IMG/VR virus record: IMGVR_UViG_3300037501_000255 | Length of the DNA: 64,000 bases | Reading direction: 5' to 3' (one strand) | DNA from: a virus | Taxonomy: Duplodnaviria > Caudoviricetes | In this document: positions 1-64,000 of the stretch, piece by piece | How the letters are laid out: each line of letters opens with the position of its first letter | Numbering within the stretch: the stretch's first letter is position 1 | The notes under the pieces: generated by a model | The model's input: the letters and a program-made list of their open reading frames with translations, nothing else | Database searches by the model: none | What the model was told of the DNA's origin: nothing | Position numbers and translations under genes: made by a program

Positions 1-447
1 TGGCCCAGGGCTAGAGTCTGCAATGGTATCGAACAGTGCGAAGTGACGCTGATCGTCGCCAGCCTCACCAGAGATTCGACCGAAGGCGCGCATGGTGCCA
101 CCATCGACCGCACGATTCTCGACATTCCGATATCGACCCTCACGCTTGATCGGCGCACAGCGAGACTGGCGAATCTCGGATTCCATCCACTTCTGAATGG
201 AAGCGCGAATCCACTGCATCGCGAACGTGGGGAATGGACCTTTGGTGGGATCGAAGCGCTCAATCCCCCTGCACAGACCGAATACGCCCTCCTGAAAGGC
301 ATCCTCGTGCAGCTCCCTCGGGATACGCAAGAAGCGACGGATGACGAAGTGAATCAGGTTGTGATGATGAGCAATCAGCGCATTGCGCGTGGCATTGCAC
401 GGGTTGCCGAGATACTGAGTGAGGGCGTTGTCACGTTCAGTCGTCAT
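1..447 (-). CDS. Sigma-70 family RNA polymerase sigma factor (3' end runs off window)
   Basis: Not in ORF track. Hand translation from ATG at 447 (AAGGAG RBS): MTTERDNALTQYLG...RNALIAHHHNLIHFVIRRF...EDAFQEGVFGLCRGIERFDPTKGPFPTFAMQWIRASIQKW, matching sigma region 2 (DLxQEGxxGLxxAxExFDPxKG..F.TYAxxWIR). Confidence 0.88.
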   Translation of the reverse strand, partial: MTTERDNALTQYLGNPCNATRNALIAHHHNLIHFVIRRFLRIPRELHEDAFQEGVFGLCRGIERFDPTKGPFPTFAMQWIRASIQKWMESEIRQSRCAPIKREGRYRNVENRAVDGGTMRAFGRISGEAGDDQRHFALFDTIADSSPGP

Positions 448-617
448 TGCTGCTCTCCTTGGTGAGACGGATCATGGCCTTCGCCAATTGCCGCATCGCG
501 GTTTGCTGAAGTTCGCAACTCATGCGAACGCAATCCTCATCAGTCGCTTCGTCATTCAAGCGATAGATTTCCTCTTCCTTCACACTCTTCCATCAAAATC
601 TCTTCGAAAGATTTCAT
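437..617 (-). CDS. Small acidic hypothetical protein, apparently frameshifted
   Basis: GGAGG RBS + ATG at 617 (MKSFEEILM); acidic frame VKEEEIYRLNDEATDED...SSNDD* ends at 437 overlapping the sigma start; needs a 1-nt shift. Confidence 0.4.
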
Positions 618-631
618 GCTTACCTCCGTTG

Positions 632-661
632 TGGTGGGGCTTTTTCGGCTGACCCCAAGCC
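632..661 (-). ncRNA. H-type pseudoknot motif A, copy 1
   Basis: GGCUUGGGGUCAGCCGAAAAAGCCCCACCA: S1 GGCU/AGCC, S2 UGGGG/CCCCA, A-rich loop; 28/30 identical to copy at 2307-2336. Confidence 0.6.
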
Positions 662-670
662 TCGGCGATA

Positions 671-1096
671 CTAGCGAATCAGCCCGGTGGTGACAGGCGT
701 GACCGTCAGGGCGCTGCTGACCTTGCCGTTGCGCGTCTTGTTCGGCAGCTCTGCCAGCACCTTCTGGCGGAACTCTGCCTCGAATTCCTCAAGGCCGGAC
801 TGAGCAATCAGTGCAGACCTCATGTTGCGATCTGCCAGCACCACCTCATTGACCGCTTCGCGCATCACCTTGAGGAAGTGCGCGCGCTGCACACCCATCT
901 TCTTGAGAGCAAGGGCGACCGTGGGAATCAGCGGGATATCCACGGTGGGAGTGTAGGTCTCGTCAGCCGACACCGTGAGGGCTCCGCGCACCTCGATGGT
1001 GAACGGCTGCACCGTATGAGTGCCGGAAGTGATCTGGGTGCGGTCGGCCTTGACGGAGAGCTTCTCAAGGGCGAGCTTCTGGATTTCGGTGAGCAT
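671..1096 (-). CDS. Hypothetical protein
   Basis: 141 aa ORF with AGGAGG RBS, co-oriented in operon. Confidence 0.75.
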   Translation of the reverse strand: MLTEIQKLALEKLSVKADRTQITSGTHTVQPFTIEVRGALTVSADETYTPTVDIPLIPTVALALKKMGVQRAHFLKVMREAVNEVVLADRNMRSALIAQSGLEEFEAEFRQKVLAELPNKTRNGKVSSALTVTPVTTGLIR

Positions 1097-1120
1097 CGAT
1101 GCCTCCTGCAGTTGTCTGAG

Positions 1121-1183
1121 CGGACTGGCTCATCAGGCAGGGTAGTCCATGTCCCTGCGACGAGGCCGAAGCCTCGTTTCGCC
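1121..1183 (-). ncRNA. Hammerhead ribozyme, type II, with loop I/3'-tail pseudoknot
   Basis: GGC-GAAA-C-GAGGC-UUCG-GCCUC-GUC|GCAGGG-ACAUGGACUA-CCCUGC-CUGAUGA-GCC-AGUCCG: complete core (CUGAUGA, GAAA, GUC site), stems I-III all pair, loop GGACU pairs with tail AGUCC; cleavage between 1159 and 1158. Confidence 0.93.
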
Positions 1184-2242
1184 TCAGGCGAGTTCAAGCT
1201 CGCGCGAGCGCTTGGGTGCCTTGTACACGGCATCAGGTGCATCGGCGAGGAGGAAGTCCAGCGCCTTCTGATTCATCTTCTCCGCGACACCCCCACCGAA
1301 GAGGGCATCAAACTTGTTCGTGTCCGCACCCGACTGCTCGGTATTGCGGTAGTTGCGCTCGTGGGTGTTGTACTCGGTCACCGCATTGAGCAGAGCCCAG
1401 CGCGTACCAGTCACACCAGGGATGTGCGTTCCCTTGCCCATCATAGACAGGTGGAGAATCTCCTTCTGAATGTTCTCGGCACGAGTGACCGCCTTCGGAC
1501 CCTTGCCCTCCGTGGGGGCCATGGTCTCCAGGAAATCTCGGGTGTAGGCGGCATCCGCACGCAGACCGGCAAGCCACGTAGAGATCCGACGGAACTGCTC
1601 GGCTTCCTCCGAGGCCAGACCGAGAATCTCGCGCGCCTGCTGAATCTTGCGAGTCGGGTCACCAACGTGCTTGATGGTCACCCCATCCTCACCCGTGCGC
1701 AGGGCGAGGTTGAGTGTGTTCTGACACACGATGCGGACCGACGTGAACTTGCACTTCAACGAGTTATTGCCGTCGTGGCCGGTCGTGAGCATCAGGAACA
1801 TCTTGGTCTTATCACCAAGAATCGGCTCCAGCTCGTATCCATCACCAAGCAGCTGCGCCAGCAGCCAGATGCGCTTACCGCCATCGATCGAGCCGGCCGT
1901 CACGTAGCGCAGCTGACTAAGCTCGCCCACCGCCGAATCGAGGAAGTTGAATGCCTCGGAGTTCTGGATGGGAGTGTAGCGCTCGGTGCAGGTCCCGAGA
2001 ATCTTGTTGTCGCGATCTCGCACGATATGCAGGAGCTCCTCGCTCTTGAATACTCGACCGCCGATCTCGACAGCGGCCGGGTGGAGACCGACTCGCCAAT
2101 CGAGACCCGAGAGACGCACGGTCTCGGCAGCGCTCAGAGGGCTGGCACCACCATATCCGTAGAACTTCTCCGGATTCATGTGCCAGGGCATGTCCTTGGT
2201 GAAGTCACCAACCCACATCATCGATTCAACATTCGCGGCCAT
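1184..2242 (-). CDS. DUF932 / phage-plasmid LGT TIGR03299-type protein
   Basis: Motifs GSIDGGKRIW, LTTGHDG, TSVRIVCQNTL, GTRWALLNAVTEY. Confidence 0.9.
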   Translation of the reverse strand: MAANVESMMWVGDFTKDMPWHMNPEKFYGYGGASPLSAAETVRLSGLDWRVGLHPAAVEIGGRVFKSEELLHIVRDRDNKILGTCTERYTPIQNSEAFNFLDSAVGELSQLRYVTAGSIDGGKRIWLLAQLLGDGYELEPILGDKTKMFLMLTTGHDGNNSLKCKFTSVRIVCQNTLNLALRTGEDGVTIKHVGDPTRKIQQAREILGLASEEAEQFRRISTWLAGLRADAAYTRDFLETMAPTEGKGPKAVTRAENIQKEILHLSMMGKGTHIPGVTGTRWALLNAVTEYNTHERNYRNTEQSGADTNKFDALFGGGVAEKMNQKALDFLLADAPDAVYKAPKRSRELELA

Positions 2243-2306
2243 TGCGGACTCCTGACGGTAGCATCGCGGCTACTCGGTGTTGCCGGAGCCTATCCCGGCA
2301 TGGGGC

Positions 2307-2336
2307 TGGTGGGGCTTTTTTGGCTAACCCCAAGCC
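2307..2336 (-). ncRNA. H-type pseudoknot motif A, copy 2
   Basis: GGCUUGGGGUUAGCCAAAAAAGCCCCACCA, 7 nt after a UAG stop. Confidence 0.6.
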
Positions 2337-2343
2337 ACCATTT

Positions 2344-2844
2344 CTACTCTAGACCCATGACCTTGCGAGACATTCTGCGCAGGCGCTCGCCGATGAATTC
2401 AATATCTGCCTCAGAGAACGCCTCAGAGCACATGATGACCCAGAGGTTGTGCGTGCGGTCCGGCTCGAAGTATCGCTCCAATTCTCGATACCTCTGCGTT
2501 TTTGGATGGACCTTGGTGCCGACAATCAGCACATTCAGGTAGTTGCCGTGACCATATACTCGATCGCAGCGCTCCACGAGATGCGGGTCCAGCATGCGAG
2601 TGCGCTTCTGCTCGCTGTATGCTGCGCCGCAATTGATTTCCACATTGAGGAAGAAGCTGCGCCCATTCCGACGTGGGAGTGCGAACTGCAGGTCCATCCT
2701 ACGAGGGTGCCTTAGCTCACCGGGGTAGGTAACCTCCTCTCGGGTTTGGATTGCTGCAAGCACGGCACTCTCGCGCACTTGCGAAGGACGATGAATGAAG
2801 GGGCGCAGGCTTGTCGCAACAGATCGTTCGAGTCGTGTCAGCAT
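2344..2844 (-). CDS. Hypothetical protein (possible PD-(D/E)XK-like fold)
   Basis: 166 aa ORF; MDLQF...NVEIN spacing weakly resembles D..E-x-K. Confidence 0.6.
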   Translation of the reverse strand: MLTRLERSVATSLRPFIHRPSQVRESAVLAAIQTREEVTYPGELRHPRRMDLQFALPRRNGRSFFLNVEINCGAAYSEQKRTRMLDPHLVERCDRVYGHGNYLNVLIVGTKVHPKTQRYRELERYFEPDRTHNLWVIMCSEAFSEADIEFIGERLRRMSRKVMGLE

Positions 2845-3089
2845 GGCTCACCTCAGATGAGACCTTCGGTTGCGGACATCGGGGCGGGCGCCTTGACCTT
2901 ATCCTTCGGAGCTTTCTTCGTGAACACAGGATTATCGCGGTCAAAGAACCCAGCATCAACGCTAAGCTCAATCTCTGACCTTGAGAGCAATAATGAGGCT
3001 TTCGAGTTCGGGAACATTCTTCTTCTTGAGTACAATGCGACCCAGCATGGTTCGTCTCCATCGTATGCGTTACGGTATCAAACGAAGTA

Positions 3090-3173
3090 TGCAGGTGGCG
3101 GGACTCGAACCCGCACGGGTTTTCCCCACAGGAATCTAAATCCTGCGCGTGCTGCCAATTTCGCCACACCTGC
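3090..3173 (-). tRNA. trnL: tRNA-Leu (anticodon TAG), no encoded CCA
   Basis: GCAGGTG/CACCTGC acceptor stem, TGGCGAAATTGGCA D-arm, CAGGA-TTTAGAT-TCCTG anticodon arm, long variable arm, GGTTCGAGTCC T-arm. Confidence 0.95.
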
Positions 3174-3200
3174 ATGGAGGAGCTTACGCTCCTCTGGGAC

Positions 3201-3401
3201 TCAGTCGCCCCGGTACCTGCCGAACTCTGGTTCATCCTCATCATCCGCATCGACATCATCCATGTCTGCGGATACCAACTGGCCCGTTGCGGGGTCCACA
3301 GACAGGCCGGTATGAATGATGATTTCTGCCCCGTCCTCATCCACCATCCCATTCGGGAAATAGCGGCGAGCGAGGTCCTTCAGGTCTTTCACGGTTCTCA
3401 C
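3201..3401 (-). CDS. Small acidic hypothetical protein
   Basis: 66 aa ORF in tightly packed operon. Confidence 0.65.
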   Translation of the reverse strand: MRTVKDLKDLARRYFPNGMVDEDGAEIIIHTGLSVDPATGQLVSADMDDVDADDEDEPEFGRYRGD

Positions 3402-3408
3402 AGATTCC

Positions 3409-3636
3409 TCACTTCGGATTGTTCAGGCGATTCTTGATTGCTTCGATGGCTTCCACTCCCCACCGTGGGTTGCGGGCCACCGCATCTCGTGCATGATTCA
3501 GAGCTTCATTCATTGCCTCCAAGATGACATCTTCTGCTTCGCGAAATGCTTGCCTGTCACCATCGAGATGCAAGCGCTTGAGTAGCATGTGAGCGAACTG
3601 CTGAGGATCTTCGATGTCGCGGTCAGGTCGCTGCAT
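3409..3636 (-). CDS. Hypothetical protein
   Basis: MQRPDRD... start after GAGGAAG RBS, coupled to the ligase end. Confidence 0.65.
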   Translation of the reverse strand: MQRPDRDIEDPQQFAHMLLKRLHLDGDRQAFREAEDVILEAMNEALNHARDAVARNPRWGVEAIEAIKNRLNNPK

Positions 3637-4795
3637 TCTCTTCCTCCTTGTAGCGGTCACCCAGGACAGCGCGAACCTTGCTCTTAAAGAGCTTACAGAA
3701 TCCCGTGTCATTCATTTGCATGAATGCATTGTGGACCGTGTTGCTCTTGCCTGCACGAGTCGTGAACAGAGCTGCGGTGTAATCGAGCTTTCGGGCCTGA
3801 ATGGCGAGGGCGAATTCCTTCTGAGATTCAATCCATCGACACTCCTCGAACACCGCTTCATGCTGAGCGATGACGGACTGGATGATGTTCGACACTGCAT
3901 CCAAGTCATCCTTGTACTGCGGGAAATGCGTGGTAATTTCCTCGTAGTCATTCGACTTGGCGAGGAGAATCAGGTTGTTGATGCCCCGCAGACCGTCTTT
4001 GGCTCGGTGCAGCTGGACATACTGGTCGCTCTTGATCTTCACACGGTTGTAGTCGCCGTCACACGCCACGAAGCCCTCAAGCTCGGTGGCTGCATGCTTA
4101 TTGGCAAACTCTGCCACCTCCGCACCGCTGGCAAAGCGGTAACTCTTGGGAAGCGTGGCTCCATGACCGCAGACCTCAACCGCCTCTTCTTGCATGGTGC
4201 GGATGTTGCGGATGGCTAGCAGCTTGGCCGAAAATCCCTCATGGCGCACAACCACCATGTTGTGCTGGGAGCAGATCTCAAATGTCCAGGTTTCGTATGG
4301 CGGTTGCAGGTCCAGGGGAGAGGTTCCGTCCTCTCTCACGCCTACATTCCCCACACACCGATCAATCAACTCCTGCCAGGTGATGACCCCGGAGTTGACC
4401 GTATTGGTCCGCAGACCATCAGGCAGCTGGAACCGCGTCGAGTACTCGAACCGCTGGGTGTGAGGACTCCACCAGCGATTCACCATCGAGCCATCGATCT
4501 TCTCGTAGACCTTTGCAGTCCCCCAGTCGATTGGGGCAGCGTAGTGCTCGCCGAAGTTAAAGAACTTCGCCAGACCGAATGCGATGACATCGAAGGTTTT
4601 CGCATCCAGCACCAGCCCACGACACGCGTAACCGAAGGGCTCGGTCCACTTCACTGCCAACTGATCGTAGTCGAGAATGAGATGCAATCCATCGGACTTG
4701 CCACTGATGCCATGCTCAGCGTCGAACTGTTCGAGCGTTTTCCCTGAGCGCAGGTAGTCCTGCGTAGCTCGCAGGGCATCTTGGATGGTGAACAT
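3623..4795 (-). CDS. T4 Rnl1-like ATP-dependent RNA ligase
   Basis: Motif I YEKIDGS, ACRGLV, KFFN, TFEI, EGFV, RVKIKSDQY; start MFTIQ at 4795. Confidence 0.9.
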   Translation of the reverse strand: MFTIQDALRATQDYLRSGKTLEQFDAEHGISGKSDGLHLILDYDQLAVKWTEPFGYACRGLVLDAKTFDVIAFGLAKFFNFGEHYAAPIDWGTAKVYEKIDGSMVNRWWSPHTQRFEYSTRFQLPDGLRTNTVNSGVITWQELIDRCVGNVGVREDGTSPLDLQPPYETWTFEICSQHNMVVVRHEGFSAKLLAIRNIRTMQEEAVEVCGHGATLPKSYRFASGAEVAEFANKHAATELEGFVACDGDYNRVKIKSDQYVQLHRAKDGLRGINNLILLAKSNDYEEITTHFPQYKDDLDAVSNIIQSVIAQHEAVFEECRWIESQKEFALAIQARKLDYTAALFTTRAGKSNTVHNAFMQMNDTGFCKLFKSKVRAVLGDRYKEEENAAT

Positions 4796-4797
4796 TT

Positions 4798-4992
4798 CTA
4801 CCTCGGTTCCCAGTCGTTGCAGACTTGCACTTTCCTGCAACGCATGTTGTTATGAGTGCCATGACACTGCATCTCAGTAGAATGTGAGATGCAGCGCATG
4901 TTTGTATGCCACCAGTATGTGCCGCCGAAGATTGCCACTGTGATGGTAATCAGCAGTAGAACCACGCCGGCATTACTCAGTCGTTGCCTCAT
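4798..4992 (-). CDS. Small membrane protein with Cys-rich extracellular part
   Basis: MRQRLSNAGVVLLLITITVAIFGGTYWW TM helix followed by four Cys. Confidence 0.6.
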   Translation of the reverse strand: MRQRLSNAGVVLLLITITVAIFGGTYWWHTNMRCISHSTEMQCHGTHNNMRCRKVQVCNDWEPR

Positions 4993-5186
4993 CCGCCAGT
5001 CGAGCCGCCGGGCGTTCCGGACTTTCGATAACCTCGACGAGGGCGAGGTCGACGCCACCGATGCACTGGTAGCTCGTACCGCCATCGATAAACGTGCGGT
5101 TGGGGCGACAAGTCGTGGCGGTGTCGCGATTCCAGAACATCCAGACACTCCTTGCAGAGGATAATGTTGCGTGGTCTCTCACTCAT
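4973..5186 (-). pseudogene. Small phage Zn-binding protein (CxxC..ESxHRHD..CxC..IDGG family), frameshifted
   Basis: Frame 1 LCKECLDVLESRHRHD joins frame 2 CRPNRTFIDGGTSYQ; the usual FVxCxC segment is missing. Confidence 0.65.
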
Positions 5187-5319
5187 AACGAGGCCTCCGT
5201 GTGGTTTCTTCGGGAAACTCATCCTGTGTAGTACTTGACGAGCTTATCACCGTCAGGAACAGCCAGCGCCTCTTGTGCGATCTCGCTGAGGCTGGTCCGG
5301 CCAGGGTCGGGAATCTCAA

Positions 5320-5551
5320 TCATGCCAACGCCTCCCTCTTTTCTTTGGGAATCATATGTTCGCCCAGAGTCACATCTAGGAGAATGGCACGGGCCAGCGG
5401 GAAGGATGGATTCTTCTCGCAAGCATCAATGGCGCCCGTGCGTTTCAGGTAGGTCACCACCACTGTGGCGCCCATCCAGCGCGAGAGTGTCTGATGTCGA
5501 GTCTGCGCGTCTTTGGCTTCCATTTCAAAGCCCCATTCGGTTGATGAGCAT
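5320..5551 (-). CDS. Hypothetical protein (probable 1-nt homopolymer frameshift near 5525)
   Basis: AGGA RBS + ATG 5551 (MLINRMGL) joins ORF 5320-5523 if CTTTG is read as CTTG. Confidence 0.5.
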
Positions 5552-5557
5552 GTTATA

Positions 5558-5648
5558 TCCTGTTCGTAGGACTTCGGTCACCATCATTGCAGGCGACTGC
5601 GGCTACGCGATGTGGCTGCCGGCCCCATTGCCCAGGGGCCGTTTGGGT
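5558..5648 (-). ncRNA. Structured RNA motif B, copy 1 (pseudoknot + 3 hairpins, riboswitch-like)
   Basis: 91 nt, same length and loops as copy at 7712-7802, compensatory changes in two stems. Confidence 0.7.
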
Positions 5649-5894
5649 TCACTGTGGTGTACCGCACTCCCTCACGATGAGCGCATCACACTCCCTGCCC
5701 GGCTTCTTCTGGAAGCACTGCGTGCGATCCAGGAAGTCGCGAACGCACTGATCGCGCCTCATCCCCTCCACGCGAGTCTGCACCTCCGAGATGCCGCTGT
5801 ATGCGGCCTGTCCGACCTTGCGCGGATTTTGGAAGGCGAGCACGCCGAAAACTCCGATGACGATTCCGATGACGAGAGCAATGAACTTGTCCAT
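5649..5894 (-). CDS. Small membrane protein
   Basis: N-terminal TM helix, four Cys. Confidence 0.7.
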   Translation of the reverse strand: MDKFIALVIGIVIGVFGVLAFQNPRKVGQAAYSGISEVQTRVEGMRRDQCVRDFLDRTQCFQKKPGRECDALIVRECGTPQ

Positions 5895-5983
5895 ATTTCC
5901 TTCTCAGTCTGCCATGATGTCTGCGAAGAGTATCACCACGCCCCAGATGAACGTGGTGGTGGCAAAGAATGCTGCGATGTAAA

Positions 5984-6181
5984 TCATACCGAGTATTGCA
6001 TGCGATCCATGCGGTCGCGTGCCTCCAAGTATTCCAGCGTCACCACCTGAGTGAGCTGGTCGTTGCAGAGGTGGTCGAAATCATCGCCGAGACCCAGGAT
6101 GGAATTGCGGTCCTCGACCGGCGAATCATTCAGCGGGGTACCGTCAGGTTCGTGCATGTCGATGTTGATGAGCTTGTGCAT
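5984..6181 (-). CDS. Hypothetical protein
   Basis: 65 aa acidic ORF with GGAG RBS. Confidence 0.6.
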   Translation of the reverse strand: MHKLINIDMHEPDGTPLNDSPVEDRNSILGLGDDFDHLCNDQLTQVVTLEYLEARDRMDRMQYSV

Positions 6182-6386
6182 GATTCACTCCAGGTTGGTG
6201 GTTTTGGCGCCGTCCACAACGGACAAAGAACAGGGCACCATCTCACGCGCAACTTCTTCTGCGTAGTGTGTTGCTTACGGGGAGGTATGTTTCCGCCAGG
6301 ACTCCACACCATCCATAATGTCTTGCCCTGCTGCACACGCGGATGGGACACTTGCGCTCCTGCAAATCAGAGATCGTCCGTACGCA

Positions 6387-6821
6387 TCACTGCACCTCAC
6401 GAATGAACTTGCTGAGCTGCTCCTGCTCCAGCACACAGCCATTAGGGCTGCGGCTTGCGGAGAGCTGCGCGGCGGTCATCATCACCACACCGAAGTAGAT
6501 GTCACTGTCTACATCTAGGTCGTGGCTGCGCTGGGCCGCAACCTCAGCATGCGCCTTCTCGGCGAACCCATGCCAGTAAGTGTTGCCGTTGGGGTATTGT
6601 GTGCGGATCAGGAAGCATCCGCGCTCATCGGTTTGTGCGATCCTTTGGCTCATTTTCATTGTCCCTCGAAAGCGTTGACGGTCGGCGTAGTGCATCATGC
6701 TGCCGTCATGGCCCAGCACGAACACTACATCTAGAATCTGGTCTGCAGCGATGACCTCTCTCCCATGTTCACTTTTCTTGCGTGGATTTGGAAACGGCAC
6801 GCCGCAGTCGGCCGTGCTCAT
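6387..6821 (-). CDS. Hypothetical protein
   Basis: 144 aa ORF in operon. Confidence 0.6.
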   Translation of the reverse strand: MSTADCGVPFPNPRKKSEHGREVIAADQILDVVFVLGHDGSMMHYADRQRFRGTMKMSQRIAQTDERGCFLIRTQYPNGNTYWHGFAEKAHAEVAAQRSHDLDVDSDIYFGVVMMTAAQLSASRSPNGCVLEQEQLSKFIREVQ

Positions 6822-6961
6822 CCGAAGCTTCCAGCAACTTCCGACAGCAAATGTCCACCCAGGTTTTGTGCGAGAATGCTCGGCACTTCATGAAGGTCTT
6901 GCTTGCCTCCTCGAAATCCCTAAGTGCTTTGTTGAGCCGCTCTTCTGAGCGGGCGAGCGCA

Positions 6962-7264
6962 TCACTCATCATCATCCTCCTCGGGGAACAACTTGTCATC
7001 CTCCTCGGGGAACAACTTGTCCCATTCGGCAGGGGTCGTGCCGGTCATGATAAACTCACGCTCAGGTGGGGCGAGGAACGGAAATGCATCTTGTATGAGT
7101 GCACCGTTTACGTAGGACGAGATGGCCGTACACATCTTGCCGAAAGGATGGTCGAACACCATCTCCTTAGAGACGATCCCTGGGCCCATCAGGCTTCGAC
7201 CTTCGCGAACCACGATAGTGCGATCGGCGCCGTCGTGAAGCAGACGAAAAGTAGCAGGAAACAT
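6962..7264 (-). CDS. Conserved phage protein (LIQDAFPxL..EREFIxTG..WD motif)
   Basis: Start MFPATF after GGAGG; C-terminal KLFPEEDD twice. Confidence 0.75.
   Translation of the reverse strand: MFPATFRLLHDGADRTIVVREGRSLMGPGIVSKEMVFDHPFGKMCTAISSYVNGALIQDAFPFLAPPEREFIMTGTTPAEWDKLFPEEDDKLFPEEDDDE
6973..7021. repeat. 24-bp perfect tandem duplication
   Basis: catcctcctcggggaacaacttgt x2, encodes DKLFPEED x2. Confidence 0.9.
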
Positions 7265-7265
7265 C

Positions 7266-7706
7266 TCAGACCTCCTCGGGAAGTTGCACGGCCGAAGCCA
7301 TGCGCTTGATGCCTTCGAGCGGAACACCGTGCGTGTTGCGACGAGCGTACGTCTCGCACGCCTCGGGTGTGAACTCGCCCACCACCTCGAACACCACGTC
7401 GTACCCCATGGCACGAGCAAGCTTGATGTAGGGCTCGCGGTGCTCGGCACGGATGTTCGTGTTGTCCACGATCACCTGATCGACGCTGTCGGCGAGGGCG
7501 AGCGCGAACTTCTGGAAGTTCAGTGCGTGATTTTGCGTGAGCTTGCCCGGATTGAACCGGTAGACTCCGCCCTCCATGAAAAAGTCGTCCGTGGAACACA
7601 CCACGGTCCTAAGACCGAAATCCTCGCCCGCCTTGACCATCTTGGACACAGCAGTCGACTTGCCGGCGCCAGGAAGGCCGATCATAAGCACAGCAACCTT
7701 CGACAT
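7266..7706 (-). CDS. AAA_33 / polynucleotide-kinase-like P-loop kinase
   Basis: GLPGAGKST, STDDFF, VIVDNTN, RNTHGVP (N4BP2/PNK-type). Confidence 0.88.
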   Translation of the reverse strand: MSKVAVLMIGLPGAGKSTAVSKMVKAGEDFGLRTVVCSTDDFFMEGGVYRFNPGKLTQNHALNFQKFALALADSVDQVIVDNTNIRAEHREPYIKLARAMGYDVVFEVVGEFTPEACETYARRNTHGVPLEGIKRMASAVQLPEEV

Positions 7707-7711
7707 AGGAA

Positions 7712-7802
7712 CCCCGTTCGTGGGACTACGTTCCCCATCATTGCAGGGGAATACGGCTACATGATGTAGCTGCCGGCCCCATTACCCAGGGGCCGTTTGG
7801 GT
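7712..7802 (-). ncRNA. Structured RNA motif B, copy 2
   Basis: ACCCA-AAC-GGCCCC-UGGGU-AAU-GGGGCC pseudoknot, GCUAC/GUAGC, UUCCCC/GGGGAA, UCCC/GGGG hairpins. Confidence 0.7.
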
Positions 7803-8210
7803 TCACTTCTTGAGGATGGCGTCGAGCGGACGAGCGGCGGACCGGGCCTGCACCTCCTCGGCGCGCTGACGACGGACGAGGCTGATGGTCTGAGTCTTGA
7901 CCCAGCCGACGCACGGGGTGTTGAGGGGGAGGCGGATCGTGCGGGACTCCCCCTTGTCCATGGCATCCGGAACGGTGGTCACATCCGCGAAATTCATGTG
8001 CGGAATGACCCGCACGCACGCGATGGCACGGTGCCCGCCGCTGGGGAGCTGGACCACCGGACGGTCCGCCTCCGGGTCGTTGGCGGCGAACAAGACCGAG
8101 CTCAGGGGGCGGGTGAGGGGCTTGCCGCTGGTCTTATTCGCCGCCTCCTTCTGCTGCGTCTTGCTGATCTCGATGTGGCCGATGACGCGAGCGGTGTTGT
8201 TCTGGGACAT
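7803..8210 (-). CDS. Hypothetical protein
   Basis: Start MSQNN after AGGAG RBS. Confidence 0.7.
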   Translation of the reverse strand: MSQNNTARVIGHIEISKTQQKEAANKTSGKPLTRPLSSVLFAANDPEADRPVVQLPSGGHRAIACVRVIPHMNFADVTTVPDAMDKGESRTIRLPLNTPCVGWVKTQTISLVRRQRAEEVQARSAARPLDAILKK

Positions 8211-8250
8211 GTCTCTCTCCTGTATGCGCAAAGACCCTGCGCAAGGTGTT

Positions 8251-8324
8251 CCCGGACTTGGAACCGGGCTCCGGAGACTCTTTCCGGAGGGCCTTACTAA
8301 GAGTTCCCCCCTAGTCCTCGGTCA
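8251..8324 (-). ncRNA. Twister-like ribozyme candidate, copy 1
   Basis: GAG-GA/P1(GGAA loop)/UAA, P3, P4 CCCGG-UUCCAAGU-CCGGG; L4 UC pairs with GA after GAG. Confidence 0.6.
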
Positions 8325-8507
8325 ACGATCCCACGCCTTCCGACCACGCCGCTGGAACTTCCAATTACGCTGTTTTTCGCGGGTTTCGTCATCATATGCA
8401 TCCGCGAGGTTACGGGGGGTGCGCTTGCCACGCACGAACTCCCGAACCTCGGGCGCAGCGTTCTGAACCTTCTCGTTCTGGGACTTAGGACGACGCATCC
8501 AACCCAT
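8322..8507 (-). CDS. Small basic (Arg-rich) protein between the two twister-like RNAs
   Basis: 61 aa, RRPK..VRGKRTPRNLADAYDD, GGGAGA RBS. Confidence 0.7.
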   Translation of the reverse strand: MGWMRRPKSQNEKVQNAAPEVREFVRGKRTPRNLADAYDDETREKQRNWKFQRRGRKAWDR

Positions 8508-8557
8508 TGTCTTCTCCCAAATAAAAGGCCGTAAAATCTTGTTTTTGTTTATTTTTC

Positions 8558-8632
8558 CCGGGACTTGGGACCCGGCCCCTAAGAGTCTCCCAGGGGGGCC
8601 TTACTAGGGGTTTACCCCCTAGCCCTCGGTCA
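8558..8632 (-). ncRNA. Twister-like ribozyme candidate, copy 2
   Basis: GAG-GG/P1/UAA, P3, P4 CCGGG-UCCCAAGU-CCCGG; L4 CC pairs with GG after GAG (covaries with copy 1). Confidence 0.6.
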
Positions 8633-8818
8633 GCGGCGGGCCGGCAGGCCCACACCCAGACGCTCACGACGCCAGAAGAACCGGCGACGGATCGTCTCCT
8701 CGAACACGTCGGGCCGCTGGCCCTCGGGGACCGAGTAGGTCACACCCTCCACCGAGATCATGCCCTCGGACAGCGGCTTACAATCCTCGGTCCGACGGCG
8801 GATGAAGGTTGCGGTCAT
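8630..8818 (-). CDS. Hypothetical protein (first ORF of left arm)
   Basis: 62 aa ORF with AGGT RBS; stop overlaps twister-like copy 2. Confidence 0.6.
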   Translation of the reverse strand: MTATFIRRRTEDCKPLSEGMISVEGVTYSVPEGQRPDVFEETIRRRFFWRRERLGVGLPARR

Positions 8819-8829
8819 GTTGCACCTAT

Positions 8830-9555
8830 CTGCGTTCCCCCAGGGTTATCCCAGGGTCCTACGGCTTTAGACGTAGCTTAGGCCCATTAGTGCAATGCAC
8901 CGGCGTATCTCCTACTAGTCAGTCCCTCACCCTAAGGCATCCCCTAGGGTCAGTAGACACACCCCTACCGTGGACCGCTTCGGGCAGTCAAGCTAGTGTC
9001 ACACCCTTTCGGGCTAGCTTCCTTTTGTAGTGGCGTTTTCCTTTAGGTGCCAAAGGATGCGCGGTCACTTGTCTAGGCAGACAGACCGGCTCACACGCTA
9101 TGGCATCGGAGACTTGCCGGTGTCCCGATTAGCTTACTGTTTCGCTTTAGCCTTTACGTTTGGGAATAGATGGGGCTAGCTGGCAATTGGGTTAGGGAAG
9201 GAACCTAACCGCGTTGCTGCTTGCCCGGTTCGGCTAGGTAGCGTGGCCCGTATTGCCTCGCTTCCCTAACCCATCCTAACCCCTTTCGGTTAGGCGCTAG
9301 CTAGGGATCTCTCCCGTAAGCTAGTCGGGGCACCTTATTACGCCAGCCCTTTCGGACCGACTACGCACACGCCGCTTGCGCGGGATGCGTGGGGGATTCC
9401 GGGCTATCTAGACCCGCTCCTACCCTACTATACTTCCCTTTATGACCCGACCAGGTTAGTGAAACCGGATCTGATCCTATCGGGCTTGGGCCGTCCCGCT
9501 ACCGCGTTCCGCCCGTAGCGGTGTCACCCGCTAGCACCTTGTCATCGGCGCACCC
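8830..9555 (-). ncRNA. Large highly structured non-coding RNA (GOLLD/ROOL size class, unassigned)
   Basis: No long ORF; more than 12 hairpins including GNRA loops (GUCC-GAAA-GGGC, CCUAACC-GAAA-GG..GUUAGG, CCGC-GCAA-GCGG, GGGA-GAGA-UCCC, CCC-GAAA-GGG) and long-range GGGUUAGGGAAG/CUUCCCUAACCC. Confidence 0.65.
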
Positions 9556-9606
9556 TTTATTATGATTCAATCGGGTTAGTGAAAAGAGATCTAGATCTAG
9601 ATCTAG
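9436..9606 (-). promoter_or_regulatory. Duplicated promoter-like motif TTTCACTAACC-N8-TCATAA plus (GATCTA)3 palindromic array
   Basis: Two copies about 120 bp apart, each preceded by GATC-A/TAGATC; AGATCTAGATCTAGATCT at 9587-9604. Confidence 0.45.
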
Positions 9607-10228
9607 CGTACCTTATCGCACACATTCCTACATGTAGGAGGGGGTAGGGGGGTGTAGGTCCCACCGAGAATGCCTCCAAACTACCCAGTTACACTTTTTT
9701 CCACTCACAAACTCTATAGTATATCACTATCTTTTCTATAGTCTAGCGCTATCTAGGTACTGTGGGAGTCATCCGTAATTAAATCACACATATTTCCAAT
9801 AGCTTTCCCCTACCTTATACGGTTGCTCTCTTATATTAGCTACGTGGGCGGGTGGCTCTATGTGAAAAATACGGTTGGTCTAGGGATATGGGGGGGGGGG
9901 TGATGGTAGCTGTTGCGGGAGACCTGAGCCTATGCGTGAACGGTGGTATTGGGGCGGTTTTTGTCGTGATTTTAATAGGGCGGGAGATTCTGCTTTTCAG
10001 CTATATGATGATGTTATAATGGTGGGTTTGAATTCTTCCGGGGATTTGGTACGTGCCGGAGATTGTTATCCTATGGTGGGTATTTTTGTGTGTCATGGTA
10101 GTACTTTTTGTCAGGAATATTATCATGTTCAGCAGTGTGCAGCTGGATTCTATACGTAACACTTGGATGAGAGTGGGAGTATTATTTGGATTGAAGGCTA
10201 GGCTGGCCTAGATTTTGGTGGGAGGGGT

Positions 10229-11438
10229 ATGATATTGCGTTACGAGGATGGGTTAATTCGGGATATTTGGTCTGGGTCACGGACTTTGATTTTGTGGGAT
10301 TTATTAGAACGGTTGCATGTTGAAGCCCAGACTGGTTGGGCATTGGGGCAATTCGTTTGCGATTGGGATGCCTTTGGGGTTCGCAAGGCGGCTTTGGAGT
10401 TGGAAACCCGGCATGAATTTGTAGCGTTTTTGGGGCAATCGGTGAGGTAGAACATCCGGATCGTGAGTGGGTAGACCGCTACTACCATCGTAGGCTAACC
10501 TCTTCTGATATTTTAGATAGCGCGTTTTCGGTACAGATTACCGAGTCTGTGGTATATTTGCGGAGTTTGGTGGGCGGCTTACGCGATACTTTAAAAAATT
10601 TGGGAGATCGATTTCTATCGGCCGTTCGGGCGGGGCGTACTCATGGTCAGATAGCTGAAGCCACTTCTTTGGGTTGGACTTTTATAGTGCCAGATCGGAC
10701 GTTGGCGCTGAGCGTGCCGGAGTTGCCGTTAAAAGCTTCGGGTGCTACGGGCAGCTACAGCAATACCTCGTGGGAAACCGAACAGCGATTTGTGGAGTTG
10801 GTGAGTGCGCGGGTGGGTTTGCGATTCATCAGTGTTCCCAGTACGCAGGTGGTACACCGTGCGTATTATGCGCGAGTATTCAGTGAGTTAGCGGTACTCG
10901 CCTCGGTATTGGATGGCATAGCTACAGAGATGAGGCATTTGGCTATGCTGGGCTGGGCGAGGCGAGTCCTGGGTTTGGAGGCGGGCAGCGCGGTTCATCG
11001 GCTATGCCCCACAAAAATAATCCCGCAGTTTTCGAGAATATCACTGGATTATGCCGTTTGGTTCGCGGCTATATGTCTCCGGTTTTGGAGAATGTCGTAC
11101 TATGGGGCGAGCGCGACATTTCGCACTCTTCGGTTGAACGGGTTGTTTGGCCGGATGCCCTTCATGCACTGTGCACTGCGGTGGTACGACTAAACGTGGA
11201 GCTAGTACGTATGAATTGGAACGTAGACTTCATGCGTCAGGTGGTTGACGGGGCTCTTCGACAAGTTAATTCTAGCCGGGCACTTACACTGAACCGGGGA
11301 GCGATGGACTATCAGCGTGCCTATCGCGACGTACAATCTCGATGTAACGGCGATATGCCAGATGTGGTATTGGACTCTGTTCCCGTGCTAAACCTTGAAG
11401 ATCTTAAAAAGGCAGCGCGTAAAGCGCAAGGAGTATAA
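10229..11438 (+). CDS. purB: Adenylosuccinate lyase, split by two 1-nt frameshifts
   Basis: ETRHEFVAF, LTSSDILD, GRTHGQ, SGATG, STQV, GQRGSSAMPHKNNP signature, ERDISHSSVER across three frames; both shifts repaired by adding one G to a G-run. Confidence 0.88.
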
Positions 11439-11442
11439 GAAT

Positions 11443-11718
11443 ATGCTGGATCAGTGGCTTTTTACTTGCAATGGCGGTAGCAGACCGAGTGGTCCCAGTC
11501 GCTTTGTTGGCAGCTATATCGGGGATCGCGAGTCTGCTGTGGGTTGGATGAGCGATTACCTACGTAGTGGTAGTGAAAACCGGTACAATTTTGATGGCAC
11601 GGTAGACTATGCTTTTGAGCGAATTGTTATGAGTGAGATTGATTGGGCTGGCAATTTGGTCACAAGTGGCGTGTGGGCATGGCGCGATGGGGTATGGGAG
11701 TTTAGCGATGTTTTCTAA
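11443..11718 (+). CDS. Hypothetical protein
   Basis: AGGAG RBS, ATG 11443. Confidence 0.65.
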   Translation: MLDQWLFTCNGGSRPSGPSRFVGSYIGDRESAVGWMSDYLRSGSENRYNFDGTVDYAFERIVMSEIDWAGNLVTSGVWAWRDGVWEFSDVF

Positions 11719-11726
11719 TCGGTATT

Positions 11727-11975
11727 ATGCAAAATATCGTGTTGAGGGGGTTGCCGGAGCTGCCGTGGTGGAACCTGTTTAATTACGACGGGTGGGAAGG
11801 TGGATTGTGCTATTGGCGGGGAGAATCGCGTTGTGTGGTACGCACTTATAACCCCGAGAAATTTCTGGTGTACCTGAAGGAGGCTCTGGCTATGGCGCTG
11901 CTTACTTGTAGGCGGGAATTCCGAGGTAGTTTCCGGTATTTGCCGGGGTTTGAGTCGCTATTGCCAGACGGGTAG
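11727..11975 (+). CDS. Hypothetical protein
   Basis: 82 aa ORF in operon. Confidence 0.6.
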   Translation: MQNIVLRGLPELPWWNLFNYDGWEGGLCYWRGESRCVVRTYNPEKFLVYLKEALAMALLTCRREFRGSFRYLPGFESLLPDG

Positions 11976-12280
11976 CGACCGGCGTATAGCGAAAGTGCTA
12001 TGCGGCACGAAATTTAACTCACTTTTACCAAACAAATACTGAGATGGTAACGACACAGTAGGCTGGCATTCTGATGATGAGCGTTCTCTAGGAGTTTAGC
12101 CAATAATTGCAAGCCTCGGCTTTGGAGTCGCATGTGACTTCTATATAAGACATAAGTATAAGTGCAGTTATCTGAAATTAAAGCTAAATTCTGGCAGCAC
12201 TCGGTTCCTAGAAGAAAAGCAGTAGATGAAGCGCGAATAAATTTAACATTTAGAAATATAGTAGAAATATAGGAGACGAT

Positions 12281-12576
12281 ATGAGTTGCAAACACACGGC
12301 GGGTACATATAGCGCGGAGCCTCACGGAAGTGGCTATGGGTTGTACGCAGGCCGGGACAGACGGCATCACGGATTAAGACTATTAAATATTGAAGATTGG
12401 GATATCAATCTAGCTGCGAATATGCGGCTAATATGTGCTGCTCCGGAGCCGCTAGCGGCCTGCTAGGCAACGTTAGTGATTTAGATATATATCCTCCAAA
12501 TGCGCGTGGGAGGACGAGAGCCGCATTCGACCTGGTATATGAGGCGATAGCTAAAGCTGTGGTGGGGGGGGGGTAA
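12281..12576 (+). pseudogene. HTPGPW-family phage protein, damaged paralog of 23090-23395
   Basis: HHGLRLLNIED and YPPNARGR shared; in-frame TAG plus deletion at about 12464. Confidence 0.75.
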
Positions 12577-13533
12577 ATGGGGTTGATTATAGAAACTGAT
12601 ATAGGCCGCGATGCAGATGACCTGTTTGCTCTACTATACTTCATTGGTCTCAAGACAAAGATCGAGGCAATTCTAGTATCTCCGGGAGATCATGATCAGG
12701 TTGCCGTAGTTAAGGCCGTCTTGGGTCATTTTGGTCTAGAAGTGCCTGTGCTTACTCCGCGCTTACGTATATCGAAGGAGTCAATTACACCATTTCATAG
12801 GTGGGTAATACAATATCTGGGCGGAAATCATGCCGCCTCACCAGATGGGCATGAGGAGGATATTCCGGTCAGGCCTATAGAGCATTGGCATCATGGTCAG
12901 CCAGATGTTTTCATATGTGGCCCAGCAAAGATGGCTCATTTAGTCAATGCCATGAGTATTACTTTCCAAGGTGGATTTGTGCCGTATAATCGTTATAGGC
13001 CACGGAATGTATTAGATAAATTTGAGGGGATAGAGTACTGCGCTACATTTAACCTTGGCGGTACCAAGCCAGCAGTAGCTCAGGCAATTTTGGATAAAAC
13101 CGCACGCCACACGTGGGTAGGCAAGAATGTATGTCATACTGTAGTATATACTCCGGAAGTACACGAACAATACTGCCTTCCGCTGGGCGGTGTCTCTGAA
13201 GCCTGTCGACTACATCGAGTTTTTGTAGAGAAATATATGGAGAAATCTGGAGCCAAAGCATTTCACGATCCACTAGCTGCTACACTAATGTGTAACCCTG
13301 AATTAGGTAAGCGGCTGAAGCTAAAGCCGCATAAAGATAAGGGTCGGTGGTCTGCTATTCCTATGACAGAAAGGCTTGTGTCAAATATACCTGACCAACC
13401 GTGGGCTCGCGAGGAGGAGCACTACTCCTTGGTAGACCTGGTTTCTGAGCCGTGGACGAGATACTTTGCAGGCTTGAATGGCGTGCGCGGAACAGACCCT
13501 GACATATACTTTAGGGAGCACATTACGACATGA
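12577..13533 (+). CDS. Inosine-uridine-preferring nucleoside hydrolase family protein
   Basis: N-terminal ETDIGRDADD (DxDxxxDD), FN, FHDPLAA. Confidence 0.82.
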   Translation: MGLIIETDIGRDADDLFALLYFIGLKTKIEAILVSPGDHDQVAVVKAVLGHFGLEVPVLTPRLRISKESITPFHRWVIQYLGGNHAASPDGHEEDIPVRPIEHWHHGQPDVFICGPAKMAHLVNAMSITFQGGFVPYNRYRPRNVLDKFEGIEYCATFNLGGTKPAVAQAILDKTARHTWVGKNVCHTVVYTPEVHEQYCLPLGGVSEACRLHRVFVEKYMEKSGAKAFHDPLAATLMCNPELGKRLKLKPHKDKGRWSAIPMTERLVSNIPDQPWAREEEHYSLVDLVSEPWTRYFAGLNGVRGTDPDIYFREHITT

Positions 13534-13831
13534 CTAGTCATACTATACATATCTGGACCCCAAGGGTCGCGCTGCGGTGCCGCCAAATGCATTTAAAATT
13601 AACACCACCTCGACCTCGACAGATTTCGGCAGGGCGTTCTCCCCATTCCTGAATCAGGGGCCTCTGGAATTTTATTGGCTACGTGCGCATAATGTAGAAA
13701 ATGGGTGGCAATTCACGAAGACTTGCCCACAACATATAGGCAATTATCGCGCATGGGTTGCCTGGCGGGATTCTGTAGGTAATTATGGATTTATCATGGA
13801 GCCCGACAAGGTCATGCTGTGGAGTTGGTAA
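13530..13831 (+). pseudogene. Truncated paralog of 22492-23090 (DUF6939-like)
   Basis: HTIHIW..PPNAFKINTTSTSTDFG.AFSPF..AHNVEN.WQFTK; frameshift near 13566; about 100 aa, stops early. Confidence 0.7.
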
Positions 13832-13834
13832 TTT

Positions 13835-14197
13835 ATGTTTGTAGTTATTGACCAACATTCTTGTGCGCGATTTCACAGACAGTGTCGCGACGGAGTGACG
13901 GATGGTACAGCTGTGGGATTAGCTAGCGACGGATGTGTGGTGCCTGCCGGTGGAGATATTCCCCCTTTTGGTATAGCCACACAGACGAGCGTATTGGATC
14001 CAAAGCAGGCAACAGTGGCCGTTGGGCGCGGTATTTTTCGGACAGATATTTGGCTCGAGAGTTGCAAAGATCCGGTTGGGCCCGGTGATCTGCTATGTGT
14101 ACGCGAGGGAGTACTTATAAAGGGCAGCGATGGCAATCCTGTCACTATGGTTCTAAATGTATATGTCGACCAAATTATTGAGTTTATGACTATATGA
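13835..14197 (+). CDS. Capsid decoration/cement-like protein
   Basis: G.AV.L..DG.VVPA...PFGIA...ATV..GRGIFRTD pattern recalled from jumbo-phage head decoration proteins. Confidence 0.4.
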   Translation: MFVVIDQHSCARFHRQCRDGVTDGTAVGLASDGCVVPAGGDIPPFGIATQTSVLDPKQATVAVGRGIFRTDIWLESCKDPVGPGDLLCVREGVLIKGSDGNPVTMVLNVYVDQIIEFMTI

Positions 14198-14751
14198 ATA
14201 CGAACAATGATACTCGTGAATATTACGCCGATCTTATCAGTACGATGATTCGTCTGAGCGAGGCTGCCCAACGCGCACAAATCGAAGCCAGGCAGCGAGC
14301 CGAGGAGGAACAACGCGCGCGTTCGCAGGCTCTTATTGATCACTGGATGCGCGAGCGCAGAGCGAGGGTGGACCTTGAGCTCAGCGCTCATACAGAGCAT
14401 GACGCAAGGCGGTGCGCAACGCGTATTCTCTGTGAAGTATGCGCTCCGCATCTTACGGAGCAGTCCGCTCATCTGCTGGCTTTCAAGTGGAATCTAGGTA
14501 ATGACCCTTGGGGGCGGACCGTTCGCTACATGCATTCCACTACCGTCGCTGAGATGGTAAATCCCCGCAGACCTGTGGCTCTAACATGGAAACTGCTAAC
14601 TGACGAGCACCCAGAGTGGCGAGCGGAGCTAGCGCAGCACAAGGCAGGCCTAACCACAGAAATTATTATGGAGAGGATGAATTGCTTAGTTGTATCAGTA
14701 TTCTATAACTGGTGTAATCTAGAGAAGTATCTAAGGAATAATAATGTCTGA
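14194..14751 (+). CDS. Hypothetical protein
   Basis: 185 aa, coupled ORF. Confidence 0.7.
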   Translation: MNTNNDTREYYADLISTMIRLSEAAQRAQIEARQRAEEEQRARSQALIDHWMRERRARVDLELSAHTEHDARRCATRILCEVCAPHLTEQSAHLLAFKWNLGNDPWGRTVRYMHSTTVAEMVNPRRPVALTWKLLTDEHPEWRAELAQHKAGLTTEIIMERMNCLVVSVFYNWCNLEKYLRNNNV

Positions 14752-15097
14752 TAACCTAATGAACCTACGTGTTCGGGAATTGGTGGATAAGCATGCTGGT
14801 GATTTTGTGGAACATTTATCTAGAGGGTGGCGGCTGGGCGTTGTACGGGGCATTGCGTCTAATTACGACCTCTGCGATGCGCGCTTGGCTGAGGACGCTT
14901 TCTTCTTGGATTGGCGCGGTTGGCGCCACAGTGAGGCAGTGTATACGATCGCAGAGCGGACAGTAGGTTCATTGATAGATGAGTGGCGAGAGGTAATTTG
15001 TGGACAGGTGCGAGCGCATATCCGTGCTACCAATGAACGTCTGGCTCGTGAGCTAGACGAAATCGGACAGCTTGAAGTCGAACTACTGAGCGCCTAG
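14744..15097 (+). CDS. Hypothetical protein
   Basis: 117 aa, coupled ORF. Confidence 0.7.
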   Translation: MSDNLMNLRVRELVDKHAGDFVEHLSRGWRLGVVRGIASNYDLCDARLAEDAFFLDWRGWRHSEAVYTIAERTVGSLIDEWREVICGQVRAHIRATNERLARELDEIGQLEVELLSA

Positions 15098-15161
15098 CCC
15101 TTTAATAGATGCCGTCTAAAGTCGCAACCCTGTAAGTACATAGGGTACGAGGTCTTATATT

Positions 15162-15770
15162 ATGTATAATGTTATTGGCGATATAGCTGGACAGTTCAAG
15201 ACTCTACAGGCTCTAATAGCCAAAATGCCGCAGGGCACTGTGTTGAGCGTAGGCGATATGATTGATCGCGGCCCTCGAAGCAATGAGGTTGTGGAATTTT
15301 TTATGAATGGAGGTGGGGAGGCGCTTCGTGGCAATCACGAAGATCTCTGCCTGGAATTCTATAGGCCTACTGGCAGGTATCACCCTACAGATTGGCACTG
15401 GAATGGTGGAGATGCCACCGAACGCGCATGGGGCGGACGAGTACCAGACGTCGCGCTGGACTGGATGGCATCGCGTCCCTTATACAAGGAGATTGAGGCC
15501 GACGGCAAACGCTTCTTCGTAAGCCATGCATTCGTACGCTGGGATCGCGGTGGGCTGACCGCACGCGAGGAAACGTTGATGTGGAATCGCTCTATACCCG
15601 TAGCAAATCCTGCGTACGATTTACAGATCTGCGGTCACAATTCACAATTCGGATTGCAGTACTGGGGAAATCCCGCCTATGCAGTTTGCATAGATACTAG
15701 CCGCAATAACGTACTGACCGGTATTCGCCTACCAAGTGGGAAAATCTATGAACAAGCGTATATCGATTAA
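15162..15770 (+). CDS. Calcineurin-like metallophosphoesterase (PrpA/NinI-type)
   Basis: GDIAG (H to A variant of GDxHG), GDMIDRGP, RGNHE, SHA, CGHN. Confidence 0.88.
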   Translation: MYNVIGDIAGQFKTLQALIAKMPQGTVLSVGDMIDRGPRSNEVVEFFMNGGGEALRGNHEDLCLEFYRPTGRYHPTDWHWNGGDATERAWGGRVPDVALDWMASRPLYKEIEADGKRFFVSHAFVRWDRGGLTAREETLMWNRSIPVANPAYDLQICGHNSQFGLQYWGNPAYAVCIDTSRNNVLTGIRLPSGKIYEQAYID

Positions 15771-15774
15771 ACCA

Positions 15775-15951
15775 ATGCGTCCAGTGAATTTACCTGACCG
15801 TGACCAGGTATTTGAAATTATGAAGGCGCGCTCTCGTCAGATAAAGGGTATCACAAATCCATGTAGCGAAATTGCACTGGGCGAAGTTCACGAGTGCTAT
15901 CTTGACCAAGAAGAGATTGTTAACTCTAATGACTTTGAATGGGGAGAATGA
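15775..15951 (+). CDS. Mini-protein with acidic-aromatic C-terminal tag (NDFEWGE)
   Basis: Short ORF coupled to the phosphatase. Confidence 0.6.
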   Translation: MRPVNLPDRDQVFEIMKARSRQIKGITNPCSEIALGEVHECYLDQEEIVNSNDFEWGE

Positions 15952-16169
15952 TGTTTTATGCGCGGCTGGTATATGCGTGAAATCGTAAGTCTAGGTGTTG
16001 TCAATTCCGTGAGGGAAGATAATCTCATTTAAGTACGACCCAGACCATATTTCCATACATCCAATACCTAAGAATTGGTGGACGCTGGAGGAGCTTAATG
16101 ACGACAGAGATTCGGATCTCGAGTGGCTCGACAAGCCAAACGTTGGAGCTGATACGTAATTTGAGCGAA

Positions 16170-16394
16170 ATGACTCGCGCAATAGCAGATACCCATTCGC
16201 TTAATCCCGATATGATACAACAGCTGGGTGAATCAATGGCGTCGCCCATACGGCGAAATCTAGACTATACAGTCGTTGCCAGCAGACTCTTTGCGGTAGA
16301 CCCCCTGCCTGATGGTGCAAATCCGCTATTCTTCGAAGCAATTGAGGAAGTTGAGGAGATTTTTGATGGTGCCGACGACTTCACCAATGAGTAG
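16170..16394 (+). CDS. Major-capsid N-terminal-segment-like mini-protein with acidic tag
   Basis: LGESMASPIRRNLDYTVVASRLFAVDPLPDGANP resembles MCP segment LAQAMANPIRRNLDYQGIARRALVVDPLPQGALP (recalled); ends EEIFDGADDFTNE. Confidence 0.7.
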   Translation: MTRAIADTHSLNPDMIQQLGESMASPIRRNLDYTVVASRLFAVDPLPDGANPLFFEAIEEVEEIFDGADDFTNE

Positions 16395-16686
16395 AATACC
16401 AGAGTTTTGGCTATATTGCAATGATGCCGACTATGTCGATATTAAGTGGAAGGATCCCGCCTTCCCTTATGATGTGGGGTGGTACCTGCTGGATTGCATA
16501 GGGCGTCCCAGATTTGAAGCAAAGTTAATATCCCAATACACCCGAGATATCTATATTCTATTGTCCGATGTATGCCAGCGAGGATTATTGTGGCGCCTCA
16601 GAAATGCATGGGTGTGCCAGCCGTATATCTGGGATGAACTTGGCTATCCAGATTTATCTGATGGAGATTTTGTATTCAATGAGTAG
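16387..16686 (+). CDS. Hypothetical mini-protein (MSRIPEF start, acidic-aromatic end)
   Basis: ATGA-coupled; ends DLSDGDFVFNE. Confidence 0.7.
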   Translation: MSRIPEFWLYCNDADYVDIKWKDPAFPYDVGWYLLDCIGRPRFEAKLISQYTRDIYILLSDVCQRGLLWRLRNAWVCQPYIWDELGYPDLSDGDFVFNE

Positions 16687-17089
16687 AATTCCTGATTTTC
16701 ACGTGCGACTCGATGCGAATAGAATCGGTGTAGAGATCGACTTTCGCGATAATTTTCTAAATGATGGAAGTAGTAAGCGCACTCTGCTGGAACACATATG
16801 CGATAAGTGCGAGTGGTCTTTTATTGGTCGCCCAACGCACGGCATAGTGCAATTCGCAGAGGCGGTTATTACTGAGGAGTTAAATTATCTAGTGGCTATC
16901 GGTGCACTATGCCGCAGAAGTGATGGTTTTTGGGTATACAATTACAAAACCACAGAACGCAGAGAGCGCAAATATCGAGAGCACAATCCATCTAGTGATT
17001 GGTACAAACCTATACGAAATAGGCATGTAGATCCTGAGGAGGTTGTTGAGACCTTTGCCGGGGCTGAGGACTTTGAAGATGCGGCCTAA
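16679..17089 (+). CDS. Hypothetical protein (MSRIPDF start, acidic tag)
   Basis: Ends ETFAGAEDFEDAA. Confidence 0.7.
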   Translation: MSRIPDFHVRLDANRIGVEIDFRDNFLNDGSSKRTLLEHICDKCEWSFIGRPTHGIVQFAEAVITEELNYLVAIGALCRRSDGFWVYNYKTTERRERKYREHNPSSDWYKPIRNRHVDPEEVVETFAGAEDFEDAA

Positions 17090-17240
17090 GCTTAAGTTAG
17101 TAATCAATGGCTTCTCTACTGGCGTATTCCTCACGCTATTTTTTGTTACACTCGCACTAGGCATGAATCCCGCGCTCTTCTTTATTGCCGCTATGTTGAC
17201 TGGCGGACTTGTAGTGCTGGGATTAAACCATGATATCTGA
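17079..17240 (+). CDS. Small two-TM membrane protein
   Basis: Two hydrophobic helices. Confidence 0.6.
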   Translation: MRPKLKLVINGFSTGVFLTLFFVTLALGMNPALFFIAAMLTGGLVVLGLNHDI

Positions 17241-17492
17241 CTTATCAGAGCTCAGGCTAATACAGGTCGGTGGGGCGTATTGGAATCGTGGACTGTGCGC
17301 GTCGTTACAAATGAAGATGAGCTGCGGTTCGTAAATTCTGTGAGCAGTACGCGCATTCTCGTGGTCACGCCGTAGATGCGGAGTATCGAGGGATACATGG
17401 ATTCAACATATTGTATACCATAGACTTTGCATCAGTACATAGGACTAACTCAGATGGAGCTGTGAGCCGGGCTGCTATGAGGTACGTGCTCG

Positions 17493-18293
17493 ATGAAACA
17501 GGCAATGGGAGCATTAATGTTGGGAGCAATGATTGGCGATATTATTGGGTCGCCCTACGAATTCAACAATATACACACTACTGAGTTTCCTCTCTTTAGT
17601 GACAAGTGTAAGACTACCGACGACACCGTTTGCACGGCGGCTGTAGCATGGAAGCTTGTGCATGGCGGCGCCTATGAAAGCCGTCTTGTAGAGCTGGGGC
17701 AACGCTACTACGACAAAGGTTGGGGCAAGAAATTCGCGGATTGGATTAACGATGAGCAACGCAAGCCTTATTCAAGTTGGGGTAATGGAGCAGCAATGCG
17801 CGTTAGTCCGATCGGTTGGTGGCACTCGGACTTGCAGTCTGTACTTACAGAGGCCAAGGAGAGTTGTTTGTGCTCGCATAACCATGAAGATAGTTATACT
17901 GCTGCGCAGGCTGTGGCAGGTAGTATCTTCAAATTGCGGACCGGTTCCTCTAAGGATGAGGTCCGCACATGGGTAGCTGAGCAGTTCGGCTATGATCTAA
18001 CCCGTAAACTCGATGATATCCGTCCAACATTCAAATTTGAAGTATCATGCGCGAAGAGCGTGCCTGAAGCTATTATCGCATTTCTGGAGGGAAACTCATT
18101 TGAGGAGGTGGCTCGGTTGGCAGTCAGCCTTGGTGGAGACTCTGACACAATATGCGCCATAGCCTGCTCTTTGGCCGAGGCGTACTTTGAAGTGCCTACT
18201 ACAATACTGGTAGATGCATCACGTTTTATAGAACCAGAAATTATACACATATGGACGGAGTATACCGAAGCAGTTATACGGAGGCAGGCATGA
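17493..18293 (+). CDS. ADP-ribosylglycohydrolase (DraG/ARH family)
   Basis: GAMIGDIIG, TTDDT, GNGAAMRVSP, SHNH, GGDSDTICAIA. Confidence 0.93.
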   Translation: MKQAMGALMLGAMIGDIIGSPYEFNNIHTTEFPLFSDKCKTTDDTVCTAAVAWKLVHGGAYESRLVELGQRYYDKGWGKKFADWINDEQRKPYSSWGNGAAMRVSPIGWWHSDLQSVLTEAKESCLCSHNHEDSYTAAQAVAGSIFKLRTGSSKDEVRTWVAEQFGYDLTRKLDDIRPTFKFEVSCAKSVPEAIIAFLEGNSFEEVARLAVSLGGDSDTICAIACSLAEAYFEVPTTILVDASRFIEPEIIHIWTEYTEAVIRRQA

Positions 18294-18895
18294 GTGGCCT
18301 AGCAATTGTACTGTCGGGTCCCAGCGGCTGTGGTAAAACAACGCTAAGTCGTCTTATACTTGACAGTAGCGACAATATGCGTGAGAGCGTATCTTATACT
18401 ACCCGCCCCCCTCGACGCGGAGAAGAGGACGGCGTGCATTATCACTTCATAGATCAAGCGCAATTCAATAGGATGTCGGATGACGGCGAGTTTATTGAAT
18501 CAGCAGAAGTCCATGGATTTAGCTACGGCACGGGCGCAACCTCAGTTAAAACTCAATTGCAACACGGGCATGACTTATTGTTCATATTGGATATTGTCGG
18601 AGGTATGCAGATGAAGAAGTCTGTTGATGCTGTGACAATATTCTTGGTGCCACCGCATATCAACTCATTAGAGGAGCGCCTAATAAGACGCGGAACCGAC
18701 AGTGCTGATATAATCCAGCGTAGAATGAGCACTGCGCGGGATGAGATCCGACGTGGCGTAGCATCATATGACTACATAATACACAATAACAAACTAGAGA
18801 CTGCGCTTAATGATATTCTTGCTGTAATACGCACTGAGCATCTCAAACGTGCTCGCAGAGAAGATATCATTAAAAGCTTAATGGAGCATATATGA
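18290..18895 (+). CDS. gmk: Guanylate kinase
   Basis: SGPSGCGKTT, SVSYTTRPPRRGEEDGVHYHF, EVHGFSYGT, YDYIIHN. Confidence 0.95.
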   Translation: MSGLAIVLSGPSGCGKTTLSRLILDSSDNMRESVSYTTRPPRRGEEDGVHYHFIDQAQFNRMSDDGEFIESAEVHGFSYGTGATSVKTQLQHGHDLLFILDIVGGMQMKKSVDAVTIFLVPPHINSLEERLIRRGTDSADIIQRRMSTARDEIRRGVASYDYIIHNNKLETALNDILAVIRTEHLKRARREDIIKSLMEHI

Positions 18896-19203
18896 AGACG
18901 GACTCTTTGGCTGACTATACGATTAGAAATTGGAGCGACTCGCTGGATAGTTTCTGTTTTGATCACAATATATCCAACTCTTATTACTACAAAGAGCGTT
19001 CCGAGTATTTTTCAGGGTATCTAGATCATAATAAGATAGCCGGGGTGCTCAACGATCATCATGATAATATGGAGAAGCGGGTTAGGGCTCCTCTAGCAAT
19101 CTGCGATGTAGCCTTTGAGCGCATAGCCCATATGGATAGAGCTATCGAGAGTCTGCGGGTAGAGATTGCGAAACGTGATGATGAGATGTCCACTATACGA
19201 TAG
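18892..19203 (+). CDS. Hypothetical coiled-coil protein (last gene of + arm)
   Basis: Coupled to gmk; frame continues past TAG to 19248. Confidence 0.6.
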   Translation: MKTDSLADYTIRNWSDSLDSFCFDHNISNSYYYKERSEYFSGYLDHNKIAGVLNDHHDNMEKRVRAPLAICDVAFERIAHMDRAIESLRVEIAKRDDEMSTIR

Positions 19204-19274
19204 GAGATCCGCGAACTCGATGAATTGCGTGCATTGTCTGATTTAAAATAGACGCGGGTTGGCAGCGGCCGGCA

Positions 19275-19769
19275 TCAAGAGGGAAGGTTCGCCTTCCCTC
19301 TTCTTATTGCCTCAAAGGCTTCGGCTAGCGATAGAACTCCGGTGCGGTTCATCCACAGATAAATACCGTGCTCATAACACTTGCGACATTCTGATGGTGT
19401 AGCTGCTGGAATGTCTAAAACGCGGAGCGGATGCTGAGACTGGCGCAGAGAAACGGGAGAAAGATCGTAGCGGCTGCCTGCGCATGTGTACCCCATATCA
19501 TTTACTACCACCCTATACTCTTCATCGGGTTCACTTAAACTCTCTAAAGCATATATTGGGACATTACTGGCAAAAGCTAAGATTTTATCAGCCACACGTA
19601 AGCAGTACGGAATATTGGAATTAGGGCTAAGACTGGCTACAGTGATATCTCTTAGGGCAGAAAAGGAGTGTAGCGTCTCTCCTGGAAATTCAGCATTAAA
19701 CCCCATTCCTAAATCAAAATACCGCTTGAAGTAGTGATCTGCCAAAATGCGTCTAGTTCCAGGTATCAT
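19275..19769 (-). CDS. Hypothetical protein
   Basis: 164 aa ORF. Confidence 0.65.
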   Translation of the reverse strand: MIPGTRRILADHYFKRYFDLGMGFNAEFPGETLHSFSALRDITVASLSPNSNIPYCLRVADKILAFASNVPIYALESLSEPDEEYRVVVNDMGYTCAGSRYDLSPVSLRQSQHPLRVLDIPAATPSECRKCYEHGIYLWMNRTGVLSLAEAFEAIRRGKANLPS

Positions 19770-20076
19770 ACCATCCCCCGCCTACTAATGCCTGAAATTC
19801 ATCAGTATTACCTATATTATATACACCCTGACCCGCTCTACGTAGCTTAGTAGCTAATTCCTGCTGCATGTGGCCGGGGCCGAGAAGCAGATGGATATCT
19901 CCCGGCAATTTATTGTAGAGATCATCCATTACAAATTCTGCGTTGAAGATAAGACTACTATCATATACATATGGAGAGCCGTCCGCAATGTATGCTGGTA
20001 TGAAGTTGCGACCTTCGGGTATCTTCGGGCGACCAAAGACCCTGCAGCTAGCGACATCAATGAGGATGTAAACCAT
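19753..20076 (-). CDS. Hypothetical protein
   Basis: 107 aa ORF. Confidence 0.65.
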   Translation of the reverse strand: MVYILIDVASCRVFGRPKIPEGRNFIPAYIADGSPYVYDSSLIFNAEFVMDDLYNKLPGDIHLLLGPGHMQQELATKLRRAGQGVYNIGNTDEFQALVGGGWYDTWN

Positions 20077-20078
20077 GC

Positions 20079-20597
20079 TTAGATTCCAAGATATTGTTCC
20101 CTTACTCTATCTAAAAAATCATAATGCGTTTTTGGCCATCTCGGTCCATTGTTGAGGTGTTTTGGATACATATCTCCGGCTATGGCTCCATAGGCAACGT
20201 GTATCAATTCGTGCCCCAGAGAGGTACAGCTGGCATCTTTACAGTCTGGAGGTACGTAGACGTACATTCTAATCTTGCCATGCTCAGGAGGATACGTAAG
20301 TCCAAATAGTGCCGATGTACCGTCCGGGGTCCGAAAGATATGTGGTTGCCAGAAGATTGTCAATTTATTTAGAGCCAGGCGCAATGCCTGGCTATCATGC
20401 GGGAAGATCGGCTCCTCATTCCACATGTACTCGAATGTTAGTATGTATTGCTCAAAATCCATGCTAGGCGGCGGGGCGCCACAATATGAGATATCGTATG
20501 AACTCAAATGCTGTGTTGGGGTGCAATTGCGATATTCCGGAATATGAGCGACGCAGCTACATAAGAAAACCACTAGGAAAAGGAGTATGTTCCTCAT
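20079..20597 (-). CDS. Lipoprotein, putative zinc metallopeptidase
   Basis: Lipobox LCSC; LGHELIH (HExxH). Confidence 0.65.
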   Translation of the reverse strand: MRNILLFLVVFLCSCVAHIPEYRNCTPTQHLSSYDISYCGAPPPSMDFEQYILTFEYMWNEEPIFPHDSQALRLALNKLTIFWQPHIFRTPDGTSALFGLTYPPEHGKIRMYVYVPPDCKDASCTSLGHELIHVAYGAIAGDMYPKHLNNGPRWPKTHYDFLDRVREQYLGI

Positions 20598-20629
20598 TCC
20601 TAGTGGTATATTTTTATTGAACGATGGTC

Positions 20630-20917
20630 TTATTCCCAGACGGCTGGGTCATACTTGTCAATTTCTATGAAGTCCTTATATGTATACCCATCAGTAATCT
20701 GAGTATCTGAATTGAATTTCTCTAGTACAGAGGGGTGTATCATCCCGTAGGCGCTGCCGTCAGTGTATACACTCACAAATAGAACTTCTTGTAAGTCCTT
20801 AGTAACATTTTCTGATGCTGTAAACAATATACTTGGATCAAATTGACAATAGAATACTCTTTCGCCTGCCCTTAGAGGTTCACGCGCTTTTATTAATACC
20901 TGTTCAGGATGGTTCAT
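20630..20917 (-). CDS. Hypothetical protein
   Basis: 95 aa ORF coupled to map. Confidence 0.6.
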   Translation of the reverse strand: MNHPEQVLIKAREPLRAGERVFYCQFDPSILFTASENVTKDLQEVLFVSVYTDGSAYGMIHPSVLEKFNSDTQITDGYTYKDFIEIDKYDPAVWE

Positions 20918-21665
20918 GTGTTAATATCTCCGCTTTATTATTTCCTACCAATATAGTATGTTCGGCCTGAGCTGTTAGGCTGCCAGACACCAGAATGGCC
21001 TCCCAGGCATTTCTGAATGTTATCTTAGAATCGCCTTTACATAGAATGGGCTCTATTGTAAATATCATTCCAGCCTTAAGTCGCACTCCGGTATTGGGTA
21101 CACCATAATGTGGTACGTATGGCTGCGTATGAAATTTCCTGCCTATACCATGTCCAACAAATTCCTTAATTATAGAATATCCTTTTGAATTAGCATGCTG
21201 CTCAATGGCCGCCCCAAGAGAGCCGAGGTATTCGCCTTCAACTGCATGACTTATGCCCACATCCAAGCACTCCTCAGTCACTGCAATTAGCTCCAACGCT
21301 TCTGCGCTGCACTCGCCTACAGGAAAGGTGCGCGATGTATCTCCATGATAACCATTGAAAATGGGGGTAACATCTATATTGATAATATCTCCCTCGCGTA
21401 AAACTACTGCGTCCGATGGTATGCCATGACAGACAACCTCGTTAATACTGGTGCAAATATGAGCGGGGAACGGAGCGTATCCCCCTTGGGTATACCCAAG
21501 GGGTGCTGATGTTGCCAGCGCCTCGCTGGTCCATTCAGCTGCCAGGCGATCTAATTCGCCTGTAGAAATGCCCGGACGTACACATTTGCCCAGATACGCG
21601 AGGAGTCTGGCAGCCAAGCGTCCAGCTCGGCGCATACCTCTAATATCCTCTACTGTAGCTAGCAT
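20904..21665 (-). CDS. map: Methionine aminopeptidase type I
   Basis: CTSINEVVCHGIP, GDIINIDVT, GYHGDTSRT, FVGHGIG, FTIEP, AQAEHT. Confidence 0.95.
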   Translation of the reverse strand: MLATVEDIRGMRRAGRLAARLLAYLGKCVRPGISTGELDRLAAEWTSEALATSAPLGYTQGGYAPFPAHICTSINEVVCHGIPSDAVVLREGDIINIDVTPIFNGYHGDTSRTFPVGECSAEALELIAVTEECLDVGISHAVEGEYLGSLGAAIEQHANSKGYSIIKEFVGHGIGRKFHTQPYVPHYGVPNTGVRLKAGMIFTIEPILCKGDSKITFRNAWEAILVSGSLTAQAEHTILVGNNKAEILTHEPS

Positions 21666-22001
21666 TCATACCTTTCTTCTGGGACGCAGCATTTCGCTCA
21701 TAGACATCTCGTCTTTAGTTATGAACTTCGACGCCAATTCGCGCATACGCTTCCTGCTGCGCTCTTCTAGATGGTCAATCAACTGCCCTACACCTTTGTC
21801 TAAGCTACGCAGCTGTAAAGTGTCCCGTAATGTATGCAGACCGATATACCTCATGCTGTTACTCATCTCGTCTATAAGAGCATCTGGAGATGCCTTGGGA
21901 ATATTCAATAGTGAGACAACTCGCGCCTCGTCTGAAAATACCCTATCATATAGGTTGTCCAATACTTCTCTTGCTAATTCAAGCTTTTCCTCGTGAGTCA
22001 T
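21666..22001 (-). CDS. Hypothetical protein
   Basis: 111 aa, GGAGG RBS. Confidence 0.7.
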   Translation of the reverse strand: MTHEEKLELAREVLDNLYDRVFSDEARVVSLLNIPKASPDALIDEMSNSMRYIGLHTLRDTLQLRSLDKGVGQLIDHLEERSRKRMRELASKFITKDEMSMSEMLRPRRKV

Positions 22002-22025
22002 TACTACCTCCGTATAGATAGTAAT

Positions 22026-22535
22026 TTATGCATTGCCCCATGCACGATCAATCTCGTCGGCGATTTTGTTAAGCTCAGCTTTTAGCGCATCCCTTTTCTT
22101 TTGTAGATCTAGGATCTTCTTCTGCTTCTTAATTTCTGCCAGCATTCGCTTCTTTTCTTCGGTAGGCAGGCTTTCCCATCGCGTATGTTCCTCGAGCGCG
22201 CGCTCGTACTCCTCATATCGCTTTAGGTAAGCCTCTTCTGATTCTGTAAAGACATGCTGTTCTATTGCAATTGAGTTATTCTGTGAGGCCTTGCGCACAA
22301 CGACTCGCTCCATATCTAGACCCAGGGCCTTGGCCTCCGCCAGCAATTTTTCAATGAAAAGCTTTAGCGGCACACCCGCCTGCTCCTTGCGCACATAACG
22401 TCCATTGGACCACTCCAATTGTGGATCTGGACCTAGGGCAGCTGCAAGCAGCTTTTTAGCAAAAGCTTTCATCTTAAACTTGCGCTGCGGCTCAATCGGG
22501 CGCGGAGTTGATGGTGGGAGAATAATATTTTCCAT
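22026..22535 (-). CDS. Hypothetical coiled-coil protein
   Basis: Charged helical C-terminus. Confidence 0.7.
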   Translation of the reverse strand: MENIILPPSTPRPIEPQRKFKMKAFAKKLLAAALGPDPQLEWSNGRYVRKEQAGVPLKLFIEKLLAEAKALGLDMERVVVRKASQNNSIAIEQHVFTESEEAYLKRYEEYERALEEHTRWESLPTEEKKRMLAEIKKQKKILDLQKKRDALKAELNKIADEIDRAWGNA

Positions 22536-23090
22536 AGTTTTCCTCTAAGTATTTCTTTATTACAAATGCATGACCTGCTCGGTCATTAGGATCATCGAAA
22601 ACTTCATCTAGCGTTTGAGTAGTAATACTGCTGTCAAAATCAAATAACCATACATCGGTAATGGTCAGAATATCAGCTAGAGTTTGTAACTCACGGGTGC
22701 AGTAGCGATCTAACTTCTGCTCGTATATCGGTATATATATCTTCTTGCGAGCATCGACATATGATAATTTACCTAGACCATTTATATATGAGAATTCTGG
22801 GCGGGCGCCTTTACCCATTGGATACCGATGCGGTTTAAAATCAGCCAATCCAGCATCTCGCCAGGCCAGCCAGGCTTTGGAATTGTCGACATGTTCCGCG
22901 TAGCACTTGGTAAATTGCCAGAAATTCTCGACATTATGCGCGGTCAAATCATACAACCCAAGCGGCCCATGATTCATGAAGGGGAAAAAGCCTTGCCAAA
23001 GTCTGTTGATGTTGATGTTGTGTTGATTTTGAATGCGTTGGGCGGGATAGCTGCGCGGTCTTTTGGACCCCAAATATGTATGGTATGCAT
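22492..23090 (-). CDS. DUF6939-like phage protein (1-nt frameshift near 22981)
   Basis: NVENFWQFTK, HRYPMGKGARP, LSYVDARKKIYIPIY, LFDFD; true N-terminus MHTIHIWGPKD in the adjacent frame. Confidence 0.7.
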
Positions 23091-23395
23091 CATGTATCCC
23101 CGGCAGTAGCCTTCGCTACTGCCTCTACAATCATCTCAAAAGCCTGCTTATTTCTTCCGCGCGCATTTGGAGGATACATATCAAAATCCCCCACATCTTG
23201 CAGCACTGCCTTGCAAGCGGCCAGCAAGTCCGGAGCCGCAACGATAAGGTTGATATTTGCCCTAAGATTCTGGTTGCCATCTTCGATATTGAGCAGTCGT
23301 AAGCCATGATGATTGCTGTCGCGACCAGAATACAATCCCAGACCTTTGCCGTGCGCCTCAACGCTCCACGGTCCCGGCGTGTGTGTAAAGCTCAT
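23090..23395 (-). CDS. HTPGPW-family phage protein
   Basis: HTPGPW...ANINLIVAAPDLLAAC. Confidence 0.8.
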   Translation of the reverse strand: MSFTHTPGPWSVEAHGKGLGLYSGRDSNHHGLRLLNIEDGNQNLRANINLIVAAPDLLAACKAVLQDVGDFDMYPPNARGRNKQAFEMIVEAVAKATAGDT

Positions 23396-23408
23396 AATTC
23401 CTCCCGCG

Positions 23409-23964
23409 CTACGCGCATATTGCTCTAAAGGTTAGATTGATGCGTGGCTCGGTTATCCTTTTACGACGCGGAAGAGCATGTTTCCAATACTCCTGAGTAT
23501 GCCCACGCATGATTAATAGGCTGCCATGTCTTAGCTGTATCTTTAGTTCATTCGGCTTATACTTGTGTCTCAAGATGAAGTCCCGGGCAATACCTAGGCT
23601 GAGGCTTGCTATGATAGGATTTCGTCCCAATTCCCGCTCATCGTCTGAGTGCCATCCGACAGTGTCATTGCCATCCCGATACTTATTCAGTAACACCGAA
23701 TTGAAAGCAGCCTCGGACACTTCCTCTATTTTACTTTTCAATTGAAGCAAAGTTGGCGTCCACGGAAGCGGCAACAGTGGTATGCCTGACCAAGTATATG
23801 CACATCCTGGGTCGCCGTACCACTGTTGTAAGCGTGGCAATGGATGCGTTTTGTTGTAAATGGTGATATAATCCTGGCGCCATGCAAAAGCAGCATCAGC
23901 CTCAGCTGCTAAAGGAAGTTCTCGATTAGTTCAATGCCCCATCTATAATTGAGAGTTGTGACAT
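23409..23964 (-). CDS. alkB: AlkB/ALKBH2-3-like 2OG-Fe(II) dioxygenase (5' part frameshifted)
   Basis: PRLQQWYGD, FNSVLLNKYRDGNDTVGWHSDDE (HxD), HALPR, RINLTFR; N-terminus in shifted frames. Confidence 0.88.
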
Positions 23965-23981
23965 ATAGTTAAGCTTCGATA

Positions 23982-24360
23982 TCAATCATCCCAATCAAAA
24001 TCTGCTGCAGCTGGAAGTTCCTGTATCATTTCAATAATTGCTTTAATTAAAAGTATCTTCGGAAACTTCTAATTCCCTATTTTCAACTTTGACATAGCAA
24101 TGTATCATGCCGCTGATAGTCTCTAATAATCCGCCATATGATGATGATAGGAGGGGAATGGTGTCTCGCTCCTGTCGTACTGATTTTACAATTGCTGGAT
24201 TGTTTGCGATGCACTCAATCAATTGAGACTCAAGCTCAGCCCAATCGCATATAGATCTCCAGTCGGCCTGAGATGTGAGGGGTTTATCTGGGTTGATAGA
24301 ATGTTTCTCTAGGATGTTGCGCAGCTCTTCACTCGTCCGCCCATTCAAAGTCGTCGACAT
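23982..24360 (-). CDS. Hypothetical protein with acidic tag (needs -1 T near 24048)
   Basis: ORF 24043-24366 continues as LIKAIIEMIQELPAAADFDWDD* in the next frame. Confidence 0.55.
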
Positions 24361-24700
24361 ATTCAAGTTCCTCCCGCTCTACTTGTTCAATTTCCAGTTT
24401 AGCACCAGGGGCAGATGTGCCTATGCCAATAAAATCCACTCCAATCTCTGGTCGTGCAAGCATCTGACCAACGAAATGCGGTTCGCTAACCGCAAATACT
24501 ATTCCTGGCGGAATAATGCGTGAGACAATAAGGTCTGCACCGAAAACCGAAGCGAATTGTCCAGACCTTACCAGCTCGGCTGCTACCACAGCGCCCGCTT
24601 GAACGCCATCATGAATCTCCGGCAAAGGTTGCCCATTCAGCGTCTGCGTGTCTGCCGGTACGTTTACAAATGACCATTCAGTAATATCATTCAAAGTCAA
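24329..24700 (-). CDS. Major-capsid C-terminal-segment-like mini-protein with acidic tag
   Basis: ELVRSGQFASVFGADLIVSRIIPPGIVFAVSEPHFVGQM resembles EILQTGLYGHIFGADIIVSKVVPAGTAFACADPEFVGVM (recalled); ends EYVDDFEWADE. Confidence 0.7.
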   Translation of the reverse strand: MTLNDITEWSFVNVPADTQTLNGQPLPEIHDGVQAGAVVAAELVRSGQFASVFGADLIVSRIIPPGIVFAVSEPHFVGQMLARPEIGVDFIGIGTSAPGAKLEIEQVEREELEYVDDFEWADE

Positions 24701-24905
24701 AATACTCTGCGCCAGCGAAGATTTCCTCAGCCTCTTCTCGCGTCAGACCTAGATTGGCCAGCTCGGCATCCGAGATATCTGCGGCTGCACTATATCTATC
24801 CATGATATTGAATATTCGTTTGCGAATATCACATATTCTTATTGTTGGCTCAACAACAATATAAAATTCTGGAATAAGTACTCTTTTACCTTTTATAAAA
24901 TTCAT
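24687..24905 (-). CDS. Major-capsid middle-segment-like mini-protein with acidic tag
   Basis: IKGKRVLIPEFYIVVEPTIRICDIRKRIFNIMDR resembles VFGDRVTVPEFEVVSNPTVRIAEVKRRRFNVIDR (recalled); ends EEIFAGAEYFDFE. Confidence 0.72.
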   Translation of the reverse strand: MNFIKGKRVLIPEFYIVVEPTIRICDIRKRIFNIMDRYSAAADISDAELANLGLTREEAEEIFAGAEYFDFE

Positions 24906-24908
24906 ATC

Positions 24909-25253
24909 TTATTCCATGTAGGGCACTGCATGGCCAGACGAAACCATTAGTTCATTAACTGTGGTAACATCACCAACTGTTGGATCTGTAAGATATATTT
25001 GCCCCAGTAGCCTTCCGTACTTTTCAGACTTGTCTTTAAAGGTGCGTATTAAGACATCTTTATTTAGTATCTGAGCGGAAAGAAAGTCCCTCGCCTCTAG
25101 TCCGGCAAGCTTCGTGTCTCCACGCAACTCTGGGGCATTAATGCCATATAGCCTAATCGGCCTCTCGATCGAGACGAAACAACCTAAGTCTAGCCGTGCT
25201 ATGCACGAATCTCCATCGTAGACAGATAAGATTTTTGCTTTATACAGATACAT
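24909..25253 (-). CDS. Thermonuclease (SNase) family protein
   Basis: VYDGDS, RLYGINAPE, EKYGRLLG. Confidence 0.92.
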   Translation of the reverse strand: MYLYKAKILSVYDGDSCIARLDLGCFVSIERPIRLYGINAPELRGDTKLAGLEARDFLSAQILNKDVLIRTFKDKSEKYGRLLGQIYLTDPTVGDVTTVNELMVSSGHAVPYME

Positions 25254-25254
25254 A

Positions 25255-25668
25255 TCAACTCCACTTTGCATTTACAGATGGAACCAATTCGCGTTTGGTT
25301 TCGGCAATTTTATCATATGCCAGTCGGAATGTATCCCCCTCTATGCGAGCCAGGTCTAGCAATTTTTGTGCAACAGCAGATGTGGCCAATGCTACCCTAT
25401 CATCTTTAATAACCAATTCACGACCAGCTTCCGGTGCAACCTTGGACATCCATGCCATTGAGGCTGCCCAGCCCGCCACTACATCGGGGAAGTAATTAAT
25501 AACTAGCGGCTCATCTAATGTCCACTGGGTTAGGCAACCAATGCGATTTAGCCGGGCTAGAGCAAGAGTGAGAAATGTGTCTAACTCAGTATCTAGGAAA
25601 ACAACTTGCGCGTCTGCGCCACCAAGACGAACTAGTAACATGTTTTTGAGTGCTTGTGAATTGCGCAT
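25255..25668 (-). CDS. Diverged head-completion/neck-like protein
   Basis: VFLDTELDTFL..AL..LN...E.GRELVIKD resembles jumbo-phage neck protein VFDDE.L..FL..AL..FN...EKGRDFTISD (recalled). Confidence 0.45.
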   Translation of the reverse strand: MRNSQALKNMLLVRLGGADAQVVFLDTELDTFLTLALARLNRIGCLTQWTLDEPLVINYFPDVVAGWAASMAWMSKVAPEAGRELVIKDDRVALATSAVAQKLLDLARIEGDTFRLAYDKIAETKRELVPSVNAKWS

Positions 25669-25933
25669 ACTATCTCCGTTAGTGATTTGATGAGCCCGTC
25701 TAGTTCGAGCCCAGAGACTCTGTAACCCTTTTTTGTTGGAATTAATCTTATGTTGCAGCCTAAGTAAATGTCTATACCGACATCTAGTAGCGTAGGATGT
25801 TCCCACGGAGTTATCCTACACCCGTAGGGATGCAGAATCTCTTGTAAGCTTATGGCATCACACCATATGTCGTCCGTCCTACGTCTTGGACGCAAAAGAA
25901 AGTTATGCAGAGCTTTGCGGTCAGCCCTATCCA

Positions 25934-26206
25934 TCATCGCAGCTTAGATGCAAGTTCCTCATATCTGGCTTTGGACTGGGCGCCAATAACCTGATCTACC
26001 ACTTGCCCATCTTTAACACCGACAACCATTGGTATGCTTCGAACGCCAAATGCACCGGCGGTCTGATGATCCTCATCTACATTGACTTCTATTAAGTCAA
26101 GTCCATTACTAGCTGCTACGTCTTTTACCGTGGGCGCAACTACATGGCATGGCTGACACCATGGCGCCCAAAATTTAACTATGGCTGTTTTATTTGAAAA
26201 GTTCAT
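25934..26206 (-). CDS. trxA: Thioredoxin
   Basis: FWAPWCQPC, NVDED, GVRSIP. Confidence 0.93.
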   Translation of the reverse strand: MNFSNKTAIVKFWAPWCQPCHVVAPTVKDVAASNGLDLIEVNVDEDHQTAGAFGVRSIPMVVGVKDGQVVDQVIGAQSKARYEELASKLR

Positions 26207-26208
26207 AT

Positions 26209-26802
26209 TCACCATCCTTTAGGCACATTGCCGTGCAGACATGTAATTGTATTGGTGTACCACGGCATTGACATGAGACTCTCACCTTTAGAGTTCCTCC
26301 CCTCATCATCCGACCATGAGGGCTCCTGTCCCGGCTTTATTGAGTGCAATCCTGACTGGAATGGACCGATAATAAATGTGTGCGCCGCTACCCTACACCC
26401 TAAGAAGTTTGCCAAGTCTACAGCAAACTTCTTTCCAATACGTCCGTTGAATGTTGAGCATGTTCTGAACCACACTAGTGAATTACTGTGCAGACGATCT
26501 TTTAATACCAGCAGATCGTTATGAAATTGATGTCCAGGGATCAACGCATCTGCTGTTAGCGGGGTGCCATCAATATAGACCGAACCCGGACTGCCGTGCC
26601 CCCAGAATTGCCATACATCGATCTTTTTGTCTGGCTCAACGGTACTTAGCCAATCGAACGCCTCGCGCCATGAGGAAGCAGGCCGAACCAGATCCAAGGT
26701 TCGAAAGAGCTTATATAGCTTACCCCCAGCAAACCACGAAGTGGTAAGCCCTTCACCTGCCCAATCTGTATCATCGTATGTCATCAAACGTATGCCGGTC
26801 AT
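26209..26802 (-). CDS. DUF4347/caspase-like (clan CD) protein
   Basis: QFWGHGSPG and VWFRTCSTF (His-Gly / Cys dyad). Confidence 0.65.
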   Translation of the reverse strand: MTGIRLMTYDDTDWAGEGLTTSWFAGGKLYKLFRTLDLVRPASSWREAFDWLSTVEPDKKIDVWQFWGHGSPGSVYIDGTPLTADALIPGHQFHNDLLVLKDRLHSNSLVWFRTCSTFNGRIGKKFAVDLANFLGCRVAAHTFIIGPFQSGLHSIKPGQEPSWSDDEGRNSKGESLMSMPWYTNTITCLHGNVPKGW

Positions 26803-27053
26803 TTCCCCTCCGCTTTTAATTGCCGCATAAAAGCCTCTATGGCTCTACTATTAGTTGTTACTGTGTTGCACTTATATGTCAAAAGCATGTTTGTTATTTG
26901 CTGCCCTAGTTGATTATTTACATGGATAATTGGGCCTATGCTACAGCGATAGGTCTCTTCGGTTGCAAGGGCGCCATCCCTATTTCGTACCACGGTCATA
27001 CGCAGCAATTCACTTGCATCCATCAGCCTGATACTGTATTTTGCATCTGCCAT
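26799..27053 (-). CDS. Hypothetical protein
   Basis: 84 aa coupled ORF. Confidence 0.6.
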   Translation of the reverse strand: MADAKYSIRLMDASELLRMTVVRNRDGALATEETYRCSIGPIIHVNNQLGQQITNMLLTYKCNTVTTNSRAIEAFMRQLKAEGK

Positions 27054-27317
27054 TCACTTATCCCAATTAAAATCCCTGCTACACTCAAGTGCGGCAAGGC
27101 GCTCTTCGAGATCTTCCAGTTTTTGCGCCAACTCCTTGACTGAAATCTGAGCTCCATCAGGCATATTTAGCACAATATGGCAATTATCTCCGCTATAGGT
27201 AATGCCTGAATCTATAGTGAATTTATTATTAGTATAATATAGCGAAGAGTATCCGCACGGGAGCAGGGAGCCGCTCTGTGTGTCAATGCCTATAACTAAT
27301 TCTTTATCACTAATCAT
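27054..27317 (-). CDS. Mini-protein with coiled coil and acidic-aromatic tag
   Basis: KELAQKLEDLEERLAALE (tail-chaperone-like coil), ends RDFNWDK. Confidence 0.65.
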   Translation of the reverse strand: MISDKELVIGIDTQSGSLLPCGYSSLYYTNNKFTIDSGITYSGDNCHIVLNMPDGAQISVKELAQKLEDLEERLAALECSRDFNWDK

Positions 27318-27772
27318 TCCACTCTCCTGAAATATTTGATTGCCGAGGCCTTATCTATTACAGGTGATATTTTGAATAGGTGTATATCCATAACTGCGCC
27401 GAATTTCTTTCCAGAAGTAGTCTTTAAAATATCATCTGATTCCATATCATCCAACATACTTTTAAAGAAGTCCGGATGTACCACCTCGCCAACCTCGGCC
27501 TCTTCTGGATGGGTTAGGTAAACGAAACATGGTAACCGATAATTGATATAGTTCTCTCTTGTGGATGGCATCTTTAGCAACTCACCGAACTCTACCCGAT
27601 ATTCGCGATGATCTGGCAGTGCCTCAAGAGCCTGCATGACTTGGCGACGCAGATGCTTTTCGATATCCAGGTCAATTTTATTGGACATCTTCTTGATGCG
27701 AGCTACGGTAGCATGCGGGAGAGATATTTCGGCTAATTTGAAATACGTATCTGGTGTAATCTGCATTTTCAA
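27314..27772 (-). CDS. Hypothetical protein
   Basis: 152 aa coupled ORF. Confidence 0.7.
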   Translation of the reverse strand: MKMQITPDTYFKLAEISLPHATVARIKKMSNKIDLDIEKHLRRQVMQALEALPDHREYRVEFGELLKMPSTRENYINYRLPCFVYLTHPEEAEVGEVVHPDFFKSMLDDMESDDILKTTSGKKFGAVMDIHLFKISPVIDKASAIKYFRRVE

Positions 27773-28758
27773 ATCCTATCTGGACGGTCAGATAAGGTAA
27801 TAGATACTGTGTTTGGCACACTATCGGTGATCGCATTTGCGAATGCTTCCTCGCTATCGAACTGTAGAATTGAAATTGCAGTCTTCAATTTCCACACATT
27901 AGCTTGGCGTAGTACATCCATTTTATTGATCAGCAAGTCTGTAACTCCCATGCGTCTAACGATTTTGGATAAATGGTCGATGTCAAGGTAGTTGCATTGG
28001 CGGCGGCGGCCGGTTGTAGCACCATACTCATGCCCTAGGTCTCCCAATAGGTCAAGAGTCGGATCACTTTTATCCTGAAAAGACCGCGCACCCACATATG
28101 TATCATAAGCTTTGGCAACGCCAATAACCTTACGTATTGCAGTATGGGGGATGCCATTATTTATCAGCGCCCCAACTCCGCAATGAGATGAGGTAACATA
28201 TGGATACTCTTCACTATCGATATCCAGCCCCATCGCCTGGGCACCCTCGGCCAATACGACTGCTGAGGCATTTTGCTCTACCCATTCATTCATATCTACC
28301 AGGTATGGTTCAAGCACTGCGGATGTTTCCGCGCGACGGCCAATACGGGCATATTTGTCGCGATAACATGGTCCCACGCCTTTACGCGTAGTGCCTATCT
28401 TTGACTCGGTCTGCTCTTCTTGTCTGTGAGCGTCCGTAACTATGTGGGTATTCTTAGCTACTTTCACTAGGGCATGGATGTTGGGCTGGATTGATAGTAG
28501 CTCATCTAGCTCAGATATAAAGTCCGCCTCATGGACAACGCAGCCGGGCCCTATGACTGACGGAAGTCCGAAGATAGCCCCAGTTGGAACTATGTGCGTT
28601 ACAATCTTCCTGCCATTAACGTAGATTGTGTGCCCAGCATTGTGTGAGCCATTGAAACGCATTGTATGAGTATAGACGCCGGATTTGGCCAATTCGGCTG
28701 CCAGCTTGCCCTTTCCTTCATCGCCATACCTAATACCACCTAGAAAATCAACTATCAT
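27769..28758 (-). CDS. purA: Adenylosuccinate synthetase (short type)
   Basis: GDEGKGK, NAGHT, GTTRKGVGPCY, EGAQ, YPYVTSS, GATTGRRR, NKMD. Confidence 0.93.
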   Translation of the reverse strand: MIVDFLGGIRYGDEGKGKLAAELAKSGVYTHTMRFNGSHNAGHTIYVNGRKIVTHIVPTGAIFGLPSVIGPGCVVHEADFISELDELLSIQPNIHALVKVAKNTHIVTDAHRQEEQTESKIGTTRKGVGPCYRDKYARIGRRAETSAVLEPYLVDMNEWVEQNASAVVLAEGAQAMGLDIDSEEYPYVTSSHCGVGALINNGIPHTAIRKVIGVAKAYDTYVGARSFQDKSDPTLDLLGDLGHEYGATTGRRRQCNYLDIDHLSKIVRRMGVTDLLINKMDVLRQANVWKLKTAISILQFDSEEAFANAITDSVPNTVSITLSDRPDRI

Positions 28759-28952
28759 ACATTCACCTGTTCTGAGGGTAGAGCTTCGCAAAACTTGATC
28801 ATTTGTGCTGTTCGACCTGCCGCACGTTCCTTCAACATGCGATTGATAGCGTGGCCTTCCTTCATATAGACCCAGAACGTTTTTTCTTCCGGTAAGGACA
28901 CGACGAATAGATTCTCCGGTTTGATGCCGGAGTGCTTCATTTGATTTGCCAT
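28755..28952 (-). CDS. Hypothetical protein
   Basis: 65 aa ORF. Confidence 0.55.
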   Translation of the reverse strand: MANQMKHSGIKPENLFVVSLPEEKTFWVYMKEGHAINRMLKERAAGRTAQMIKFCEALPSEQVNV

Positions 28953-28965
28953 ATATATTTATTTC

Positions 28966-29370
28966 CTACGGTTTGGGCAATACCTTTTCAAAGGCCCATG
29001 TTAGTATCTCTGATAGGGCGGCGTCGGTCGCCTGTAAGATGCGAGAAAGTACAGATCTGTGGTGATGCCGTGGATCTGCCCACAATTCCACGATGCGAGC
29101 TTGCCAGTCTGGGTAGGTTGAGAGTACTGCAGCCAACATCCGCAACTCACACGACTGCGGCGTGTACATCTTCAGATCATCAATATAATATGTTCTGTTT
29201 AGCAGCGGACGGGCGTAGCTGTTTCGACCATGGTAATAATTGGCTGCAATATAGTCAGTGTTCCATGTGCTATTAGAACTTCCGGATATCGAGTAGAATA
29301 TAATATCCTGCGTGGTCGTTGTATTTGTAGATGTTCCAGATGAAGTGGTGTATGTATAACCGGCTGCCAT
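28966..29370 (-). CDS. Hypothetical protein, Thr/Ser-rich N-terminus
   Basis: 134 aa ORF. Confidence 0.6.
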   Translation of the reverse strand: MAAGYTYTTSSGTSTNTTTTQDIIFYSISGSSNSTWNTDYIAANYYHGRNSYARPLLNRTYYIDDLKMYTPQSCELRMLAAVLSTYPDWQARIVELWADPRHHHRSVLSRILQATDAALSEILTWAFEKVLPKP

Positions 29371-29515
29371 AGTACCTTTTTGTGTATAATCCGCCTGTAA
29401 GTATTTGATTTTATTGATCTTTATATTCTAAACATCCAGTCGGGATCTGTGCAAAAATGACAAAAAGTGCTCTGTACAATATAGATCTGTCTGAATTACA
29501 AAAATATCTTTAAAA

Positions 29516-29923
29516 TCACAATCTTAGCGTGCTATTTTCAGTCTCAGACGAGACTGATGGGCTTTCGTGTACAAAATCAACTATCCCTTCTGGCTCAGCT
29601 AGAAGTACCCACTTACTTCCATCATTTGCGAACTTTAAGATGAAGAATGTGTGGCGTACATCGCCATTGGGTAGCGGTAAGGTGGCTTCAACTAGCGCTA
29701 TTCCAAGCATTTCGTCGGGTTCGGCAAGAGCCCCGCAGTACTCTACGGCAATCTTGCCTTCGCCAGATTGATCCATTTGCGATTGTACAAGTTGTGCAGA
29801 TTGCTCGGATAACGTACAGGTAGGATGTCTAAATTCTTGATTTTCTTGATTTTTCTGTGCTTGGGCAGCAGTAGAGCAGCCGCACATCAGTGCTAGCAGC
29901 ATACTTATAATTGTTTTGCGCAT
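29516..29923 (-). CDS. Lipoprotein
   Basis: MRK..hydrophobic..LMCGC lipobox. Confidence 0.7.
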   Translation of the reverse strand: MRKTIISMLLALMCGCSTAAQAQKNQENQEFRHPTCTLSEQSAQLVQSQMDQSGEGKIAVEYCGALAEPDEMLGIALVEATLPLPNGDVRHTFFILKFANDGSKWVLLAEPEGIVDFVHESPSVSSETENSTLRL

Positions 29924-30210
29924 CTCAGCTCCTCTATGTGAACACGCAGCCCTTCGGGACCATTATCGCGTAAAATCCTAAGAATGTGATCTATAAAATC
30001 ATATGATTGAATATCCACATCTTCAGCGAAATCTTCCGCACTAAGCTCGGCAATTCTTTTACCATCCATCCGAACTACCCAGTGCGATTTCTTCTTGTCC
30101 CAGGTTAGGTTATAGCATGGCGAGCTGTAATGGTGATAGTCAGTATCATCATGCTCTGTGCGTCCCAGTAAAAATTCACGCAGCTCTTCGGGTAACTTTT
30201 CTGTACTCAT
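29905..30210 (-). CDS. Hypothetical protein
   Basis: 101 aa ORF. Confidence 0.65.
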   Translation of the reverse strand: MSTEKLPEELREFLLGRTEHDDTDYHHYSSPCYNLTWDKKKSHWVVRMDGKRIAELSAEDFAEDVDIQSYDFIDHILRILRDNGPEGLRVHIEELRCAKQL

Positions 30211-30527
30211 GCGGTCCCCGTACCTTCGGATAGGCGCACACGAATCTCCTCTTCTTTTTGAATAATGAGCTCAGTCTTCGGATCGAGCTTTAGCTTCATA
30301 CCCAGGTAGCTATTTATGTAAACGATATCGCCGGCCTTAAGGGTCATTGGAACTGACCTCTTGCCCTCTACGTCGAACTTGCCATCACCCACTGCAAGAA
30401 CCCTGGCCTTGGTCAGAACCTGTTGCTGAGCGGTAATTGGGATGGTTATTCCACCGCGATCGGTCTCTTTTATTGGTTCAAGTACTACATTATCATATAG
30501 GGGCTTGAGATTACTTACGTCTACCAT
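30207..30527 (-). CDS. groES: Co-chaperonin GroES
   Basis: LKPLYDNVVLE, GGITIP, VLAVGDGK, LKAGDIV. Confidence 0.9.
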   Translation of the reverse strand: MVDVSNLKPLYDNVVLEPIKETDRGGITIPITAQQQVLTKARVLAVGDGKFDVEGKRSVPMTLKAGDIVYINSYLGMKLKLDPKTELIIQKEEEIRVRLSEGTGTA

Positions 30528-31731
30528 TTGCTTTTCTCCTTGAAATATTCTTCATAACATGCCTGGCAGCAACTATACCGCTGCAGCCTGCCTGAGCGAA
30601 GGAATTTGTGTGACCACTCATGTCACCGACAATATACAGCCCGTCTATGCTGCTTTCCATATCCTTGGACAGCTGAAATTTAACAGTGTTTAGCCTTGCT
30701 TCCGGAGCGTATACGACCGTACACTTTCTGGCAGATGGAAGGAGCCTAAACAGCTCTTCTAGACCATCCTTCAGCGAGGCGTACTCAGGAATTGGCGATA
30801 GCACACTTGTATCCGACAGCCACTTGGACACAGGCTCTCGCAAAAGCTGTTCATCCGCCAGTACGTTGGCCATTTTCACTAACCGTAGTACATCTTTGAG
30901 AGGAGTTGCGCTCTTAAAAGTCTTCAATAGACATAAGCTCGCACTGTGTGTTGGTTTCCCAGATACTACACGCACATTTGAAGTTTTAAAGTCATCAACA
31001 TTCTCCATTTCTATCGTGCCACTACACGAAATAACACTAGTGCGATAATTGCCAAAAGAAACCCTAAAATTAGATGAGGAGAAATCAGATAATACTCTCT
31101 CCGGAAACTCCAGGCGTATACCCAGCTCATAGCTGTCAGCCGCTTGGTCAATTTTTAAACTTTGAAGGGCGCCCGAAGCCCAATTGGCTCCACCGCGCCC
31201 CAATGCCAAAATGCACTTCTTTGCAACAAAAACGTGATCATCTGCTGTGTATAGATGAAATTCTCCGCGAATTTTATCTATCTTCTCTACTCTACAATTT
31301 GTTTTAATATCTATCTTTGCTTGTAGGTGCTTTTGTACGGAATTTTCAATCTGAATCATCTTATCTGCTGATATAATGTATGTGTTAGGCTCAAATATAT
31401 TAAATCCCCCATCTGTCATAGCCTTTAATTCACGCTTGCCTAAACGCTGTATAATCATACGCGGATTTCCGGTCATATGCTCCTTCAAATGTGTTATAAA
31501 AGAGCGGAATAATTTAGCGGTCAATATATGACCGCCGAACCCTACATCATCAAAAATACGCACATCAGATTTGGCAGATCCGCCAAACCAACCGTTACTG
31601 ACATTGCGACTATCATGCAGCCTCTTGACCTGCTCAATTAATAGCACCGACAGATTTGTTTTTTTGGCCAGTTCCATGGCTGCTAAAAGACCGGCTGTGC
31701 CGGCCCCAACAATAACTACATCATATACCAT
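30511..31731 (-). CDS. FAD-dependent oxidoreductase
   Basis: YDVVIVGAGTAG, ILALGRGG, ELGIRLE, GLYIVGDMSG. Confidence 0.85.
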   Translation of the reverse strand: MVYDVVIVGAGTAGLLAAMELAKKTNLSVLLIEQVKRLHDSRNVSNGWFGGSAKSDVRIFDDVGFGGHILTAKLFRSFITHLKEHMTGNPRMIIQRLGKRELKAMTDGGFNIFEPNTYIISADKMIQIENSVQKHLQAKIDIKTNCRVEKIDKIRGEFHLYTADDHVFVAKKCILALGRGGANWASGALQSLKIDQAADSYELGIRLEFPERVLSDFSSSNFRVSFGNYRTSVISCSGTIEMENVDDFKTSNVRVVSGKPTHSASLCLLKTFKSATPLKDVLRLVKMANVLADEQLLREPVSKWLSDTSVLSPIPEYASLKDGLEELFRLLPSARKCTVVYAPEARLNTVKFQLSKDMESSIDGLYIVGDMSGHTNSFAQAGCSGIVAARHVMKNISRRKANGRRK

Positions 31732-31943
31732 TACTGCCCCTTGGAATCAATCTGCAGCCACTCATTTAATATCTGCATCATAAGAGCTGCGTCGCCTGGT
31801 TCAAGTACGGCGCTCATGATTGTTACGGCTTTATTTTCACGCAAACCGCGCATGGACATCTGCAGCTTCGTGCCCTCGCCGGTTATACGATCGCTAAATT
31901 CAATATAACTACTTTCATCTAAGTGTATTGCTTTAAGAAACAT
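31731..31943 (-). CDS. Hypothetical protein
   Basis: 70 aa coupled ORF. Confidence 0.6.
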   Translation of the reverse strand: MFLKAIHLDESSYIEFSDRITGEGTKLQMSMRGLRENKAVTIMSAVLEPGDAALMMQILNEWLQIDSKGQ

Positions 31944-32687
31944 TCAGACCACGTTCCTATTACACGTATAGGTTGGACGTGCGCCGGACGCTGCCCTTAC
32001 CTTATCAGCATATTCTGCTGCTTCACGCGGAAGTTGACCCCCTGAACGCAATATTTTACGATAGGCGGACTCACCTAAATTATACATCGTCAGCGCAACT
32101 TTTTCCACGTCTGAGTCTGGACGATACTTCAATACATCCGAGGCAGCACGCATCATTGCATTTAGGTGAGCCGCTGCACCCCAGATGGAAGATACCGGGT
32201 CGAACGGGTCTGTAACTCCATACATGCGCTGTATGTGGGGCATTAGCTGCATTAGGCCTTGGGCTCCGGCTCCCGACTGAGCGCACACATCACCTCCGGA
32301 CTCGACCATTGCCATGCCGCGTAAAATAGCCTCGGGCACACCGTGCGCGCTTGCAGCTGCGCTGAAAGCTTCGTCGATCTGCTGTTGGAGACCATGCGCC
32401 GTGGTTGCACGCGGTGCTTCACGACGCCGGCGAATTTCGGACAGGGTATCTCCGCTAGGTATAATAACGGATTGCCCAATTTGTAGTCGGGCTGGATCTA
32501 TACCAGGATTTGCATCCATCAACTCGTGCACCATCAATTTATCGCGCACCGCTGAAGGGTGTTTTTTTACTATCTTATCGAAAGTGTCTTCTTTTTGTAT
32601 AGAATATACTTCAGCTTTTTTTAATAAAGCATTGAAGATGGTAGCCAGTTCGTCAGCCATTAATTTCTCCCAAGATATATCATCCAC
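31944..32687 (-). CDS. LysM + soluble lytic transglycosylase (SLT)
   Basis: LMDANPGIDPARLQIGQSVIIP (LysM); MVESGG, GAQGLMQLMP, MYNLG. Confidence 0.92.
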   Translation of the reverse strand: MDDISWEKLMADELATIFNALLKKAEVYSIQKEDTFDKIVKKHPSAVRDKLMVHELMDANPGIDPARLQIGQSVIIPSGDTLSEIRRRREAPRATTAHGLQQQIDEAFSAAASAHGVPEAILRGMAMVESGGDVCAQSGAGAQGLMQLMPHIQRMYGVTDPFDPVSSIWGAAAHLNAMMRAASDVLKYRPDSDVEKVALTMYNLGESAYRKILRSGGQLPREAAEYADKVRAASGARPTYTCNRNVV

Positions 32688-33163
32688 TCTTTCGGAATAT
32701 CTACGATATTTAGTACGATACCGCGAATAGGTGCGCCGGGCGGACGCACCAACCTCATCTGTGCCTCTTCAGGAGTCCGATCCCCCTTATACTGGTTACA
32801 CTCTCGGCATGCGGCAACACAATTCGTGTACGAGGTTGGTCCACCGCGTGATTTGGGGAGTACGTGATCGATTGTTAGCTCAGATTTTTTATCTGCCCCG
32901 CAATATACGCACTGAAAGCGGTCCCTAATGAAAACCTGCCTGCGGTAAAATTTAACCTTTATGTTGTAAGGGTTGCCTGGAAATACTCTATGTGTAAGTC
33001 TTACCACCGAAGCATCATATTCGGTCTCGGCATCATCGTAAAAGCAAAGAATTTCCGCTCTGCCACGACCATATACGAGTTGCATCGCTCGTTTCCAGGA
33101 GATTACCCTTACAGGAATATAGTTTCTATCTAATAGAAGAGCTATTCTTCTCTTGCACCTCAT
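32660..33163 (-). CDS. HNH endonuclease
   Basis: RDRFQCVYCG, TIDHVLPKSRGG, NCVAACRECNQYKG. Confidence 0.93.
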   Translation of the reverse strand: MRCKRRIALLLDRNYIPVRVISWKRAMQLVYGRGRAEILCFYDDAETEYDASVVRLTHRVFPGNPYNIKVKFYRRQVFIRDRFQCVYCGADKKSELTIDHVLPKSRGGPTSYTNCVAACRECNQYKGDRTPEEAQMRLVRPPGAPIRGIVLNIVDIPKEWMIYLGRN

Positions 33164-33166
33164 ATC

Positions 33167-33883
33167 TTAACCTATACGATTAATTTCAAATACTGGACTA
33201 CAATCAACCTTGTCCTTTCTTACATTCGAATGAAATAAATATGTGGCGCTCGGTATCTTTTGGAAATAGTCAAATGCTTTTTCTTCATTTATTTTAGATA
33301 ATGGGATGCCATGCTTATTACACAACTCTTTAGTAAGATAGTTTATCGATTCATACTGAGCGTCCGTTAGTGTAGCGTAGTACGAATATCCCCTATATGA
33401 CAATTGCTTATAAAATTCAGTATCAGATTTACTACAGTATGGTTTGCCATACGAATCAATAAGCACATCTGGATCTGCAGATGACTCAGATAGCGGCCCT
33501 ATGCAAGATGCCTCTATAGCTATCGAGCGTGGTGACCATATCGAATTCGGCGCAGATGTGTTGCTGCCAAGGTGATACGACCAGCATGACGATGGAAATA
33601 GCTGATATATCGTACCGTCACGTGCCACGACAAAAGCCGTGCTAACATGAACGCCTGGCTGCGATAAGGTGCCGATATCTCCTGGCAACACACCGTGAGT
33701 TAGGTGCTGAAAAATCTTAGTTTTTTTTACATTTTCTCCGTAGAAGAAGTTTGAGCTATCATTTGTTTTCAAACGAATCACGTTATGAAATTCACCTTCC
33801 GATGCCACCCAGCGTTTACCATATGAATCAACAAGTGTAGACTTAAACTTTTTTTCTATATCTGCGAGTTTATATGCGCGCAT
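33167..33883 (-). CDS. N-acetylmuramoyl-L-alanine amidase (Amidase_2-like)
   Basis: FQHLTHG, STAFVVARDGTIYQL, WSYHLG, SIAIE, HSNVRKDKVD; start MRAYKL after GGAGG. Confidence 0.8.
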   Translation of the reverse strand: MRAYKLADIEKKFKSTLVDSYGKRWVASEGEFHNVIRLKTNDSSNFFYGENVKKTKIFQHLTHGVLPGDIGTLSQPGVHVSTAFVVARDGTIYQLFPSSCWSYHLGSNTSAPNSIWSPRSIAIEASCIGPLSESSADPDVLIDSYGKPYCSKSDTEFYKQLSYRGYSYYATLTDAQYESINYLTKELCNKHGIPLSKINEEKAFDYFQKIPSATYLFHSNVRKDKVDCSPVFEINRIG

Positions 33884-33962
33884 GCGTACCTCCATATCAT
33901 ATTCTGGTGATATATATCTGAATATATTAGTAACTACGTACGGATTTTTTATTGGAGATGTC

Positions 33963-34994
33963 ATGAATAATCTTAATCACTCTTTTTTTTCCAACTCAAC
34001 AAGCGAGTCGTACTACTTTGCAGGTTACTTGCTGGCTGATGGAAGTGTTGGCCAGACAGGGGTAACGTGGACTTGTCATATTCAAGATGTGTGTGCACAC
34101 GAGGCTTTCGTGTCGTCCATTGGCCTCACGCCTGAGCGTATAAAAATTACAAATTATATTCTATCGGATGGAATAACTGTAAACCAGAAATCAACCGTAT
34201 ATGTGCCATCGAGAAAAATAGTTTATGATCTGAAAAAGTTCGGTATTATTCCAAATAAAACATATAATCATATTGACCCTATAATTGATGATAGATTTTT
34301 CCCCGCATTCCTCACCGGATTTATTGATGGTGACGGCTGTATTGTTAAACGTGGCAAATCCCATATTACAAGAATTAGTAAAGTAAATCTAACTGGTAAC
34401 AGACTGCTCATGCGCTGGTTCTCATCAAAAATAAACGAGCTATATAATATAAGTGGAACCATAGTAGATAGGGGTGTGTGGGCACATCTCATCTATTATG
34501 GAAAGAGTAGAGACATAATACTCAAAGAGTGCCTGAATAACTATAGTGGATTCAGGCTTGAACGTAAGTGGGGTCCGGCGCGCGCGCATCTTGCCAACTG
34601 GAATAGGACAGGATACCCATCAGACCTGGAGGACTTTATAGTATCTTCATATCTTGGAGGTAGCAGTATACCTGAAATTTTAAGGAAATACACTGGTAGT
34701 ATACCGATAGGTGAAAAGGGTATTAGAAGAACATTGAAAAAACACAATGTTGTTATTAGAGGACTTTCTGAGGCGTTTCGACTATCGCGACGCGTAGATC
34801 CGCAGGATCCAACTGTCGGAAGCGTTGTTGACTTATACCTGCGCGGCTTTGGATGCCTATCTATACAGAAGTTATTGGGCGTCGATCAGAAAAGGGTCAA
34901 GCGCATACTTACTCAACTGGGAATTCCTCTCCGTACACGCTCAGAGGCTAAGAAGGCCGCGCTGCGCGCAACTACTGCCGCCTGCGATATGTAA
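33963..34994 (+). mobile_element. Free-standing two-motif LAGLIDADG homing endonuclease with HTH tail, antisense to its neighbours
   Basis: YFAGYLLADGS and FLTGFIDGDG; GGAG RBS before ATG 33963. Confidence 0.88.
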
Positions 34995-35475
34995 AGAACT
35001 GCATTGGAAATTGGTCTTTTTCACCCTTAATCACTTCAGGGTTTAACTCATCACACTTCCACATACTCCAGTTTACTTCTGGAAACACAGTATCTCCATC
35101 TACATCGGCCAATATGCGTGTTAGGTACATTCTGTCTGCAATGCCTAGAAAGTATTGATAAATCTTAGAGCCACCTATAATAAATGCATCCTTATCACGT
35201 ATCAAGCCGGTCATGAGTTCCGGTATTGCCTCACCCGGTGACGATACCCACTCAACACTAGAGTTATCCTCCTCTTGAAGTTTGCTGCTTATAACTATAT
35301 TTCTACGATTTGGTAGTGGTTGGCCAATAGATTCGTACGTCTTTCTGCCCATTACAACGATACTATTATATGTAAGCTTAGAGAAGTGCTTCAGGTCGGT
35401 CGGACATCTCCATGGTATTTTACCATTAGCGCCAATTATACCATTATTTGCTACTGCTGCTATTATATTTATCAT
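34972..35475 (-). CDS. folA: Dihydrofolate reductase
   Basis: IAAVANNGIIG..IPW, DLKHF, MGRKTYESIG.PLPNRRNIV, IIGGSKIY. Confidence 0.96.
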   Translation of the reverse strand: MINIIAAVANNGIIGANGKIPWRCPTDLKHFSKLTYNSIVVMGRKTYESIGQPLPNRRNIVISSKLQEEDNSSVEWVSSPGEAIPELMTGLIRDKDAFIIGGSKIYQYFLGIADRMYLTRILADVDGDTVFPEVNWSMWKCDELNPEVIKGEKDQFPMQFFTYRRRQ

Positions 35476-36284
35476 ACTGCTATCGGAGCCTCAATCTTGG
35501 CGTGACTTTGGTAGTCTATCACGCGCATATGCTCATATTTGAAATCATCTATTTTCGTGATTTCTTTGTTTAACTCAAGACGTGGAAACTGATATGGCTC
35601 ACGGGACAGCTGCTCCGCAACCTGTTCGATATGGTTTTCATAAATATGGGCATCGTGAATTGTGTGGTACAGCATACCAGGTTCAATGCCTACCACTTGC
35701 GCAATCATTCGTGTCAACAGCGCATATGATGCGATATTGAATGGGATTCCCAGGAAGGCGTCTCCGCTCCGTTGTACCATATGGCAGTTAAGCTTGTTCT
35801 TGAACACTGTAAATTGAAATGCAAAGTGGCATGGCGGGAGATGCATGTGTTCGACCTCGCCCGCGTTCCATGCCGACACAAGATGTCTTCGGCTGTATGG
35901 AGAATTCTTCAGGCTTTCAATGACTTCGGCAATCTGGTCGATTTTTCGACCTTCCAAATTCATCCATGTACGCCACTGCACTCCGTACACTGGCCCCAAG
36001 TCGCCATTCTGATCGGCCCATTCGTCCCATATGTGTACATTGTGGTCATTGAGATATTTAATGTTGCTATCGCCTTTTAGCATCCACAGCAATTCATAAG
36101 CCACGCCTTTAAAGAATACCCTCTTGGTAGTTAGAAGTGGAAATCGATCACTGATGTCGAATTCTAAAACCGCGTGAGGAATCATTCGTGTTCCCACGCC
36201 AGTCCTATCTATGCGGGCCTCGCCCTCGTCTATGATATACTTCAATAACTCTAAGTAGCCACGTTCTTCCTTACCTACAAACAT
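35472..36284 (-). CDS. thyA: Thymidylate synthase
   Basis: DRTGVGT, LLTTKR, IWDEWA, YGVQWR, LPPCH, QRSGDAFLGIPFN. Confidence 0.97.
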   Translation of the reverse strand: MFVGKEERGYLELLKYIIDEGEARIDRTGVGTRMIPHAVLEFDISDRFPLLTTKRVFFKGVAYELLWMLKGDSNIKYLNDHNVHIWDEWADQNGDLGPVYGVQWRTWMNLEGRKIDQIAEVIESLKNSPYSRRHLVSAWNAGEVEHMHLPPCHFAFQFTVFKNKLNCHMVQRSGDAFLGIPFNIASYALLTRMIAQVVGIEPGMLYHTIHDAHIYENHIEQVAEQLSREPYQFPRLELNKEITKIDDFKYEHMRVIDYQSHAKIEAPIAV

Positions 36285-36291
36285 TGTAACC

Positions 36292-36948
36292 TCATTCGCA
36301 TTCCAAGTGCTGAACCACTCTGTTTAGTACAAATGCTGCAATCTCGCTCTCTGTGTGCCCAGAAGTATCAGGTACATATACTATATCTTTTGGTGCTATG
36401 TGCAGCATCTTGGTCAATGTTGAAATCTGCTCTACTCCGAATAGTGTGTGTGTTCTAGCATGGAAGCTCTCGTCAAAACATTCTATTCTATCCAAGGCTC
36501 CCCGGGAACGCATTTGCGCAAGCGACCACTCTACGTCTGAGTTGAAAATCAAACACATCTCAGGTCTGATTTGCTGGGCAAAGTCTAGCATGCCGCATAG
36601 GTCGGTATCCATCCCTGAAACATAATCTCGCTCGCGTGCGGTGTGATAGACGTACGTGCTTAGTGATGAGCGATCTGAAATCACAACCTTGTCCTTGGCG
36701 AGCGCCTCGGCGACTTTTTCCATATGCTGCGCACGATCGGCAAGGAAGAGGAGGAGAGCTGCTCGATCTGCTATGATATTATTTGGATCAAGTAGTAACT
36801 TCCTAATTGATGTGCAAATTGCATCATGCGGAGAGCCGGGCTCTTTAGTGAGGAATACATCATATCCTCGTTCCGAGAGGGCATTTGCGAGTATACGTGC
36901 ATGCGTACTTTTGCCGGTAGCCTCCGGCCCTTCAATAGTTATATACAT
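36292..36948 (-). CDS. tmk: Thymidylate kinase
   Basis: TIEGPEATGKST, KEPG, FLADRAQH, ISDR. Confidence 0.9.
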   Translation of the reverse strand: MYITIEGPEATGKSTHARILANALSERGYDVFLTKEPGSPHDAICTSIRKLLLDPNNIIADRAALLLFLADRAQHMEKVAEALAKDKVVISDRSSLSTYVYHTARERDYVSGMDTDLCGMLDFAQQIRPEMCLIFNSDVEWSLAQMRSRGALDRIECFDESFHARTHTLFGVEQISTLTKMLHIAPKDIVYVPDTSGHTESEIAAFVLNRVVQHLECE

Positions 36949-37565
36949 ATTCCTCCAAGGTACTTCTTGCAGTAGCTTCTTCGATGATGCGGGGAAAGGC
37001 CGTGCTTTAAAATTGCCTCCCGATGTCCCGAAGATTCATACCCCTTATTGCCATCCCAGCCGTATACCGGAAATTCCTTGTGTAGGAAAAGCATCTGCCG
37101 ATCCTTGGCACATTTGGCTAGTACAGAAGCTGCGGCTATAGACAGGCACTTACCATCACCCTTCACAAGGCACTTCGAGGAGTGTGCTGACGGCAGAGCG
37201 ACACTCACATTTCCGTCCATTATGACATCTAGGCTAGATATGAATTGTATTTTTTCTATCTCCGCTTTTGCAACATCGAATCTTAGATGGTATGGCCTAC
37301 CAGCATCAATTTCTGATGCCGACACTTCTTTACAAAAGAAGTGCAGTGCCGACTTGCGTATGATGCCTTCGAGATAGAATCTCTTCTTTTCTGTAAGAGC
37401 CTTACTGTCATTTAGCGTCGCCAGCTCTTTAAAATCGAAATCCTTATCAAAGACAACCCCGGCTACAAACATACTTCCGGCAATACATCCGTATCCGGCT
37501 TCATCACAGCCCAGCAGCAATCTGCCGTCAGACCATGACGCCAACTCATAAGCAGTACTTATCAT
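36939..37565 (-). CDS. rnhB: Ribonuclease HII
   Basis: GCDEAG.G, NDSK, DGN, KGDG, IAAASVLAK, KGY, HRRSY. Confidence 0.93.
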   Translation of the reverse strand: MISTAYELASWSDGRLLLGCDEAGYGCIAGSMFVAGVVFDKDFDFKELATLNDSKALTEKKRFYLEGIIRKSALHFFCKEVSASEIDAGRPYHLRFDVAKAEIEKIQFISSLDVIMDGNVSVALPSAHSSKCLVKGDGKCLSIAAASVLAKCAKDRQMLFLHKEFPVYGWDGNKGYESSGHREAILKHGLSPHHRRSYCKKYLGGICI

Positions 37566-37573
37566 GCCTTCCC

Positions 37574-38860
37574 TTACAATATTTCTGATGCTAACTCGGA
37601 GAAGCTTGAACGCTCGCCCTTAGTTAGAGTTATATGAGCAGCACATTTCTGTCCTTTAAAGGATTCAATCAAGTGCGTGAGCCCATTATTAGAGAAATCC
37701 AGTCCATTACGATCTATTTGATAAATATCTCCCATAACTACCAATTTGGAACCCTCACCAACACGGGTTGCAATCGTTTTAATTTCTTCCTTTGTCAGAT
37801 TCTGCGCCTCATCACATATAATGAATGTCTTTGGCAGTGACCGACCGCGAATATATGTTGGTGGAGTCATTTCCAACTTCCCCATGTCCATAAGGTGTGT
37901 CAGGAATGTCTGGGCGGCCTTTTCGGCCGGGGGCATCAGCACCTCTAGATTATCTAGATAACTCTGAAAGTGAGGTAATATCTTCTCCATAAGATTGCCC
38001 GGCAGAAAGCCTACATCTAGACCTACTGGTACTGGAGCCTTCATCAGAACTATCTTATCATACTCGGGATTACTTCCCAAAGTTTGCTCAAGCGCTGCAG
38101 AAAGCGCGCAGAGTGTCTTACCACAACCAGCTCGCCCCAGCATAGTGACTAGGGTGACGTCCTGATCCATAAGCACATCTATGGCCATTGACTGACTCAT
38201 GTTTCTTGGCTTGATTCCAGACACGTGCTTGTAATCGGTAATTTTGACAAATTTGCCATCCTGAAATCTTGCCATGGCAGCGTGCTTCTCATCTATAGAT
38301 GAGCGCAGGTGCACGAATTGATTTTCCGGCATTTTCAGTTTAGTAGCGACGCTGCCTGCGGCGTATACGGTATTGATTACCTCTGCGCCGACTGAAACCT
38401 CAGTCAATCCACGATACACTTCTTCAATGCTGTCTGTATGCAGATCCTTTGTATGCGATTCGCACTTTTGACCCAGCGATGTACCCTTCAATCTTAGCGC
38501 GAGATCATTGCTAAGAAATATCGAATTTTTGTAACAGAGTGCTGTAGCGACAATTCTGTTGTCTGGCATATCGACTAGCCCAAGCGAAGTGAGCTTATCT
38601 TCAACTTTACCATGCCACGGCACAGCAACAACGTCTGCCTTGCCTGTTTTTATTCCAGTCAATAGATCGCCGGACTTCATTAGCTCATTAAGCTGTCGTG
38701 TAAAATATCGCGCATTTGCGCCAACTTCATTTCTATCTTTTTTGTGAGTGTCAATCTCCTCTAGGACTTGAAATGGAATCACTACCTTGCCTTCTAATTT
38801 ATCCAAGATTCTTGCGTCGTCCAATATAATATTGGTGTCCAGCACATAAGTTTTTTTCAA
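37574..38860 (-). CDS. phoH: PIN domain + PhoH ATPase
   Basis: VLDTN, DNRI, SNDLALR, GRAGCGKT, GFLPG, YIRGRSL, DEAQN, MGDIYQ. Confidence 0.93.
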   Translation of the reverse strand: MKKTYVLDTNIILDDARILDKLEGKVVIPFQVLEEIDTHKKDRNEVGANARYFTRQLNELMKSGDLLTGIKTGKADVVAVPWHGKVEDKLTSLGLVDMPDNRIVATALCYKNSIFLSNDLALRLKGTSLGQKCESHTKDLHTDSIEEVYRGLTEVSVGAEVINTVYAAGSVATKLKMPENQFVHLRSSIDEKHAAMARFQDGKFVKITDYKHVSGIKPRNMSQSMAIDVLMDQDVTLVTMLGRAGCGKTLCALSAALEQTLGSNPEYDKIVLMKAPVPVGLDVGFLPGNLMEKILPHFQSYLDNLEVLMPPAEKAAQTFLTHLMDMGKLEMTPPTYIRGRSLPKTFIICDEAQNLTKEEIKTIATRVGEGSKLVVMGDIYQIDRNGLDFSNNGLTHLIESFKGQKCAAHITLTKGERSSFSELASEIL

Positions 38861-38873
38861 GGAAACTCTCCTA

Positions 38874-39239
38874 TTAGATAAGGTTGAAGTACTTAAGGTG
38901 TACTTCGTATCTCTTTGTCTTTCCGTCGTTTATCTGTATGATTTCCGGCTGGCGCCATTCACCAACAGTGATCGTGTCCCCCTTCTTAAAATTAGTCCTT
39001 TTCACGATAGTTTTCTTTAGCCCAAAGTCCTTTTCGATTTGAAGACCGAAGTTTGCAATAAGATAATCTCTCCATTCGTATTTTGGATACGACGGGTCAT
39101 TTTTGGCTCTTTCTATTATTTCTGAAGAAACATTGAAGCGGGTAAGCAGTGCCCATACCCACTCATTTTCCAGGGCTTCGATTTGCCTGCCGACCTCAGC
39201 ATAGGTCTCGCACTGTACGACTTTAGTCGTGAAATTCAT
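38874..39239 (-). CDS. Hypothetical protein
   Basis: 121 aa ORF. Confidence 0.7.
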   Translation of the reverse strand: MNFTTKVVQCETYAEVGRQIEALENEWVWALLTRFNVSSEIIERAKNDPSYPKYEWRDYLIANFGLQIEKDFGLKKTIVKRTNFKKGDTITVGEWRQPEIIQINDGKTKRYEVHLKYFNLI

Positions 39240-39805
39240 AATTTGATAATAGCTTCTCTGGTCCCCAAAATTATGGTATGAAGAACCTTATCTTCTTCCG
39301 CCAGCGCCGACTGGCGCCGCGCGGCAGGGCATTCGACTTCAATGCGGCCACAAGAAAGCAGATATGGTTCATACACTATATCATAGTTTTTATTGCTATA
39401 TTTGATATTTACCTCATCTGGAGTGAGTATTCTAACTACTAATGTGTATGGATCTACATTCCATAAGTTAGCATAGTACTTGAATATACCTAGGAATTTG
39501 CGATCTGGTATATTAGTATCTATATTATCTATGATGTACTTGAAATCTTGCCCTATAAATGACATCTGAGAATTGCATTTCTCATGCACGCGTACGGTAG
39601 CCCATAGCTTATGCTTTGAAACTGGCGCAATAATTCTTTCATTAAGATCTGGATCTGAATTATAGTTCGCTCTGAGCGCCCATGAGAAGCTGGACGGCAC
39701 GCATAACTTATCGAAGTTCCTTATCAGGACCTGATGTACATAATGTTCTAAATTAGTGGGATACCTGCCCAACCCTTCGTGACATAGAACGCATGTATCT
39801 GTCAT
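39236..39805 (-). CDS. Hypothetical protein, degenerate HNH-like
   Basis: CVLC...HYVH...HEKCN. Confidence 0.55.
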   Translation of the reverse strand: MTDTCVLCHEGLGRYPTNLEHYVHQVLIRNFDKLCVPSSFSWALRANYNSDPDLNERIIAPVSKHKLWATVRVHEKCNSQMSFIGQDFKYIIDNIDTNIPDRKFLGIFKYYANLWNVDPYTLVVRILTPDEVNIKYSNKNYDIVYEPYLLSCGRIEVECPAARRQSALAEEDKVLHTIILGTREAIIKL

Positions 39806-40362
39806 AGATAATCTCGCAACGGCGTATATGCCGATAGACGTGATAGAGAACCCGATATCCGCTTACGTCTTTTGAAGTAAGACTCGGTATTGTATACACA
39901 GTCCTCATCTAAGAATTGCTCTATAATGGCTTTTTTATTCTTAGCTCCGATACTGTTCAGTGCCGTATCTAAGACGCGCGCAAATTCACTACTCAAATAC
40001 TCTTGTTCGGGATGTTCACAGGTGCCTAATAAATCGACACCGACCTTCTTGAGGCGCTCTGCTGCAACCTTATATCGCTTTTGCTTGCGCACGAAATCAA
40101 CTATCTCTCTTCTTATTGTATGCCCTGCCCAGCCAAAAAAATTGACTGTAGAGTTAATAGGAAAAGTCTGTATGGCTAAAGTATGTGCCATATATGCAAT
40201 TTGCGATACGTCTTCAACGCTTGTAATTATACCATACTTCTTAATATATTTGTTTGGTATAAATTTTGTACGTTCAAATATCACATCAATCTTTTCCAAC
40301 CCGTCGCGCAACAATATAATATGGGCCCTCGCCTCATCGGCATCAAACTGATTTAGATCCAT
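39802..40362 (-). CDS. Sigma-70 family (ECF-like) sigma factor
   Basis: EDVSQ..Y.A..F....NFFGWA..TIRREIVDFVRK (region 2) plus region-4-like C-terminus. Confidence 0.7.
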   Translation of the reverse strand: MDLNQFDADEARAHIILLRDGLEKIDVIFERTKFIPNKYIKKYGIITSVEDVSQIAYMAHTLAIQTFPINSTVNFFGWAGHTIRREIVDFVRKQKRYKVAAERLKKVGVDLLGTCEHPEQEYLSSEFARVLDTALNSIGAKNKKAIIEQFLDEDCVYNTESYFKRRKRISGSLSRLSAYTPLRDYL

Positions 40363-41412
40363 ATATAATCTCCATTAATTCCTCTTTCTTGGCGAGCCAA
40401 TCATCGCTCTCCCATATGACCAGTACGCGGTACCCGGCCTGCTGGAGACTTGTTATTTTTTTCTCATCCGCCTCCCAACGCTCCCGTGCACGATATCTGT
40501 TGCCCGGGAGTATAATAACATCATCACTATCATAGTGCCTTGGGTTAGCATGTACATAATCTCCGTTTATCTCTACAACAATCTTCCTCTCTTCATTTAG
40601 TTCATCTGCACAGTATTTTGTGCATAAAATCTGCTCACCTAAAATCCATGTTCTCTAAATTGAAAGAATTTTTCAGCTTTTAGATGTAATTTTGAAAATC
40701 TATTGCGCAGAGCGCGCAGGGCTGACAGGCGCATCTCCCTCGCGCCATTCACATCCAATTCAAAACGCTTAATTAACAACTCTCGCCTTTTCTGACGCAC
40801 TTCGGGCGTGCTAAGTGCGCGGCGGATGTTTTGGGAAGTACGGCTGCGAAATTCATCGTCTTGCCACATCAGTTTTGTGGCTATGCTGCGACGGAGGTGG
40901 GACTCCTCAGTTGTATTGTACTTAAATTTTCCACTGCGACGCAGCTCGCTATGTGAGGCGCTAATTTGTTTCTTTACTATCTCGAGCTTCGATATATTAT
41001 CTACGCCGTACCTATCTTTAATGACGCGAGCGATTTCGTCTTGGGTTTTACTGAGAGAGAATCCACACTGTTTGCCGGAACATGCGAACGAACAGAAGGA
41101 TTTGGGCTTACCTCTGCAGAATCCAACTTCTATGCCGCACTGCCTACAGCGTGGCGCACCATGTGTCAAGATATGTTGCCGCTCACGGTATTCGAATGTG
41201 TTGTGCCCAAGAGCAAATTTTGAAAATCTGCCGCGCCTGAATGCAGGCCTATCTGAACAATATCCGCACGCGCATACTGGGGCTACCCCTTCGTAATCCC
41301 GCGCTATAATATACTCTTCGATAGTCAACGAATGCTTTTCTTGCACATACTTGGATAGCTGTCCTGCCAAATTGTTTGTACATTCAAAATCACACAATAC
41401 ACATGTTTGCAT
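40343..41412 (-). mobile_element. Vsr/DUF559 (EDxHD)-type homing endonuclease with Zn-finger/NUMOD-like N-terminus; 1-nt frameshift at about 40641
   Basis: ORF 40639-41412 continues as EQILCTKYCADELNEERKIVVEINGDYVHANP...GYRVLVIWESD if one T is added. Confidence 0.8.
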
Positions 41413-41452
41413 GATTACTCATGTCACATATATCGGGTAATTAATAGATGCC

Positions 41453-43924
41453 CTAGCATTTAGACGAACCGCAATCCTTGCATGTTAAACACCCTTCGGC
41501 GTACATGACATTCTTTGAGCCGCAGTCTTTGCACTTAACGCCGGTTGTCGCACCATCGGCAATATATTTTTTAAGCACCCGAGAAAGAACCTTATTGATG
41601 TCAGTTATATTTCCATCTTTATTCAACTGAGCCACAACAAATTCAACGTTGACCCCGTGACGCAAGGACATTGAGATCATTCTAGTTGCCCAGGCTGACT
41701 CTGGATTATCGAATGTATTGACGATATTCTTAACAACAAGCTCCTCCTCTCCGTCTGGAAGATGCAGGCTGTATGTTCCATGCTTGATCTTTTTAATGAA
41801 GCCACCCTTTAACTTGGAGGGCAGTATCAGATTCTCTGCTGCGCCAGCAAAGATTTCATATGGCTTACCGTTCATGAGTCCAACAAGAATGACCCATTTG
41901 ATGCCCTTTACTGTTACATGATGTATCTCGCACGGCAGTGTTTCAGGCCGCTTCGGGGCATGTGTTGGCTGAATTTCTGTTGGTCGACCATCAGAGTCGG
42001 TTTTGGGGCCGACATCTGCGGCAACAAGAACTCCGCTCCTGCAGCTATCGCGATAAACAGTAATCCCCTTGCAACCAGACTTCCAGCCTCTACGGTAAAC
42101 CCTGTCAACATCAGCCTTAGATGCGCTATTTGGAAGATTAGTCGTCTTGGAAATAGCATGGCATACCCATTTCTGCGCCGCAGCCTGCAGATCAACTGCA
42201 GCCTCCCAGTCAATCTCGTTTGCTGTCGCCTTGTTGTACGGGCTCTGCTCTACATCGGATTTGCCAGTAATCTCCATCCATTTCGTTACACCGTGATGAT
42301 ATACGGTATACTCTTGCCACTTATCTCCCATATGATCTACAAAATCAACTCGCGCATCCTTATCATTAGGATTGATCTTCTTACGACGCTTGTAGTGAGT
42401 CATAAATACCGGCTCGATACCGCTAGTCGTCTGGGTTAGGGTAGATACAGAGCCTGTGGGAGCGGTGGTTGTGAGTGCTATATTTCTACGGCCGTGCTTG
42501 AGGTACAACTTGTGTAGCTCAGGGTCTGCATCCCAAATTCTTTGCAGGAATTTATGCCCCTTCTCTTTTTTAAGGTTAAAAATCGGGAATGCACCACGCT
42601 CACGAGCCATGATTACACTGGAGCGGTATGCTCCCAGGGCCATAGTCATATATATGGATTCTACCGCAGCAATACTCGCATCTGAGCCGTAGCGTAAGCC
42701 GAGCGCTGCAACCGTATCGCCGATAGCTGTTACCCCAAGACCGGTACGACGGCCATTTATAGCTGCAGTCCGGATACGCTGCCAAAGCACACGCTCGATC
42801 AGCTTTACCTCTTCGGGCTCTGGATCTGTATCAATTTTAGCAAGCACTTTATCTACTTGTTCAATTTCTAAATCAATCAAGTCATCCATAAGACGCTGTG
42901 CCTTCTCAGCGTCGGACTTGAATGCTTCAAAATCGAAGCTTGCCTGTTTAGTAAATGGATTTTTGACATATGAAAAGGTGTTTAGAATCATCAGACGGCA
43001 TGAATCATATTCAGACAGAATTATTTCGCCACATGGATTTGTACTCTTCGAACCAAAGCCTTCCTCGGTATATACGTCGGCAGGCGTATTCTCAAGTGCG
43101 GTATCCCAAAATAAACATCCTGGCTCAGCACTCGCATGCGCAGCTTCAACGAATTCATCCCAAATCTGCTTAGCATCTACCATTTCCTCAATAATATGCT
43201 TGGCATCTTTAGCTACAGGAAATCGTAGCTGCACTTGTGTGCCAGCCTCAACAGCGGAAAGAAATTCATCGCTCCAGCGAACAGATATGTTGGCACCAGT
43301 TACCTTTTTAAGGTCTCTCTTGATATTTATAAAGGTTCGAATCTCTGGATGGTGGCAGTTAATTGTTAGCATCAGAGCGCCACGTCGACCGCCCTGAGCG
43401 ACCTCGCGGCAAGTGTTAGAGAACCGCTCCATAAATACAGCAATGCCATCAGTTGTCCCTGCCGCATTTTGTGTAGTGAGGCCCTTGGGGCGAATAGTTG
43501 AGATATCGAAACCTACACCACCTCGCCTCTTCATAATCTGAGCTTCTTGCTGATCTGTGAACAACAGACCGCCGTAGGAGTCTGACGGTGCGGGGATAAC
43601 AAAACAATTGCTTGCAGACTGTAATTTATATGGATTCCCCAATGCACTCATTGGGGAGCCTTGGGGCACAACACGCCTAAATTCTTTGAAGAGTTCAAAA
43701 ATCTCATCTTCACTCATGGGATTAGGATACTTTGCCTCAATTCTGGCAAATTCCTTAGCCAGCCTACGGTGCATATCATGAGGAGTTGCTTCAAGCAGCC
43801 TACCATCATTATCACGCAATGCGTATTTGTTTATGAAAACTGATGCGGCTAGTTCATCGCCGCCAAAATAATTCTTAGATAATTGCATTGCCTCTTCAAC
43901 TGAAACGACCATGTTGCTCTCCAT
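41453..43924 (-). CDS. nrdJ: Class II (B12-dependent) ribonucleotide reductase
   Basis: PQGSP, SNCFV, GGVGFD, STNPCGE, RRTGLG, TAPTGS, QKWVCHAISKT, KGITVYRD, C-terminal CxxC Zn ribbon. Confidence 0.95.
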   Translation of the reverse strand: MESNMVVSVEEAMQLSKNYFGGDELAASVFINKYALRDNDGRLLEATPHDMHRRLAKEFARIEAKYPNPMSEDEIFELFKEFRRVVPQGSPMSALGNPYKLQSASNCFVIPAPSDSYGGLLFTDQQEAQIMKRRGGVGFDISTIRPKGLTTQNAAGTTDGIAVFMERFSNTCREVAQGGRRGALMLTINCHHPEIRTFINIKRDLKKVTGANISVRWSDEFLSAVEAGTQVQLRFPVAKDAKHIIEEMVDAKQIWDEFVEAAHASAEPGCLFWDTALENTPADVYTEEGFGSKSTNPCGEIILSEYDSCRLMILNTFSYVKNPFTKQASFDFEAFKSDAEKAQRLMDDLIDLEIEQVDKVLAKIDTDPEPEEVKLIERVLWQRIRTAAINGRRTGLGVTAIGDTVAALGLRYGSDASIAAVESIYMTMALGAYRSSVIMARERGAFPIFNLKKEKGHKFLQRIWDADPELHKLYLKHGRRNIALTTTAPTGSVSTLTQTTSGIEPVFMTHYKRRKKINPNDKDARVDFVDHMGDKWQEYTVYHHGVTKWMEITGKSDVEQSPYNKATANEIDWEAAVDLQAAAQKWVCHAISKTTNLPNSASKADVDRVYRRGWKSGCKGITVYRDSCRSGVLVAADVGPKTDSDGRPTEIQPTHAPKRPETLPCEIHHVTVKGIKWVILVGLMNGKPYEIFAGAAENLILPSKLKGGFIKKIKHGTYSLHLPDGEEELVVKNIVNTFDNPESAWATRMISMSLRHGVNVEFVVAQLNKDGNITDINKVLSRVLKKYIADGATTGVKCKDCGSKNVMYAEGCLTCKDCGSSKC

Positions 43925-44415
43925 TACAAATCAACTTCCTGTAATTCATTCATTGCGTTCAAAACTTGTCTGCCGGTACGCAGAGCGTATTTGATAGTGT
44001 TATATGTACCACCGCTTTTGCGCCCTTCCCAAAAACATATCATTATGTGGGATTTGTCGACTATCTGGCGATCCCTAATGTGATAATTCGCAGGCCTATA
44101 GACCTTTCCTACAATACTGGTTGACTTCGCTCTCAGTGCATGTGATAAAAGAAGCTCGGCTTCCTCTCTAGTCCAAAATTTGCCTTGAATATCTGCCGGA
44201 AATGGCAGAAAGAGATTGTACGAGATATTCTTCTCAATGCAGGCCTGCGCTACCCACATGTCCGCACCAATGCAGCCGCCAAGATTAAATTCTGCATTGT
44301 GAAAAGTGTGAGCGCAATACTCAACAAGGAGATTTGCTATCTCCTTGGCGTACTCGACATTTGCAAATCCTGTCGGTCTATGCCCCGTCACACCTATCTG
44401 TGGTACAAACATCAT
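43924..44415 (-). CDS. YspA/DUF1273 SLOG-family protein
   Basis: IGVTGHRP, GGCIGAD, YHIRD..IVD, SGGTYNTI. Confidence 0.85.
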   Translation of the reverse strand: MMFVPQIGVTGHRPTGFANVEYAKEIANLLVEYCAHTFHNAEFNLGGCIGADMWVAQACIEKNISYNLFLPFPADIQGKFWTREEAELLLSHALRAKSTSIVGKVYRPANYHIRDRQIVDKSHIMICFWEGRKSGGTYNTIKYALRTGRQVLNAMNELQEVDL

Positions 44416-45018
44416 TTACCTTTTCATGGCTGCAGGTACTGCCCCGTTAGTCTTTTGCTTCTGCTGGCGCAGTTTTGGCCGTAGAATGCTCAGTAATCCG
44501 GCAGTTCCAAACGCAGTAAGTGCTACTGCGAATAGATCAGCATTCGACCCATCACTTTTTTCCTCCGATTGAACCCCGCCATCAGCTATACTCAAGACAG
44601 TAGTCTGGCCATCTCTAGCTATGAAGATTGGAGAATTAGTAGCGGGGTTATCGTTTATGAGCCGAGCTGAATGGAGCATTTCATGTTCGTATATGGTGTC
44701 AACATGCATGCCGTCTCTCCAGTATTGATGTACGCCTTGCACTGTATCAATTACAGCGGGGCCATCCGTGCGGTGATATTTTCCGTTAACTACCCAGGCC
44801 ATTGAACCATCGGCAAAGAAGATGGCGGGGCCGCTATCGCTGTGGATTGTGAGCTGCAGGTCTCGCTGATAATAATCAAAGTACAGAATGCCATCACTGG
44901 AGAGAAGAATTTGCTCTCCTCCAGTGTTCGCGTAGTCGAAATATATGTGAAAGGGGCGGTCTGACCTGACAAGGCGAATTTGAGAAAGAGAACGCTCGTC
45001 AATCGTCGGGCTCACCAT
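44416..45018 (-). CDS. HRxDGPA-repeat protein with C-terminal TM anchor
   Basis: HSDSGPAI, HRTDGPAV; ends FAVALTAFGTAGLLSIL-RPKLRQQKQK. Confidence 0.8.
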   Translation of the reverse strand: MVSPTIDERSLSQIRLVRSDRPFHIYFDYANTGGEQILLSSDGILYFDYYQRDLQLTIHSDSGPAIFFADGSMAWVVNGKYHRTDGPAVIDTVQGVHQYWRDGMHVDTIYEHEMLHSARLINDNPATNSPIFIARDGQTTVLSIADGGVQSEEKSDGSNADLFAVALTAFGTAGLLSILRPKLRQQKQKTNGAVPAAMKR

Positions 45019-45304
45019 ATGTATCTCTTACCTGTTGTTCGCCAAATATATTATCTAACGTTTTGGAATCCTCGTTTAAAGCCTCTTTGCCTATCTGGGC
45101 ATACATCTCTTGTAACTCAGGATTCATCTTTTTCTGCACATATTCAATTGTATTAGCATATTGCACATCAACGCGAAATTTGCTGAAAATTTTACAGTAA
45201 TTGTTTGATCCACAGGCCGGGCATGCTGGATTTACTCCGCCCATATATACAAAATGCTCCTTCTTAAACTCACAATCCTTACATCGAAAATCAAAGAGCG
45301 GCAT
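44999..45304 (-). CDS. FmdB-family zinc-ribbon protein
   Basis: MPLFDFRCKDC...CPACGS. Confidence 0.85.
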   Translation of the reverse strand: MPLFDFRCKDCEFKKEHFVYMGGVNPACPACGSNNYCKIFSKFRVDVQYANTIEYVQKKMNPELQEMYAQIGKEALNEDSKTLDNIFGEQQVRDTYGEPDD

Positions 45305-47546
45305 GTGTTACCTCGCGATTTCGTACTTCCTGTTTCTTTGCGGAGGAGGGTTTTGCTGCTCCGGATAGATAAGAGACCAATGCAGCTATTCCTAAGGCGC
45401 CAATGGCTGTAACCCATGAGCTGCTATCATCAGTGTTGGCCACAGCCTCATCTTGCTCAGTCACCTCATTCGCGTCCAGCACAAAGGCATACTGTATCGG
45501 TATAGCGGGGGTGCCCTGTAACGATACACGCAGTACTCCCGGATCTTCTGAATCTCTCTCGACCTTCACATCCGGTTCGTTGTCAAGATCTTTTAGAATA
45601 TTCTCTATTCTTTTTTTAACACTATCTATATCAATATGCTTAATATCGTTACCGATATACCTACTCATGCTTTCCTTCAGAAGTTGCTTGACGCGCGCCT
45701 CCTGCTCTTCTGGGCTTAAGTGATCTACTTTGAATTGCATTTCTAGTTGTTCCATAGCCTCCTCAACCTCTTCGGCCGTAAAGAATGGAGCCTCAGAATT
45801 ATGCGCAGCAGTGTGGGTCGTCGCCGAGCGAAGCGCCTCTTCACGCACGGCGCGTTCGTGCATTCTGCGGACACTAGCCGCTACCGACTCACCTGTACCA
45901 CCATCGTCCTCGGCGGCATCCCTAATGGCTGAACGATCGTCTATTAAATTATTAGATGCGATACCTTTTAGGTAAAAAATTTTTGAATTAACTAGATAGT
46001 TGCCAATAACAGATATTTGGCTGTTATCTTCGACCTCAATAAAAATTGTTGCATCTCTGATGATGCAATTGGCCAGCTCCACATCTCTAGTTGACTTTAT
46101 TTTGAGCGTCCCTCCGGTAATCTCGGCATCTGCTATACCTAGAGGTGTAAGCTCCCCGCGCAGGACTGCAGTTCCCGTCGCGCTAACTGTCATTCCGCCA
46201 AGAGATAACATGCGCATACTCATCATATCGGCGCTATTTTGAGGGGTTTCGGCTATTTTTATACCTTCACGATAGAATTCATACTGATTTACAGGTTTTA
46301 CATTGTATGTCTTAATCTTATAGAAAAACTTGTTATCCGGACACGGGACGCTCTTCAGAAGGTGATGGGTTGACTGTTCAAGGCCATCTCCGCCACCCCA
46401 CTTAACAGCAGGGAGGCCCAGCTCATCTCTATGTAATTTACCATTGCGCGCCCAAATTACGGTATGATCTCCATTATTCTCGACTAGAATAGCGGCAGGC
46501 AGATCTCCGTCGCGATGCCATACACCATTCTTAAAGAAAATCTGAGTTCCACATGGCAACTTTACAGCAGGCGTAGCGGAATTAAGGCTATGAAGTTTGC
46601 CATCCACATAGCAGTATTCCTCGCCGCCAGGCTTTATGAATGCCGGACCATCTTCGCGATGCATTGCACCGTTTTTGTAATATATTTTCGTACCATCTGT
46701 AAGCTCTATTGCAGGACCATCATCGCGATGTTTTATAGTCGTACCTGCCACATACCAAAAACGATTTCCCTGTAAATCTTGAAGACAATAGCCACGCTCG
46801 TCATCGTGCACTACAGTCGCTTCAAGTCTAGTAGCCATGAAATGCGCAATTGATGCCCGATTCTGGCCATCAGCCGAGATTCCTCTTGAAAAGATTGTTT
46901 TTGGTTGCTCACTTGCCCTGCCTCTGTGATAATATAATGTTTCGTCTCCATTTATTACAGCTGGCCCATCTTCGCGGTGTATACGACCGTGCTGTACCCA
47001 AATAGACGTTCCACCGGGAAGCGTGATTGCCGGGCCATCCGTTCGATGAATATGACCATTTTGTATATATACTGACGTACCGTCATCAAATTCAAGAGCT
47101 GGAGCTCCATCGCGATGAGGTACTCCATTCTCACACCAGCACGTATACTTGATGTTAGTGTCCGGAATCAACATCTCTACTGCCGGTCCATCCGTGCGGT
47201 GCAGCACTCCAGTCTTGAAATACATTTTAGAATGATCGGTGACTAACGCAGGGCCGTCTGTCCTGTGCAAATTTCCATACTGATACCAAAATTCGTGGCC
47301 ATCGGCGTTTATCATGGCAGGGCCAGATTTTCTATGCAAAAGGTGCGAGTCTTGTAGGCGATACTCGGTTGTATTATCAGAGGCTGTCTTTTCCAGGACG
47401 ACCTCCGTCGCATCTTCTACATCAAACTTACCGAGAAATGTAACAATATCCTCTCCGGCAAGCGAGCGTGGTGGAGAGGCCAGCGTGCTTAAAATTCCAC
47501 GTATGCTGTCTACTACAGCATTGTATTTATCTTTGTTTAATGACAT
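45291..47546 (-). CDS. Large HRxDGPA-repeat protein (about 11 repeats) with C-terminal TM anchor
   Basis: Repeated LHRxDGPAV units; ends WVTAIGALGIAALVSYL-SGAAKPSSAKK. Confidence 0.85.
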   Translation of the reverse strand: MSLNKDKYNAVVDSIRGILSTLASPPRSLAGEDIVTFLGKFDVEDATEVVLEKTASDNTTEYRLQDSHLLHRKSGPAMINADGHEFWYQYGNLHRTDGPALVTDHSKMYFKTGVLHRTDGPAVEMLIPDTNIKYTCWCENGVPHRDGAPALEFDDGTSVYIQNGHIHRTDGPAITLPGGTSIWVQHGRIHREDGPAVINGDETLYYHRGRASEQPKTIFSRGISADGQNRASIAHFMATRLEATVVHDDERGYCLQDLQGNRFWYVAGTTIKHRDDGPAIELTDGTKIYYKNGAMHREDGPAFIKPGGEEYCYVDGKLHSLNSATPAVKLPCGTQIFFKNGVWHRDGDLPAAILVENNGDHTVIWARNGKLHRDELGLPAVKWGGGDGLEQSTHHLLKSVPCPDNKFFYKIKTYNVKPVNQYEFYREGIKIAETPQNSADMMSMRMLSLGGMTVSATGTAVLRGELTPLGIADAEITGGTLKIKSTRDVELANCIIRDATIFIEVEDNSQISVIGNYLVNSKIFYLKGIASNNLIDDRSAIRDAAEDDGGTGESVAASVRRMHERAVREEALRSATTHTAAHNSEAPFFTAEEVEEAMEQLEMQFKVDHLSPEEQEARVKQLLKESMSRYIGNDIKHIDIDSVKKRIENILKDLDNEPDVKVERDSEDPGVLRVSLQGTPAIPIQYAFVLDANEVTEQDEAVANTDDSSSWVTAIGALGIAALVSYLSGAAKPSSAKKQEVRNREVTHAAL

Positions 47547-48339
47547 GTGCTAATGTGCGCTCCTCTTTCTTCGTCTTTTTCTTTGCCTTAGTAGCGGCAA
47601 TTAGGCCGGCGAAGGCTAGGCAGGCGGCAGCACTTGCAGCTAAGCCGCCTGCCCCCTCTTCTACCACGTCTTCCTCAAGAATATCGTCTGCATCGCTTCT
47701 AATATAGTCCAAAAGTTGCTCAAGTTCCTCGTCTGATGGCATGGTCTCAGAAATACGTATCTTATCTGAGTCGTATTCCCTGCCATTATTATCCACAATC
47801 TGTACAGAGGAGGCCGACATATTCGAACCGATGATAAATATCTCTGGATTTATATCAGAGATTATCATTATCTTTGTGTCCACAAACTGTGAATTTATTA
47901 TAGCAATTCTCTTAAACGATCCACGTATAGTCATTTGGCCAGGATAATCACTTAGCGGAAGAGGAGAGAACTTTACTCTGTTTAGGATAACGTACTGCAG
48001 ATCTGCATCGGCTTCCATATTATACATTAACTCACCCTCATATTCAATGTCATATAGCTCTCGCGGATCTAGCCTGCGCGACATTCTCCTAAAAATCCCA
48101 TTTCCACACATAGCTGCCGCACGTCGATAGTATAGATCACCATTCTCATGACCGGCTAGAGAACTAAGGGCGTGATAAATCTCGAGGTCAGGCTCTTCCG
48201 TCAGTCGAGTAACACTCTTTGTATGGCTATTTAGCAGATATTTGTGCCCATGAACATCATAGAAGATCGAGCCATCAGGATGAAACTCTCGTCTCTCAAT
48301 GCGACACTGAGCTATCTCTTTCTCTGTGGTATAAGGCAT
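47527..48339 (-). CDS. Tail-anchored hypothetical protein
   Basis: Acidic linker then GLAASAAACLAFAGLIAA-TKAKKKTKK. Confidence 0.8.
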   Translation of the reverse strand: MPYTTEKEIAQCRIERREFHPDGSIFYDVHGHKYLLNSHTKSVTRLTEEPDLEIYHALSSLAGHENGDLYYRRAAAMCGNGIFRRMSRRLDPRELYDIEYEGELMYNMEADADLQYVILNRVKFSPLPLSDYPGQMTIRGSFKRIAIINSQFVDTKIMIISDINPEIFIIGSNMSASSVQIVDNNGREYDSDKIRISETMPSDEELEQLLDYIRSDADDILEEDVVEEGAGGLAASAAACLAFAGLIAATKAKKKTKKEERTLAHVIKQR

Positions 48340-49532
48340 TCTTTCTCCTCGAGACTCTTCTTTTGTACTACTTTCTTTGTTTTATACATCTTGCTCAACA
48401 TACCTACCCCTGCCGCCAAAGCCAGTGGTAGCGTCCACGAGAAAATTCCTTCCGGACCATCGGACTCTTTTACCTCTGGTTCAACCTTATCCTGCTGCGG
48501 TGAAGAGAATTCCTTGTATTCCATGGGCAGATCTAGTCTGCCAGAATCCTCTATAGCCGACGACAATATATCCACGCTATCTTTTTCTGGTGACATCATT
48601 GTGAAACATGCCGAAGGATCACATTTATGTATTCCGAATGTTGCCAAGTATAGTTCATATGGTATATCCACATCCCCGGCATCCATAACGTATAGCGATG
48701 AGCCCTCTTCTTGTAATGAACCATGAATTGCAGAGAAGTCATCTGTAGTCATAGCATCTCCGGCCAAAGCATGATAGATTCCTATAGCCGCTGCGCGGCG
48801 CTCATATCCGTGCTTAAGAGATGCCAGATCATTGAGCAGCTCGATCACCTGCAGCGAGGTGCCGCGTTCATACGCCTTTGATGATATGATGCTCCTGAAT
48901 ATCCTCCAAGCATCAATGTATGCCTTATATGCGGTGCGGCGGGCAACGACCTCTCTCATTTTAGATCGAGTTTTTTGTTTACTCATAAATTCAGCCTTTG
49001 ATAGTCTTTTGCCATTTAGGTAGTAGCTCGTTCTATTGGTTAAATGATTTATCTTAGCTGGGCCGTCGGGATTATGCAGTTTCCCGTTGTAATAGAACAT
49101 TTCTTCTGTTGTAGATTTGTTTGAGGCAATTACTGCCGGCCCACCAACACGATGGAGTGTCCCATTAATCATCCAAGCCGTATATGAACCGTCACTTGTC
49201 TCTACTGCCGGCCCATCGGTCCTATGCGGTTTGCGTGTTTGGCGACTCTTCCAGATCCGCTGCAGCGCTCCGTTTGGCAGGTAGTGGTAGTGGGGCTCAA
49301 TTTTGACGCGCTCACAATACTGTTCGTACGTTAGTCTTTGACCGTCACAGTAATACAGTTCTTTGCCATCACTAGTGACGATTGCTGGGCCCGACTCGCA
49401 ATGAATAGGTGAGCCACCAACAGTCTCTATGGCAACACCAAAAGTATCGCACGTGCTTTCTACCAAATACTCTTTAACATTACGGACTTTGCCGTCACGT
49501 GTTTTAATCACCGTCATTTTCTGAGCTGACAT
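48312..49532 (-). CDS. HRxDGPA-repeat protein (4 repeats) with C-terminal TM anchor
   Basis: HCESGPA, HRTDGPA, HRVGGPA, HNPDGPA; ends IFSWTLPLALAAGVGML-SKMYKTKK. Confidence 0.82.
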   Translation of the reverse strand: MSAQKMTVIKTRDGKVRNVKEYLVESTCDTFGVAIETVGGSPIHCESGPAIVTSDGKELYYCDGQRLTYEQYCERVKIEPHYHYLPNGALQRIWKSRQTRKPHRTDGPAVETSDGSYTAWMINGTLHRVGGPAVIASNKSTTEEMFYYNGKLHNPDGPAKINHLTNRTSYYLNGKRLSKAEFMSKQKTRSKMREVVARRTAYKAYIDAWRIFRSIISSKAYERGTSLQVIELLNDLASLKHGYERRAAAIGIYHALAGDAMTTDDFSAIHGSLQEEGSSLYVMDAGDVDIPYELYLATFGIHKCDPSACFTMMSPEKDSVDILSSAIEDSGRLDLPMEYKEFSSPQQDKVEPEVKESDGPEGIFSWTLPLALAAGVGMLSKMYKTKKVVQKKSLEEKECLIPQRKR

Positions 49533-50958
49533 GTTCCACACCTATAAAGTCATCCAATTGCTCAACTAATTCTGAGGCTGCAGATGGATCGTATACCCTC
49601 ATCTTACCGAAATCTTTTACAAATTGCAATTCGCCCTTCTCCGCATCACGCATTTTGACAATTTGAAATGGCATATCTTGGTATTGATGCTCATTATCCC
49701 TGCTCTCGATAACGAATACCATGTTGGCATTTTGTGATATGCCTGAAGCTCGCGCAAGCCTTGTGGTATTGTACTTTTGATTATTTAGTGAGTGACTAGC
49801 ATTATTAGGACGATTTACTTGACATGGTGTTACTATAGGAACATCATAAATTCGGGCCAGTTCATGCAAGCCGGCAGCAATATCGCCCTGAGCCTTCCAG
49901 TCCGCTTCGTCCTCGGCACCCTTCATTAGTCCGATATAATCGACTACAACAAGATCTACATCCATTGACTCTTTGACTTCGAGTAACTTTGCCTCAACGT
50001 CATCGACACCCACACCTCTAGGCATGTCTGCCACGAACAACTTCTTCTGCTTATCATATTCTTTGATAAACTTACATGCTTTCTTGAATGAATTCATGTC
50101 TTCGGCCTGAAGCTGTCCCCGTCTAAGATCGCCAAATGGCAGCTTGCCGATACAGGAAACCATTCTCTTGTTTAGGTAGGCGCTGCTGGATGCCTGACCT
50201 CTGTTTGAGCGCGGCATTTCCAATGAGATGTACAGAATATTATTCCCATCATCTTTAAAGTCTGCCGGTGCCGTATCAATTGTATTGCTGCCCATCCAAG
50301 CATTGATTGCCCAATTCATTGATACAAGAGATTTACCTGATCCCTCAAAACCCGCAATAATGATCAGCTCTCCGCCGAAGAAGCCATTAGTGAGATTATC
50401 TAGGCTATCGAAGCGCGTTAGTACACCCTTGAAGTCCTGCGGACTTGTGGCGATGTGATTGTATTCTTTAAAAATGTTGACTATATCCTCGCCGAGAGTT
50501 CCCTCATCAAGTGCCTTGCCTTGGCTTATTAGATTAATCTCGCGGTGGGCATCAGTGAGGCGCTTATTTAACTCGCGAATATCCATATTAGCCGAAAGTC
50601 CGGCACCAAGACTGCTGGAGAGTTCTGAAACTAAGGCTTTATTGTACCTGTCTTTAAGTAGTTTAAGGTAAAATTTGAAATCAGTCTCTGGACCGGTCTG
50701 TATGCCTAGAACTTCTTGGTACTGATTTCCAATCTTTGTCTTCAGTGCCCCATAACCCGCAGCATCGCAATACTGCATCATAGCCTGTGGGCTTAGAACC
50801 TCCTTGATAGATGGCTCCAGAAATGCTGAGTGGAGGATAGTAAAGAAGTCTCTAAACTCTGCTGAAAAGTACCCCGCTTTAACTGAGCGTGATAATTCCA
50901 TCATACTTTTTCGGCTACGCACAGCATAGCTAAGTATTGTCTGATCTAAATTATTCAT
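49504..50958 (-). CDS. dnaB: DnaB-like replicative helicase
   Basis: AGFEGSGKS, YISLEM, VVVDYIGL, VTPCQVNR, IVKMRD. Confidence 0.92.
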   Translation of the reverse strand: MNNLDQTILSYAVRSRKSMMELSRSVKAGYFSAEFRDFFTILHSAFLEPSIKEVLSPQAMMQYCDAAGYGALKTKIGNQYQEVLGIQTGPETDFKFYLKLLKDRYNKALVSELSSSLGAGLSANMDIRELNKRLTDAHREINLISQGKALDEGTLGEDIVNIFKEYNHIATSPQDFKGVLTRFDSLDNLTNGFFGGELIIIAGFEGSGKSLVSMNWAINAWMGSNTIDTAPADFKDDGNNILYISLEMPRSNRGQASSSAYLNKRMVSCIGKLPFGDLRRGQLQAEDMNSFKKACKFIKEYDKQKKLFVADMPRGVGVDDVEAKLLEVKESMDVDLVVVDYIGLMKGAEDEADWKAQGDIAAGLHELARIYDVPIVTPCQVNRPNNASHSLNNQKYNTTRLARASGISQNANMVFVIESRDNEHQYQDMPFQIVKMRDAEKGELQFVKDFGKMRVYDPSAASELVEQLDDFIGVEHVSSENDGD

Positions 50959-51638
50959 TTCTCCGCCACCCTAGACTTAATTCGGTGATCTACGCCAAGT
51001 GATACAATAGTTTTTACAGACTGTGAGCTAATCGACTCGAATATCTTCTTAAATTGCCCAGTAAAAGCCTCGTTCAGAGAAGAGTGATTTGTCGCGAATA
51101 ATATCGGTAGTCTATTCTGTACTCTATATCTAAACACGCGCTCGAAGGAGCGACCGAAGAAATTCTCAGAAGATTCGGTATCTGCAAAGTGTCGCGAGTC
51201 TACTTCATCTATACAAAGAAAATCTACATTGATCAGCTTATGATAAAATGTGGTTTTGTATGTATGGTCTGCCAGGTATGAGGCTATGTCCGAAAGCGAT
51301 GTGTAGTATGAAGTATAGCCACTCTTTAGCGCCGCCTTGAGGATAGTGCAGGCGCTCATTGTCTTCCCCGTCCCCGGCGAACCAGCATAGCATATCGATT
51401 GTCCGCCACGATACATATCGTCGATGTGTTCAACATACGCCTCTGTACTCTTTTTTATATGATCAGAGCCGGCGAAGTTTTTATAGGACAACATCCAGTA
51501 CGCTTCTGGTATATTTGCGTCCGCCATCGAATCTATGAATGAACGCATCGGAGTGCACTTCGCACAGCCGGTCTTACAGCCACACTTTTTACTAATCTCG
51601 GATTTCGCTAGCTGCTTCTTCCTCTCGATGACCGACAT
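50955..51638 (-). CDS. DnaC/IstB-like helicase loader ATPase
   Basis: N-terminal Cys cluster, GSPGTGKT, LCIDEV, FATN. Confidence 0.85.
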   Translation of the reverse strand: MSVIERKKQLAKSEISKKCGCKTGCAKCTPMRSFIDSMADANIPEAYWMLSYKNFAGSDHIKKSTEAYVEHIDDMYRGGQSICYAGSPGTGKTMSACTILKAALKSGYTSYYTSLSDIASYLADHTYKTTFYHKLINVDFLCIDEVDSRHFADTESSENFFGRSFERVFRYRVQNRLPILFATNHSSLNEAFTGQFKKIFESISSQSVKTIVSLGVDHRIKSRVAEK

Positions 51639-52329
51639 TGTCGTCCTCCATATTATCATTCACTTCGGATAGCGGCACGGGGCGCTCAAACGGCGAGCTT
51701 GACATTGAGAAGTCTGTGGGTAGGCGCATTGATAGACGACCAGTGCGAGGTGCTCCGAACTTCGTTGCGGCCGTAGCTATCTGGTTAACTAAATTCACCT
51801 TAGCTTGAATGTCCGCCATAGCAGCGTCCTTCTTTTCCGAATCTGTAGTGATAGTGATATTTGAGCCATCCAGTACGATATCTTTAACTACAAAAGAGCC
51901 TAGCACCGTCTTGATTTCTGAATTGGTAAATATTAGCTTCGCCAAATCTGGCGTCCAGCGAGATTGCTCTATAAGCGCTCTGTCTACGCCATCAATTGTG
52001 AACAATCTATTTAGTGCGCCAGTAAATGCTACCGTAATTGATGTCTTTGCAGGCATTTGCGGTTGAATTGGGTTTGGTGACGGAGATATTGGATGTAATT
52101 GTACCGGCCGGAATTGATCGTCGTCATCGGGGCCGTCGCTTGGTGGAGCTGGTGGAGGCGCGGTATCTACGGCTGGAATTTCTTCCACATACAGAACGTT
52201 CTCCCACAATATTTTACGACGAATAACATCTTGAACTATAACAAGGTATCTTTCGTCCTCGAAAAGCAGTCTGCCAACTACGGCATGGGGACGGGGCACT
52301 CCTGGTATCTTGAGAAATACTTTTAGCAT
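51592..52329 (-). CDS. Hypothetical protein, Pro-rich linker
   Basis: 245 aa ORF in replication operon. Confidence 0.7.
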   Translation of the reverse strand: MLKVFLKIPGVPRPHAVVGRLLFEDERYLVIVQDVIRRKILWENVLYVEEIPAVDTAPPPAPPSDGPDDDDQFRPVQLHPISPSPNPIQPQMPAKTSITVAFTGALNRLFTIDGVDRALIEQSRWTPDLAKLIFTNSEIKTVLGSFVVKDIVLDGSNITITTDSEKKDAAMADIQAKVNLVNQIATAATKFGAPRTGRLSMRLPTDFSMSSSPFERPVPLSEVNDNMEDDNVGHREEEAASEIRD

Positions 52330-53046
52330 TCATTCACTCCAACCAACTATATTCATCTTCTCGTCGACTATATTATTGAAACGCAGTCGATCGACGAATG
52401 TCTTGAAATCCGGCACGGCATCAAGATGCCCGTCGCGATACGCGAGAAGTGCCATCCTTAGTTCGCCGAAGTCGCGAAGGGACACGATATTTAATACCTC
52501 AGGACAGTTGTCCTGTATCCATGAGATCATCTTTTCAGGTAGTGGTTTGTCGCGAGTGATCTTTCTGGCTTTGTTGCGATAAAATTTGAACTCCTGCACT
52601 AAGTCCGGCACCGTCAAAAAGCTTAGACTTGTTATTTTTTTATTCTTCTTAGAGACCTTGTTAGTAAATATCCAATCTATATACTCCTTGCTAAGCAGCG
52701 CATCATTTCCAAGCATTGCGTATACTTTCCTAATACAGAAGATCTCCACACCGTTGAATAGTCCACGATCATTTAGTGAAAATGTAAACGAAAAGCCGTA
52801 ATATCGCTTATATTGCTCAGCAAAATAGCCTAAAAGGCATACGAGGTGGTCTTTCTTTGAATCCCACTTCTGAGGATCTTGCCAAAATGAGGAATAGCTA
52901 TCGCGCCAGCGTCTCCAATCATCAATTACCTTTCCGCAGTTGCTGCACTCAAGCCACGGCGTATTATCATCATCATAGCGAATATTGAAAATACCAACAT
53001 CGCGGCATGCGGCGGTATCGTGAATAATCGGCTTTTTCTTGCTCAT
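52330..53046 (-). CDS. Hypothetical replication-associated protein with CxxC
   Basis: ECSNCG; lies between helicase genes. Confidence 0.7.
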   Translation of the reverse strand: MSKKKPIIHDTAACRDVGIFNIRYDDDNTPWLECSNCGKVIDDWRRWRDSYSSFWQDPQKWDSKKDHLVCLLGYFAEQYKRYYGFSFTFSLNDRGLFNGVEIFCIRKVYAMLGNDALLSKEYIDWIFTNKVSKKNKKITSLSFLTVPDLVQEFKFYRNKARKITRDKPLPEKMISWIQDNCPEVLNIVSLRDFGELRMALLAYRDGHLDAVPDFKTFVDRLRFNNIVDEKMNIVGWSE

Positions 53047-54557
53047 TACAACTTACCCTTTTTTGATAGGTATTTGTGCATGTCTGGGCCAGTCTTCACT
53101 GCAAAGGCAGGCTCAGACTTATATATATCATAGCGCAATACTGAGTGATCCTTCATAAAGTGCGTCTGATCGAATGTCTCTATTATGAATGCGTCTCGCT
53201 TGTTTGATTCGGGATTTGTGCGGATTACTCTCCCAACCCGCTGAAGCGCCTTGGCGGTACTCTTGCCACCAGCGCACGGGATGAGCGCATCGAGCTCCTT
53301 AATATCTACGCCTTGGTCATAGATGGTGCTGGCAACCAGGATATCGATAAGGCCGGCTCGGTAGTCATCTCGTATTTTTTCTCTCTCCGAGGCTCGCATT
53401 CGTCCATTGACAAGTCTTACTCGAATATCCGCAGGCATCTTCTCAATTAACCTCTCGCCGTGAGAGATTTCGCGATAAAGCATTAGTGGTCGACGACCCA
53501 TCTCTAGTAGCTTTAAAGTGTTACTAACGAGCATGCCGTCCCTTACATCATTGTCATTAATGTATTTCTTCTTAACATCTCGCCACTGCTTTTCTATAAA
53601 TGACTCATATTTGGGTATATCTCTAAAGATAATCTTTGGCTGTGCAAGATAGCCCTTCTCAATTAATTCGGATGCAGTGATGTCGCATATTCGCGGTCCA
53701 AAAGCAGCCTCGAGGAGAATATCATCTCCTGATGTTCTCCATGGTGTTGCTGTAAATCCAAGACGGTATGAGGCGTCCTTGCTTTCGCGCAAAATGAGGC
53801 GTATGGACTGGGCTGCTGCAAACTGCGCTTCATCAAGAATTATTACTTTAGATGAGTGTATTGCATCAAGTATGTCCCGTTTCTGCTTTTCATTTGGCGT
53901 CCAGCGCTCAACGTCTTCTTCATCAAGTGCCTTGATTGCCTGACCGCATGCCGTGCCAGCTGTCCATACACTGCATACATTTATTTTTCGTATCTCGCAT
54001 TTCCCACCGCCTATTATGCCGACATCAAGGCCTGTGGCGTCCGCGATAGTTTCATGCATTTGATTTAGCAGCTCCAAACTGACTACGTATACCATTGTCG
54101 GTAGATTCAGTTGCCCTACGATATTAGCTATCGCATAAGTCTTTCCGGAGCCGGTGGGCGATTTTATCATACCACGCTTTTTATCTAGGGCCATGTCCGT
54201 TATTCGAATCTGGTGGGGGTAGAGCTTTGGGCCCAGATACGGAGCCGGTTTGAGGCGCTCCTCATAGCGTATATTGTTTACTATCTCAACTTCAATTCCA
54301 AATCCCCTAAGTGCCGTATGTACCTTTTCTACCAGTCCAGATGGGAATTTGAGAGTGCGTGTAAGAAGTCGATTTTTACCGTCCCACCCGCCTGTTTTAT
54401 ATTGCAGTTGGAATTTATAACCGGGCTCAGAGTATGATAATAGATCAGATATCGCATCTATTATTTCAAGTTGCGTTAGACCTTCAATTTGAGTATAGAC
54501 TGAACTTACTATTAGTTTAACCACATTGCCTGGCCAATTAAGACACATAAGGGCCAT
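53046..54557 (-). CDS. UvsW/Rad25-like SF2 DNA helicase
   Basis: SPTGSGKT, DEAQ, GFTATP, QGVDI, QRVGRVIR. Confidence 0.93.
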   Translation of the reverse strand: MALMCLNWPGNVVKLIVSSVYTQIEGLTQLEIIDAISDLLSYSEPGYKFQLQYKTGGWDGKNRLLTRTLKFPSGLVEKVHTALRGFGIEVEIVNNIRYEERLKPAPYLGPKLYPHQIRITDMALDKKRGMIKSPTGSGKTYAIANIVGQLNLPTMVYVVSLELLNQMHETIADATGLDVGIIGGGKCEIRKINVCSVWTAGTACGQAIKALDEEDVERWTPNEKQKRDILDAIHSSKVIILDEAQFAAAQSIRLILRESKDASYRLGFTATPWRTSGDDILLEAAFGPRICDITASELIEKGYLAQPKIIFRDIPKYESFIEKQWRDVKKKYINDNDVRDGMLVSNTLKLLEMGRRPLMLYREISHGERLIEKMPADIRVRLVNGRMRASEREKIRDDYRAGLIDILVASTIYDQGVDIKELDALIPCAGGKSTAKALQRVGRVIRTNPESNKRDAFIIETFDQTHFMKDHSVLRYDIYKSEPAFAVKTGPDMHKYLSKKGKL

Positions 54558-54595
54558 ATTTCAGGCCCCTCCGTGTTGGGTTGTAACGCAGCTGT

Positions 54596-56047
54596 TTAGC
54601 GGCGCCTATCTAAAATGTCCTTGCGTGAAGCTGAGATTAGCTTGCCAACAGCGCTTTTGTTTTTGCGTATCTTGTCAAGCATCTTATCTGCCGCAGTGGT
54701 AGTTCTATCTTTGTTTAGTCCGACATTCATCTTGTCTGCAGACATCTTCTTCTTGTCTACTAGGGCAGACATGTGGCGATCTGCTTCCTTCTTGAGCGAA
54801 TCAACGCGCTCGCGCGGGAGCCCCATTCCACTGAATATGAAGTAGATCTGTATATCATCATTATCTGATGGAACTTGGTATATGCCCTTGAATACGCGAG
54901 CTGAGCTGTACTCATCTGCAATGAACTTAAATATGAATGAAATCGACTGTGTCGGCACTCTATCTAGCACCTCTTGGCGCGCAGTTACGAGAATGCCGAC
55001 GCTTTGAGCTTCTTTGAGGTCAAAGCCGCTGGCCAATAGACCATGCTCGAGATTGTCGGAGATTGCGGACACTAGAGCAAGGTCATTGCTCTCATACTCA
55101 TCTCTTGAAATACGATTGGAGCCGAAGAGTACGCAATTGCCTGCTTCCAGCAGTGATTTTGCTAAATCCATCGGATCAAGAGATTCTAGATTTGATGGTT
55201 GTGAGGCTAGAGCATTAAACATATGCAGAGGCTCAACAATAGCGTTGTTGGCGACTTTCCAGAATTGAGCAGGGCCCAGATTTGAGTAGGCGAGCTCAAT
55301 TTTGGCATTATCCACGAGAACTAGCGAATTAATTACCTCTTTCGAGGCCATGTCCGCCATCTCGGATAGCACCTGTACAGCATTGAATTTAGACTGACTG
55401 TCGTCCGTTGAGCCGGGCAGTACCAGCATTACTATTACTGGCTTTCCAAATGTCGCAAGCAGGCTTGCAATTGTACTGGCGCTTCCTGCGCCGGTACCGC
55501 CGCCAGCCGATGCACACAATACAAGTACGTCAGCCTCTGCAATATGCTCGGTAATGAATGTTTTGACATGTTCAAAGTTGTCTTCTATGGCAGCACGAGC
55601 TACTTCCAAATCCTTACCTGTTCCGCCAAGGGAGTAGTTCATGAAGAATTTGCGACCCTCAGGAATTTCCAGCAGCTCAAGATCCTGCTTTGCGGTATTT
55701 ACAGCGCAAACGTCGTACCCAAGGTCATAAAAGACCTTGGCTAACTTGCCGCCGGCCTGACCGGAGCCGATTACACCAAAACGAAGAGACACTCGCCTCT
55801 CAACTGTTTTTGGCTTTGGCTGCTCGGTACCAGAAGACTCGCGCTGGGCCTTCTTTTGCTCTAGGAATTTTTCAAAATCCTGATTTCTAATTGCTTCTTT
55901 TGTTGGGTCTGTCATCTCTGGTCTCCCGTGACTTAATAGTATTTTTAGTTGTTCATTTTCTTTTATTATTTGAGCTTCGGACTTGATGTACGTAGTACGG
56001 GTGTCCTCATCAATTATTACAACTCTAGACGACTTATTTTCACTCAT
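54596..56047 (-). CDS. Tubulin/FtsZ-superfamily GTPase (PhuZ/TubZ-like)
   Basis: GSGQAGGKL, AVNTA..D, GGTGKD, GGGTGAG signature, LVDN, T7-like LDPMD, charged C-terminal tail. Confidence 0.92.
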   Translation of the reverse strand: MSENKSSRVVIIDEDTRTTYIKSEAQIIKENEQLKILLSHGRPEMTDPTKEAIRNQDFEKFLEQKKAQRESSGTEQPKPKTVERRVSLRFGVIGSGQAGGKLAKVFYDLGYDVCAVNTAKQDLELLEIPEGRKFFMNYSLGGTGKDLEVARAAIEDNFEHVKTFITEHIAEADVLVLCASAGGGTGAGSASTIASLLATFGKPVIVMLVLPGSTDDSQSKFNAVQVLSEMADMASKEVINSLVLVDNAKIELAYSNLGPAQFWKVANNAIVEPLHMFNALASQPSNLESLDPMDLAKSLLEAGNCVLFGSNRISRDEYESNDLALVSAISDNLEHGLLASGFDLKEAQSVGILVTARQEVLDRVPTQSISFIFKFIADEYSSARVFKGIYQVPSDNDDIQIYFIFSGMGLPRERVDSLKKEADRHMSALVDKKKMSADKMNVGLNKDRTTTAADKMLDKIRKNKSAVGKLISASRKDILDRRR

Positions 56048-56897
56048 TGCGCGCCTCATTTGAAGCCCAGGTATTCACAGCATGCCACGACAGCGTATGC
56101 TCCAAGGCTTCTCTGAGTTCATATTTTGAGTTCCACCCCATAGCCTGTAGCCTGTCACAGTTGGCTGGGGTAAATTCATGCTTTGCAATGTCAATTGGAA
56201 GCCCTTCTGAAATCCTCTGTAGGCCCATCATAATCTCATACTCGCTCGCAACCCTACCCGAGGCAGCAAAGTACTCTCCGCTCATACTGCCGGAGTTTAA
56301 CAGAAGCTCGGCAGACGATAATAGGTCTTTTATATATAACCATTCTCTGGGCGTATTTGAGGCTGCCTCTGTGTTGGGCCACTTACTTGCAATAATGCGA
56401 CCCATTGCCGCGGTGAGCGGATCGCCGTCCTCCTGACGTGGACCATATATTCGGCATGTGCGCAAAATGCTTGTCGTATCCATATTGCTATCTGATTTGC
56501 AAATTTCAACGCCATAACGATACGATTCATTTCTATCCTCTGACCATGAATCCGGCACTAGGTAGAGCACATGCGCGCCAAATTCTTTGGCACTAGCAAT
56601 GGTCCGTACAAGGGATTGGTGATACGTGCTGCGCTCTGGGGTTTTGCAGAAAACCACCTGGGAGGGGCGCTCTAATTCAAATAACTTCCTGGTTATATGT
56701 GGGTCGCTCATTTGTGTAAGGTAAAATTTGTGCCTCTCCCCTCTTTTATGCGAGAGCGCAAAGTGTAGATTTCGCAAATCTCGCTCTACACGCAAATCAT
56801 CTACTGTGACTAGCGTATGTTGCGTGTTTTGCAGCAGGGATGCTGCTAGACTTGCGCCTAGACCCGAGGCGGCTCCAACAATCAAAATCTTAGACAC
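56040..56897 (-). CDS. NAD-dependent epimerase/dehydratase family
   Basis: ILIVGAASGLG, R..RIYGPRQ, REWLYIKD, L..TL.W. Confidence 0.8.
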   Translation of the reverse strand: MSKILIVGAASGLGASLAASLLQNTQHTLVTVDDLRVERDLRNLHFALSHKRGERHKFYLTQMSDPHITRKLFELERPSQVVFCKTPERSTYHQSLVRTIASAKEFGAHVLYLVPDSWSEDRNESYRYGVEICKSDSNMDTTSILRTCRIYGPRQEDGDPLTAAMGRIIASKWPNTEAASNTPREWLYIKDLLSSAELLLNSGSMSGEYFAASGRVASEYEIMMGLQRISEGLPIDIAKHEFTPANCDRLQAMGWNSKYELREALEHTLSWHAVNTWASNEARNE

Positions 56898-56905
56898 TCT
56901 AGCTC

Positions 56906-57511
56906 CTATTTTGTAAACCTTGCCTCTTCTAAGAATTGAGGTCGGGTGGGACGGAGGATATTTGCCGGTATATATCCCCGCTTTTCATTGATTAATACAT
57001 CGAGGGTCTGCTCAAACGTAGTTCCTTGGATTGATGCTGCGTAAATATCTGCAGCGCCCGATGCCCGCGCAAGGTGTAAGCCGGGGTCGCTAACGCTAAG
57101 GCCGTATGGGATTCTGGCATCTGCGCCAAATATATCGGAGGCAACAATGTTCATAGGCTGCCATACTAAAACATATGAAGAGTGATACTTTGCTATCTTT
57201 TTTAGCATATCGATCTCAGGCTGAGTAACGCAAAGTATTGATGATTGGTAGCTACTATAGATTGTCAGATCCAAAACCCCATCAACATGCGGATCTGTTC
57301 GCTGAGATATGAATATGTCTGGTGTGACGCAGAATTGCGCCGCCCGCTCACCAACAGCAATGACTACATCAAAAAATGCTCTCAAAGTCTTATAGCTTAT
57401 TGCGGGAAGGCGATTGTCTAAGACGAGGACACGCCGCCCGTCCATTGAGTGCTGTAGTGCGGAAACATTTACAGCCGAGCTGTGATTTCCAAAGAGATTA
57501 TTTTTGTTCAT
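56906..57511 (-). CDS. Hypothetical protein, possible Maf/MptE-like fold
   Basis: Rossmann-like pattern RVLVL..FDVVIAV, within sugar cluster. Confidence 0.45.
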   Translation of the reverse strand: MNKNNLFGNHSSAVNVSALQHSMDGRRVLVLDNRLPAISYKTLRAFFDVVIAVGERAAQFCVTPDIFISQRTDPHVDGVLDLTIYSSYQSSILCVTQPEIDMLKKIAKYHSSYVLVWQPMNIVASDIFGADARIPYGLSVSDPGLHLARASGAADIYAASIQGTTFEQTLDVLINEKRGYIPANILRPTRPQFLEEARFTK

Positions 57512-58187
57512 GCCATTCTTTAAGTAAATCGCTAAGATCTGCACCAGATACTACATCTGTGAGAAGCGCATCTAACATAGCAATACTGGACTTGGTTTCA
57601 AACCTAAGGTCTTGTATTCCATCATATATATAGTATGGACCTTCATTAGTATTGTTTATCGACTCCCATGCAATACTCTTAATTAACTCCGCCTGCTTTT
57701 CAGCATAATTCCTATATCTGTATAAATTGGCTATAGTGTGAAATGGTAGGACTGAAACTTCAATCCCTGCAGGGTATCCAACCGTATGTACTGGTGCGAG
57801 AGTCTCTGCATGCCTCATAATACACTCTTTGATTAGTCCAGGGGGCGTAAGTGCCGCGTCAGCCCGGACAATACAAAGTGAAGTCAGTCCAAATTTAATA
57901 CACGCCTCATATGCTTTTCCTACCCAGTCTTTCTTATCTGAGAAATGCAACTTAACCCTCTCATCTGACTGAATAAGTGTTTTATCTAGTGCTGCTGAAT
58001 TAAATGCCGTGCCGTTAACCTGCGCCATATCTTTATAGTCGAGACACACAACTATCTTATGTGCAACCTCAACATCAGTTACTGCTAAAATCGTATGCTC
58101 CAATATGGTCTTACCAGCTGCCCTGTAAAGAAGCTTCCACTCCCACATTGGATCTCGCAGGCTCCCCAAAATGACGACGCCAATCAT
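57498..58187 (-). CDS. SpsF/acylneuraminate cytidylyltransferase-like protein
   Basis: GKTILEHTI, IVV, IVRADA, YPAGIEV; N-terminal ARxxSxR motif degenerate. Confidence 0.7.
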   Translation of the reverse strand: MIGVVILGSLRDPMWEWKLLYRAAGKTILEHTILAVTDVEVAHKIVVCLDYKDMAQVNGTAFNSAALDKTLIQSDERVKLHFSDKKDWVGKAYEACIKFGLTSLCIVRADAALTPPGLIKECIMRHAETLAPVHTVGYPAGIEVSVLPFHTIANLYRYRNYAEKQAELIKSIAWESINNTNEGPYYIYDGIQDLRFETKSSIAMLDALLTDVVSGADLSDLLKEWHEQK

Positions 58188-58753
58188 CGGAGCCTCTCGA
58201 AAAATTCCTTGATAGTTAAAGAGAATATTGACTCATCTTTGTATTTACCTTTAATGAAGACGGACCGGCGCCGAATACCTTCAGCAGTGAAGCCATTGGC
58301 ATCTAATACTTCTGCTATATCATTGGTGCTCACAGCGCTTATCCACACCTTATTTAGACACAACTCTCTAAATGCATAGTCCAAAAGAGTTTTGAATGCA
58401 TGCTGGGAGGCAGGATGATCTTGCAGTGTGCTTTTGTGTCCATCCTTATCTACCATTATGAATATCAGCCGACCATGGCGAGAGGCCCAATCTATATCAG
58501 TAATTCCACATATTCCAACAAGCCAACTGCGACTTGCTGAAGAGCTGTCTGACTTAGATACTCTTATAGCAAACATATGTTTATCTGTGTGCAGTATACG
58601 CTCATACCACTCAGAAAAGTTCATATCATTAAATTCAGAACGCTCATCCATAAGTAGGTTGAATCCAGAATTTATGATATTCTTCACTGAGTTAATGTCG
58701 GATCGATCGATCTGAGATAATTCTACATGAAGATCACTCATTTTTAAACTCAT
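58184..58753 (-). CDS. GNAT (RimJ/RimL-type) acetyltransferase
   Basis: VGICGITDIDW, DYAFRELCLNKV, GFTAEGIRR, G.YKD. Confidence 0.85.
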   Translation of the reverse strand: MSLKMSDLHVELSQIDRSDINSVKNIINSGFNLLMDERSEFNDMNFSEWYERILHTDKHMFAIRVSKSDSSSASRSWLVGICGITDIDWASRHGRLIFIMVDKDGHKSTLQDHPASQHAFKTLLDYAFRELCLNKVWISAVSTNDIAEVLDANGFTAEGIRRRSVFIKGKYKDESIFSLTIKEFFERLR

Positions 58754-59204
58754 TTTGGAATATGGACATCTCTACCACATGAACATATTTTCCATCTAAA
58801 TAGTAGTGCTGTCTTTTACGCACCTCAATATTACCACCTAGGAAAATATGGTCTTTGATAGCCTCGCTACGATCGTATATTATGTCTGCAGTGAGTTTAT
58901 TGCAGTTATATGTGTCGAATAAATCTGACAATACTCTGCGTATTATCATCCGGCGATCGGCATCTGTAGAAAATATTATTGAATATTTCAGAACACGACT
59001 TATCCAATTTATACTATGTACCTTGATAAAGGCTACGGGGTTTCCATCTTCAGACAGGATTACGCGCCAGGAGCCCAGCTCCCCCTCGATCTCATCCATT
59101 GTCCGCTTATGCTTGTCGTACAACACATAGTCATGCTCTTTTCTATTGATTGCAACAACTATATTGGATATGTGTATCTTTTCTGCCTTACTTGCTCTCA
59201 GCAT
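58734..59204 (-). CDS. Second GNAT (RimJ/RimL-like) protein
   Basis: I.WISR, FDTYNCNKL, EVRKRQHYYLDGKY. Confidence 0.7.
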   Translation of the reverse strand: MLRASKAEKIHISNIVVAINRKEHDYVLYDKHKRTMDEIEGELGSWRVILSEDGNPVAFIKVHSINWISRVLKYSIIFSTDADRRMIIRRVLSDLFDTYNCNKLTADIIYDRSEAIKDHIFLGGNIEVRKRQHYYLDGKYVHVVEMSIFQNEFKNE

Positions 59205-59305
59205 TACTAAGTCCCTCTTGCACCGGGATTGTCGTACAGTCCCGTACGCTACTGCATACTATTTTTGTGCCAGAGTAGGTCCATTTTACAATTTTGAATA
59301 CGCCA

Positions 59306-60472
59306 TCAGGTCTTTTGTGAATCTTCTTCTTCAATAATCCTCCCTGTTGATTTTGCAAGTGCCAAAATCTTGTCTAGTGCAAGATTCCAGGTATATTGGG
59401 GCGCAGTTTTAGCCATTTCAGGCTTCATCTTAATACACACATCGCTATAATTTTCATAAACATACCGCAACTTCTCGCCAAAATCCACAGGGTCAGGATT
59501 TCCCGTAGTTGCACCTGGGGTTACACCCCAGTATTGCTCTTGCGGAAGAGCTTTTCTTACACCGCAACGCGTAAGTATAGAGTTGGAATCATTTAAGAAA
59601 TCTAGTTGGCCGCCGAAACGGGGGGCTACAACCGGCAAGCCGCAGGAGAGTGCCTCTAAGAAGGGCATCCCCCACCCTTCAGATGCAGTCATAAGCGCAA
59701 ATGCATTGCAGGCCGTATATAGGGATGCCATGTTATCCACTTTCTTATTGACTATACAGATTTCTGGCATCATTTTACCATATTTCTTAGACAATTGATT
59801 TAACTTCGGTCTCAAGTCAACCTCGAAGGGCTTGACTTGCTCTCCATTTTTGAATATTTTAGTTTTAAGAACCAGGCACACATCGTCATCTACAGCAAAT
59901 GTTTTACAAAATACATCTAGTAGGGCAGGCAATTGTTTTCTGTAGTGCGGGGCTGCAACGCATAGAAATTTGAATTTCTTTTGTGTTGGAAGCTCTGCAG
60001 GCGGCGCTGATGGGTTAAATAGACCCAGATCTATTCCGTGATGTACGACGTGTATCTTTTCCGAGGGGCATCCGTTGCGGCGGAACATGTCGGCAACATA
60101 GTTGCTGGATGGAAGCACGAAATCAACTAGGTGGTAGAATTTTTTCCAGCCTGCAGGCATATGACTTGATTCATAGTCGTATAGTGCCATCTTAACTTTT
60201 GATGATGTTAAGAATCTTTGTTGGAAATTCTGTGGTACAGTGAATACTATATCGATATCATATGGTATTCCCTTCCTTATCATATGTCGTTCTGATAGCA
60301 TCGCATCGGAATTCCTCTTTTCATTCCAATACATCATCCCATTAGTACCATTTGTTGATATGAAATCTACCGCATGACCGCGAAGCTCCGCAGCGTGCAG
60401 TAATTCCTCCATAACCACAGACCATGATAGGTCTGCGGCTCCCCAGGTAAAACTTCGTATCCTCATTGTCAC
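59306..60472 (-). CDS. GT4-family glycosyltransferase
   Basis: VHHGID, YRKQ, SEGWGMPFLEALSCGLPVV..FGG..DF. Confidence 0.92.
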   Translation of the reverse strand: MTMRIRSFTWGAADLSWSVVMEELLHAAELRGHAVDFISTNGTNGMMYWNEKRNSDAMLSERHMIRKGIPYDIDIVFTVPQNFQQRFLTSSKVKMALYDYESSHMPAGWKKFYHLVDFVLPSSNYVADMFRRNGCPSEKIHVVHHGIDLGLFNPSAPPAELPTQKKFKFLCVAAPHYRKQLPALLDVFCKTFAVDDDVCLVLKTKIFKNGEQVKPFEVDLRPKLNQLSKKYGKMMPEICIVNKKVDNMASLYTACNAFALMTASEGWGMPFLEALSCGLPVVAPRFGGQLDFLNDSNSILTRCGVRKALPQEQYWGVTPGATTGNPDPVDFGEKLRYVYENYSDVCIKMKPEMAKTAPQYTWNLALDKILALAKSTGRIIEEEDSQKT

Positions 60473-60954
60473 CTATTCTTGACAGTTGCTTGGTGTTGAT
60501 GTTCGCTGAGCTTCATAGCTGGTTTCTGCTTCTTTTGGACCTTTTGTTTTTTATTATTCGATCCAAGCAGTGAGGCCAGGCCTGCGATAGTTACGCATGC
60601 AATGGCTAGGCGTGCAATGCTTTCCGTGGCTGGGGTACTATCACTATCCTCTCTGGGCGACAGGTCGTCTTCTGACATATCTAGGACGGAGTAAAGCATA
60701 ACCTCGGCGCCCGCGCGGCGGGCCTCTTCTATGAATTCCTGCTGCAAATGCAACGTATATTCGTCTGTATATAGCTCTCTTGGATCCCACATTGCAATGA
60801 TGAACTTGGAGATTTCCTCTCCGAATGCGCCAGCATGTACATCCAATTTTACTGAACGAATGCCTCCGACCATATAGCCGTTATAGTGCACACTCGTCTT
60901 GCCCATAGAAGCATCTAGCGCCATTTTAATCTCGATATTATTGCCCAGCTTCAT
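60469..60954 (-). CDS. Tail-anchored hypothetical protein
   Basis: Acidic linker then IARLAIACVTIAGLASLLG-SNNKKQKVQKKQK. Confidence 0.75.
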   Translation of the reverse strand: MKLGNNIEIKMALDASMGKTSVHYNGYMVGGIRSVKLDVHAGAFGEEISKFIIAMWDPRELYTDEYTLHLQQEFIEEARRAGAEVMLYSVLDMSEDDLSPREDSDSTPATESIARLAIACVTIAGLASLLGSNNKKQKVQKKQKPAMKLSEHQHQATVKNR

Positions 60955-60965
60955 TCTTTACCTCA

Positions 60966-63734
60966 TTATATCAAAAGATCTGCAATTTGAGATGAGGTTA
61001 CTTTGGTTACCGCGTCTTTAAATCCGGCTTTCTTAAGACTTACGGAAATAACTATTCTTGTGCGCAACTGCGGGAGAGCACTGCTCTCTTTTATATTCTT
61101 GCAGTGTAGACGCAATAGCCCAGTTGAGTGGTCAATGTAAGTACCAATGATCTCATCTGATATAAAATACCCGTCGTTATAGTCGTAGCCATCTAGATCC
61201 TTAGAGAAAGAGCTTATGGCAACTTCAAATCTAACTTGATTATCTGCAATGGCAGATGAGGCCACATAAGTGCCATCAGAGAAACGCATCTTACCCAAGA
61301 CAAGTGACGAGAATATATTGATCTCGCCAACAGTATCACCTGTCGGCAATTCCAATTCGATAATGTTCTTTTCAAAATCCAGAGTATGCACGGAGCCATC
61401 AAGATGCTTAATATCTCCAGTCAGATACACATCTCCTGGTATAAATGCACTGTTTAGGCCGCCATTCTCAGGGGAGCTCTGCAAGTCTGAGAGATCGAAA
61501 TCTATAAATGTCGTCGTGACAAATCTACGCAGATCAAGCACTTCGATACTATCACAATCCCATGTTGGCACGAAGTTTATTTGGAACGTTATAGGCGAGA
61601 ATGATGTGTTGTTTACAAGAGTTGTGTCCTCGCTATGGATTGCTAGTGTCGACTCTGCTGTTGTTGTCAGTTTTGAAAATTGATTAAATAGCGGCTCAAC
61701 CGTCAGTCTAACGCGCGTAAACGATGAGCCAGCAGTGAAGCCTGTGCCATTATTAAGGTATTGCGTTAGCTCATACCCATCATCGGCGGCCGTGACGTAA
61801 CCATCGCCCGACACATCAGCGCGCAGCAGCTCAGCTACGCTTACGGCCCCATTTAGCACAGCCTGTAGTTGAGTTGATGGCGAGACCGTGCCCTGATTAA
61901 GATTGGGGGCATACCCATCCAACTCAACCAGACGAGCCGCATCTTCTAAGCTGATTACGCCGTCGCCATCCAGATCACCGTAAATATCAGTGAGGATTTC
62001 CTGCTTTATTATCCTATATTTCTTAGTTGGTTGCAATGTGTTTGGGATAATGGTTGACCCAACCACGTTTTGAACCAACAAGTCTGATCCCGGATTGATG
62101 ATATCAAGCGTGTTGTTGATCGCCAAAGCCGGGTAGAGCAGACTTCCAGATATTTGTGGATTGTTTTTCGGATTTCTGTCGCGCATTCTACCTAAAAGTA
62201 GTGGCTTGAGTCCGGAATCTAGGAGATCGCTTACACTGTCTTGCTCGAGTGCGGATATTAGGGCTACATCCGTTTGGCGGGATGCCTGGCTGTCGCCCGT
62301 CTTTGGATGTGCTATTATGTCAGAATATTCTTCTGTATTCTGAAGAATGATATAATTCTCCGCATCTTCGGAAGTATTAACTAGCGGTATGTTATCTGCA
62401 AACCGCTGTACCGTTACCGCGTTATTGTCTAGCTCGGTTTTTGGTTCAGCGATTCGAATGCCGGCATCATATGCAATACCGCTGGCGGCAAAGGCCCCGG
62501 CCGTCCATACCTGGAACCACATTGACTTGTCTGCTACATCCGTCCAAACTCCGGTATCAAATACGCTAAGGCGCAGGTCTGCGTTAGAATTGCGCGCTTC
62601 TGGAGTAACAAGCGTGCCAGTCGCAGTAGATCCTAGACGACGTATCGTGATGGCGTAGAATTGCCCGTCTACCAGCCCACTAAGAGTGGGATTGCCTAGT
62701 TTTGTACCTGAAAATACAACGTCAATTATCTTATAATTTGTATCTAGTACAATCCCTTGATTAAGCAGATCATTCTGAGTTAGTGTAATTGTCTCTATTG
62801 AGTTTACATCTGGATCGAATGCTATCTCCGTGTCTGGCAGATAATCCGTCGAAACCGAAGCTGTATCAAGAAGTGGTCTGAGGCCAACCTCTAGCGAGCC
62901 GCTCCATGATGTGCCGGAAGATAGTGCAAATGCTAGCGATATTTTCTGTATGTTATTGCCGCGCATCTTGAACTTCTGCGCGAGCATAAACGCAGTGTCG
63001 GCACCTTGGGTAAATTCGCGTGTAGTCGCCGTTGTAGTGTTAACGTTAAGATCGTCTATATCATTCGCTGGCCCCAGTGCCGCCACGAGTTCCTCATGAA
63101 GGCTCTTGGCTACTTCGGATGTTTTAAAGTATGCAAGGCGTAGATCGGGTTCTGCTATCTGCTCGGCTGCGATACATCCGCGATCAAGTCGAAATGATGA
63201 GGCCTCGGTAAGAATGAGTCTTCCGCCTACATCAAAACACCCATAGCCATCAATAGATGTATTTTGATTTCCACGTAAATTTTGTGTTAGAATATTCGTA
63301 ACTTCAATAAAGTGATTTCTAGTTATCTTGGACACGTTGTCATTTAATTCAACCATCTCATAAATCAAGCTGTTGTCGAAAGTTTTGCCTAATATTAGAA
63401 CTGATGTTTTCAGGATGCCATCAACTCTTGCATCTGACAGGGTCACGGCCAATTGATTGCCCCCAACCCTGTCTGTGCACAGATACGGCGAGCTTAGCAA
63501 GCCCTGTCCGTCAAACGTATTAAGTGCCTCAAGCCCTTGCTGAAATGCGTCGAGTGAATCACTGTCAAAAATGACGGGCTCTTCCGGAAAGTCAAGCTGA
63601 ATTCCGCTTCCGGCGACGGTGCTGGCGAGGGCTGCGGTGTTTTTGAGGTGAAATTCCTGCTCAGTTTGCAGGTCATCCTTGCTTACCTGCATAAAATCGA
63701 AGAAATTGTTACGTTTTAGTAATTCAATAGTCAT
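60966..63734 (-). CDS. Large virion structural protein with dockerin-like Ca-binding repeat pair
   Basis: 922 aa, acidic and beta-rich; GDLDGDGVISLED and ADVSGDGYVTAAD. Confidence 0.7.
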   Translation of the reverse strand: MTIELLKRNNFFDFMQVSKDDLQTEQEFHLKNTAALASTVAGSGIQLDFPEEPVIFDSDSLDAFQQGLEALNTFDGQGLLSSPYLCTDRVGGNQLAVTLSDARVDGILKTSVLILGKTFDNSLIYEMVELNDNVSKITRNHFIEVTNILTQNLRGNQNTSIDGYGCFDVGGRLILTEASSFRLDRGCIAAEQIAEPDLRLAYFKTSEVAKSLHEELVAALGPANDIDDLNVNTTTATTREFTQGADTAFMLAQKFKMRGNNIQKISLAFALSSGTSWSGSLEVGLRPLLDTASVSTDYLPDTEIAFDPDVNSIETITLTQNDLLNQGIVLDTNYKIIDVVFSGTKLGNPTLSGLVDGQFYAITIRRLGSTATGTLVTPEARNSNADLRLSVFDTGVWTDVADKSMWFQVWTAGAFAASGIAYDAGIRIAEPKTELDNNAVTVQRFADNIPLVNTSEDAENYIILQNTEEYSDIIAHPKTGDSQASRQTDVALISALEQDSVSDLLDSGLKPLLLGRMRDRNPKNNPQISGSLLYPALAINNTLDIINPGSDLLVQNVVGSTIIPNTLQPTKKYRIIKQEILTDIYGDLDGDGVISLEDAARLVELDGYAPNLNQGTVSPSTQLQAVLNGAVSVAELLRADVSGDGYVTAADDGYELTQYLNNGTGFTAGSSFTRVRLTVEPLFNQFSKLTTTAESTLAIHSEDTTLVNNTSFSPITFQINFVPTWDCDSIEVLDLRRFVTTTFIDFDLSDLQSSPENGGLNSAFIPGDVYLTGDIKHLDGSVHTLDFEKNIIELELPTGDTVGEINIFSSLVLGKMRFSDGTYVASSAIADNQVRFEVAISSFSKDLDGYDYNDGYFISDEIIGTYIDHSTGLLRLHCKNIKESSALPQLRTRIVISVSLKKAGFKDAVTKVTSSQIADLLI

Positions 63735-63743
63735 AATCCCTCT

Positions 63744-64000
63744 TTACTCCACAAAATTAACATATGCCCGTGTATGTGCCGGCTTAATTCTACCAATTAG
63801 ACTCTCGATGAGGGTCATGGCAATGGCATTATTCATAATTACATCAAATGAGTCTACAACGTTAACATCAAAGCTGGACAGGTGCGTGCTGCGAGACAGC
63901 AGGTTTGATAGGAATTCCGTTTCAACAACATTCTTATCAAAATCATATATAGCTGTAGTTAATGTATCTTCTATTACAGGCGATGCCGCTTCAAGATTCG
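63744..64000 (-). CDS. Baseplate/tail protein, C-terminal part (5' end outside window)
   Basis: Hand translation ends LIESLIGRIKPAHTRAYVNFVE*; KPAH is typical of baseplate wedge proteins of contractile tails. Confidence 0.7.
   Translation of the reverse strand, partial: NLEAASPVIEDTLTTAIYDFDKNVVETEFLSNLLSRSTHLSSFDVNVVDSFDVIMNNAIAMTLIESLIGRIKPAHTRAYVNFVE

Follow-up and report, generated by a model that had tools for sequence, protein, structure and literature searches.

Is a phage operon in which self-cleaving RNAs stand between the genes, and which also encodes an RNA ligase and a kinase, a system that cuts its own transcript and then rejoins or circularizes the pieces? The question was raised by an original prediction made on 64,000 nt of viral DNA (Caudoviricetes; IMG/VR record IMGVR_UViG_3300037501_000255), the whole of which is called the window below. 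The answer preferred here, with a probability of about 0.6, is that the arm in question is an early or accessory transcription unit in which RNA modules divide the messages, and that the repair genes are cargo that most likely acts on tRNA or other stable RNA.

Layout of the minus-strand arm

The Rfam E-value scan covered positions 1–12000 and then 12001–64000; no Rfam match at E < 0.1 was obtained in 12001–64000, so the ribozymes are confined to the minus-strand arm. The DUF932 gene was used as the anchor for finding relatives, and at least ten metagenomic phage contigs (numbers with prefix L) were found to have the same layout. All ribozymes, motifs, tRNA, leader, ligase and kinase listed below lie in the GC-rich minus-strand arm (ca. 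400–9750) of this freshwater giant phage; features are given from the head of the arm downwards, the gene of the opposite arm last.

9718–9745 (−): sigma-70-like promoter candidate, head of the arm; TAGACT, 16 nt, TATACT, with TG; consensus match only.
ca. 8840–9480 (−): structured leader RNA, ca. 600 nt, ORF-free, conserved.
8630–8818 (−): ORF, 62 aa, first cistron; stop codon abuts twister 1; partial homologue in L008.
8559–8630 (−): variant type-P5 twister 1; Twister-P5 36.4 bits, E 1e-4 (gathering score 37.6); predicted cut 8603/8602.
8322–8507 (−): ORF, 61 aa, Arg/Lys-rich, between twisters 1 and 2; homologues in L034, L035, L033, L031 and L007.
8252–8322 (−): variant type-P5 twister 2; Twister-P5 30.6 bits, E 0.004 (gathering score 37.6); predicted cut 8296/8295.
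7803–8231 (−): ORF, 142 aa; likely start ATG 8210; a twister comes next in five relatives.
7709–7804 (−): motif A copy 2; four hairpins and a 5' pseudoknot; 109 bits; 2 nt separate its end from the kinase start codon.
7266–7706 (−): P-loop polynucleotide-kinase-like protein, kinase domain only, 146 aa; PF13671 E 2e-15; phrog_505; T4 Pnk 1LY1 E 9e-6.
5555–5650 (−): motif A copy 1; 99 bits; followed by an 8-codon mini-ORF.
5320–5523 (−): ORF, 67 aa, preceded by that mini-ORF.
3623–4795 (−): Rnl1-type RNA ligase, 390 aa from ATG 4795; PF09511 E 1e-8; phrog_562 E 9e-38; T4 Rnl1 2C5U.
3089–3174 (−): tRNA-Leu, anticodon UAG, within the operon; L002 and L006 have a tRNA at this position.
2250–2336 (−): motif B copy 2; pseudoknot 2307–2336 and two conserved hairpins; leader of the DUF932 gene.
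1184–2242 (−): DUF932 protein, 352 aa; PF06067 E 6e-45; homologues of 62–88% identity.
1119–1184 (−): type II hammerhead; Hammerhead_II 33.0 bits, E 0.0014 (gathering score 37); predicted cut 1159/1158.
671–1096 (−): ORF, 141 aa, kept in all relatives.
632–661 (−): motif B copy 1; compact pseudoknot of the H type, third loop A-rich.
1–447 (−): sigma-70-family factor gene, runs off the window; PF04542 E 5e-14; conserved downstream in relatives.
15162–15770 (+): lambda-phosphatase-like metallophosphoesterase, opposite arm; PF00149; 1G5B E 3e-7; candidate 3'-end healing enzyme.

The elements at gene boundaries are three self-cutting RNAs (one hammerhead, two twisters), two copies of motif A and two of motif B, and each of these begins at a stop codon or 1–9 nt after one, which confirms the predicted placing of structured RNAs at or just after stop codons. 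Upstream ORFs end right at the ribozyme; downstream cistrons carry their own Shine–Dalgarno sequence and AUG. The sigma-70-family factor gene marks the arm as an early/regulatory unit; sigma-70-like consensus sites numbered nine, against 5.1 expected.

Ribozymes, leader and two further RNA motifs

Ribozymes: All three of the window score slightly under the Rfam gathering thresholds, which orthologues in related contigs reach or approach (the hammerheads of L006, L009 and L010 lie at or above the gathering score); core nucleotides are intact in all three, and the stems covary. In the hammerhead the loop I/3'-tail pseudoknot is present and is included in the covariation. Twister 1 covaries with the copies of relatives, twister 2 differs from it by compensatory changes, and P2 of the window twisters is shortened, with an A–C mismatch. 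The cuts read from the ribozyme sequences agree with the 5' ends predicted earlier at 1158, 8295 and 8602. Intact copies of three known ribozymes are conserved at the gene junctions, where cleavage of the polycistronic RNA is therefore to be expected; at the junction after the DUF932 gene a hammerhead (window and six relatives) is exchanged for a complete twister in L004, which argues that cleavage itself is selected at this point. Series of up to six ORF-plus-twister units were found in L034. Self-cleavage of the long transcript is, as read from the sequences, well supported, and from this we infer cleavage in vivo.

Leader: In 8840–9480 no ORF of at least 40 aa was found on the minus strand, and the scan of 1–12000 gave no Rfam match for it. 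Its identity is 68% to L003 and 72% to L034; of 169 predicted pairs, 45 show compensatory change among three sequences. The large non-coding RNA claimed for this arm is thereby upheld as a conserved, structured, ORF-free leader.

Motif A: 96 nt, four hairpins; the two window copies, compared over 5559–5653 and 7713–7807, are 87% identical. In the family (14 distinct sequences) two-sided change was observed in 15 of the 22 pairs, 90.9% of cells are paired, and none of 500 shuffles gave equally good pairing. Invariant unpaired nucleotides lie between the covarying helices, and the last helix overlaps the Shine–Dalgarno sequence. The slot upstream of the kinase gene is filled by motif A in seven contigs and by a twister in L007.

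Motif B: a 30-nt pseudoknot, 93% identical between the window copies, found also in relatives and in ten distinct unrelated viral records and absent from the bacterial genomes searched; in three of six unrelated phage records it stands on the same strand at most 1–2.2 kb from a pistol, twister-P5 or hammerhead. Its covariation is weak (two of eight pairs), the apparent invariance being partly due to the search pattern used. In relatives its slot is also filled by other plain hairpin elements.

That motif A, motif B or both are undescribed self-cleaving ribozyme classes, a reading compatible with the preferred one, is possible and rather doubtful. It is favoured by the slot, which as for the known ribozymes lies between a stop codon and the ribosome-binding site that follows, and which in front of the kinase gene is shared with a twister, by the ribozyme-core-like setting of the invariant nucleotides of motif A, by the company and the phage-bound distribution of motif B, and by the Rfam searches, in which neither motif matched any family. 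Pistol, hatchet and twister-sister were reportedly discovered by Weinberg et al. in 2015 through the same kind of association. However, 30 nt is very small for a ribozyme and the covariation of motif B is poor, other plain hairpins can take its slot in relatives, and a last helix placed over the Shine–Dalgarno sequence fits a translational operator or stabilizer equally well for motif A.

Repair enzymes and the fate of the cut RNA

Enzymes: The ligase and the kinase had been named correctly, as is borne out by PF09511 and the T4 Rnl1 match for the former and by PF13671 and the T4 Pnk kinase-domain match for the latter. The KxDG, EGxVA and KIKSD motifs of the ligase align with T4 Rnl1 (2C5U); comparison of its C-terminal domain with T4 Rnl1 gave no reliable match. 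The kinase is without a fused phosphatase, unlike T4 Pnkp. The enzyme at 15162, proposed as the 3'-phosphatase, is indeed a metallophosphoesterase, lambda-phosphatase-like, and stays a candidate for 3'-healing; it is 27% identical to the metallophosphoesterase of L003, whose gene lies directly 3' of the kinase gene. Most clade contigs retain ligase and kinase within the ribozyme-rich operon, the kinase mostly right after motif A or a twister, and in the distant phage contig L001 the two genes are adjacent, an independent pairing. To judge from these sequences, the three enzymes together could heal and seal ribozyme-cut ends, and a functional link of ligase and kinase with the ribozyme operon may exist. 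The role of ligase and kinase that family membership, as the only guide, makes most likely is tRNA repair; Rnl1, polynucleotide kinase and a phosphoesterase, sometimes calcineurin-like, are described as the set with which jumbo phages commonly counter host tRNA nucleases by RNA repair (PMC7824862).

In the preferred reading the arm would be transcribed as one long unit, early or accessory, of a jumbo phage (ca. 368 kb) from fresh water, its primary transcript beginning with the ca. 600-nt structured leader. RNA modules right after the stop codons would split this transcript into messages that are each stable and translated on their own; both twisters and the hammerhead would cut themselves, probably co-transcriptionally, the upstream message keeping a 25–27-nt tail (a hairpin, then a 2',3'-cyclic phosphate end) and the downstream message starting with 5'-OH, behind which come the hairpins of the ribozyme and a ribosome-binding site of its own. 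An additional processing point would be the tRNA-Leu; motifs A and B, in the same kind of slot, are most likely processing or end-protecting modules. Ligase, kinase and esterase would be operon cargo and form the standard T4/jumbo-phage heal-and-seal pathway, their likeliest substrates being stable RNAs, tRNAs among them, that host nucleases or the tRNA-intron processing of the phage itself have broken, rather than the mRNAs cut by the ribozymes.

5'-OH and cyclic-phosphate ends shield RNA from 5'-monophosphate-dependent RNases and 3' exonucleases. End-healing might thus serve as a decay timer, letting these host nucleases clear the cut RNAs after the early phase, with no part for the ligase. 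Motif A or a twister precedes the kinase gene in eight contigs, and the kinase lacks the fused phosphatase of T4 Pnkp, both in favour of such a timer; yet the kinase travels with the Rnl1 ligase in L001 and most relatives, as a repair pair would, and the timer is considered improbable. L007, with kinase, two twisters and hammerhead and no Rnl1 in the 21 kb examined, counts in its favour and against rejoining.

Rejoining, by which ORF-containing pieces would be circularized or selected pieces joined, as plant tRNA ligase does for hammerhead-cut viroid RNAs, is judged very unlikely, although all three required activities are encoded, kinase and ligase share the ribozyme operon in most clade contigs, and viroids and retrozymes are a precedent (PMC6765202). 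The excised piece 8602–8296 carries P2-5', P3 and P4 from twister 1 and P2-3' and P1 from twister 2, and as the P2 and T1 inter-fragment contacts are alike in both, a hybrid twister fold could bring its ends together. However, the length of this piece, 307 nt, cannot be divided by three and a stop codon lies within it, which leaves no endless frame or exon joining; every ORF is complete, and with its own Shine–Dalgarno sequence, start and stop no cistron has a coding feature that needs rejoining. The type-P5 and type-II permutations hold their two products by few base pairs (2–3 bp of P2 and a short pseudoknot), so release should be favoured. Co-occurrence of ribozymes and rnl1, put forward as a check, failed to help: within the one clade it is conserved synteny and not independent evidence, and outside it Rnl1 is missing from the ten unrelated motif-B records (three with known ribozymes, four rated complete), in a search run with a positive control. 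The enzymes, moreover, are the usual jumbo-phage kit (PMC7824862), and spliced or circular products of clustered phage hammerheads were sought by Perreault et al. and none found (PMC3088659). A tie between ribozyme products and ligase/kinase thus has no direct support; of the predicted cut-and-rejoin system the cutting is well supported by sequence, and the complete cistrons and the records without Rnl1 speak against the rejoining.

Comparison with known systems

In bacterial Pnkp (Clostridium thermocellum) kinase, calcineurin-type phosphoesterase and ligase are combined in one protein, the metallophosphoesterase of which heals 2',3' ends. The phage encodes the same three activities, unlike Pnkp in three separate genes with an Rnl1-type ligase; no Hen1 partner was seen.

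Viroids and retrozymes circularized by tRNA ligase (PMC6765202) share with the window the 5'-OH and 2',3'-cyclic phosphate products and the set of kinase, phosphoesterase and Rnl1-like ligase. Theirs are RNAs that replicate, non-coding or of retroelements, in which identical ribozymes recur along tandem multimers, whereas the pieces here are ordinary cistrons, each flanked by different ribozymes.

T4 Pnkp/Rnl1 tRNA repair and the jumbo-phage toolkit (Iyer et al. 2021, PMC7824862) are matched as follows: the ligase is of the Rnl1 family and bears the catalytic lysine motif, the P-loop kinase has the T4 Pnk kinase domain as its nearest match, the phosphoesterase is a protein of its own, and tRNA genes lie close by. 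The window differs in that no HAD phosphatase domain is fused to the kinase, the candidate 3'-healing enzyme is a separate calcineurin-type protein, and ligase and kinase are encoded within an operon punctuated by ribozymes.

Closest in layout are the ribozymes clustered around phage and prophage genes, known since 2011 and read as processing to single-gene mRNAs (Perreault et al. 2011, PMC3088659; PMC6765202): several small ribozymes, not all of one class, separate successive genes of a single transcription unit, the loop I/3'-tail pseudoknot is present in the type II hammerheads, and the proposed role is the same. Unlike those clusters, the host is a jumbo phage with relatives that bear up to six-twister arrays, the twister variant lies just under the Rfam threshold with a stop codon fused to its 5' edge, and the operon includes two unclassified motifs, a 600-nt leader and RNA-repair cargo genes. 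The ribozyme-punctuated phage operon layout is thus already published; new here are motif A, motif B and the variant form of the twister.

Ribozymes and leader RNA of the minus-strand arm

Rfam was run over the whole window at gathering thresholds, and the sole match was tRNA-Leu at 3089-3174; ribozymes were located by Rfam E-value scans and stand in the minus-strand operon below an ORF-free leader RNA:

1119-1184, minus strand, type II hammerhead ribozyme (Hammerhead_II; E-value scan of 1-12000, 33.0 bits, gathering threshold 37)
8252-8322, minus strand, Twister-P5 ribozyme (30.6 bits, gathering threshold 37.6)
8559-8630, minus strand, Twister-P5 ribozyme (36.4 bits, gathering threshold 37.6)
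8840-9480, minus strand, leader RNA (about 600 nt; long-range helices)

The E-value scan of 12001-64000 gave no match at E<0.1, so the window ribozymes are specific to this arm. Coding in the first 10 kb was almost all on the minus strand; G+C was 55-59% there (1-9900) against about 45% in the rest (10000-64000), and 50-62% in the arms of relatives. Related metagenomic contigs were reached through homologues of the DUF932 protein (L002-L010, 62-88% identity) or added by scanning metagenomes with a pattern of motif A, a four-hairpin RNA (L028-L035); a DNA search of public phage genomes gave no close relative. The common order, pooled over contigs that individually miss some genes, was: leader RNA, small ORFs each with a twister, motif B (a pseudoknot RNA), motif A, kinase, a further motif A, Rnl1 ligase, tRNA, a motif B leader with DUF932, hammerhead, 141-aa ORF and sigma factor. 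The other arm ORFs had no significant Pfam match. The ribozyme-punctuated arm of the original prediction was thereby borne out and extended, ribozymes and both motifs being conserved in relatives, and both sequence and comparison give good support to processing of the RNA by self-cleavage.

The hammerhead core (CGAAAC, GUC, CUGAUGA) was in place in the RF02276 alignment and was kept in 6 of 7 aligned copies. Loops closed stems I and III, stem II was open, and loop I and the 3'-tail were joined in a 5-bp pseudoknot. Covariation among relatives was seen in stems I and III and in the pseudoknot (GGACU/AGUCC to GGGCU/AGCCC in L007 and L002). Orthologues in L006, L009 and L010 scored 37.6-37.9 bits (gathering threshold 37) and were placed exactly at the DUF932 stop codon. 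At the same junction L004 carries a complete twister (1296-1375), whereas the window and six relatives have the type II hammerhead. Such an exchange of one ribozyme class for another at orthologous junctions is the strongest argument for cleavage itself being the property selected there. The gene caller had set an ORF start inside the L004 twister.

Both window twisters scored under the RF02684 gathering threshold; those of relatives gave 29-37.2 bits. Against RF02684, helices P1, P2 and P4, the UAA cleavage-site loop and an L4 CCAAG forming pseudoknot T1 were found; P1, P3 and P4 covary over more than 20 copies, in which L4 GGUYCCAAGYCC is invariant. In place of the canonical 4-bp P2 with GC/GC T2, P2 was shortened to CC/GG with an A-C mismatch, and in L4 the window twisters have GU for the consensus GC; imperfections of such kind are reportedly tolerated by natural twisters (PMC11662667). 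The canonical subtype was present alongside in L034 and L008, and Rfam twister pairs were found in L003 and L008. Six twisters stand in series in L034 (3990-6160), a small-ORF stop codon being fused to each, and one of them is of the canonical P2/T2 subtype; since three of the six are identical in sequence, recent duplication of ORF-plus-twister units is suggested.

In all three window ribozymes the stop codon of the upstream ORF was fused to the 5' edge (UGA-CCGAGG..., UGA-GGCGAAAC...), and a Shine-Dalgarno sequence and AUG followed downstream. Cleavage is predicted from reading of the sequence between 1159 and 1158, 8603 and 8602, and 8296 and 8295, the same sites as had been proposed before.

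Leader RNA homologues were found in L003 (120-720) and L034 (3060-3700); of 169 predicted pairs, 45 stay paired through two-sided changes among these three sequences only, and no Rfam family was matched. A 33-nt direct repeat (9440-9472 and 9560-9592; 76% identity, spacing 120 nt) is placed at the leader start and immediately 5' of it, a similar segment being present at the leader start of L003; a tandem promoter or a box bound by a protein are possible roles of the repeat. Within the arm a perfect 24-nt tandem duplication (6972-7019) inside an ORF gives a repeated (E)EDDKLFP acidic tail. Genes like that of ribosomal protein L7/L12 were seen in the operon of relatives: L002 (95-511), directly 3' of a motif A copy; L007 (1146-1619), followed at once by a type-P1 twister (58.6 bits).

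Motifs A and B

Motifs A and B of the original prediction proved to be real on repeat search, and further hairpins were found beside one copy of motif B:

5559-5653 and 7713-7807, minus-strand operon, motif A, copies 87% identical
632-661 and 2307-2336, minus-strand operon, motif B, copies 93% identical
2250-2306, minus-strand operon, conserved hairpins of the DUF932 leader (also L002 4614-4672 and L006 6796-6857)

Isolated motif A gave nothing in an Rfam scan with lax filters. Structural model R1 fitted 16 copies (14 distinct); its four hairpins had 90.9% of cells paired vs 71.7% in shuffled alignments and 32-55% in slid controls, two-sided change was found in 15 of 22 pairs, and 0 of 500 shuffles were as good. 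Some copies have a covarying 5' pseudoknot (CCCA/UGGG to CCUG/CAGG). Sequence hardly varied in the linkers and in two loops (UGCAAUGAU and ACGAAC). The final helix runs into the Shine-Dalgarno sequence, and in every copy 6-10 nt separate the end of the motif from a following AUG. The slot 5' of the kinase gene was occupied by motif A in seven contigs and by a twister in L007. Among the sequences searched, motif A is known from this phage clade only, two pattern scans of IMG/VR giving 0 matches.

A riboswitch is not the leading idea for motif A and was set aside because the downstream genes differ (kinase, L12-like, various small ORFs). HDV-like, hatchet (PMC6561176) and pistol ribozymes were rejected on threading by eye, the order of helices being incompatible.

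The layout of motif B is that of a compact H-type pseudoknot: GGCU, U, GGGG, UU, AGCC, A-rich loop, CCCC; its covariation is thin (two-sided change in 2 of 8 pairs). The sequence, GGCUUGGGGUUAGCCNAAAAAGCCC and often followed by (A/G)CCA, had no match in the literature searched, and an Rfam scan of the isolated motif with lax filters returned only noise and no family. With a degenerate pattern, 17 IMG/VR contigs (L011-L027) were found, corresponding to 10 distinct phages (41-57% G+C) whose flanking genes are unrelated; the same pattern gave 0 matches among 185,579 bacterial and archaeal genomes, and motif B looks specific to free phage genomes. Rfam was applied to six unrelated motif B records, and 3 of the 6 had a same-strand ribozyme within 1-2.2 kb: pistol, 58.8 bits; twister-P5, 51.8 bits; hammerhead, 30.7 bits (sub-threshold).

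Two more covarying hairpins, GCYGG-GAUAGGCU-CCRGC and GUAGC...GCUAC, separate motif B from the DUF932 start codon. In the DUF932 leader of L002 a tRNA with encoded CCA was found in place of the pseudoknot. Mimicry of a tRNA acceptor, with NCCA at the end, would be a weak reading of motif B, as only about half the copies have (A/G)CCA. A stimulator of stop-codon readthrough or frameshifting was rejected: the spacing from the stop varies (6-15 nt), all three stop codons are used, and read-through would open frames that are short and not conserved.

In the window and in L003, motif B occupies the slot 3' of the 141-aa ORF. Other structured elements were seen there in relatives (L002 6501-6568, L006 8433-8525, L008 11854-11929, L009 12048-12142), and Rfam scans of these four loci gave no match at the elements; that of L002 and L006 is common to both, a hairpin followed by CUGCCA...UGAUAC...GGGAG. 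Since they are conserved in ribozyme slots, motifs A and B are candidates for new classes of ribozyme or RNA-processing element.

RNA-repair enzymes and ribozyme-made ends

Assignment of a ligase and a kinase to the arm was upheld; the ORFs considered were:

3623-4795, minus-strand operon, Rnl1-family RNA ligase
7266-7706, minus-strand operon, P-loop kinase nearest the kinase domain of T4 Pnk
15162-15770, opposite arm, lambda-phosphatase-like ORF

The ligase matched PF09511 (35.7 bits, cut-off 28.3) and phrog_562, covering the PHROG profile to position 360 of 377, and had T4 Rnl1 as best solved relative; motifs I, IV and V aligned to those of T4 Rnl1 (KIDGS, EGFVA, KIKSD), and the PDB sequence match ended at residue 264 of that protein. 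The C-terminal 120 residues were modelled as helical (pLDDT 85-93). In T4 Rnl1 an all-helical C-terminal domain confers tRNA specificity. A Foldseek comparison of the whole model with 5TT6 was weak (E 0.009, TM 0.25) and did not confirm that the helical region corresponds to this T4 domain; it is only suggestive, because the whole model is poor (pLDDT 54). An IMG/VR ligase pattern search gave a single distant locus.

The kinase (PF13671, E 2e-15; P-loop GLPGAGKST) had 1LY1 and 1LTQ as best solved relatives (E 9e-6, residues 4-138). Unlike T4 Pnkp it is a protein of 146 aa without a fused HAD-type 3'-phosphatase, matching the kinase half of 1LTQ only; as read from the sequence, it is a stand-alone kinase and not a bifunctional Pnkp. 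The lambda-phosphatase-like ORF has 27% identity to a metallophosphoesterase of L003, the gene of which lies directly 3' of the kinase gene. Ligase and kinase genes are adjacent in L001, a distant viral contig. A second ligase, a 2H phosphoesterase or RtcB was not seen among the ORFs of the arm.

One reading, which follows the original prediction and goes beyond it, is that the phage kinase, phosphoesterase and Rnl1 would process ribozyme ends (possibly also those of motifs A and B), circularising or rejoining pieces of the early transcript. The chemistry of the enzymes would fit the ends that ribozymes make, and circularisation of viroids by tRNA ligase is a precedent (PMC6765202). If true, rejoining would amount to programmed cutting and pasting of RNA in bacteria by a system that a virus encodes. 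The proposal is nevertheless judged quite improbable, with odds of somewhat under one in ten. Rejoining of cut pieces has a low prior, no evidence tying the enzymes to the ribozymes came to light, and several points speak against such a tie. Spliced or circular phage RNAs made by ribozymes were proposed in 2011, and the products were not detected then (PMC3088659). Within the clade the two occur together as part of a conserved gene order, and co-occurrence of ribozymes with Rnl1 beyond shared descent did not hold up, PF09511 being found in 0 of 10 unrelated motif B records (three with known ribozymes, four rated complete) by a search that recovered the known positive. L007 has the kinase, two twisters and the hammerhead, with no ligase within the 21 kb examined. 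All arm cistrons are complete and the piece between the twister cuts (307 nt) contains a stop codon, so neither an endless frame nor splicing is called for. Release of the cleavage products is favoured, since only a few base pairs join them in the P5 and type II permutations. Also against such a link, Rnl1, kinase and phosphoesterase (at times calcineurin-like), together with many tRNAs and Ro60, are described as a standard jumbo-phage kit that counters host attacks on tRNA (PMC7824862). With heal-and-seal enzymes inside a ribozyme operon, repair or rejoining of ribozyme ends becomes a directly testable question.

Comparison with known ribozyme operons

What small self-cleaving ribozymes do for bacteria and phages is a standing question of their biology (PMC6765202), and the present clade is an unusually rich natural experiment, with twister series of up to six, a class swap and two new motifs. 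The layout of a phage operon punctuated by ribozymes has been known since 2011; new are the twister variant, the swap of class at one junction, the conserved 600-nt leader RNA, and two RNA motifs without an Rfam family that stand in ribozyme slots.

Follow-up and report, generated by a model that had tools for sequence, protein, structure and literature searches.

Natural small self-cleaving RNAs fell into 12 structural classes in a 2023 survey (PMC10761166). Twister-sister, pistol and hatchet each came to light as a conserved structure in the neighbourhood of twister and hammerhead ribozymes (PMC6765202). Other conserved structures from such neighbourhoods proved inactive in cleavage tests (PMC6765202), so that association by itself is weak evidence of catalysis. 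The RAGATH motifs, structured RNAs located near genes associated with twister and hammerhead (Weinberg et al. 2015, 2017, as summarised in PMC6765202), came out of the same discovery logic as the motif described here; several of them, according to the same summary, did not cleave, and our prior for the motif is set by this outcome. In hatchet, a P1 hairpin comes first, P2 then encloses the P3–L3–P4 arm, and the conserved bases are those of the P1–P2 linker and of loop L2, which separates P2 from P3 (PMC6561176). HDV-like ribozymes, including the theta ribozymes of gut phages (PMC10879173), occur in phages, pair their 5' end into a pseudoknot, and cleave at the 5' edge without a need for upstream sequence.

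The locus analysed here belongs to a 64,000-nucleotide stretch of DNA from a virus of the class Caudoviricetes (IMG/VR record IMGVR_UViG_3300037501_000255), referred to in full as the window. A sequence-only reading of this stretch had drawn attention to a repeated structured element, described as a riboswitch-like translational switch or, alternatively, a new ribozyme. Below, the fold, distribution and operon context of this element are compared with those of the known RNA classes.

Structure and distribution of the motif

Both copies are located where the sequence-only reading had placed them, copy A at 5558..5648 (read 5648->5558) and copy B at 7712..7802 (read 7802->7712), on the minus strand, which is the gene-sense strand, and they are 87% identical over 95 nt. 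Copy A scores 125.5 bits with model R1 and 106 bits with model R2. A 19-mer common to the two copies occurs twice in the window against zero expected from 100 shuffles, and the repeat is far beyond chance, because 17 further copies elsewhere keep the fold with compensatory changes. The two copies were said to begin directly after a UGA, and this is so: the TGA at 5649..5651 (minus strand), the stop of ORF 5649..5894, adjoins copy A, and the TGA at 7803..7805 (minus strand), the stop of ORF 7803..8231, adjoins copy B. Copy A fills the gap between the stop of an 81-aa gene and the Shine-Dalgarno sequence.

The motif is about 95 nt long, and its parts follow one another on the minus strand without enclosing helices. 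The 5' strand of the pseudoknot, CCCA (5644..5647 in copy A, 7798..7801 in copy B), pairs with UGGG in the loop of P1 (5631-5634 and 7785-7788, respectively), and a fifth pair, A7802 with U7784, is possible in copy B. An AA linker (5642-5643 and 7796-7797), invariant across copies, leads into the P1 hairpin (5620..5641 and 7774..7795), which in copy A has a 7-bp stem (CGGCCCC/GGGGCCG) and an 8-nt loop, the first four nucleotides of which are the second pseudoknot strand. The P2 hairpin (5599..5619 and 7753..7773) has a conserved base, GCAG...CCGY, a variable apical loop, and a conserved A.C mismatch, formed by A5617 opposite C5601 in copy A and by A7771 opposite C7755 in copy B. A single invariant adenosine (A5598 and A7752) precedes the P3 hairpin (5577..5597 and 7731..7751), which has a 6-bp stem in copy A and the 9-nt loop UGCAAUGAU (5583-5591 and 7737-7745; UGYAAUGAU across the family). 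After a 4-nt joiner comes the P4 hairpin (5557..5572 and 7711..7726) with the loop ACGAAC (5562-5567 and 7716-7721). The two loops and the covarying stems quoted in the sequence-only reading were all recovered, as was its pseudoknot (CCCA with UGGG).

The 3' strand of P4 is the Shine-Dalgarno-like element AGGA (5558-5561) in copy A and GGGG (7712-7715) in copy B, the latter 5 nt upstream of the ATG (7704-7706) of an AAA_33/PNK-like kinase gene (7266..7706, minus strand); the sequence-only reading had rightly named a PNK-like kinase as one downstream gene. The spacing of 5–6 nt between these elements and an ATG also stood, but the ATG of copy A (5551) opens a mere 8-codon remnant ORF, MLINRMGL* (5525..5551, minus strand). 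This ORF is a vestige of the L7/L12-like gene found after the motif in relatives, and the next real gene downstream of copy A is a 67-aa gene with its start at 5523. Whereas copy A is of subtype 'a', copy B is a chimera with a 5' half (pseudoknot, P1, P2) of subtype 'a' and a 3' half (P3, J3/4, P4) of subtype 'b'. The copy in L060 is likewise a chimera, and the copies recombine.

Together with the 17 copies on other contigs (labelled L below), the window's two copies make a family of 19 distinct members on about a dozen phage-like metagenome contigs. Their pairwise identities are 42–91%, and covariance model (CM) search, proposed in the sequence-only reading, confirms the family with scores of 63–112 bits among the 19. 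The alignment pairs in 96.1% of cells, compared with 39–57% when the partners are slid, double changes occur in 17 of 25 pairs, and the covariation score was reached by none of 500 shuffles; these figures come from an alignment itself fitted to the model, and from copies that represent few lineages and two main subtypes, so that independent compensatory events are far fewer than the cell counts. The pseudoknot is kept as seven complementary pairs (CCCA/UGGG, CCG/CGG, UGCG/CGCA, GCG/CGU, CCCG/CGGG, CCACC/GGUGG, and GCGCC/GGCGC). The earlier structural reading of a pseudoknot with hairpins holds, and covariation across the 19 copies supports an H-type pseudoknot followed by hairpins P1–P4. With 31 G.U pairs against one A.C in the alignment, the motif appears to be a sense-strand RNA, and a double-stranded DNA site or promoter was ruled out by this excess and by the stem covariation. 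The loops UGYAAUGAU and ACGAAC, the AA linker, the A.C mismatch in P2 and the single A are near-invariant, unlike the stems and the P2 loop, which are free to vary, although two CC/GG pairs in P4 never do. This pattern of conservation among unpaired nucleotides looks ribozyme-like. By these measures the repeats are judged to be copies of a real folded RNA, previously undescribed; a literature search found no description of the motif, and a sequence query with the loop gave only papers on miR-130.

The family sits in a clade of giant freshwater phages, in a GC-rich operon. Pattern scans of IMG/VR gave 20 first-pass matches, of which only L006 was real, and L063 was added later; a pattern match in the metagenome contig L031 was a chance match. 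The L006 copy is the sole one in its complete 198-kb phage. Cultured phages gave no match, either by megablast of window positions 5000-9000 or by blastn of copy B, and in 185,579 prokaryote species, represented by one genome each, six pattern matches were obtained and none was confirmed by the model. Contig L054 starts inside the motif, at model position 54, which was taken as an assembly end and not as a cleavage site.

Operon layout and neighbouring ribozymes

The motif fills whole intercistronic gaps of the operon. It starts at most 9 nt past a stop codon in 18 of the 19 copies, and in most copies the stop codon lies 0–2 nt from the pseudoknot strand or 1 nt inside it. The 3' strand of P4 (AGGA, GGGG or GGGAG) is the Shine-Dalgarno sequence of the next gene in 15 copies, 5–9 nt before the AUG. 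The hidden Shine-Dalgarno of the sequence-only reading is thereby borne out for these 15, but not for the four most divergent copies (L006, L025, L058, and L063), which keep P4 and its loop without the overlap. In these four the start codon is 20 to about 140 nt distant, and L025, L058 and L063 have separate Shine-Dalgarno sequences. P4 has its lowest stability (−3.0 to −5.4 kcal/mol) in copies whose Shine-Dalgarno sequence it contains, and its highest (−7.6 kcal/mol) where this overlap is absent. At least six unrelated genes follow the motif across the copies, and one operon may carry two copies. The slot after the 81-aa gene holds the motif in six lineages and none in L051, L058 and L060, where the genes simply abut; the motif is an optional module.

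The operon is further punctuated by type-P5 twisters, a type II hammerhead and a tRNA. In the window, an Rfam E-value scan places twisters at 8252-8322 and 8559-8630, and the tRNA is a tRNA-Leu at 3089-3174, inside the operon and the sole tRNA found in the window with ARAGORN and the Rfam tRNA model. Matches to Twister-P5 or Hammerhead_II lie on the strand of the motif in the window and in L027, L037, L038 (four twisters), L048 (three), L051 (three), L055 and L058. These ribozymes start at most 2 nt from the upstream stop codon and end 13–22 nt before the next start. In the slot 5' of the orthologous kinase, seven lineages have the motif and L050 has a twister-P5 (9895-9948). The link of the motif to the ribozymes is closer than neighbourhood alone, as slot and layout are the same. 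The association is limited to one clade, because the 198-kb L006 phage has no match to twister-P5, twister-P1, hammerhead II or hammerhead III at E <= 0.1. The operon also encodes a sigma-70-family protein further downstream, as well as an RNA ligase and a polynucleotide-kinase-like enzyme; a family search for RNA ligase in G001/G002 gave no match, and the control genomes gave none either.

Comparison with known RNA classes

No Rfam 15 family falls on the motif, either in a gathering scan of the window or in scans by E-value that covered the motif, the 10-kb operon and 16 related loci. Neither of the two identities that would have made the element trivial, a known terminator and a known Rfam family, turned up. 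As for the type-P5 twisters (RF02684) and type II hammerheads (RF02276) of phages and bacteria, they share operon, strand and layout with the motif and occur several per operon, but their folds and conserved nucleotides are unrelated to it, and neither CM touches it. In the motif the last stem contains the Shine-Dalgarno sequence, for which the twisters and hammerheads of these operons instead leave 13–22 nt free. Twister models (RF02684, RF03160, clan CL00120), which describe a double-pseudoknot core with GGUCCCAAGCC and UAAUGC, gave no CM match on the motif in the window and six other loci, and neither did hammerhead models (RF02276, RF00008), built on a three-way junction with a CUGANGA and GAAA core. 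Unlike in hammerhead, the conserved bases of the motif lie in hairpin loops on covarying stems and not in a junction.

Hatchet resembles the motif in having been found through association with twister and hammerhead, in its similar size, in its four helices, and in a conserved GCAG, and its cleavage at the extreme 5' edge would suit an element adjoining a stop codon. It lacks a 5' pseudoknot, however, whereas the motif consists of four consecutive hairpins with conserved apical loops and no enclosing P2; this architecture differs from that in PMC6561176, and the hatchet model (RF02678) gave no match at E <= 10. The HDV-like ribozymes, which share the pairing of the 5' end into a pseudoknot, are defined by a nested double pseudoknot (enclosing P3/L3 and P4) that is missing in the motif, where the pseudoknot is of the minimal, two-stem H-type with nothing nested; manual mapping did not recover the HDV-like arrangement of P1, P1.1, P2, P3, P4 and a catalytic C in J4/2, and there was no CM match.

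Pistol pairs its P1 loop with sequence on the 3' side of P2 and has its G-U cleavage site between P2 and P3. The P1 loop of the motif pairs instead 5' of P1, and the pistol model (RF02679) does not match it. None of the RAGATH families in Rfam 15 matches the motif. Among riboswitches, preQ1-II, preQ1-III and SAM-II are similar in combining an H-type pseudoknot with a conserved helix that contains the ribosome-binding site, at a length of about 80–100 nt; the motif differs from them in occurring in several copies per operon before unrelated genes, in losing the overlap in distant members, in matching no model, and in not being found in bacterial genomes. It has no cloverleaf and is not tRNA or tRNA-like by ARAGORN and the Rfam tRNA model. 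An intrinsic terminator was ruled out, as GCAG and P2, and not a U run, come after the GC-rich P1 in all copies. Recoding was ruled out as well, there being no slippery site, and read-through of the stop at copy B meets a new stop after six codons. Inspection by eye for loop pairing with the 16S rRNA 3' end or the tRNA T-loop turned up nothing convincing.

Discussion

The motif fills intergenic gaps just as the known self-cutting RNAs of the same operons do, which makes it a good candidate for a self-cutting RNA of a new kind. Our leading but tentative reading is that it serves as an RNA-processing "punctuation" module, which would probably be a new class of self-cleaving ribozyme. The motif would cut the polycistronic transcript into single-gene pieces, a function shared with the neighbouring ribozymes, and in the version that we favour it would do so by self-cleavage; the family, its fold and strand, its layout, and its company and exchange of position with known ribozymes are established here, and the cutting, the self-cutting and the site are each something we infer. 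The folded RNA would remain on one cleavage product, and the weak P4 stem would offer the Shine-Dalgarno sequence of the next gene in most copies. A more specific proposal is possible though doubtful, namely that natural self-cleaving ribozymes gain a further structural class here. Its scaffold would be the 5' H-type pseudoknot together with three hairpins, the near-invariant loops UGYAAUGAU and ACGAAC would form the active site with the single-base joiners and the A.C mismatch, and it would serve giant phages, next to twister and hammerhead, in cutting operon transcripts at stop codons. On this proposal the 5'-OH and cyclic-phosphate ends so produced might be substrates of the operon's own kinase and RNA ligase.

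The placement of the Shine-Dalgarno sequence within P4 in 15 of the 19 copies also fits a translational role, and the main rival is a translational operator or riboswitch, in which the tertiary fold would be locked by a ligand or by an RNA-binding protein, a small basic one of the phage for instance, so that P4 keeps the Shine-Dalgarno sequence paired and the gene is repressed; without the effector, P4 would breathe and the next gene be translated. We regard this as unlikely, if worth serious consideration. The 5–9 nt spacing to the AUG and the two invariant CC/GG pairs of P4 speak for it, the near-invariant loops and joiners could make a binding pocket, and precedent exists in preQ1-II and SAM-II, riboswitches in which H-type pseudoknots include the Shine-Dalgarno sequence. 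However, P4 and its loop persist in the four copies with starts 20 to about 140 nt off, and the low stability of P4 precisely where it holds the Shine-Dalgarno sequence looks like a compromise, not a clamp. Regulation of this kind is also hard to match with at least six unrelated downstream genes, with the occurrence of two copies in one operon, and with the absence of the motif from some orthologous slots, and no riboswitch family match and, by pattern scan, no confirmed copy in the 185,579 prokaryote genomes were obtained. The label "riboswitch-like translational switch" is for these reasons not established, and since twister and hammerhead ribozymes hold equivalent slots in the same layout, "new ribozyme" suits the context better. 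A related idea, which we consider very improbable, is a termination-reinitiation coupler: a ribosome at the abutting stop would melt the pseudoknot and P1, thereby loosen the tertiary fold, and free the Shine-Dalgarno sequence in P4, making downstream translation conditional on upstream translation. The stop codon at or near the pseudoknot strand in most copies, combined with the P4 overlap in 15 of 19, agrees with such coupling, but the twisters and hammerheads of these operons are equally flush with stop codons, so that flushness looks like genome compaction; moreover, no alternative pairing was seen between the 5' and 3' parts, and genes simply abut where the motif is absent.

The motif might instead be a non-catalytic processing or stability signal: either a protein nuclease (RNase P, III or E, or one from the phage) would recognise the fold, or the fold would stop exonucleases, and in this way the ends of single-gene mRNAs would be set and shielded. 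The intercistronic layout, the same as that of the ribozymes and the operon's tRNA-Leu, would suit this role, as would the compact H-type pseudoknot, which has an A-rich third loop and lies at the very 5' edge, and the occurrence of the motif by itself in a phage without a match to the four ribozyme families searched. A simple nuclease site or exonuclease block, on the other hand, would rarely call for about 25 unpaired nucleotides that hardly vary and are distributed over four helices, and the motif has no resemblance to tRNA; we therefore think this reading rather improbable. Least probable of all is another cis-acting role, for example processive antitermination (put-like or EAR-like) directed at the transcribing polymerase, or a purely DNA-level repeat that serves in recombination or as a promoter for the sigma factor of the operon. 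The long operon with a sigma-70-family protein further downstream is suggestive, and EAR RNA, an intercistronic pseudoknotted element, offers a precedent for antitermination, but put, EAR and related families have no Rfam match here, and the compensatory changes in all four stems and the G.U bias speak against a DNA-level repeat.

Few classes of self-cleaving ribozyme are known, and the last bioinformatic batch (twister-sister, pistol, and hatchet) arose from the same kind of clue. Here the clue is sharper than neighbourhood, as the motif shares a stop-codon-flush slot with ribozymes and a twister substitutes for it in one relative. The motif would be either an added ribozyme class or a new element without catalytic activity that, to the phages, is equivalent to a ribozyme, and either outcome bears on the purpose of intercistronic ribozymes. 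With its RNA ligase and polynucleotide-kinase-like enzyme, the operon would provide a natural system for asking whether the ends made by ribozymes are processed further.

Motif copies in the window

The minus strand is the gene strand across 1–9.6 kb of the window, and the motif, an H-type pseudoknot with hairpins P1–P4, is therefore to be read as the reverse complement. Copy A (5648→5558, minus strand) starts at the base after the TGA of the ORF at 5649..5894, which encodes an 81-aa protein, and copy B (7802→7712, minus strand) at the base after the TGA of the ORF at 7803..8231. The 91-nt repeats that the sequence-only reading had placed directly after a UGA are present at both sites, with 87% identity across 95 nt and a common 19-mer found twice in the window, as compared with zero expected from shuffles. 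Each copy forms four hairpins in a row, and in both the first four loop bases of hairpin 1 are complementary to the four bases directly 3′ of the stop codon. The proposed ATG 5–6 nt beyond the 3′ end is found for both copies, and that of copy B starts the AAA_33/polynucleotide-kinase-like gene (the kinase), but the one following copy A leads into an ORF of only 8 codons (MLINRMGL-stop, 5525–5551, minus strand), with the next real gene running from 5523. In relatives the motif is followed by an L7/L12-like gene (MKINLPQQ... in contig L038, MRIVLPQQ... in L055); this gene is deleted in the window phage, and the 8-codon ORF is its stump.

Distribution and novelty

A total of 19 distinct copies were collected from about 12 contig lineages, with a lowest pairwise identity of 42%. 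A covariance model made from copies A and B confirmed one IMG/VR match (L006), and JGI metagenome contigs yielded eight further copies in a pattern scan. The remaining copies were reached through contigs bearing homologues of the kinase and of the 81-aa protein, and the L063 copy was added by a relaxed pattern. The motif was not found in the cultured phages searched, and of six pattern matches among 185,579 prokaryote species, represented by one genome each, none was confirmed by the covariance model. The earlier reading had allowed for a match to a known Rfam family; Rfam 15 gave none on the motif at E ≤ 10, riboswitch and RAGATH families included, nor did any family fall on the motif at E ≤ 1 in six loci. 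The hammerhead and twister models did not match the motif, and no description of it was found in the literature. The motif defines a new family of RNA, and its fold is well supported.

Conserved fold

In an 18-sequence alignment, standard pairs occupy 96.1% of cells, against 39–57% when partners are slid by 1–3 columns, and in 17 of the 25 pairs both partners have changed; none of 500 shuffles reached the observed covariation score. These figures represent a modest number of independent covariation events, given that the alignment had been fitted to the model and that the sequences belong to two main subtypes with a few outliers. P3 alone occurs as eight different stem sequences, and the pseudoknot is maintained as seven different complementary sequence pairs, its third loop being A-rich as in classical H-type pseudoknots. 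The excess of G·U pairs (31) over A·C mismatches (1) identifies the mRNA sense strand as the functional strand, and excludes a double-stranded DNA site. Near-invariant positions comprise an unpaired AA linker, an A·C mismatch at the base of P2 with flanks GC...G and C...CG, a single A joining P2 to P3, the P3 loop UGYAAUGAU (1–2 position differences in four copies), the final A of the P3–P4 joiner, and the P4 loop ACGAAC (an extra C in one copy), while the P2 apical loop is free to vary in length and sequence. Chimeric copies, with parts from both subtypes, occur in the window (copy B) and in L060, which indicates that parts have been exchanged between copies.

The architecture differs from those of three known self-cleaving classes. 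In hatchet, P2 encloses P3–P4 and there is no 5′ pseudoknot, whereas the motif combines a 5′ pseudoknot with consecutive hairpins. HDV-like ribozymes require a nested double pseudoknot, and the motif is not of that class. The P1 loop of pistol pairs with a downstream segment, while the partner of the P1 loop in the motif lies upstream.

Association with ribozymes

The minus-strand operon (window 1–9900) has a GC content of 55–59% as compared with 42–50% elsewhere (10000–64000), with an abrupt change near 10 kb, and the composition of this ribozyme-rich operon looks foreign to the phage. It codes for a DUF932 protein, an Rnl1-type RNA ligase, the kinase and, among the protein genes, a tRNA-Leu (3089–3174, minus; anticodon UAG, long variable arm), another candidate site for processing of the same transcript (RNase P/Z). 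An E-value scan with Rfam located two type-P5 twisters (8252–8322 and 8559–8630, minus; 30.6 and 36.4 bits, gathering score 37.6) and a type II hammerhead (1119–1184, minus; 33 bits, gathering score 37), all just below the gathering scores and missed by a default gathering scan. Each of the three starts at the final base of the preceding stop codon.

Other features of the operon include a 30-nt repeat at 632–661 and 2307–2336 (93% identical), just past two minus-strand genes, which is a candidate short GC hairpin or pseudoknot and differs from the motif. A gap of about 205 nt (6182–6386, minus) without an Rfam match separates genes for 144 and 65 aa whose homologues overlap in L038, and may contain another structured element or small gene. 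The gene that follows the kinase carries at its 3′ end a tandemly duplicated unit of about 24 nt (about 6970–7022), so that the peptide DKLFPEED is encoded twice.

Twister-P5 or hammerhead II ribozymes lie on the motif's strand in the window and in seven other phage-like contigs (L027, L037, L038, L048, L051, L055 and L058). Where gene calls exist, these ribozymes start no more than two bases from the upstream stop codon and end 13–22 nt ahead of the next start. In seven lineages the motif occupies the slot directly 5′ of the orthologous kinase; in two it shares that slot with a small ORF, and in L061 the slot is empty. In L050, a syntenic relative without the motif, it is occupied by a type-P5 twister (9895–9948) with typical UAAUGC and GGUCCCAAGUCC cores; a type-P1 twister is found at 3165–3233 (58.6 bits). 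Six lineages carry the motif downstream of the 81-aa gene; three others lack it there, and their genes abut. The motif does not depend on these ribozymes, since the complete 198-kb phage bearing the L006 copy, its only one, gave no twister-P5, twister-P1, hammerhead II or hammerhead III match at E ≤ 0.1. A more distant kinase-bearing phage contig, L062, has a weak group I intron match (8969–9149, minus; 37.7 bits, gathering score 50).

Gene context and possible function

The pseudoknot strand begins 0–9 nt 3′ of a stop codon in 18 of the 19 copies, two of which overlap the stop by one base. A Shine-Dalgarno sequence in the last stem, as originally suggested, is borne out by 15 copies, where AGGA, GGGG or GGGAG forms the P4 3′ strand and AUG follows 5–9 nt on, but not by the four most divergent (L006, L025, L058 and L063), which retain P4 and its loop with the next start 20 to about 140 nt off; in L025, L058 and L063 a separate Shine-Dalgarno precedes that start. 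In L063, a two-codon mini-ORF (AUG UCC UAA; 5284–5305, minus) lies 3′ of the motif, and its AUGUCC can pair with a GGACAU sequence overlapping the next gene's real Shine-Dalgarno (AGGAGG). Directly 3′ of the motif in L006, a stem AGAAC...GUUCU (10090–10142, minus) encloses two copies of the 11-nt unit UCCUCCGUCGG, and the locus has three tRNA genes on the motif strand, the nearest about 780 nt downstream.

The position of the Shine-Dalgarno within the P4 3′ strand in those 15 copies speaks for a switch that masks it. However, P4 alone is weaker where it holds the Shine-Dalgarno (−3.0 to −5.4 kcal/mol) than in L006 and L025 (−7.6 kcal/mol), which we interpret as a trade-off imposed by genome compaction and not as a dedicated clamp. 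We consider such a switch less likely than self-cleavage. A signal for a protein nuclease, or a barrier to an exonuclease, appears less probable still. Twister-sister, pistol and hatchet were discovered by a similar association with twister and hammerhead ribozymes, and other structures discovered likewise did not cleave (PMC6765202). Self-cleavage is tentatively favoured as the mode of processing, as a possibility and not as an expectation. The best-supported role for the motif would be that of an intercistronic processing module, which the phages may use in the same way as the neighbouring ribozymes.

Follow-up and report, generated by a model that had tools for sequence, protein, structure and literature searches.

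The viral DNA analysed here (a stretch of 64,000 nucleotides, referred to throughout as the window) carries two direct repeats of approximately 72 nt each, 307-308 nt apart (families D1 and D2), with a 61-codon open reading frame between them, and the question raised by this locus is what the repeats are and what they would do to the RNA that contains them. When the repeats were aligned together with short flanks, 97 columns with a mean column identity of 84% were obtained, and both repeats read as RNA on the minus strand. The initial annotation, made from the letters of the sequence, had described them as tandem copies of a twister-type ribozyme with features of twister-sister and had suggested that they might form a new permuted subclass.

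The copies were compared with Rfam using Infernal, as that annotation had recommended. At the gathering threshold, the scan of the window returned a tRNA as its sole match and no ribozyme. A permissive scan of positions 8100-8800 identified Twister-P5 (RF02684) twice, on the minus strand only, with match spans of 8559-8630 (36.4 bits, E 6.7e-6; the site is designated copy 2, 8558..8629) and 8252-8322 (30.6 bits, E 2e-4; copy 1, 8251..8321). Both scores lie below the Twister-P5 gathering cut-off of 37.6 bits, which is an operational criterion, by 1.2 bits for copy 2 and by 7 bits for copy 1. A covariance model (R2), built from 65 metagenome sequences with the window's own copies left out, was then scanned against both strands of the 64-kb window with filters off. 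Exactly two sites were found, copy 2 at 83.0 bits (E 2e-19) and copy 1 at 67.4 bits (E 1.7e-15), and the third-ranked match in the 64 kb reached 10.3 bits only. The repeats are real and far above chance, and the proposal of tandem twister-type copies was upheld by both models.

Each copy was laid out as RNA of the minus strand. Copy 2 abuts the UGA stop codon of the upstream 62-codon ORF p62 (8632-8630), which is followed directly by the first paired C of the ribozyme, and copy 1 likewise abuts the UGA of the 61-codon ORF p61 (8324-8322). The ribozyme opens with P2' (CC; 8629-8628 in copy 2 and 8321-8320 in copy 1) and L1 (GAGGG, 8627-8623; GAGGA, 8319-8315), after which comes the P1 hairpin (8622-8604; 8314-8297, the latter with two G.U pairs). 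The predicted cleavage step is next, U8603^A8602 followed by A8601 in copy 2 and U8296^A8295 followed by A8294 in copy 1; these sites are predicted by homology to the conserved U^AA, with which they coincide in the Rfam and covariance-model alignments. The remainder consists of P2 (GG; 8600-8599 and 8293-8292), L2 (CC; 8598-8597 and 8291-8290), the P3 hairpin (8596-8576 and 8289-8269) and P4 (8575-8571 with 8562-8558, and 8268-8264 with 8255-8251), with an L4 of 8 nt that reads UYCCAAGU in both copies (UCCCAAGU, 8570-8563, in copy 2 and UUCCAAGU, 8263-8256, in copy 1). The closed P1 hairpin followed by U^AA and the 8-nt L4 that had been recognised at the outset are present in both, as are the core nucleotides (the U-A step with the conserved A, the L1 guanine and the L4 U..CCAAG). 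P1 and P3 are loop-closed and the RNA chain runs in at P2' and out after P4, so that the termini lie at the P5 position; no conserved P5 stem was seen when one was sought in the flanks.

The MFE fold of each minus-strand copy gives P2, P1, P3 and P4, and the plus strands fold less well. Folding-energy z-scores were modest (approximately -1.1), and energy alone is therefore no proof of structure; the G.U pairs, which exist on the minus strand only, argue for an RNA read from that strand. Two details of the original structural description required revision. The P2 drawn as GACC/GGCC with a C-A mismatch includes a G and an A that are part of the upstream ORF's UGA stop codon; only CC/GG pairs, and the true P2 is 2 bp. 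Compensatory changes between the copies had been listed for P1, P3, P4 and the T1 pseudoknot, and those in P3 (U-A/C-G and G-C/U-A), P4 (C-G/G-C) and T1 (GAGGA with UUCC in copy 1, GAGGG with UCCC in copy 2) were confirmed, whereas the change in P1 is one-sided only (G.U to G-C).

Relatives were collected by pattern scans of IMG/VR and metagenome contigs followed by covariance-model searches, a search of IMG/VR with a model of this kind having also been among the checks originally suggested. Relatives were recovered in both sources, with 189 related matches at E <= 1e-3 in the IMG/VR and metagenome loci. Loose DNA patterns produced chance matches for the most part. Only 1 of 35 pattern matches in GTDB genomes was confirmed by the model (34 were not), the ribozyme family being essentially absent from reference prokaryote genomes, and no DNA match to the window was found in the phage collection.

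The alignment used for covariation comprised 124 rows, 108 of them distinct. Standard pairs occupied 93% of the alignment cells, and by stem the paired fraction was 99.0% for P1, 100% for P2, 94.3% for P3 and 98.7% for P4. Both-sided changes were observed at 7/7 pairs of P1, 2/2 of P2, 6/6 of P3 and 4/5 of P4, counts that are somewhat inflated because the alignment was fitted to the stems of the model. The observed covariation values were matched by none of 500 shuffles (0/500), and sliding the partners destroyed the signal. The covariance model does not include T1, and the variable T1 pair was not constrained by the search pattern; across the 108 distinct sequences this pair was G:C in 89 and A:U in 19, with zero mismatches, and the remaining two T1 pairs were standard in 108/108 and 107/108. 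In the window the same pair is A:U in copy 1 and G:C in copy 2, which is exactly the compensatory change. Core positions in the relatives were largely fixed by the search pattern, and their invariance there is not independent evidence. In one relative contig, of 84% identity (L185), the UGA of the p62 homologue is followed by the start of the orthologous ribozyme, where the P1 sequence is entirely different and still pairs. A lack of covariation in further homologues had been named beforehand as an outcome that would count against the ribozymes; P1, P3, P4 and T1 were found to covary over the 108 relatives. Such a combination of a constant core and T1 with freely compensating stems, seen in over 100 distinct sequences, is what selection acting on the fold leaves behind.

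The second pseudoknot, T2, departs from the standard form. In twister ribozymes a conserved GC in L2 pairs with a GC in L4 (PMC5408937). This canonical GC had been reported as absent from the window, correctly, as L2 is CC and L4 ends in GU in both copies, leaving T2 as one C-G pair and a C.U opposition. Among the relatives that bear P3, 95 of 112 had no 2-bp T2 whichever register was considered (C.U in most, U.C in some), while 23 of the 27 relatives that lack P3 had one (GC:GC, AC:GU or GC:GU); these counts come from mutually related sequences and are not independent events. Within this phage lineage, members with a P3 stem typically have a weak T2. When natural twisters were assayed at high throughput, a single imperfection in T2 reduced mean cleavage from a fraction of 0.76 to one of 0.53, and it was suggested that an extended P3 might stabilise the T2 pseudoknot by stacking (PMC11662667). 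The near restriction of the reduced T2 to members with a P3 stem fits this proposed stabilisation (PMC11662667), and from their sequence the window copies are likely to be active. The nucleotide at position -1 is most often a purine (A in 73 and G in 41 of the 124 rows). Pairing of this purine with the L4 U as a rescue of T2 was considered and is unsupported; the nucleotide is often the last base of a stop codon (TAA, TGA or TAG), and it shows no clear covariation with L4.

For the assignment to a family, the definitions of twister and twister-sister were taken from reviews (PMC5408937, PMC6154101). Twister-P5 was the best clan member at both sites in the permissive scan of the window region, and its gathering score was passed by 13 relatives in 20 loci. 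Five IMG/VR viral genomes yielded 22 Twister-P5 matches, 13 of the 22 above the gathering score, and the twister-sister model RF02681, run with no positive control, yielded 0 in the same five genomes; sequences sharing the GGCC...AAGU features of the window are among the relatives that pass the Twister-P5 gathering score. On these grounds both copies are assigned by sequence to the type-P5 twister ribozymes with a P3 stem. With that type (RF02684; the class of Roth et al. 2014, per PMC5408937) they have in common the loop-closed P1 and P3, ends at the P5 position, L1 GAGGR, U^AA, L4 U-Y-C-C-A-A-G, a three-pair covarying T1 and an optional P3 stacked beside T2. They differ from it in their sub-gathering scores, a P2 of 2 bp (CC/GG), no evident P5 stem and, in place of the conserved GC:GC T2, the single C-G pair with its C.U opposition. 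The likeness to twister-sister (RF02681) is a vague one in the P4 loop only, as in the literature (PMC6154101, PMC5408937). Twister-sister cuts the loop strand opposite to that cut by twister (PMC5408937, PMC6154101) and is without evidence of pseudoknot formation (PMC5408937), whereas the window copies have a covarying T1 and the twister U^AA on the twister strand; the twister-sister features attributed to them earlier are therefore not supported.

The genes around the ribozymes all lie on the minus strand. Upstream of copy 2 is p62 (8630..8818), identified from the ORF list, for which one homologue is known at 84% identity (P0003). Between the copies is p61 (8322..8507), which is Arg/Lys-rich and is preceded by a Shine-Dalgarno (SD) sequence, GGGAG, at 8518-8514, with its ATG at 8507. 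Downstream of copy 1 is the 135-codon ORF p135 (7803..8210), whose ATG at 8210 lies 40 nt past P4 of copy 1 and which has the SD sequence GGAGAGAG at 8220-8213. Homologues of p61 with 44-56% identity were identified by tblastn in six metagenome loci (L242, L299, L289, L271, L214 and L210), and the small bracketed ORF pointed out in the initial annotation is thus a real gene. The same six loci contain p135 homologues with 38-52% identity (tblastn). A twister is located approximately 20-50 nt upstream of p61 in each of the six, and a twister precedes p135 in the five loci with enough upstream sequence (that of L289 is too short). The gene order is twister-p135-twister-p61 in the relatives versus twister-p61-twister-p135 in the window. 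These homologues surfaced only through tblastn against loci that had been fetched by the ribozyme pattern; protein-seeded searches of IMG/VR loci with p135 and p61 gave no matches, and a word-indexed protein search found only p61 itself for p61 and one relative for p62.

The window is phage-like, with a PhuZ-like tubulin, ribonucleotide reductase, a DnaB-like helicase and PhoH. Three sequencing runs are listed as containing this DNA, all of them freshwater DNA runs. The ribozymes are situated in its GC-richer arm, the genes of which are on the minus strand, and no promoter-like or terminator-like sites were found between genes on that strand. The same arm contains a type II hammerhead, which begins at the stop codon of a DUF932 gene and scores 33 bits against a gathering score of 37. 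It also encodes a kinase of 146 aa, which among solved structures is closest to the T4 polynucleotide kinase domain and matches residues 3-141 of T4 Pnk only, and a ligase for which the closest solved structure is that of T4 Rnl1. In six other loci, homologues of the kinase were found no more than a few kb away from twisters.

The placement of the ribozymes relative to genes is regular. Each of the two in the window starts directly at the end of the upstream stop codon and finishes 40-51 nt before the next start codon. In 151 distinct contexts, an ORF stop was located no more than 12 nt upstream in 106 and no more than 3 nt upstream in 86, the last base of the stop being nucleotide -1 in 45, and the next start codon was a median of 30 nt past P4; approximately 30% of matches had no adjacent ORF end. 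Of 95 locus-strands, 38 carried arrays of 2-6 copies, which were spaced at a median of 528 nt. Given that arrays with this spacing are common in viral contigs, the best reading is one of processing gene by gene: with a probability of roughly three in four, the copies are functional type-P5 twisters within a polycistronic phage mRNA, which they would cut into single-gene RNAs. This reading agrees with the role in transcript processing put forward for twisters and hammerheads of bacteria (PMC6765202).

Under this proposal, a minus-strand operon transcript would carry both ribozymes, and during transcription each would fold through P1, P2, P3, P4 and the pseudoknots T1 and T2 and cleave itself between U and A, at 8603/8602 and at 8296/8295. 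p62, p61 and p135 would then be released as separate single-gene RNAs. Each cut would leave the upstream product with the P1 hairpin and a 2',3'-cyclic phosphate at its 3' end, and the downstream product with a 5'-OH ahead of the P3 and P4 hairpins, the chemistry of the ends being that established for twisters (PMC8782182, PMC5408937). By arithmetic from the two predicted sites, U8603/A8602 and U8296/A8295, double cleavage would give an RNA of 307 nt (8296..8602, minus strand), in agreement with the release of approximately 307 nt that had been anticipated; it would consist of the 5' P3 and P4 hairpins of copy 2, a leader, p61 and the 3' P1 hairpin of copy 1. We infer that cleavage actually occurs, that it serves to uncouple and stabilise the messages, and, from the anatomy alone, that the cleaved ends protect and insulate them.

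Several other explanations of the two copies were weighed against gene-by-gene processing. The departures from the type-P5 consensus (CC in place of the L2 GC, GU in place of the L4 GC, a P2 of just 2 bp and Rfam scores under the gathering cut-off) might be taken to indicate a new ribozyme subclass, either newly permuted or standing between twister and twister-sister, with a different active-site architecture. However, T1 and all of the conserved twister core nucleotides are present, the relatives' genomes gave 0 matches to the twister-sister model against 22 to Twister-P5, and P3-less kin of the same lineage have a standard GC:GC or AC:GU T2, so that the forms grade together. The loop-closed P1 and P3 correspond to the topology already described as type P5 (PMC5408937), and relatives with GGCC...AAGU pass the gathering score of that family. 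The suggestion of a new permuted subclass is largely refuted, and we give it almost no chance of being correct. The same departures could instead be signs of decay, the copies being weak or dead relics kept as structured spacers (protective hairpins) or as repeats for the recombination of cassettes. Imperfections of the T2 kind do lower activity on average (PMC11662667), P1 of copy 1 contains two G.U pairs and this copy scores lower, and the swapped order of p61 and p135 between the window and the six relatives, with a twister kept upstream wherever the sequence reaches, fits recombination between repeats. Decay is nevertheless hard to reconcile with a core and T1 that are strictly conserved across over 100 distinct sequences whose stems vary with compensation, or with the fact that the T2 variant is the majority form among P3-bearing members (95/112), where the alternation of C.U and U.C suggests a tolerated non-canonical pair. 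Relics are considered unlikely.

Two further explanations accept that the ribozymes cleave and give the cut a different role. The proximity to stop codons, with the last base of the stop at nucleotide -1 in 45/151 contexts and the stop within 3 nt in 86/151, both window copies included, would suit a switch coupled to translation: we infer from the footprint of a terminating ribosome that it would cover P2', L1 and part of P1 and so block folding, such that cleavage would report or depend on translation of the upstream gene. Against this, approximately 30% of matches have no adjacent ORF end, the tight spacing may reflect genome compaction only, and twisters are among the fastest self-cleavers (PMC5408937) and would be expected to cut between the passages of ribosomes; a switch of this type is very improbable. 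The other explanation is a phage cycle of cutting and rejoining, in which the 307-nt p61 RNA would be circularised, or cut ends would be re-ligated, by the reverse twister reaction, by host RtcB, or by the phage enzymes, with the Pnk-type kinase phosphorylating 5' ends and the Rnl1-type ligase or host RtcB re-ligating or circularising messages, p61 especially. Two ribozymes of the same class do flank one small gene, with ends that by their chemistry would be 5'-OH and 2',3'-cyclic phosphate, and p61 is bracketed in L289 also. The presence in the arm of the T4 Pnk-like kinase and T4 Rnl1-like ligase, with kinase homologues near twisters in six other loci, is the reason why rejoining is retained at a low probability, although Pnk/Rnl1 pairs are also well known for a different task in phages, the repair of tRNA. 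The 146-aa kinase is without the phosphatase domain needed to open the cyclic phosphate for an Rnl1-type ligase, and no RNA ligase or RtcB was present among the top 25 Pfam families of 150 ORFs adjacent to twister arrays (the commonest being RadC, DUF932, AAA_5, AAA_33 and VWA).

The bracketing itself is generic, since nearly every gene in an array is preceded by a ribozyme, from which the bracketing of p61 simply follows, and no twister was found after p61 in the available sequence of L299, L242 and L214. A ribozyme re-formed from the 3' half of copy 2 and the 5' half of copy 1 would keep P2 but would pair the copy 2 L4 (UCCC) with the copy 1 L1 (GAGGA), creating an A.C mismatch in T1. Of 76 adjacent pairs in arrays, 66 would match in T1, which is near the expectation from shared ancestry and base frequencies. 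The view that double cleavage yields a substrate specially suited to circularisation is not supported, given the arrays and this mismatched hybrid, and a cut-and-rejoin cycle is regarded as distinctly unlikely; if it did operate, it would mean that a DNA phage makes a stable mRNA that is circular or re-joined. Viroid-like RNAs and retrozymes (PMC4918200, PMC7761336) resemble the locus in that two self-cleavers flank a unit whose ends would be 5'-OH and 2',3'-cyclic phosphate, but the unit here is an ordinary gene of a DNA-phage operon, one of many in arrays, and its two ribozymes are not interchangeable in T1. The engineered 'Tornado' design, in which twisters flank an RNA that becomes circular, bears the same resemblance.

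Gene-by-gene processing places the locus beside the ribozyme-punctuated operons of phages and prophages (PMC6765202, PMC8782182), which similarly have several self-cleavers in one arm (here two twisters and a type II hammerhead) and small phage genes of unknown function nearby, and for which polycistronic processing has been proposed. It is distinguished from them by a genome of jumbo-phage size (the longest contig with p61 is 368 kb), by the very regular order of stop codon, ribozyme, approximately 30-50 nt and start codon, and by genes in the arm for a Pnk-type kinase and an Rnl1-type ligase. There is no new class of element here: the twister class, the type-P5 permutation, the optional P3 and the co-occurrence with hammerheads near phage genes are all known already, and the added value is modest, consisting of the regular stop-to-start layout, the P3-linked weakening of T2 and the neighbouring RNA-end-processing enzymes. 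The role of bacterial and phage twisters is still open (PMC6765202, PMC5408937), and the locus offers a clean test case, with stop-codon-linked twisters and a hammerhead, conserved p61 and p135, and enzymes that act on ribozyme-type RNA ends. That the hammerhead of the arm is also located at a stop codon fits the view that it is cleavage which matters, and not the particular motif (PMC6765202).

The order of p61 and p135, minus-strand ORFs of 61 and 135 codons which are each preceded by a twister ribozyme in the window, was found to be the reverse of that at window 7803-8632 in six related contigs (L299, L242, L214, L271, L210 and L289). A twister was kept upstream of both genes wherever the sequence of the relatives extends far enough; the L289 sequence does not extend upstream of p135. 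The CUAG...CUAG base of stem P1 was common to five of the seven twisters preceding p61. This common P1 base, together with a swap in gene order in which the upstream twisters were retained, points to a 'ribozyme + gene' cassette as the likely unit of movement.

In alignments A5 and A6, made up of relatives, the 2-bp T2 pseudoknot was absent from 95 of the 112 sequences bearing the optional stem P3 and was found in 23 of 27 P3-less sequences. The P3-bearing sequences lacking it have C.U at this position, or U.C where loop L4 ends in GC, and this alternation hints that a pyrimidine-pyrimidine pair is tolerated in T2. A canonical-kind twister was identified 3' of the p61 homologue in L289 (1044-1122, plus strand), with P2 UGCA/UGC, T2 GC:GC and P3 present; its T1 pseudoknot carries a different compensatory change, GAUGG in L1 with UCCAAAGC in L4.

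Upstream of p62 (the 62-codon ORF), the ORF-free region at window 8830-9695 (minus strand) was 84% identical across 1082 nt to L185, a contig of another run, and this suggests a real, conserved element; no Rfam family matched the region in a permissive scan of window 1-10300. GC content switches from about 57% to 45% at window 9560-10230. Because Logan contig L186, whose run may be of the same sample, crosses the switch at 100% identity (window 5822-11007), the switch is evidently not a join peculiar to the window's assembly. The JGI contig L187 terminates within it, at window 9662.

The GC-richer, ribozyme-carrying arm also encodes, on the minus strand, a 146-aa P-loop kinase without a phosphatase domain (7266-7706), whose best solved relative is the T4 polynucleotide kinase domain (residues 4-138 align to 3-141), and a 405-aa protein closest to T4 RNA ligase 1 (3623-4840). 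Kinase homologues (33-61% identity) lie a few kb or less from twister matches in L210, L199, L299, L245, L008 and L271. The same part of the window carries a tRNA-Leu (3089-3174, minus strand; anticodon TAG), which has a long variable arm and is placed between the RNA ligase gene and a DUF932 gene (1184-2242, minus strand).

A type II hammerhead ribozyme match (1119-1184, minus strand) starts on the final base of the DUF932 stop codon, a stop-abutting layout shared with the window twisters; it scores 33 bits against a gathering score of 37 (E 1.2e-3). At loci around twister arrays (alignment A7), the majority of the 150 ribozyme-strand ORFs that are 90 aa or longer had no Pfam family; the most frequent families were RadC (5), DUF932 (3), AAA_5 (3), AAA_33 (2) and VWA_2 (2).

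Follow-up and report, generated by a model that had tools for sequence, protein, structure and literature searches.

The window analysed here, a stretch of 64,000 nt, comes from a giant, uncultured freshwater phage, and its phage context is supported. At a divergent junction in the window, where gene orientation flips and the GC skew changes sign, the minus strand carries a conserved, multi-domain structured RNA that runs from ~9691 to 8819 (~873 nt), as delimited by nhmmer matches, a 10-lineage alignment (A8) and its alifold consensus. This element is a real and previously undescribed large RNA. Its 3' border abuts the start codon at 8818 of ORF1 (8630..8818, minus strand), the first cistron after the RNA in the window, which encodes a conserved small basic protein (54-62 aa) with the C terminus W-R/K-K/R-E-R-L-G-V-G-L-P-x-R-R; the protein could be placed in no family of Pfam or PHROG, and the Atlas gave no informative neighbour. 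The proteins of both cistrons following the RNA are small and Arg-rich. A Twister-P5-like ribozyme (8559..8630, minus strand; 36.4 bits, below the gathering score of 37.6) starts at the last base of the ORF1 stop codon (8632-8630). The operon exceeds 9 kb in length. Besides small genes, it encodes a P-loop kinase and an RNA ligase of the Rnl1 type, and it includes the tRNA nearest to the large RNA (3089-3174, 5.6 kb away).

Searches with nhmmer recovered full-length copies of the RNA from nine further lineages, all environmental and from freshwater or groundwater, so that at least ten related lineages, the window included, keep it. All homologous copies head a GC-rich operon cut by Twister-P5 ribozymes after small genes, and the contrast in GC content seen in the window recurs in the relatives (41-44% upstream, 57-64% downstream). 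Identity to the window ranges from 0.85 to 0.51, about the same as for the neighbouring coding gene. Four DNA runs yielded one variant lineage, equal to L004, plus short pieces; no RNA-seq run with the sequence was found. At the stretch 9363..9428, L004 shares 90 identical nt with the window, and in contig X4 the homology with the window stops at 9695. No match to positions 8500-10000 was found by blastn among 50,697 phage genomes (INPHARED), and the RNA was not found in IMG/VR scanned with neighbouring proteins and DNA patterns, where the protein scans recovered only distant kinase and ligase relatives (L001-L003) that were nhmmer-negative for the RNA. A pattern scan of JGI metagenomes gave nothing beyond the contig already known. 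Two conserved patterns had no match in GTDB genomes, which therefore provide neither a prophage copy nor a host clue.

The consensus fold of the ten lineages is far more stable than that of column-shuffled alignments (z ~ -22), and 74 of its 188 pairs show compensatory changes, compared with 20.8 in the shuffles; with six lineages, z is -14 and the compensatory pairs number 69 versus 28.5. Paired columns of the ten lineages hold 200 G-U cells and 56 A-C cells, an excess that assigns the structure to the minus strand. Compensatory changes that exceed both kinds of control, shuffled and slid, and that favour a single strand thus identify the element as a structured RNA. Folding of single sequences agrees: for 8830-9555, the minus strand reaches -316 kcal/mol versus -274 +/- 5 in dinucleotide shuffles (z -8.5), whereas the plus strand gives a z of -2.4. 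For the extended element (8819-9695) z is -5.9, the value also obtained for L022, the most diverged homologue. The window has five GNRA hairpins where shuffles give 1.8, and the relatives have 3-11. Two plus-strand ORFs in the window (73 and 49 codons) have no counterpart in the relatives, whose longest open frames over the RNA vary in strand and frame, and indels among relatives are not multiples of three; the element therefore contains no conserved ORF. The original prediction, an ORF-free, GNRA-rich structured RNA at 8830-9555 whose G-U pairs favour the minus strand, is thus borne out in its nature, its strand and the core of its extent. Its limits have to be redrawn, as the conserved element is larger, its 5' border lying ~140 nt beyond 9555 and its 3' border at the ORF1 start codon.

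Comparison with the 4227 families of Rfam 15 gave no match on the large RNA, whether the window was scanned at gathering score, 8400-10600 and 8800-9620 at E<=10, or five relatives at E<=1. The covariance models of GOLLD and of ROOL matched neither the window (E<=10) nor the five relatives (E<=1), and OLE, HEARO, raiA and the other large bacterial RNAs in Rfam 15 were likewise without a match. Group I and group II introns were rejected, as these families had no match, no gene is interrupted, and Pfam revealed no nearby reverse transcriptase or homing endonuclease. RNase P RNA and tmRNA, of which no signature had been seen in the letters either, had no cmscan match, and ARAGORN on 1-12000 found a tRNA-Leu only. 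Together with the strong covariation among homologues, the lack of an Rfam match upholds the proposal that this is a new class of large RNA.

From its 5' end, the conserved block begins with a mini-hairpin, AACU-GGGU-AGUU (9678..9691; A8 columns 1-45), whose loop, mostly GGGU, is ACCC in L009 and L022. Since every lineage with upstream sequence has a -10-like, A/T-rich hexamer 3-5 nt before it, the mini-hairpin probably marks the transcription start. It is followed by a hyper-conserved C-rich block (GGGACCUACACCCCCCUACCCCCUCCUACAUGUAGG) and the hairpin GUGUGC-GAUAAG-GUACGC (9623-9606), which together (9606..9667) are nearly invariant across the ten lineages of A8; in the hairpin, one change is compensatory and several are consistent with wobble pairing. 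For pairing of the C-rich block, the candidate partners GUAGGGUAGGAG, GGUAGGGG and the start codon offer only invariant or non-covarying sequence. Next comes a three-site GATC cluster with the first copy of a box (UUUUCACUAACC ... UCAUAA; 9556..9605), which recurs as a direct repeat of 33 nt (D7) and may be either an RNA motif or a promoter or other DNA site. The box TTTCACTAACC was dismissed as a general phage promoter, as only one more perfect copy exists, at 30874, which is intragenic and without the -10-like part. Three hairpins at 9489..9551 (9551-9534, 9532-9517 and 9512-9491) have 4, 1 and 5 compensatory pairs, respectively. The second box copy (9440..9475) sits in the loop of a hairpin with GGAUC in its 5' strand, followed by CAUAAA; this hairpin appears in the single-sequence folds of all ten lineages, with differing stems.

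The 5' 250 nt, to which the GATC sites are confined in all lineages, could work at the DNA level through their conserved GATC clusters and duplicated box, and the region might then be not one RNA at all. Instead, several small and unrelated cis-elements of the mRNA would follow a divergent regulatory region of DNA, with promoters, operators, sites of Dam methylation and perhaps an origin or a packaging site. Palindromes (CCTACATGTAGG, AGATCT repeats), the -10-like ATCATA that ends the duplicated box, sigma-70-like promoters on both strands (plus, 9539-9566; minus, 9745-9718), the flip in gene orientation and GC skew, and the gain and loss of sub-branches by individual domains between lineages would all fit. 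We consider this improbable. The 5' hairpins covary, with the G-U asymmetry of the minus strand, and compensatory base changes are not what sites acting at the DNA level produce. Moreover, the domains are invariably found as one set in a fixed order, never apart or elsewhere, with one copy of the 3' domain per locus and one nhmmer copy of the element in the 64-kb window.

The central part of the element opens with two adjacent hairpins (9363..9428), GGGUAGGA...UCCCCC, with 2+4 compensatory pairs, a CUAGAUA loop and lineage-specific apical insertions, and ACGCAUCC...GUGUGCGU, with three. A GNRA hairpin, GUCGGUCC-GAAA-GGGCUGGC (9342..9361), has three compensatory pairs and is also found in single-sequence folds. 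It precedes a multi-branch domain of ~215 nt (9119..9334), closed by a long-range helix (strands ~9328-9316 and 9137-9125). This helix of 13-19 bp occurs at the same place in all ten lineages, in very different sequences, encloses 80-156 nt and retains five compensatory pairs even on the raw MAFFT alignment; its presence in every lineage again argues against a region of DNA sites. The original prediction had proposed a three-way junction formed by AGUCGG (9362-9357) and CCGACU (9325-9320). Both segments are present, but their pairing is broken in L004 and L007 and is superseded by the GNRA hairpin and the long-range helix.

Within the multi-branch domain, the GGUUAGG/CCUAACC repeat sub-domain (9173..9272) is absent from L009, L010 and L022. 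Here a 12-bp helix, GGGUUAGGGAAG (9272-9261) with CUUCCCUAACCC (9201-9190), had been proposed to enclose an 8-bp helix, CCUAGCCG (9237-9230) with CGGUUAGG (9211-9204). The complementary segments exist, but the nested model gives 83% paired cells with no compensatory pair, so conserved pairing did not hold up. Two long local hairpins give 93.5% and four compensatory pairs, a result equalled in 1 of 500 shuffles, and the comparison favours them, although the 10-lineage alifold kept the outer 8 bp of the 12-bp helix. Three further hairpins (9117-9103, 9090-9059 and 9057-9039, within 9039..9118) have 2, 3+2 and 2 compensatory pairs, and an internal three-way junction at 8960..9035 is closed by CGCCACUAC/GUAGGGGUG, with arms AAGCUAG...CUAGCUU (carrying the invariant GUGACACUA and a GNRA hairpin) and GACUG...CGGUC (7, 3 and 2 compensatory pairs). 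No covariation-supported helix ties all domains into one globular fold.

The element ends in a second three-way junction (8819..8897, minus strand), with the closing helix P1 (UGCACU/GGUGCA) plus P1b, P2 and P3, which was aligned in 12 sequences. In this alignment, 90.9% of cells are paired, versus 32-52% with partners slid, 13 of 23 pairs are compensatory, and none of 500 shuffles is as good; ~25 junction nucleotides are invariant (UAAUGRGCCUAAG ... GAC ... GAU). A covariance model finds one copy per locus, which rules the junction out as a recurrent motif. Twister, twister-sister, pistol, hatchet, hammerhead and HDV-like ribozymes had no match in 8800-9620 at E<=10; for the hammerhead, inspection of the alignment (A4) also showed that the order and sequences of the junction do not fit the core. 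Pistol-like and T-box-like resemblances have no model match behind them.

It is worth noting that the 3' strand of P1 is the Shine-Dalgarno (SD) sequence of the next ORF. In all 12 sequences this strand (AGGUGC, GGGUGC or GGGAAGG) is purine-rich and lies 4-7 nt before the start codon, so that the ribosome-binding site is part of a conserved helix; in the L013/L022 group both strands have changed together, from GCACU/GGUGC to CUUUU/GAAGG. The junction always ends exactly at the SD and start codon, whatever ORF follows, and as a different ORF stands directly after the RNA in L007 and L016, it is the operon head, and no single gene, to which the RNA is tied. No minus-strand terminator separates the RNA from the ORF. 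With its 3' domain ending at the SD and start codon and no terminator between, the RNA is not an isolated gene, and it looks like a giant operon leader more than like a free-standing gene next to tRNAs of the GOLLD/ROOL type, to which the original prediction had likened it. Our best reading, which we hold with a little more than even confidence, is that 8819..9691 represents a new class or family of giant cis-leader RNA of ~870 nt, at the head of the GC-rich minus-strand operon.

As such a leader, the RNA would be transcribed as the promoter-proximal part of the operon, together with the ORF that follows, and the twister ribozymes would cut the rest of the transcript after the genes. The fold is a string of independently closed domains (the 5' hairpins, the ~215-nt multi-branch domain, the internal three-way junction and the 3' three-way junction), of which the upstream ones may form a folded platform for some partner, be it a protein, a ligand or another RNA. 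Since P1, which closes the 3' junction, includes the SD of whichever ORF follows, formation of the fold could be coupled to translation of the first cistron. The first twister cut would then free the leader and first cistron from the rest as a separate RNA of ~1.1 kb. P1 is short, with an unpaired probability of the SD from 0.15 to 0.74 across lineages in thermodynamic folding, and thermodynamic folding alone therefore does not keep the SD paired. The length of 870 nt also speaks against a leader, as it far exceeds any known translational control element.

Translational riboswitches and leaders of the SAM-II/III and preQ1-II types hold the SD in a P1 helix. The 3' junction is similar to these in its short SD-holding P1, conserved junction nucleotides and variable peripheral stems, but it matches no riboswitch model, accounts for no more than the final 80 of 870 nt, and is followed by genes for small proteins that suggest no ligand. 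Control could also be exerted at the level of transcription, by a giant cis-acting antitermination or RNA-polymerase-modifying leader, of which HK022 put and EAR are small-scale parallels, or the element could be a replication-primer RNA like ColE1 RNA II. What speaks for this is position, at a divergent junction where the GC skew changes sign and at the very start of a >9 kb operon, full of strong structures that could stall or terminate transcription. Nothing similar to put or EAR was found in Rfam, and the conserved link of the 3' junction to the ribosome-binding site would be left unexplained, which makes such a role very unlikely.

To our knowledge, only a handful of richly structured bacterial or phage RNAs of >500 nt have been described, namely GOLLD, ROOL, OLE, HEARO and raiA. 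GOLLD and ROOL were recently found to be RNA-only nanocages, and each large RNA opened a line of work. OLE is an operon-transcribed large RNA that works with small partner proteins, and its hosts are anaerobic extremophilic Firmicutes, not phages. The present element likewise is a large RNA within an operon, but it has no model match, is phage-borne, and is accompanied by no OapA/B/C-type genes in Pfam scans. Protein-binding sites of OLE have been described by cryo-EM, while GOLLD, partly known from lake metagenomes, is an ornate, multi-domain, phage-encoded RNA, often >800 nt long, with one conserved and one variable part, and ROOL, found in phages and prophages, is large and structured and has no known protein partner (bioRxiv 10.1101/2024.12.08.627333). 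The element shares with GOLLD its very large size, its ornate, multi-domain, phage-encoded nature and its division into a conserved and a variable part. It differs in lacking a model match and evident symmetric kissing loops, and in abutting a ribosome-binding site. GOLLD is located in phages or prophages and usually has tRNA genes beside or around it; the element has the phage context, with no tRNA island directly adjacent and the nearest tRNA 5.6 kb away, inside the operon. With ROOL it has in common that it is a large structured phage RNA, but it has no model match, another architecture, a freshwater and groundwater habitat and a place at the operon head.

These likenesses lend some weight to a stand-alone, stable noncoding RNA of the GOLLD/ROOL/OLE kind. 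Such an RNA would have its own promoter or be freed from the operon transcript, and would act in trans as a scaffold, an RNA-protein particle or an RNA-only multimer; its contact with the next ribosome-binding site would be incidental. Its size, ornate multi-domain fold and GNRA-rich loops, the co-occurrence of all domains in a fixed order, and the small Arg-rich proteins of the next two cistrons, which could bind the element, are consistent with this, as is the embedding of OLE in an operon. GOLLD and ROOL, too, are encoded by phages (bioRxiv 10.1101/2024.12.08.627333). We nevertheless regard it as the less probable reading, though a tenable one. There is no Rfam match of any kind, neither a terminator nor a recognisable ribozyme separates the RNA from the ORF, the 3' junction ends at the SD and start codon of any ORF, and the only tRNA, 5.6 kb away, forms no adjacent island. 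Inspection of A8 also revealed no palindromic loop that covaries like the intermolecular kissing loops of GOLLD and OLE; the candidate symmetric loops (CUAG, CAUG and GCUAGC) are not kept as palindromes across lineages.

Read as a cis-leader, the element would far exceed in size every other structured translational leader known from bacterial viruses. It is of GOLLD size, its covariation is clear from only ten lineages, and it comes from phages outside culture and curated collections. It is physically tied to twister arrays after small genes and to a GC-rich module with RNA-repair enzymes in an AT-rich genome, so that the element and the twister operon make a defined, testable system for the role of self-cleaving ribozymes in phages; our literature search found no paper describing a large RNA at the head of such ribozyme arrays. 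As in the clusters of small self-cleaving ribozymes in phage-like DNA (twister, hammerhead and related classes), Twister-P5 motifs come after the stop codons of small genes in the operon that the element heads, but the large RNA itself matches no ribozyme family. The RNA might even be the organising component of an undescribed RNA-processing system, working with the twister-cut transcript and the operon's ligase and kinase, a reading that we think unlikely. Alone or with the two small Arg-rich proteins, it might then guide or scaffold the cleavage and rejoining of RNA; alternatively, it might be a very large switch that senses a ligand or macromolecule and sets the fate of the whole self-cleaving transcript. 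Downstream twisters are present in each of the five relatives scanned, and the relatives have 12 Twister-P5 matches at the same position and strand as the ribozyme after ORF1, half of which (6 of 12) score above the gathering threshold.

On the minus strand, window bases 8830-9555 reach a minimum free energy of -316 kcal/mol; dinucleotide-shuffled versions average -274 ± 5, which gives a z of -8.5, whereas the plus strand of the same region gives a z of only -2.4. The structured RNA of the original prediction is real and well beyond chance: all strings quoted in support of it occur where they were placed, GNRA tetraloop hairpins are two- to six-fold more frequent than in shuffles, and the element contains no conserved reading frame, the latter two features holding for the window and its relatives alike. 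The predicted extent needs correction at its 5′ limit, as the homologous block starts about 140 nt further upstream, with UAACUGGG at 9691, and runs to the start codon of the next ORF at 8818. In a contig carrying an L004-like variant, similarity to the window ends at 9695 and at 8622.

No homologue of the RNA was found in the curated collections (INPHARED phages, IMG/VR, and GTDB genomes). Relatives of two neighbouring small proteins were traced in a large protein collection, and their contigs, from ENA, JGI, and Logan assemblies, carry the RNA. Using nhmmer, we found full-length matches on nine of these environmental contigs (L004, L007, L009, L010, L012, L016, L020, L022, and L024) and matches to the 3′ end only on three short ones (L013, L014, and L023); L007 and L008 are identical over the RNA, L015 is the same ENA contig, and L020 is the same as L021. 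Sequencing runs that contain part of this stretch of the window carry freshwater or wetland labels, and a Hainich groundwater well is indicated by the record name of L007. Across lineages, nucleotide identity to the window drops from 0.85 to 0.51 for the RNA, about the same as for the adjacent coding gene, indicating that the two are under comparable constraint.

Covariation among these homologues is strong. The six-lineage consensus fold reaches -367 compared to -233 ± 10 for column shuffles (z = -14), with compensatory changes in 69 pairs vs. 28.5 in shuffles; with ten lineages (the window and the nine full-length copies) the values are -266.5 and -107 ± 7 (z of about -22), and 74 of 188 pairs are compensatory vs. 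20.8 (maximum 29) in shuffles. Paired columns hold 200 G-U cells and 56 A-C cells, and the reverse complement folds worse (-220), which together assign the RNA to the minus strand. The ten-lineage consensus, on that strand, comprises supported hairpins at 9551-9534, 9512-9491, 9425-9391, 9390-9363, 9361-9342, and 9090-9059, a long-range helix pairing 9328-9316 with 9137-9125, an internal three-way junction closed by 9035-9027 with 8968-8960, and a 3′ three-way junction at 8897-8819. Checked lineage by lineage, the long-range helix is a duplex of 13-19 bp at the homologous place in 10 of 10, enclosing 80-156 nt and formed by quite different sequences: CCCGACUAGCUUA/UAAGCUAAUCGGG in the window, CCCAUUCAGAUUA/UAAUCUGAAUGGG in L010, and CCAAGUCGGGA/UCCCGACUUGG in L009. 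The 3′ junction was evaluated in sets of 8 and then 12 sequences, with partners slid by 1-3 columns and 500 shuffles as controls. Its cells are 90-91% paired (31-54% with slid partners), 13 of its 23 pairs have changed on both sides, none of the 500 shuffles reaches the observed values, and searching with a covariance model of the junction gives a single copy at each locus. Were the element's conservation purely DNA-level or mosaic in origin, the compensatory changes, the G-U asymmetry, and the conserved long-range helix would be left unexplained.

Comparison among lineages does not favour the individual helices named in the original prediction. In L004 and L007, single changes that are compensated in the long-range helix disrupt the proposed AGUCGG/CCGACU junction pairing, and the 5′ strand of that pairing belongs instead to a covarying GNRA hairpin. 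The proposed 12-bp long-range and 8-bp inner helices belong to a sub-domain whose three GGUUAGG and three CCUARCC elements permit two pairings. Among the four lineages possessing this sub-domain, the proposed helices have 83% of cells paired but zero compensatory pairs, while two local long hairpins pair 93.5% of cells and include four compensatory pairs, a result matched by 1 of 500 shuffles. Four sequences are enough only to prefer the local hairpins, not to prove them; the ten-lineage alifold still chose the outer 8 bp of the proposed helix, without compensatory support, and alternation between the nested helices and the local hairpins is possible.

The original prediction reported no RNase P, tmRNA, or group II D5 signature, and our scans agree. 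Rfam 15 at gathering score identified only a tRNA in the window; permissive scans of 8400-10600 and 8800-9620 placed no family on the RNA region, and nearby they gave just one match, a Twister-P5 scoring close to threshold (8559-8630), which lies downstream of the first ORF. Permissive scans of five related loci likewise placed no family on the large RNA, and ARAGORN found no tmRNA. Known families are thus excluded as far as the models can see: GOLLD, ROOL, OLE, HEARO, group I/II introns, RNase P, and tmRNA have no covariance-model match on the region, nor does any curated ribozyme or riboswitch as the identity of the large RNA. As an RNA family, the element is new, and the suggested new large RNA class is upheld by the lack of a known-family match together with the covariation; large ornate phage RNAs and structured leaders are already known kinds. 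Full-text literature searches returned no paper on a large RNA heading ribozyme arrays or in jumbo phages. The main rival reading is that of a stand-alone RNA resembling GOLLD, ROOL, or OLE. GOLLD and ROOL, which are phage RNAs of comparable size, assemble into RNA-only cages (bioRxiv 10.1101/2024.12.08.627333); in the element we found none of the covarying palindromic loops described for them, which weighs weakly against this reading.

Most likely, the element belongs to a new family of giant structured RNAs and serves as the leader of a self-cleaving operon transcript. Its source is an uncultured giant phage encoding a UvsW-type helicase, a class I ribonucleotide reductase, and an Rnl1-type RNA ligase, and the protein adjoining the element is also present on a contig of 367,953 bases. 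G+C content is 54-61% in bases 1-9000 (mean 57.7% for 1-8818) vs. 39-51% elsewhere in the window, and genes lie on the minus strand in the GC-rich part and on the plus strand from about 9850 on, so that the RNA heads the minus-strand arm at a divergent junction. Each relative shares this layout of an AT-richer divergent side, the RNA, and an operon of 57-64% G+C; in L007, L009, and L012 the step is from 41-44% upstream to 57-64% downstream. The GC-rich arm behaves like a conserved module. An AAA_33 kinase is also encoded on the longer relative contigs and an Rnl1 ligase on L007/L008.

The 3′ strand of P1, the helix closing the 3′ junction, is AGGUGC, GGGUGC, or GGGAAGG, 4-7 nt ahead of the start codon in all 12 sequences, and P1 covaries in the L013/L022 group. 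Between the RNA and the ORF, the minus strand has no terminator-like site. The last domain would couple the RNA fold to translation of the first cistron; we only infer this gating step, because nearest-neighbour thermodynamics alone do not keep P1 closed (Shine-Dalgarno unpaired with a probability of 0.15-0.74 across lineages). A regulatory helix that depends on tertiary contacts or on a partner should behave in this way. In the window, the first ORF after the RNA, ORF1 (8818-8630, minus), has as its product a conserved basic protein with 62 residues, its relatives ranging from 54 to 62. A different 79-codon ORF and a twister lie ahead of the ORF1 homologue in L007 (3733-4091), as do four other genes in L016 (1550-3680), one weakly like ribosomal protein L12; the RNA therefore belongs with the operon head rather than with one gene, and twister-delimited cassettes seem to be gained and lost. 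Twister-P5 motifs directly follow small-gene stop codons along the GC-rich operon (window, L007, L009, L016, L020, and L022), in the window at 8559-8630 and 8251-8311 (minus). The window copy at 8559-8630 scores 36.4 bits, just below the gathering score of 37.6, and six of the twelve matches in the downstream operons of five relatives exceed it, all on the operon strand. The first twister would free the leader and first cistron as a separate molecule.

Bases 9691-9440 mix RNA-type signals (several covarying hairpins) and DNA-type or ambiguous ones, such as a nearly invariant C-rich block. A 33-nt direct repeat at 9440-9472 and 9560-9592, 120 nt apart, reads GAUC...UUUCACUAACC...UCAUAA on the minus strand and is kept in two copies in all lineages; these boxes may be internal promoters, protein sites on DNA, or RNA motifs. 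In every lineage, all or nearly all GATC sites (3-7 per lineage) fall within the first 250 nt at the 5′ end of the element. Transcription probably starts near 9691, since all lineages with sequence upstream of the conserved block have an A/T-rich -10-like hexamer 3-5 nt ahead of it; a simple promoter scan gave sigma-70-like sites at 9745-9718 (minus) and 9539-9566 (plus).

CTAG shows 4.7-fold enrichment in the RNA and 3-fold depletion elsewhere in the arm. Most lineages have GGGU in the loop of the 5′-terminal mini-hairpin (9682-9687), whereas L009 and L022 have the complement, ACCC, the 8-mer being inverted at the DNA level from CTGGGTAG to CTACCCAG; no covarying partner was found for this loop. 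On the plus strand, strand composition across 9700-10550 is extreme (GC skew +0.33, AT skew -0.22); the stretch includes at least 11 consecutive G at 9890-9900, its ORFs are all small and odd-looking, and it may constitute another non-coding or regulatory region, heading the plus-strand arm. An adenylosuccinate-lyase-like gene (10549-11438, plus; Lyase_1 just below the Pfam cut-off) appears to be split across two overlapping frames, 10549-11193 and 11004-11438, which could reflect a frameshift, a pseudogene, or recoding. Within the arm, a structured-looking 95-nt repeat (87% identical; no Rfam family match at gathering score) fills two intergenic gaps at 5559-5653 and 7713-7807, and a perfect 24-bp tandem duplication at 6972-7019 repeats the peptide DKLFPEED inside gene 6962-7264. 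The GC-rich operon also contains a tRNA-Leu gene (3089-3174, minus; anticodon UAG, printed "tag"), just downstream of the Rnl1-type RNA ligase gene (3623-4840).
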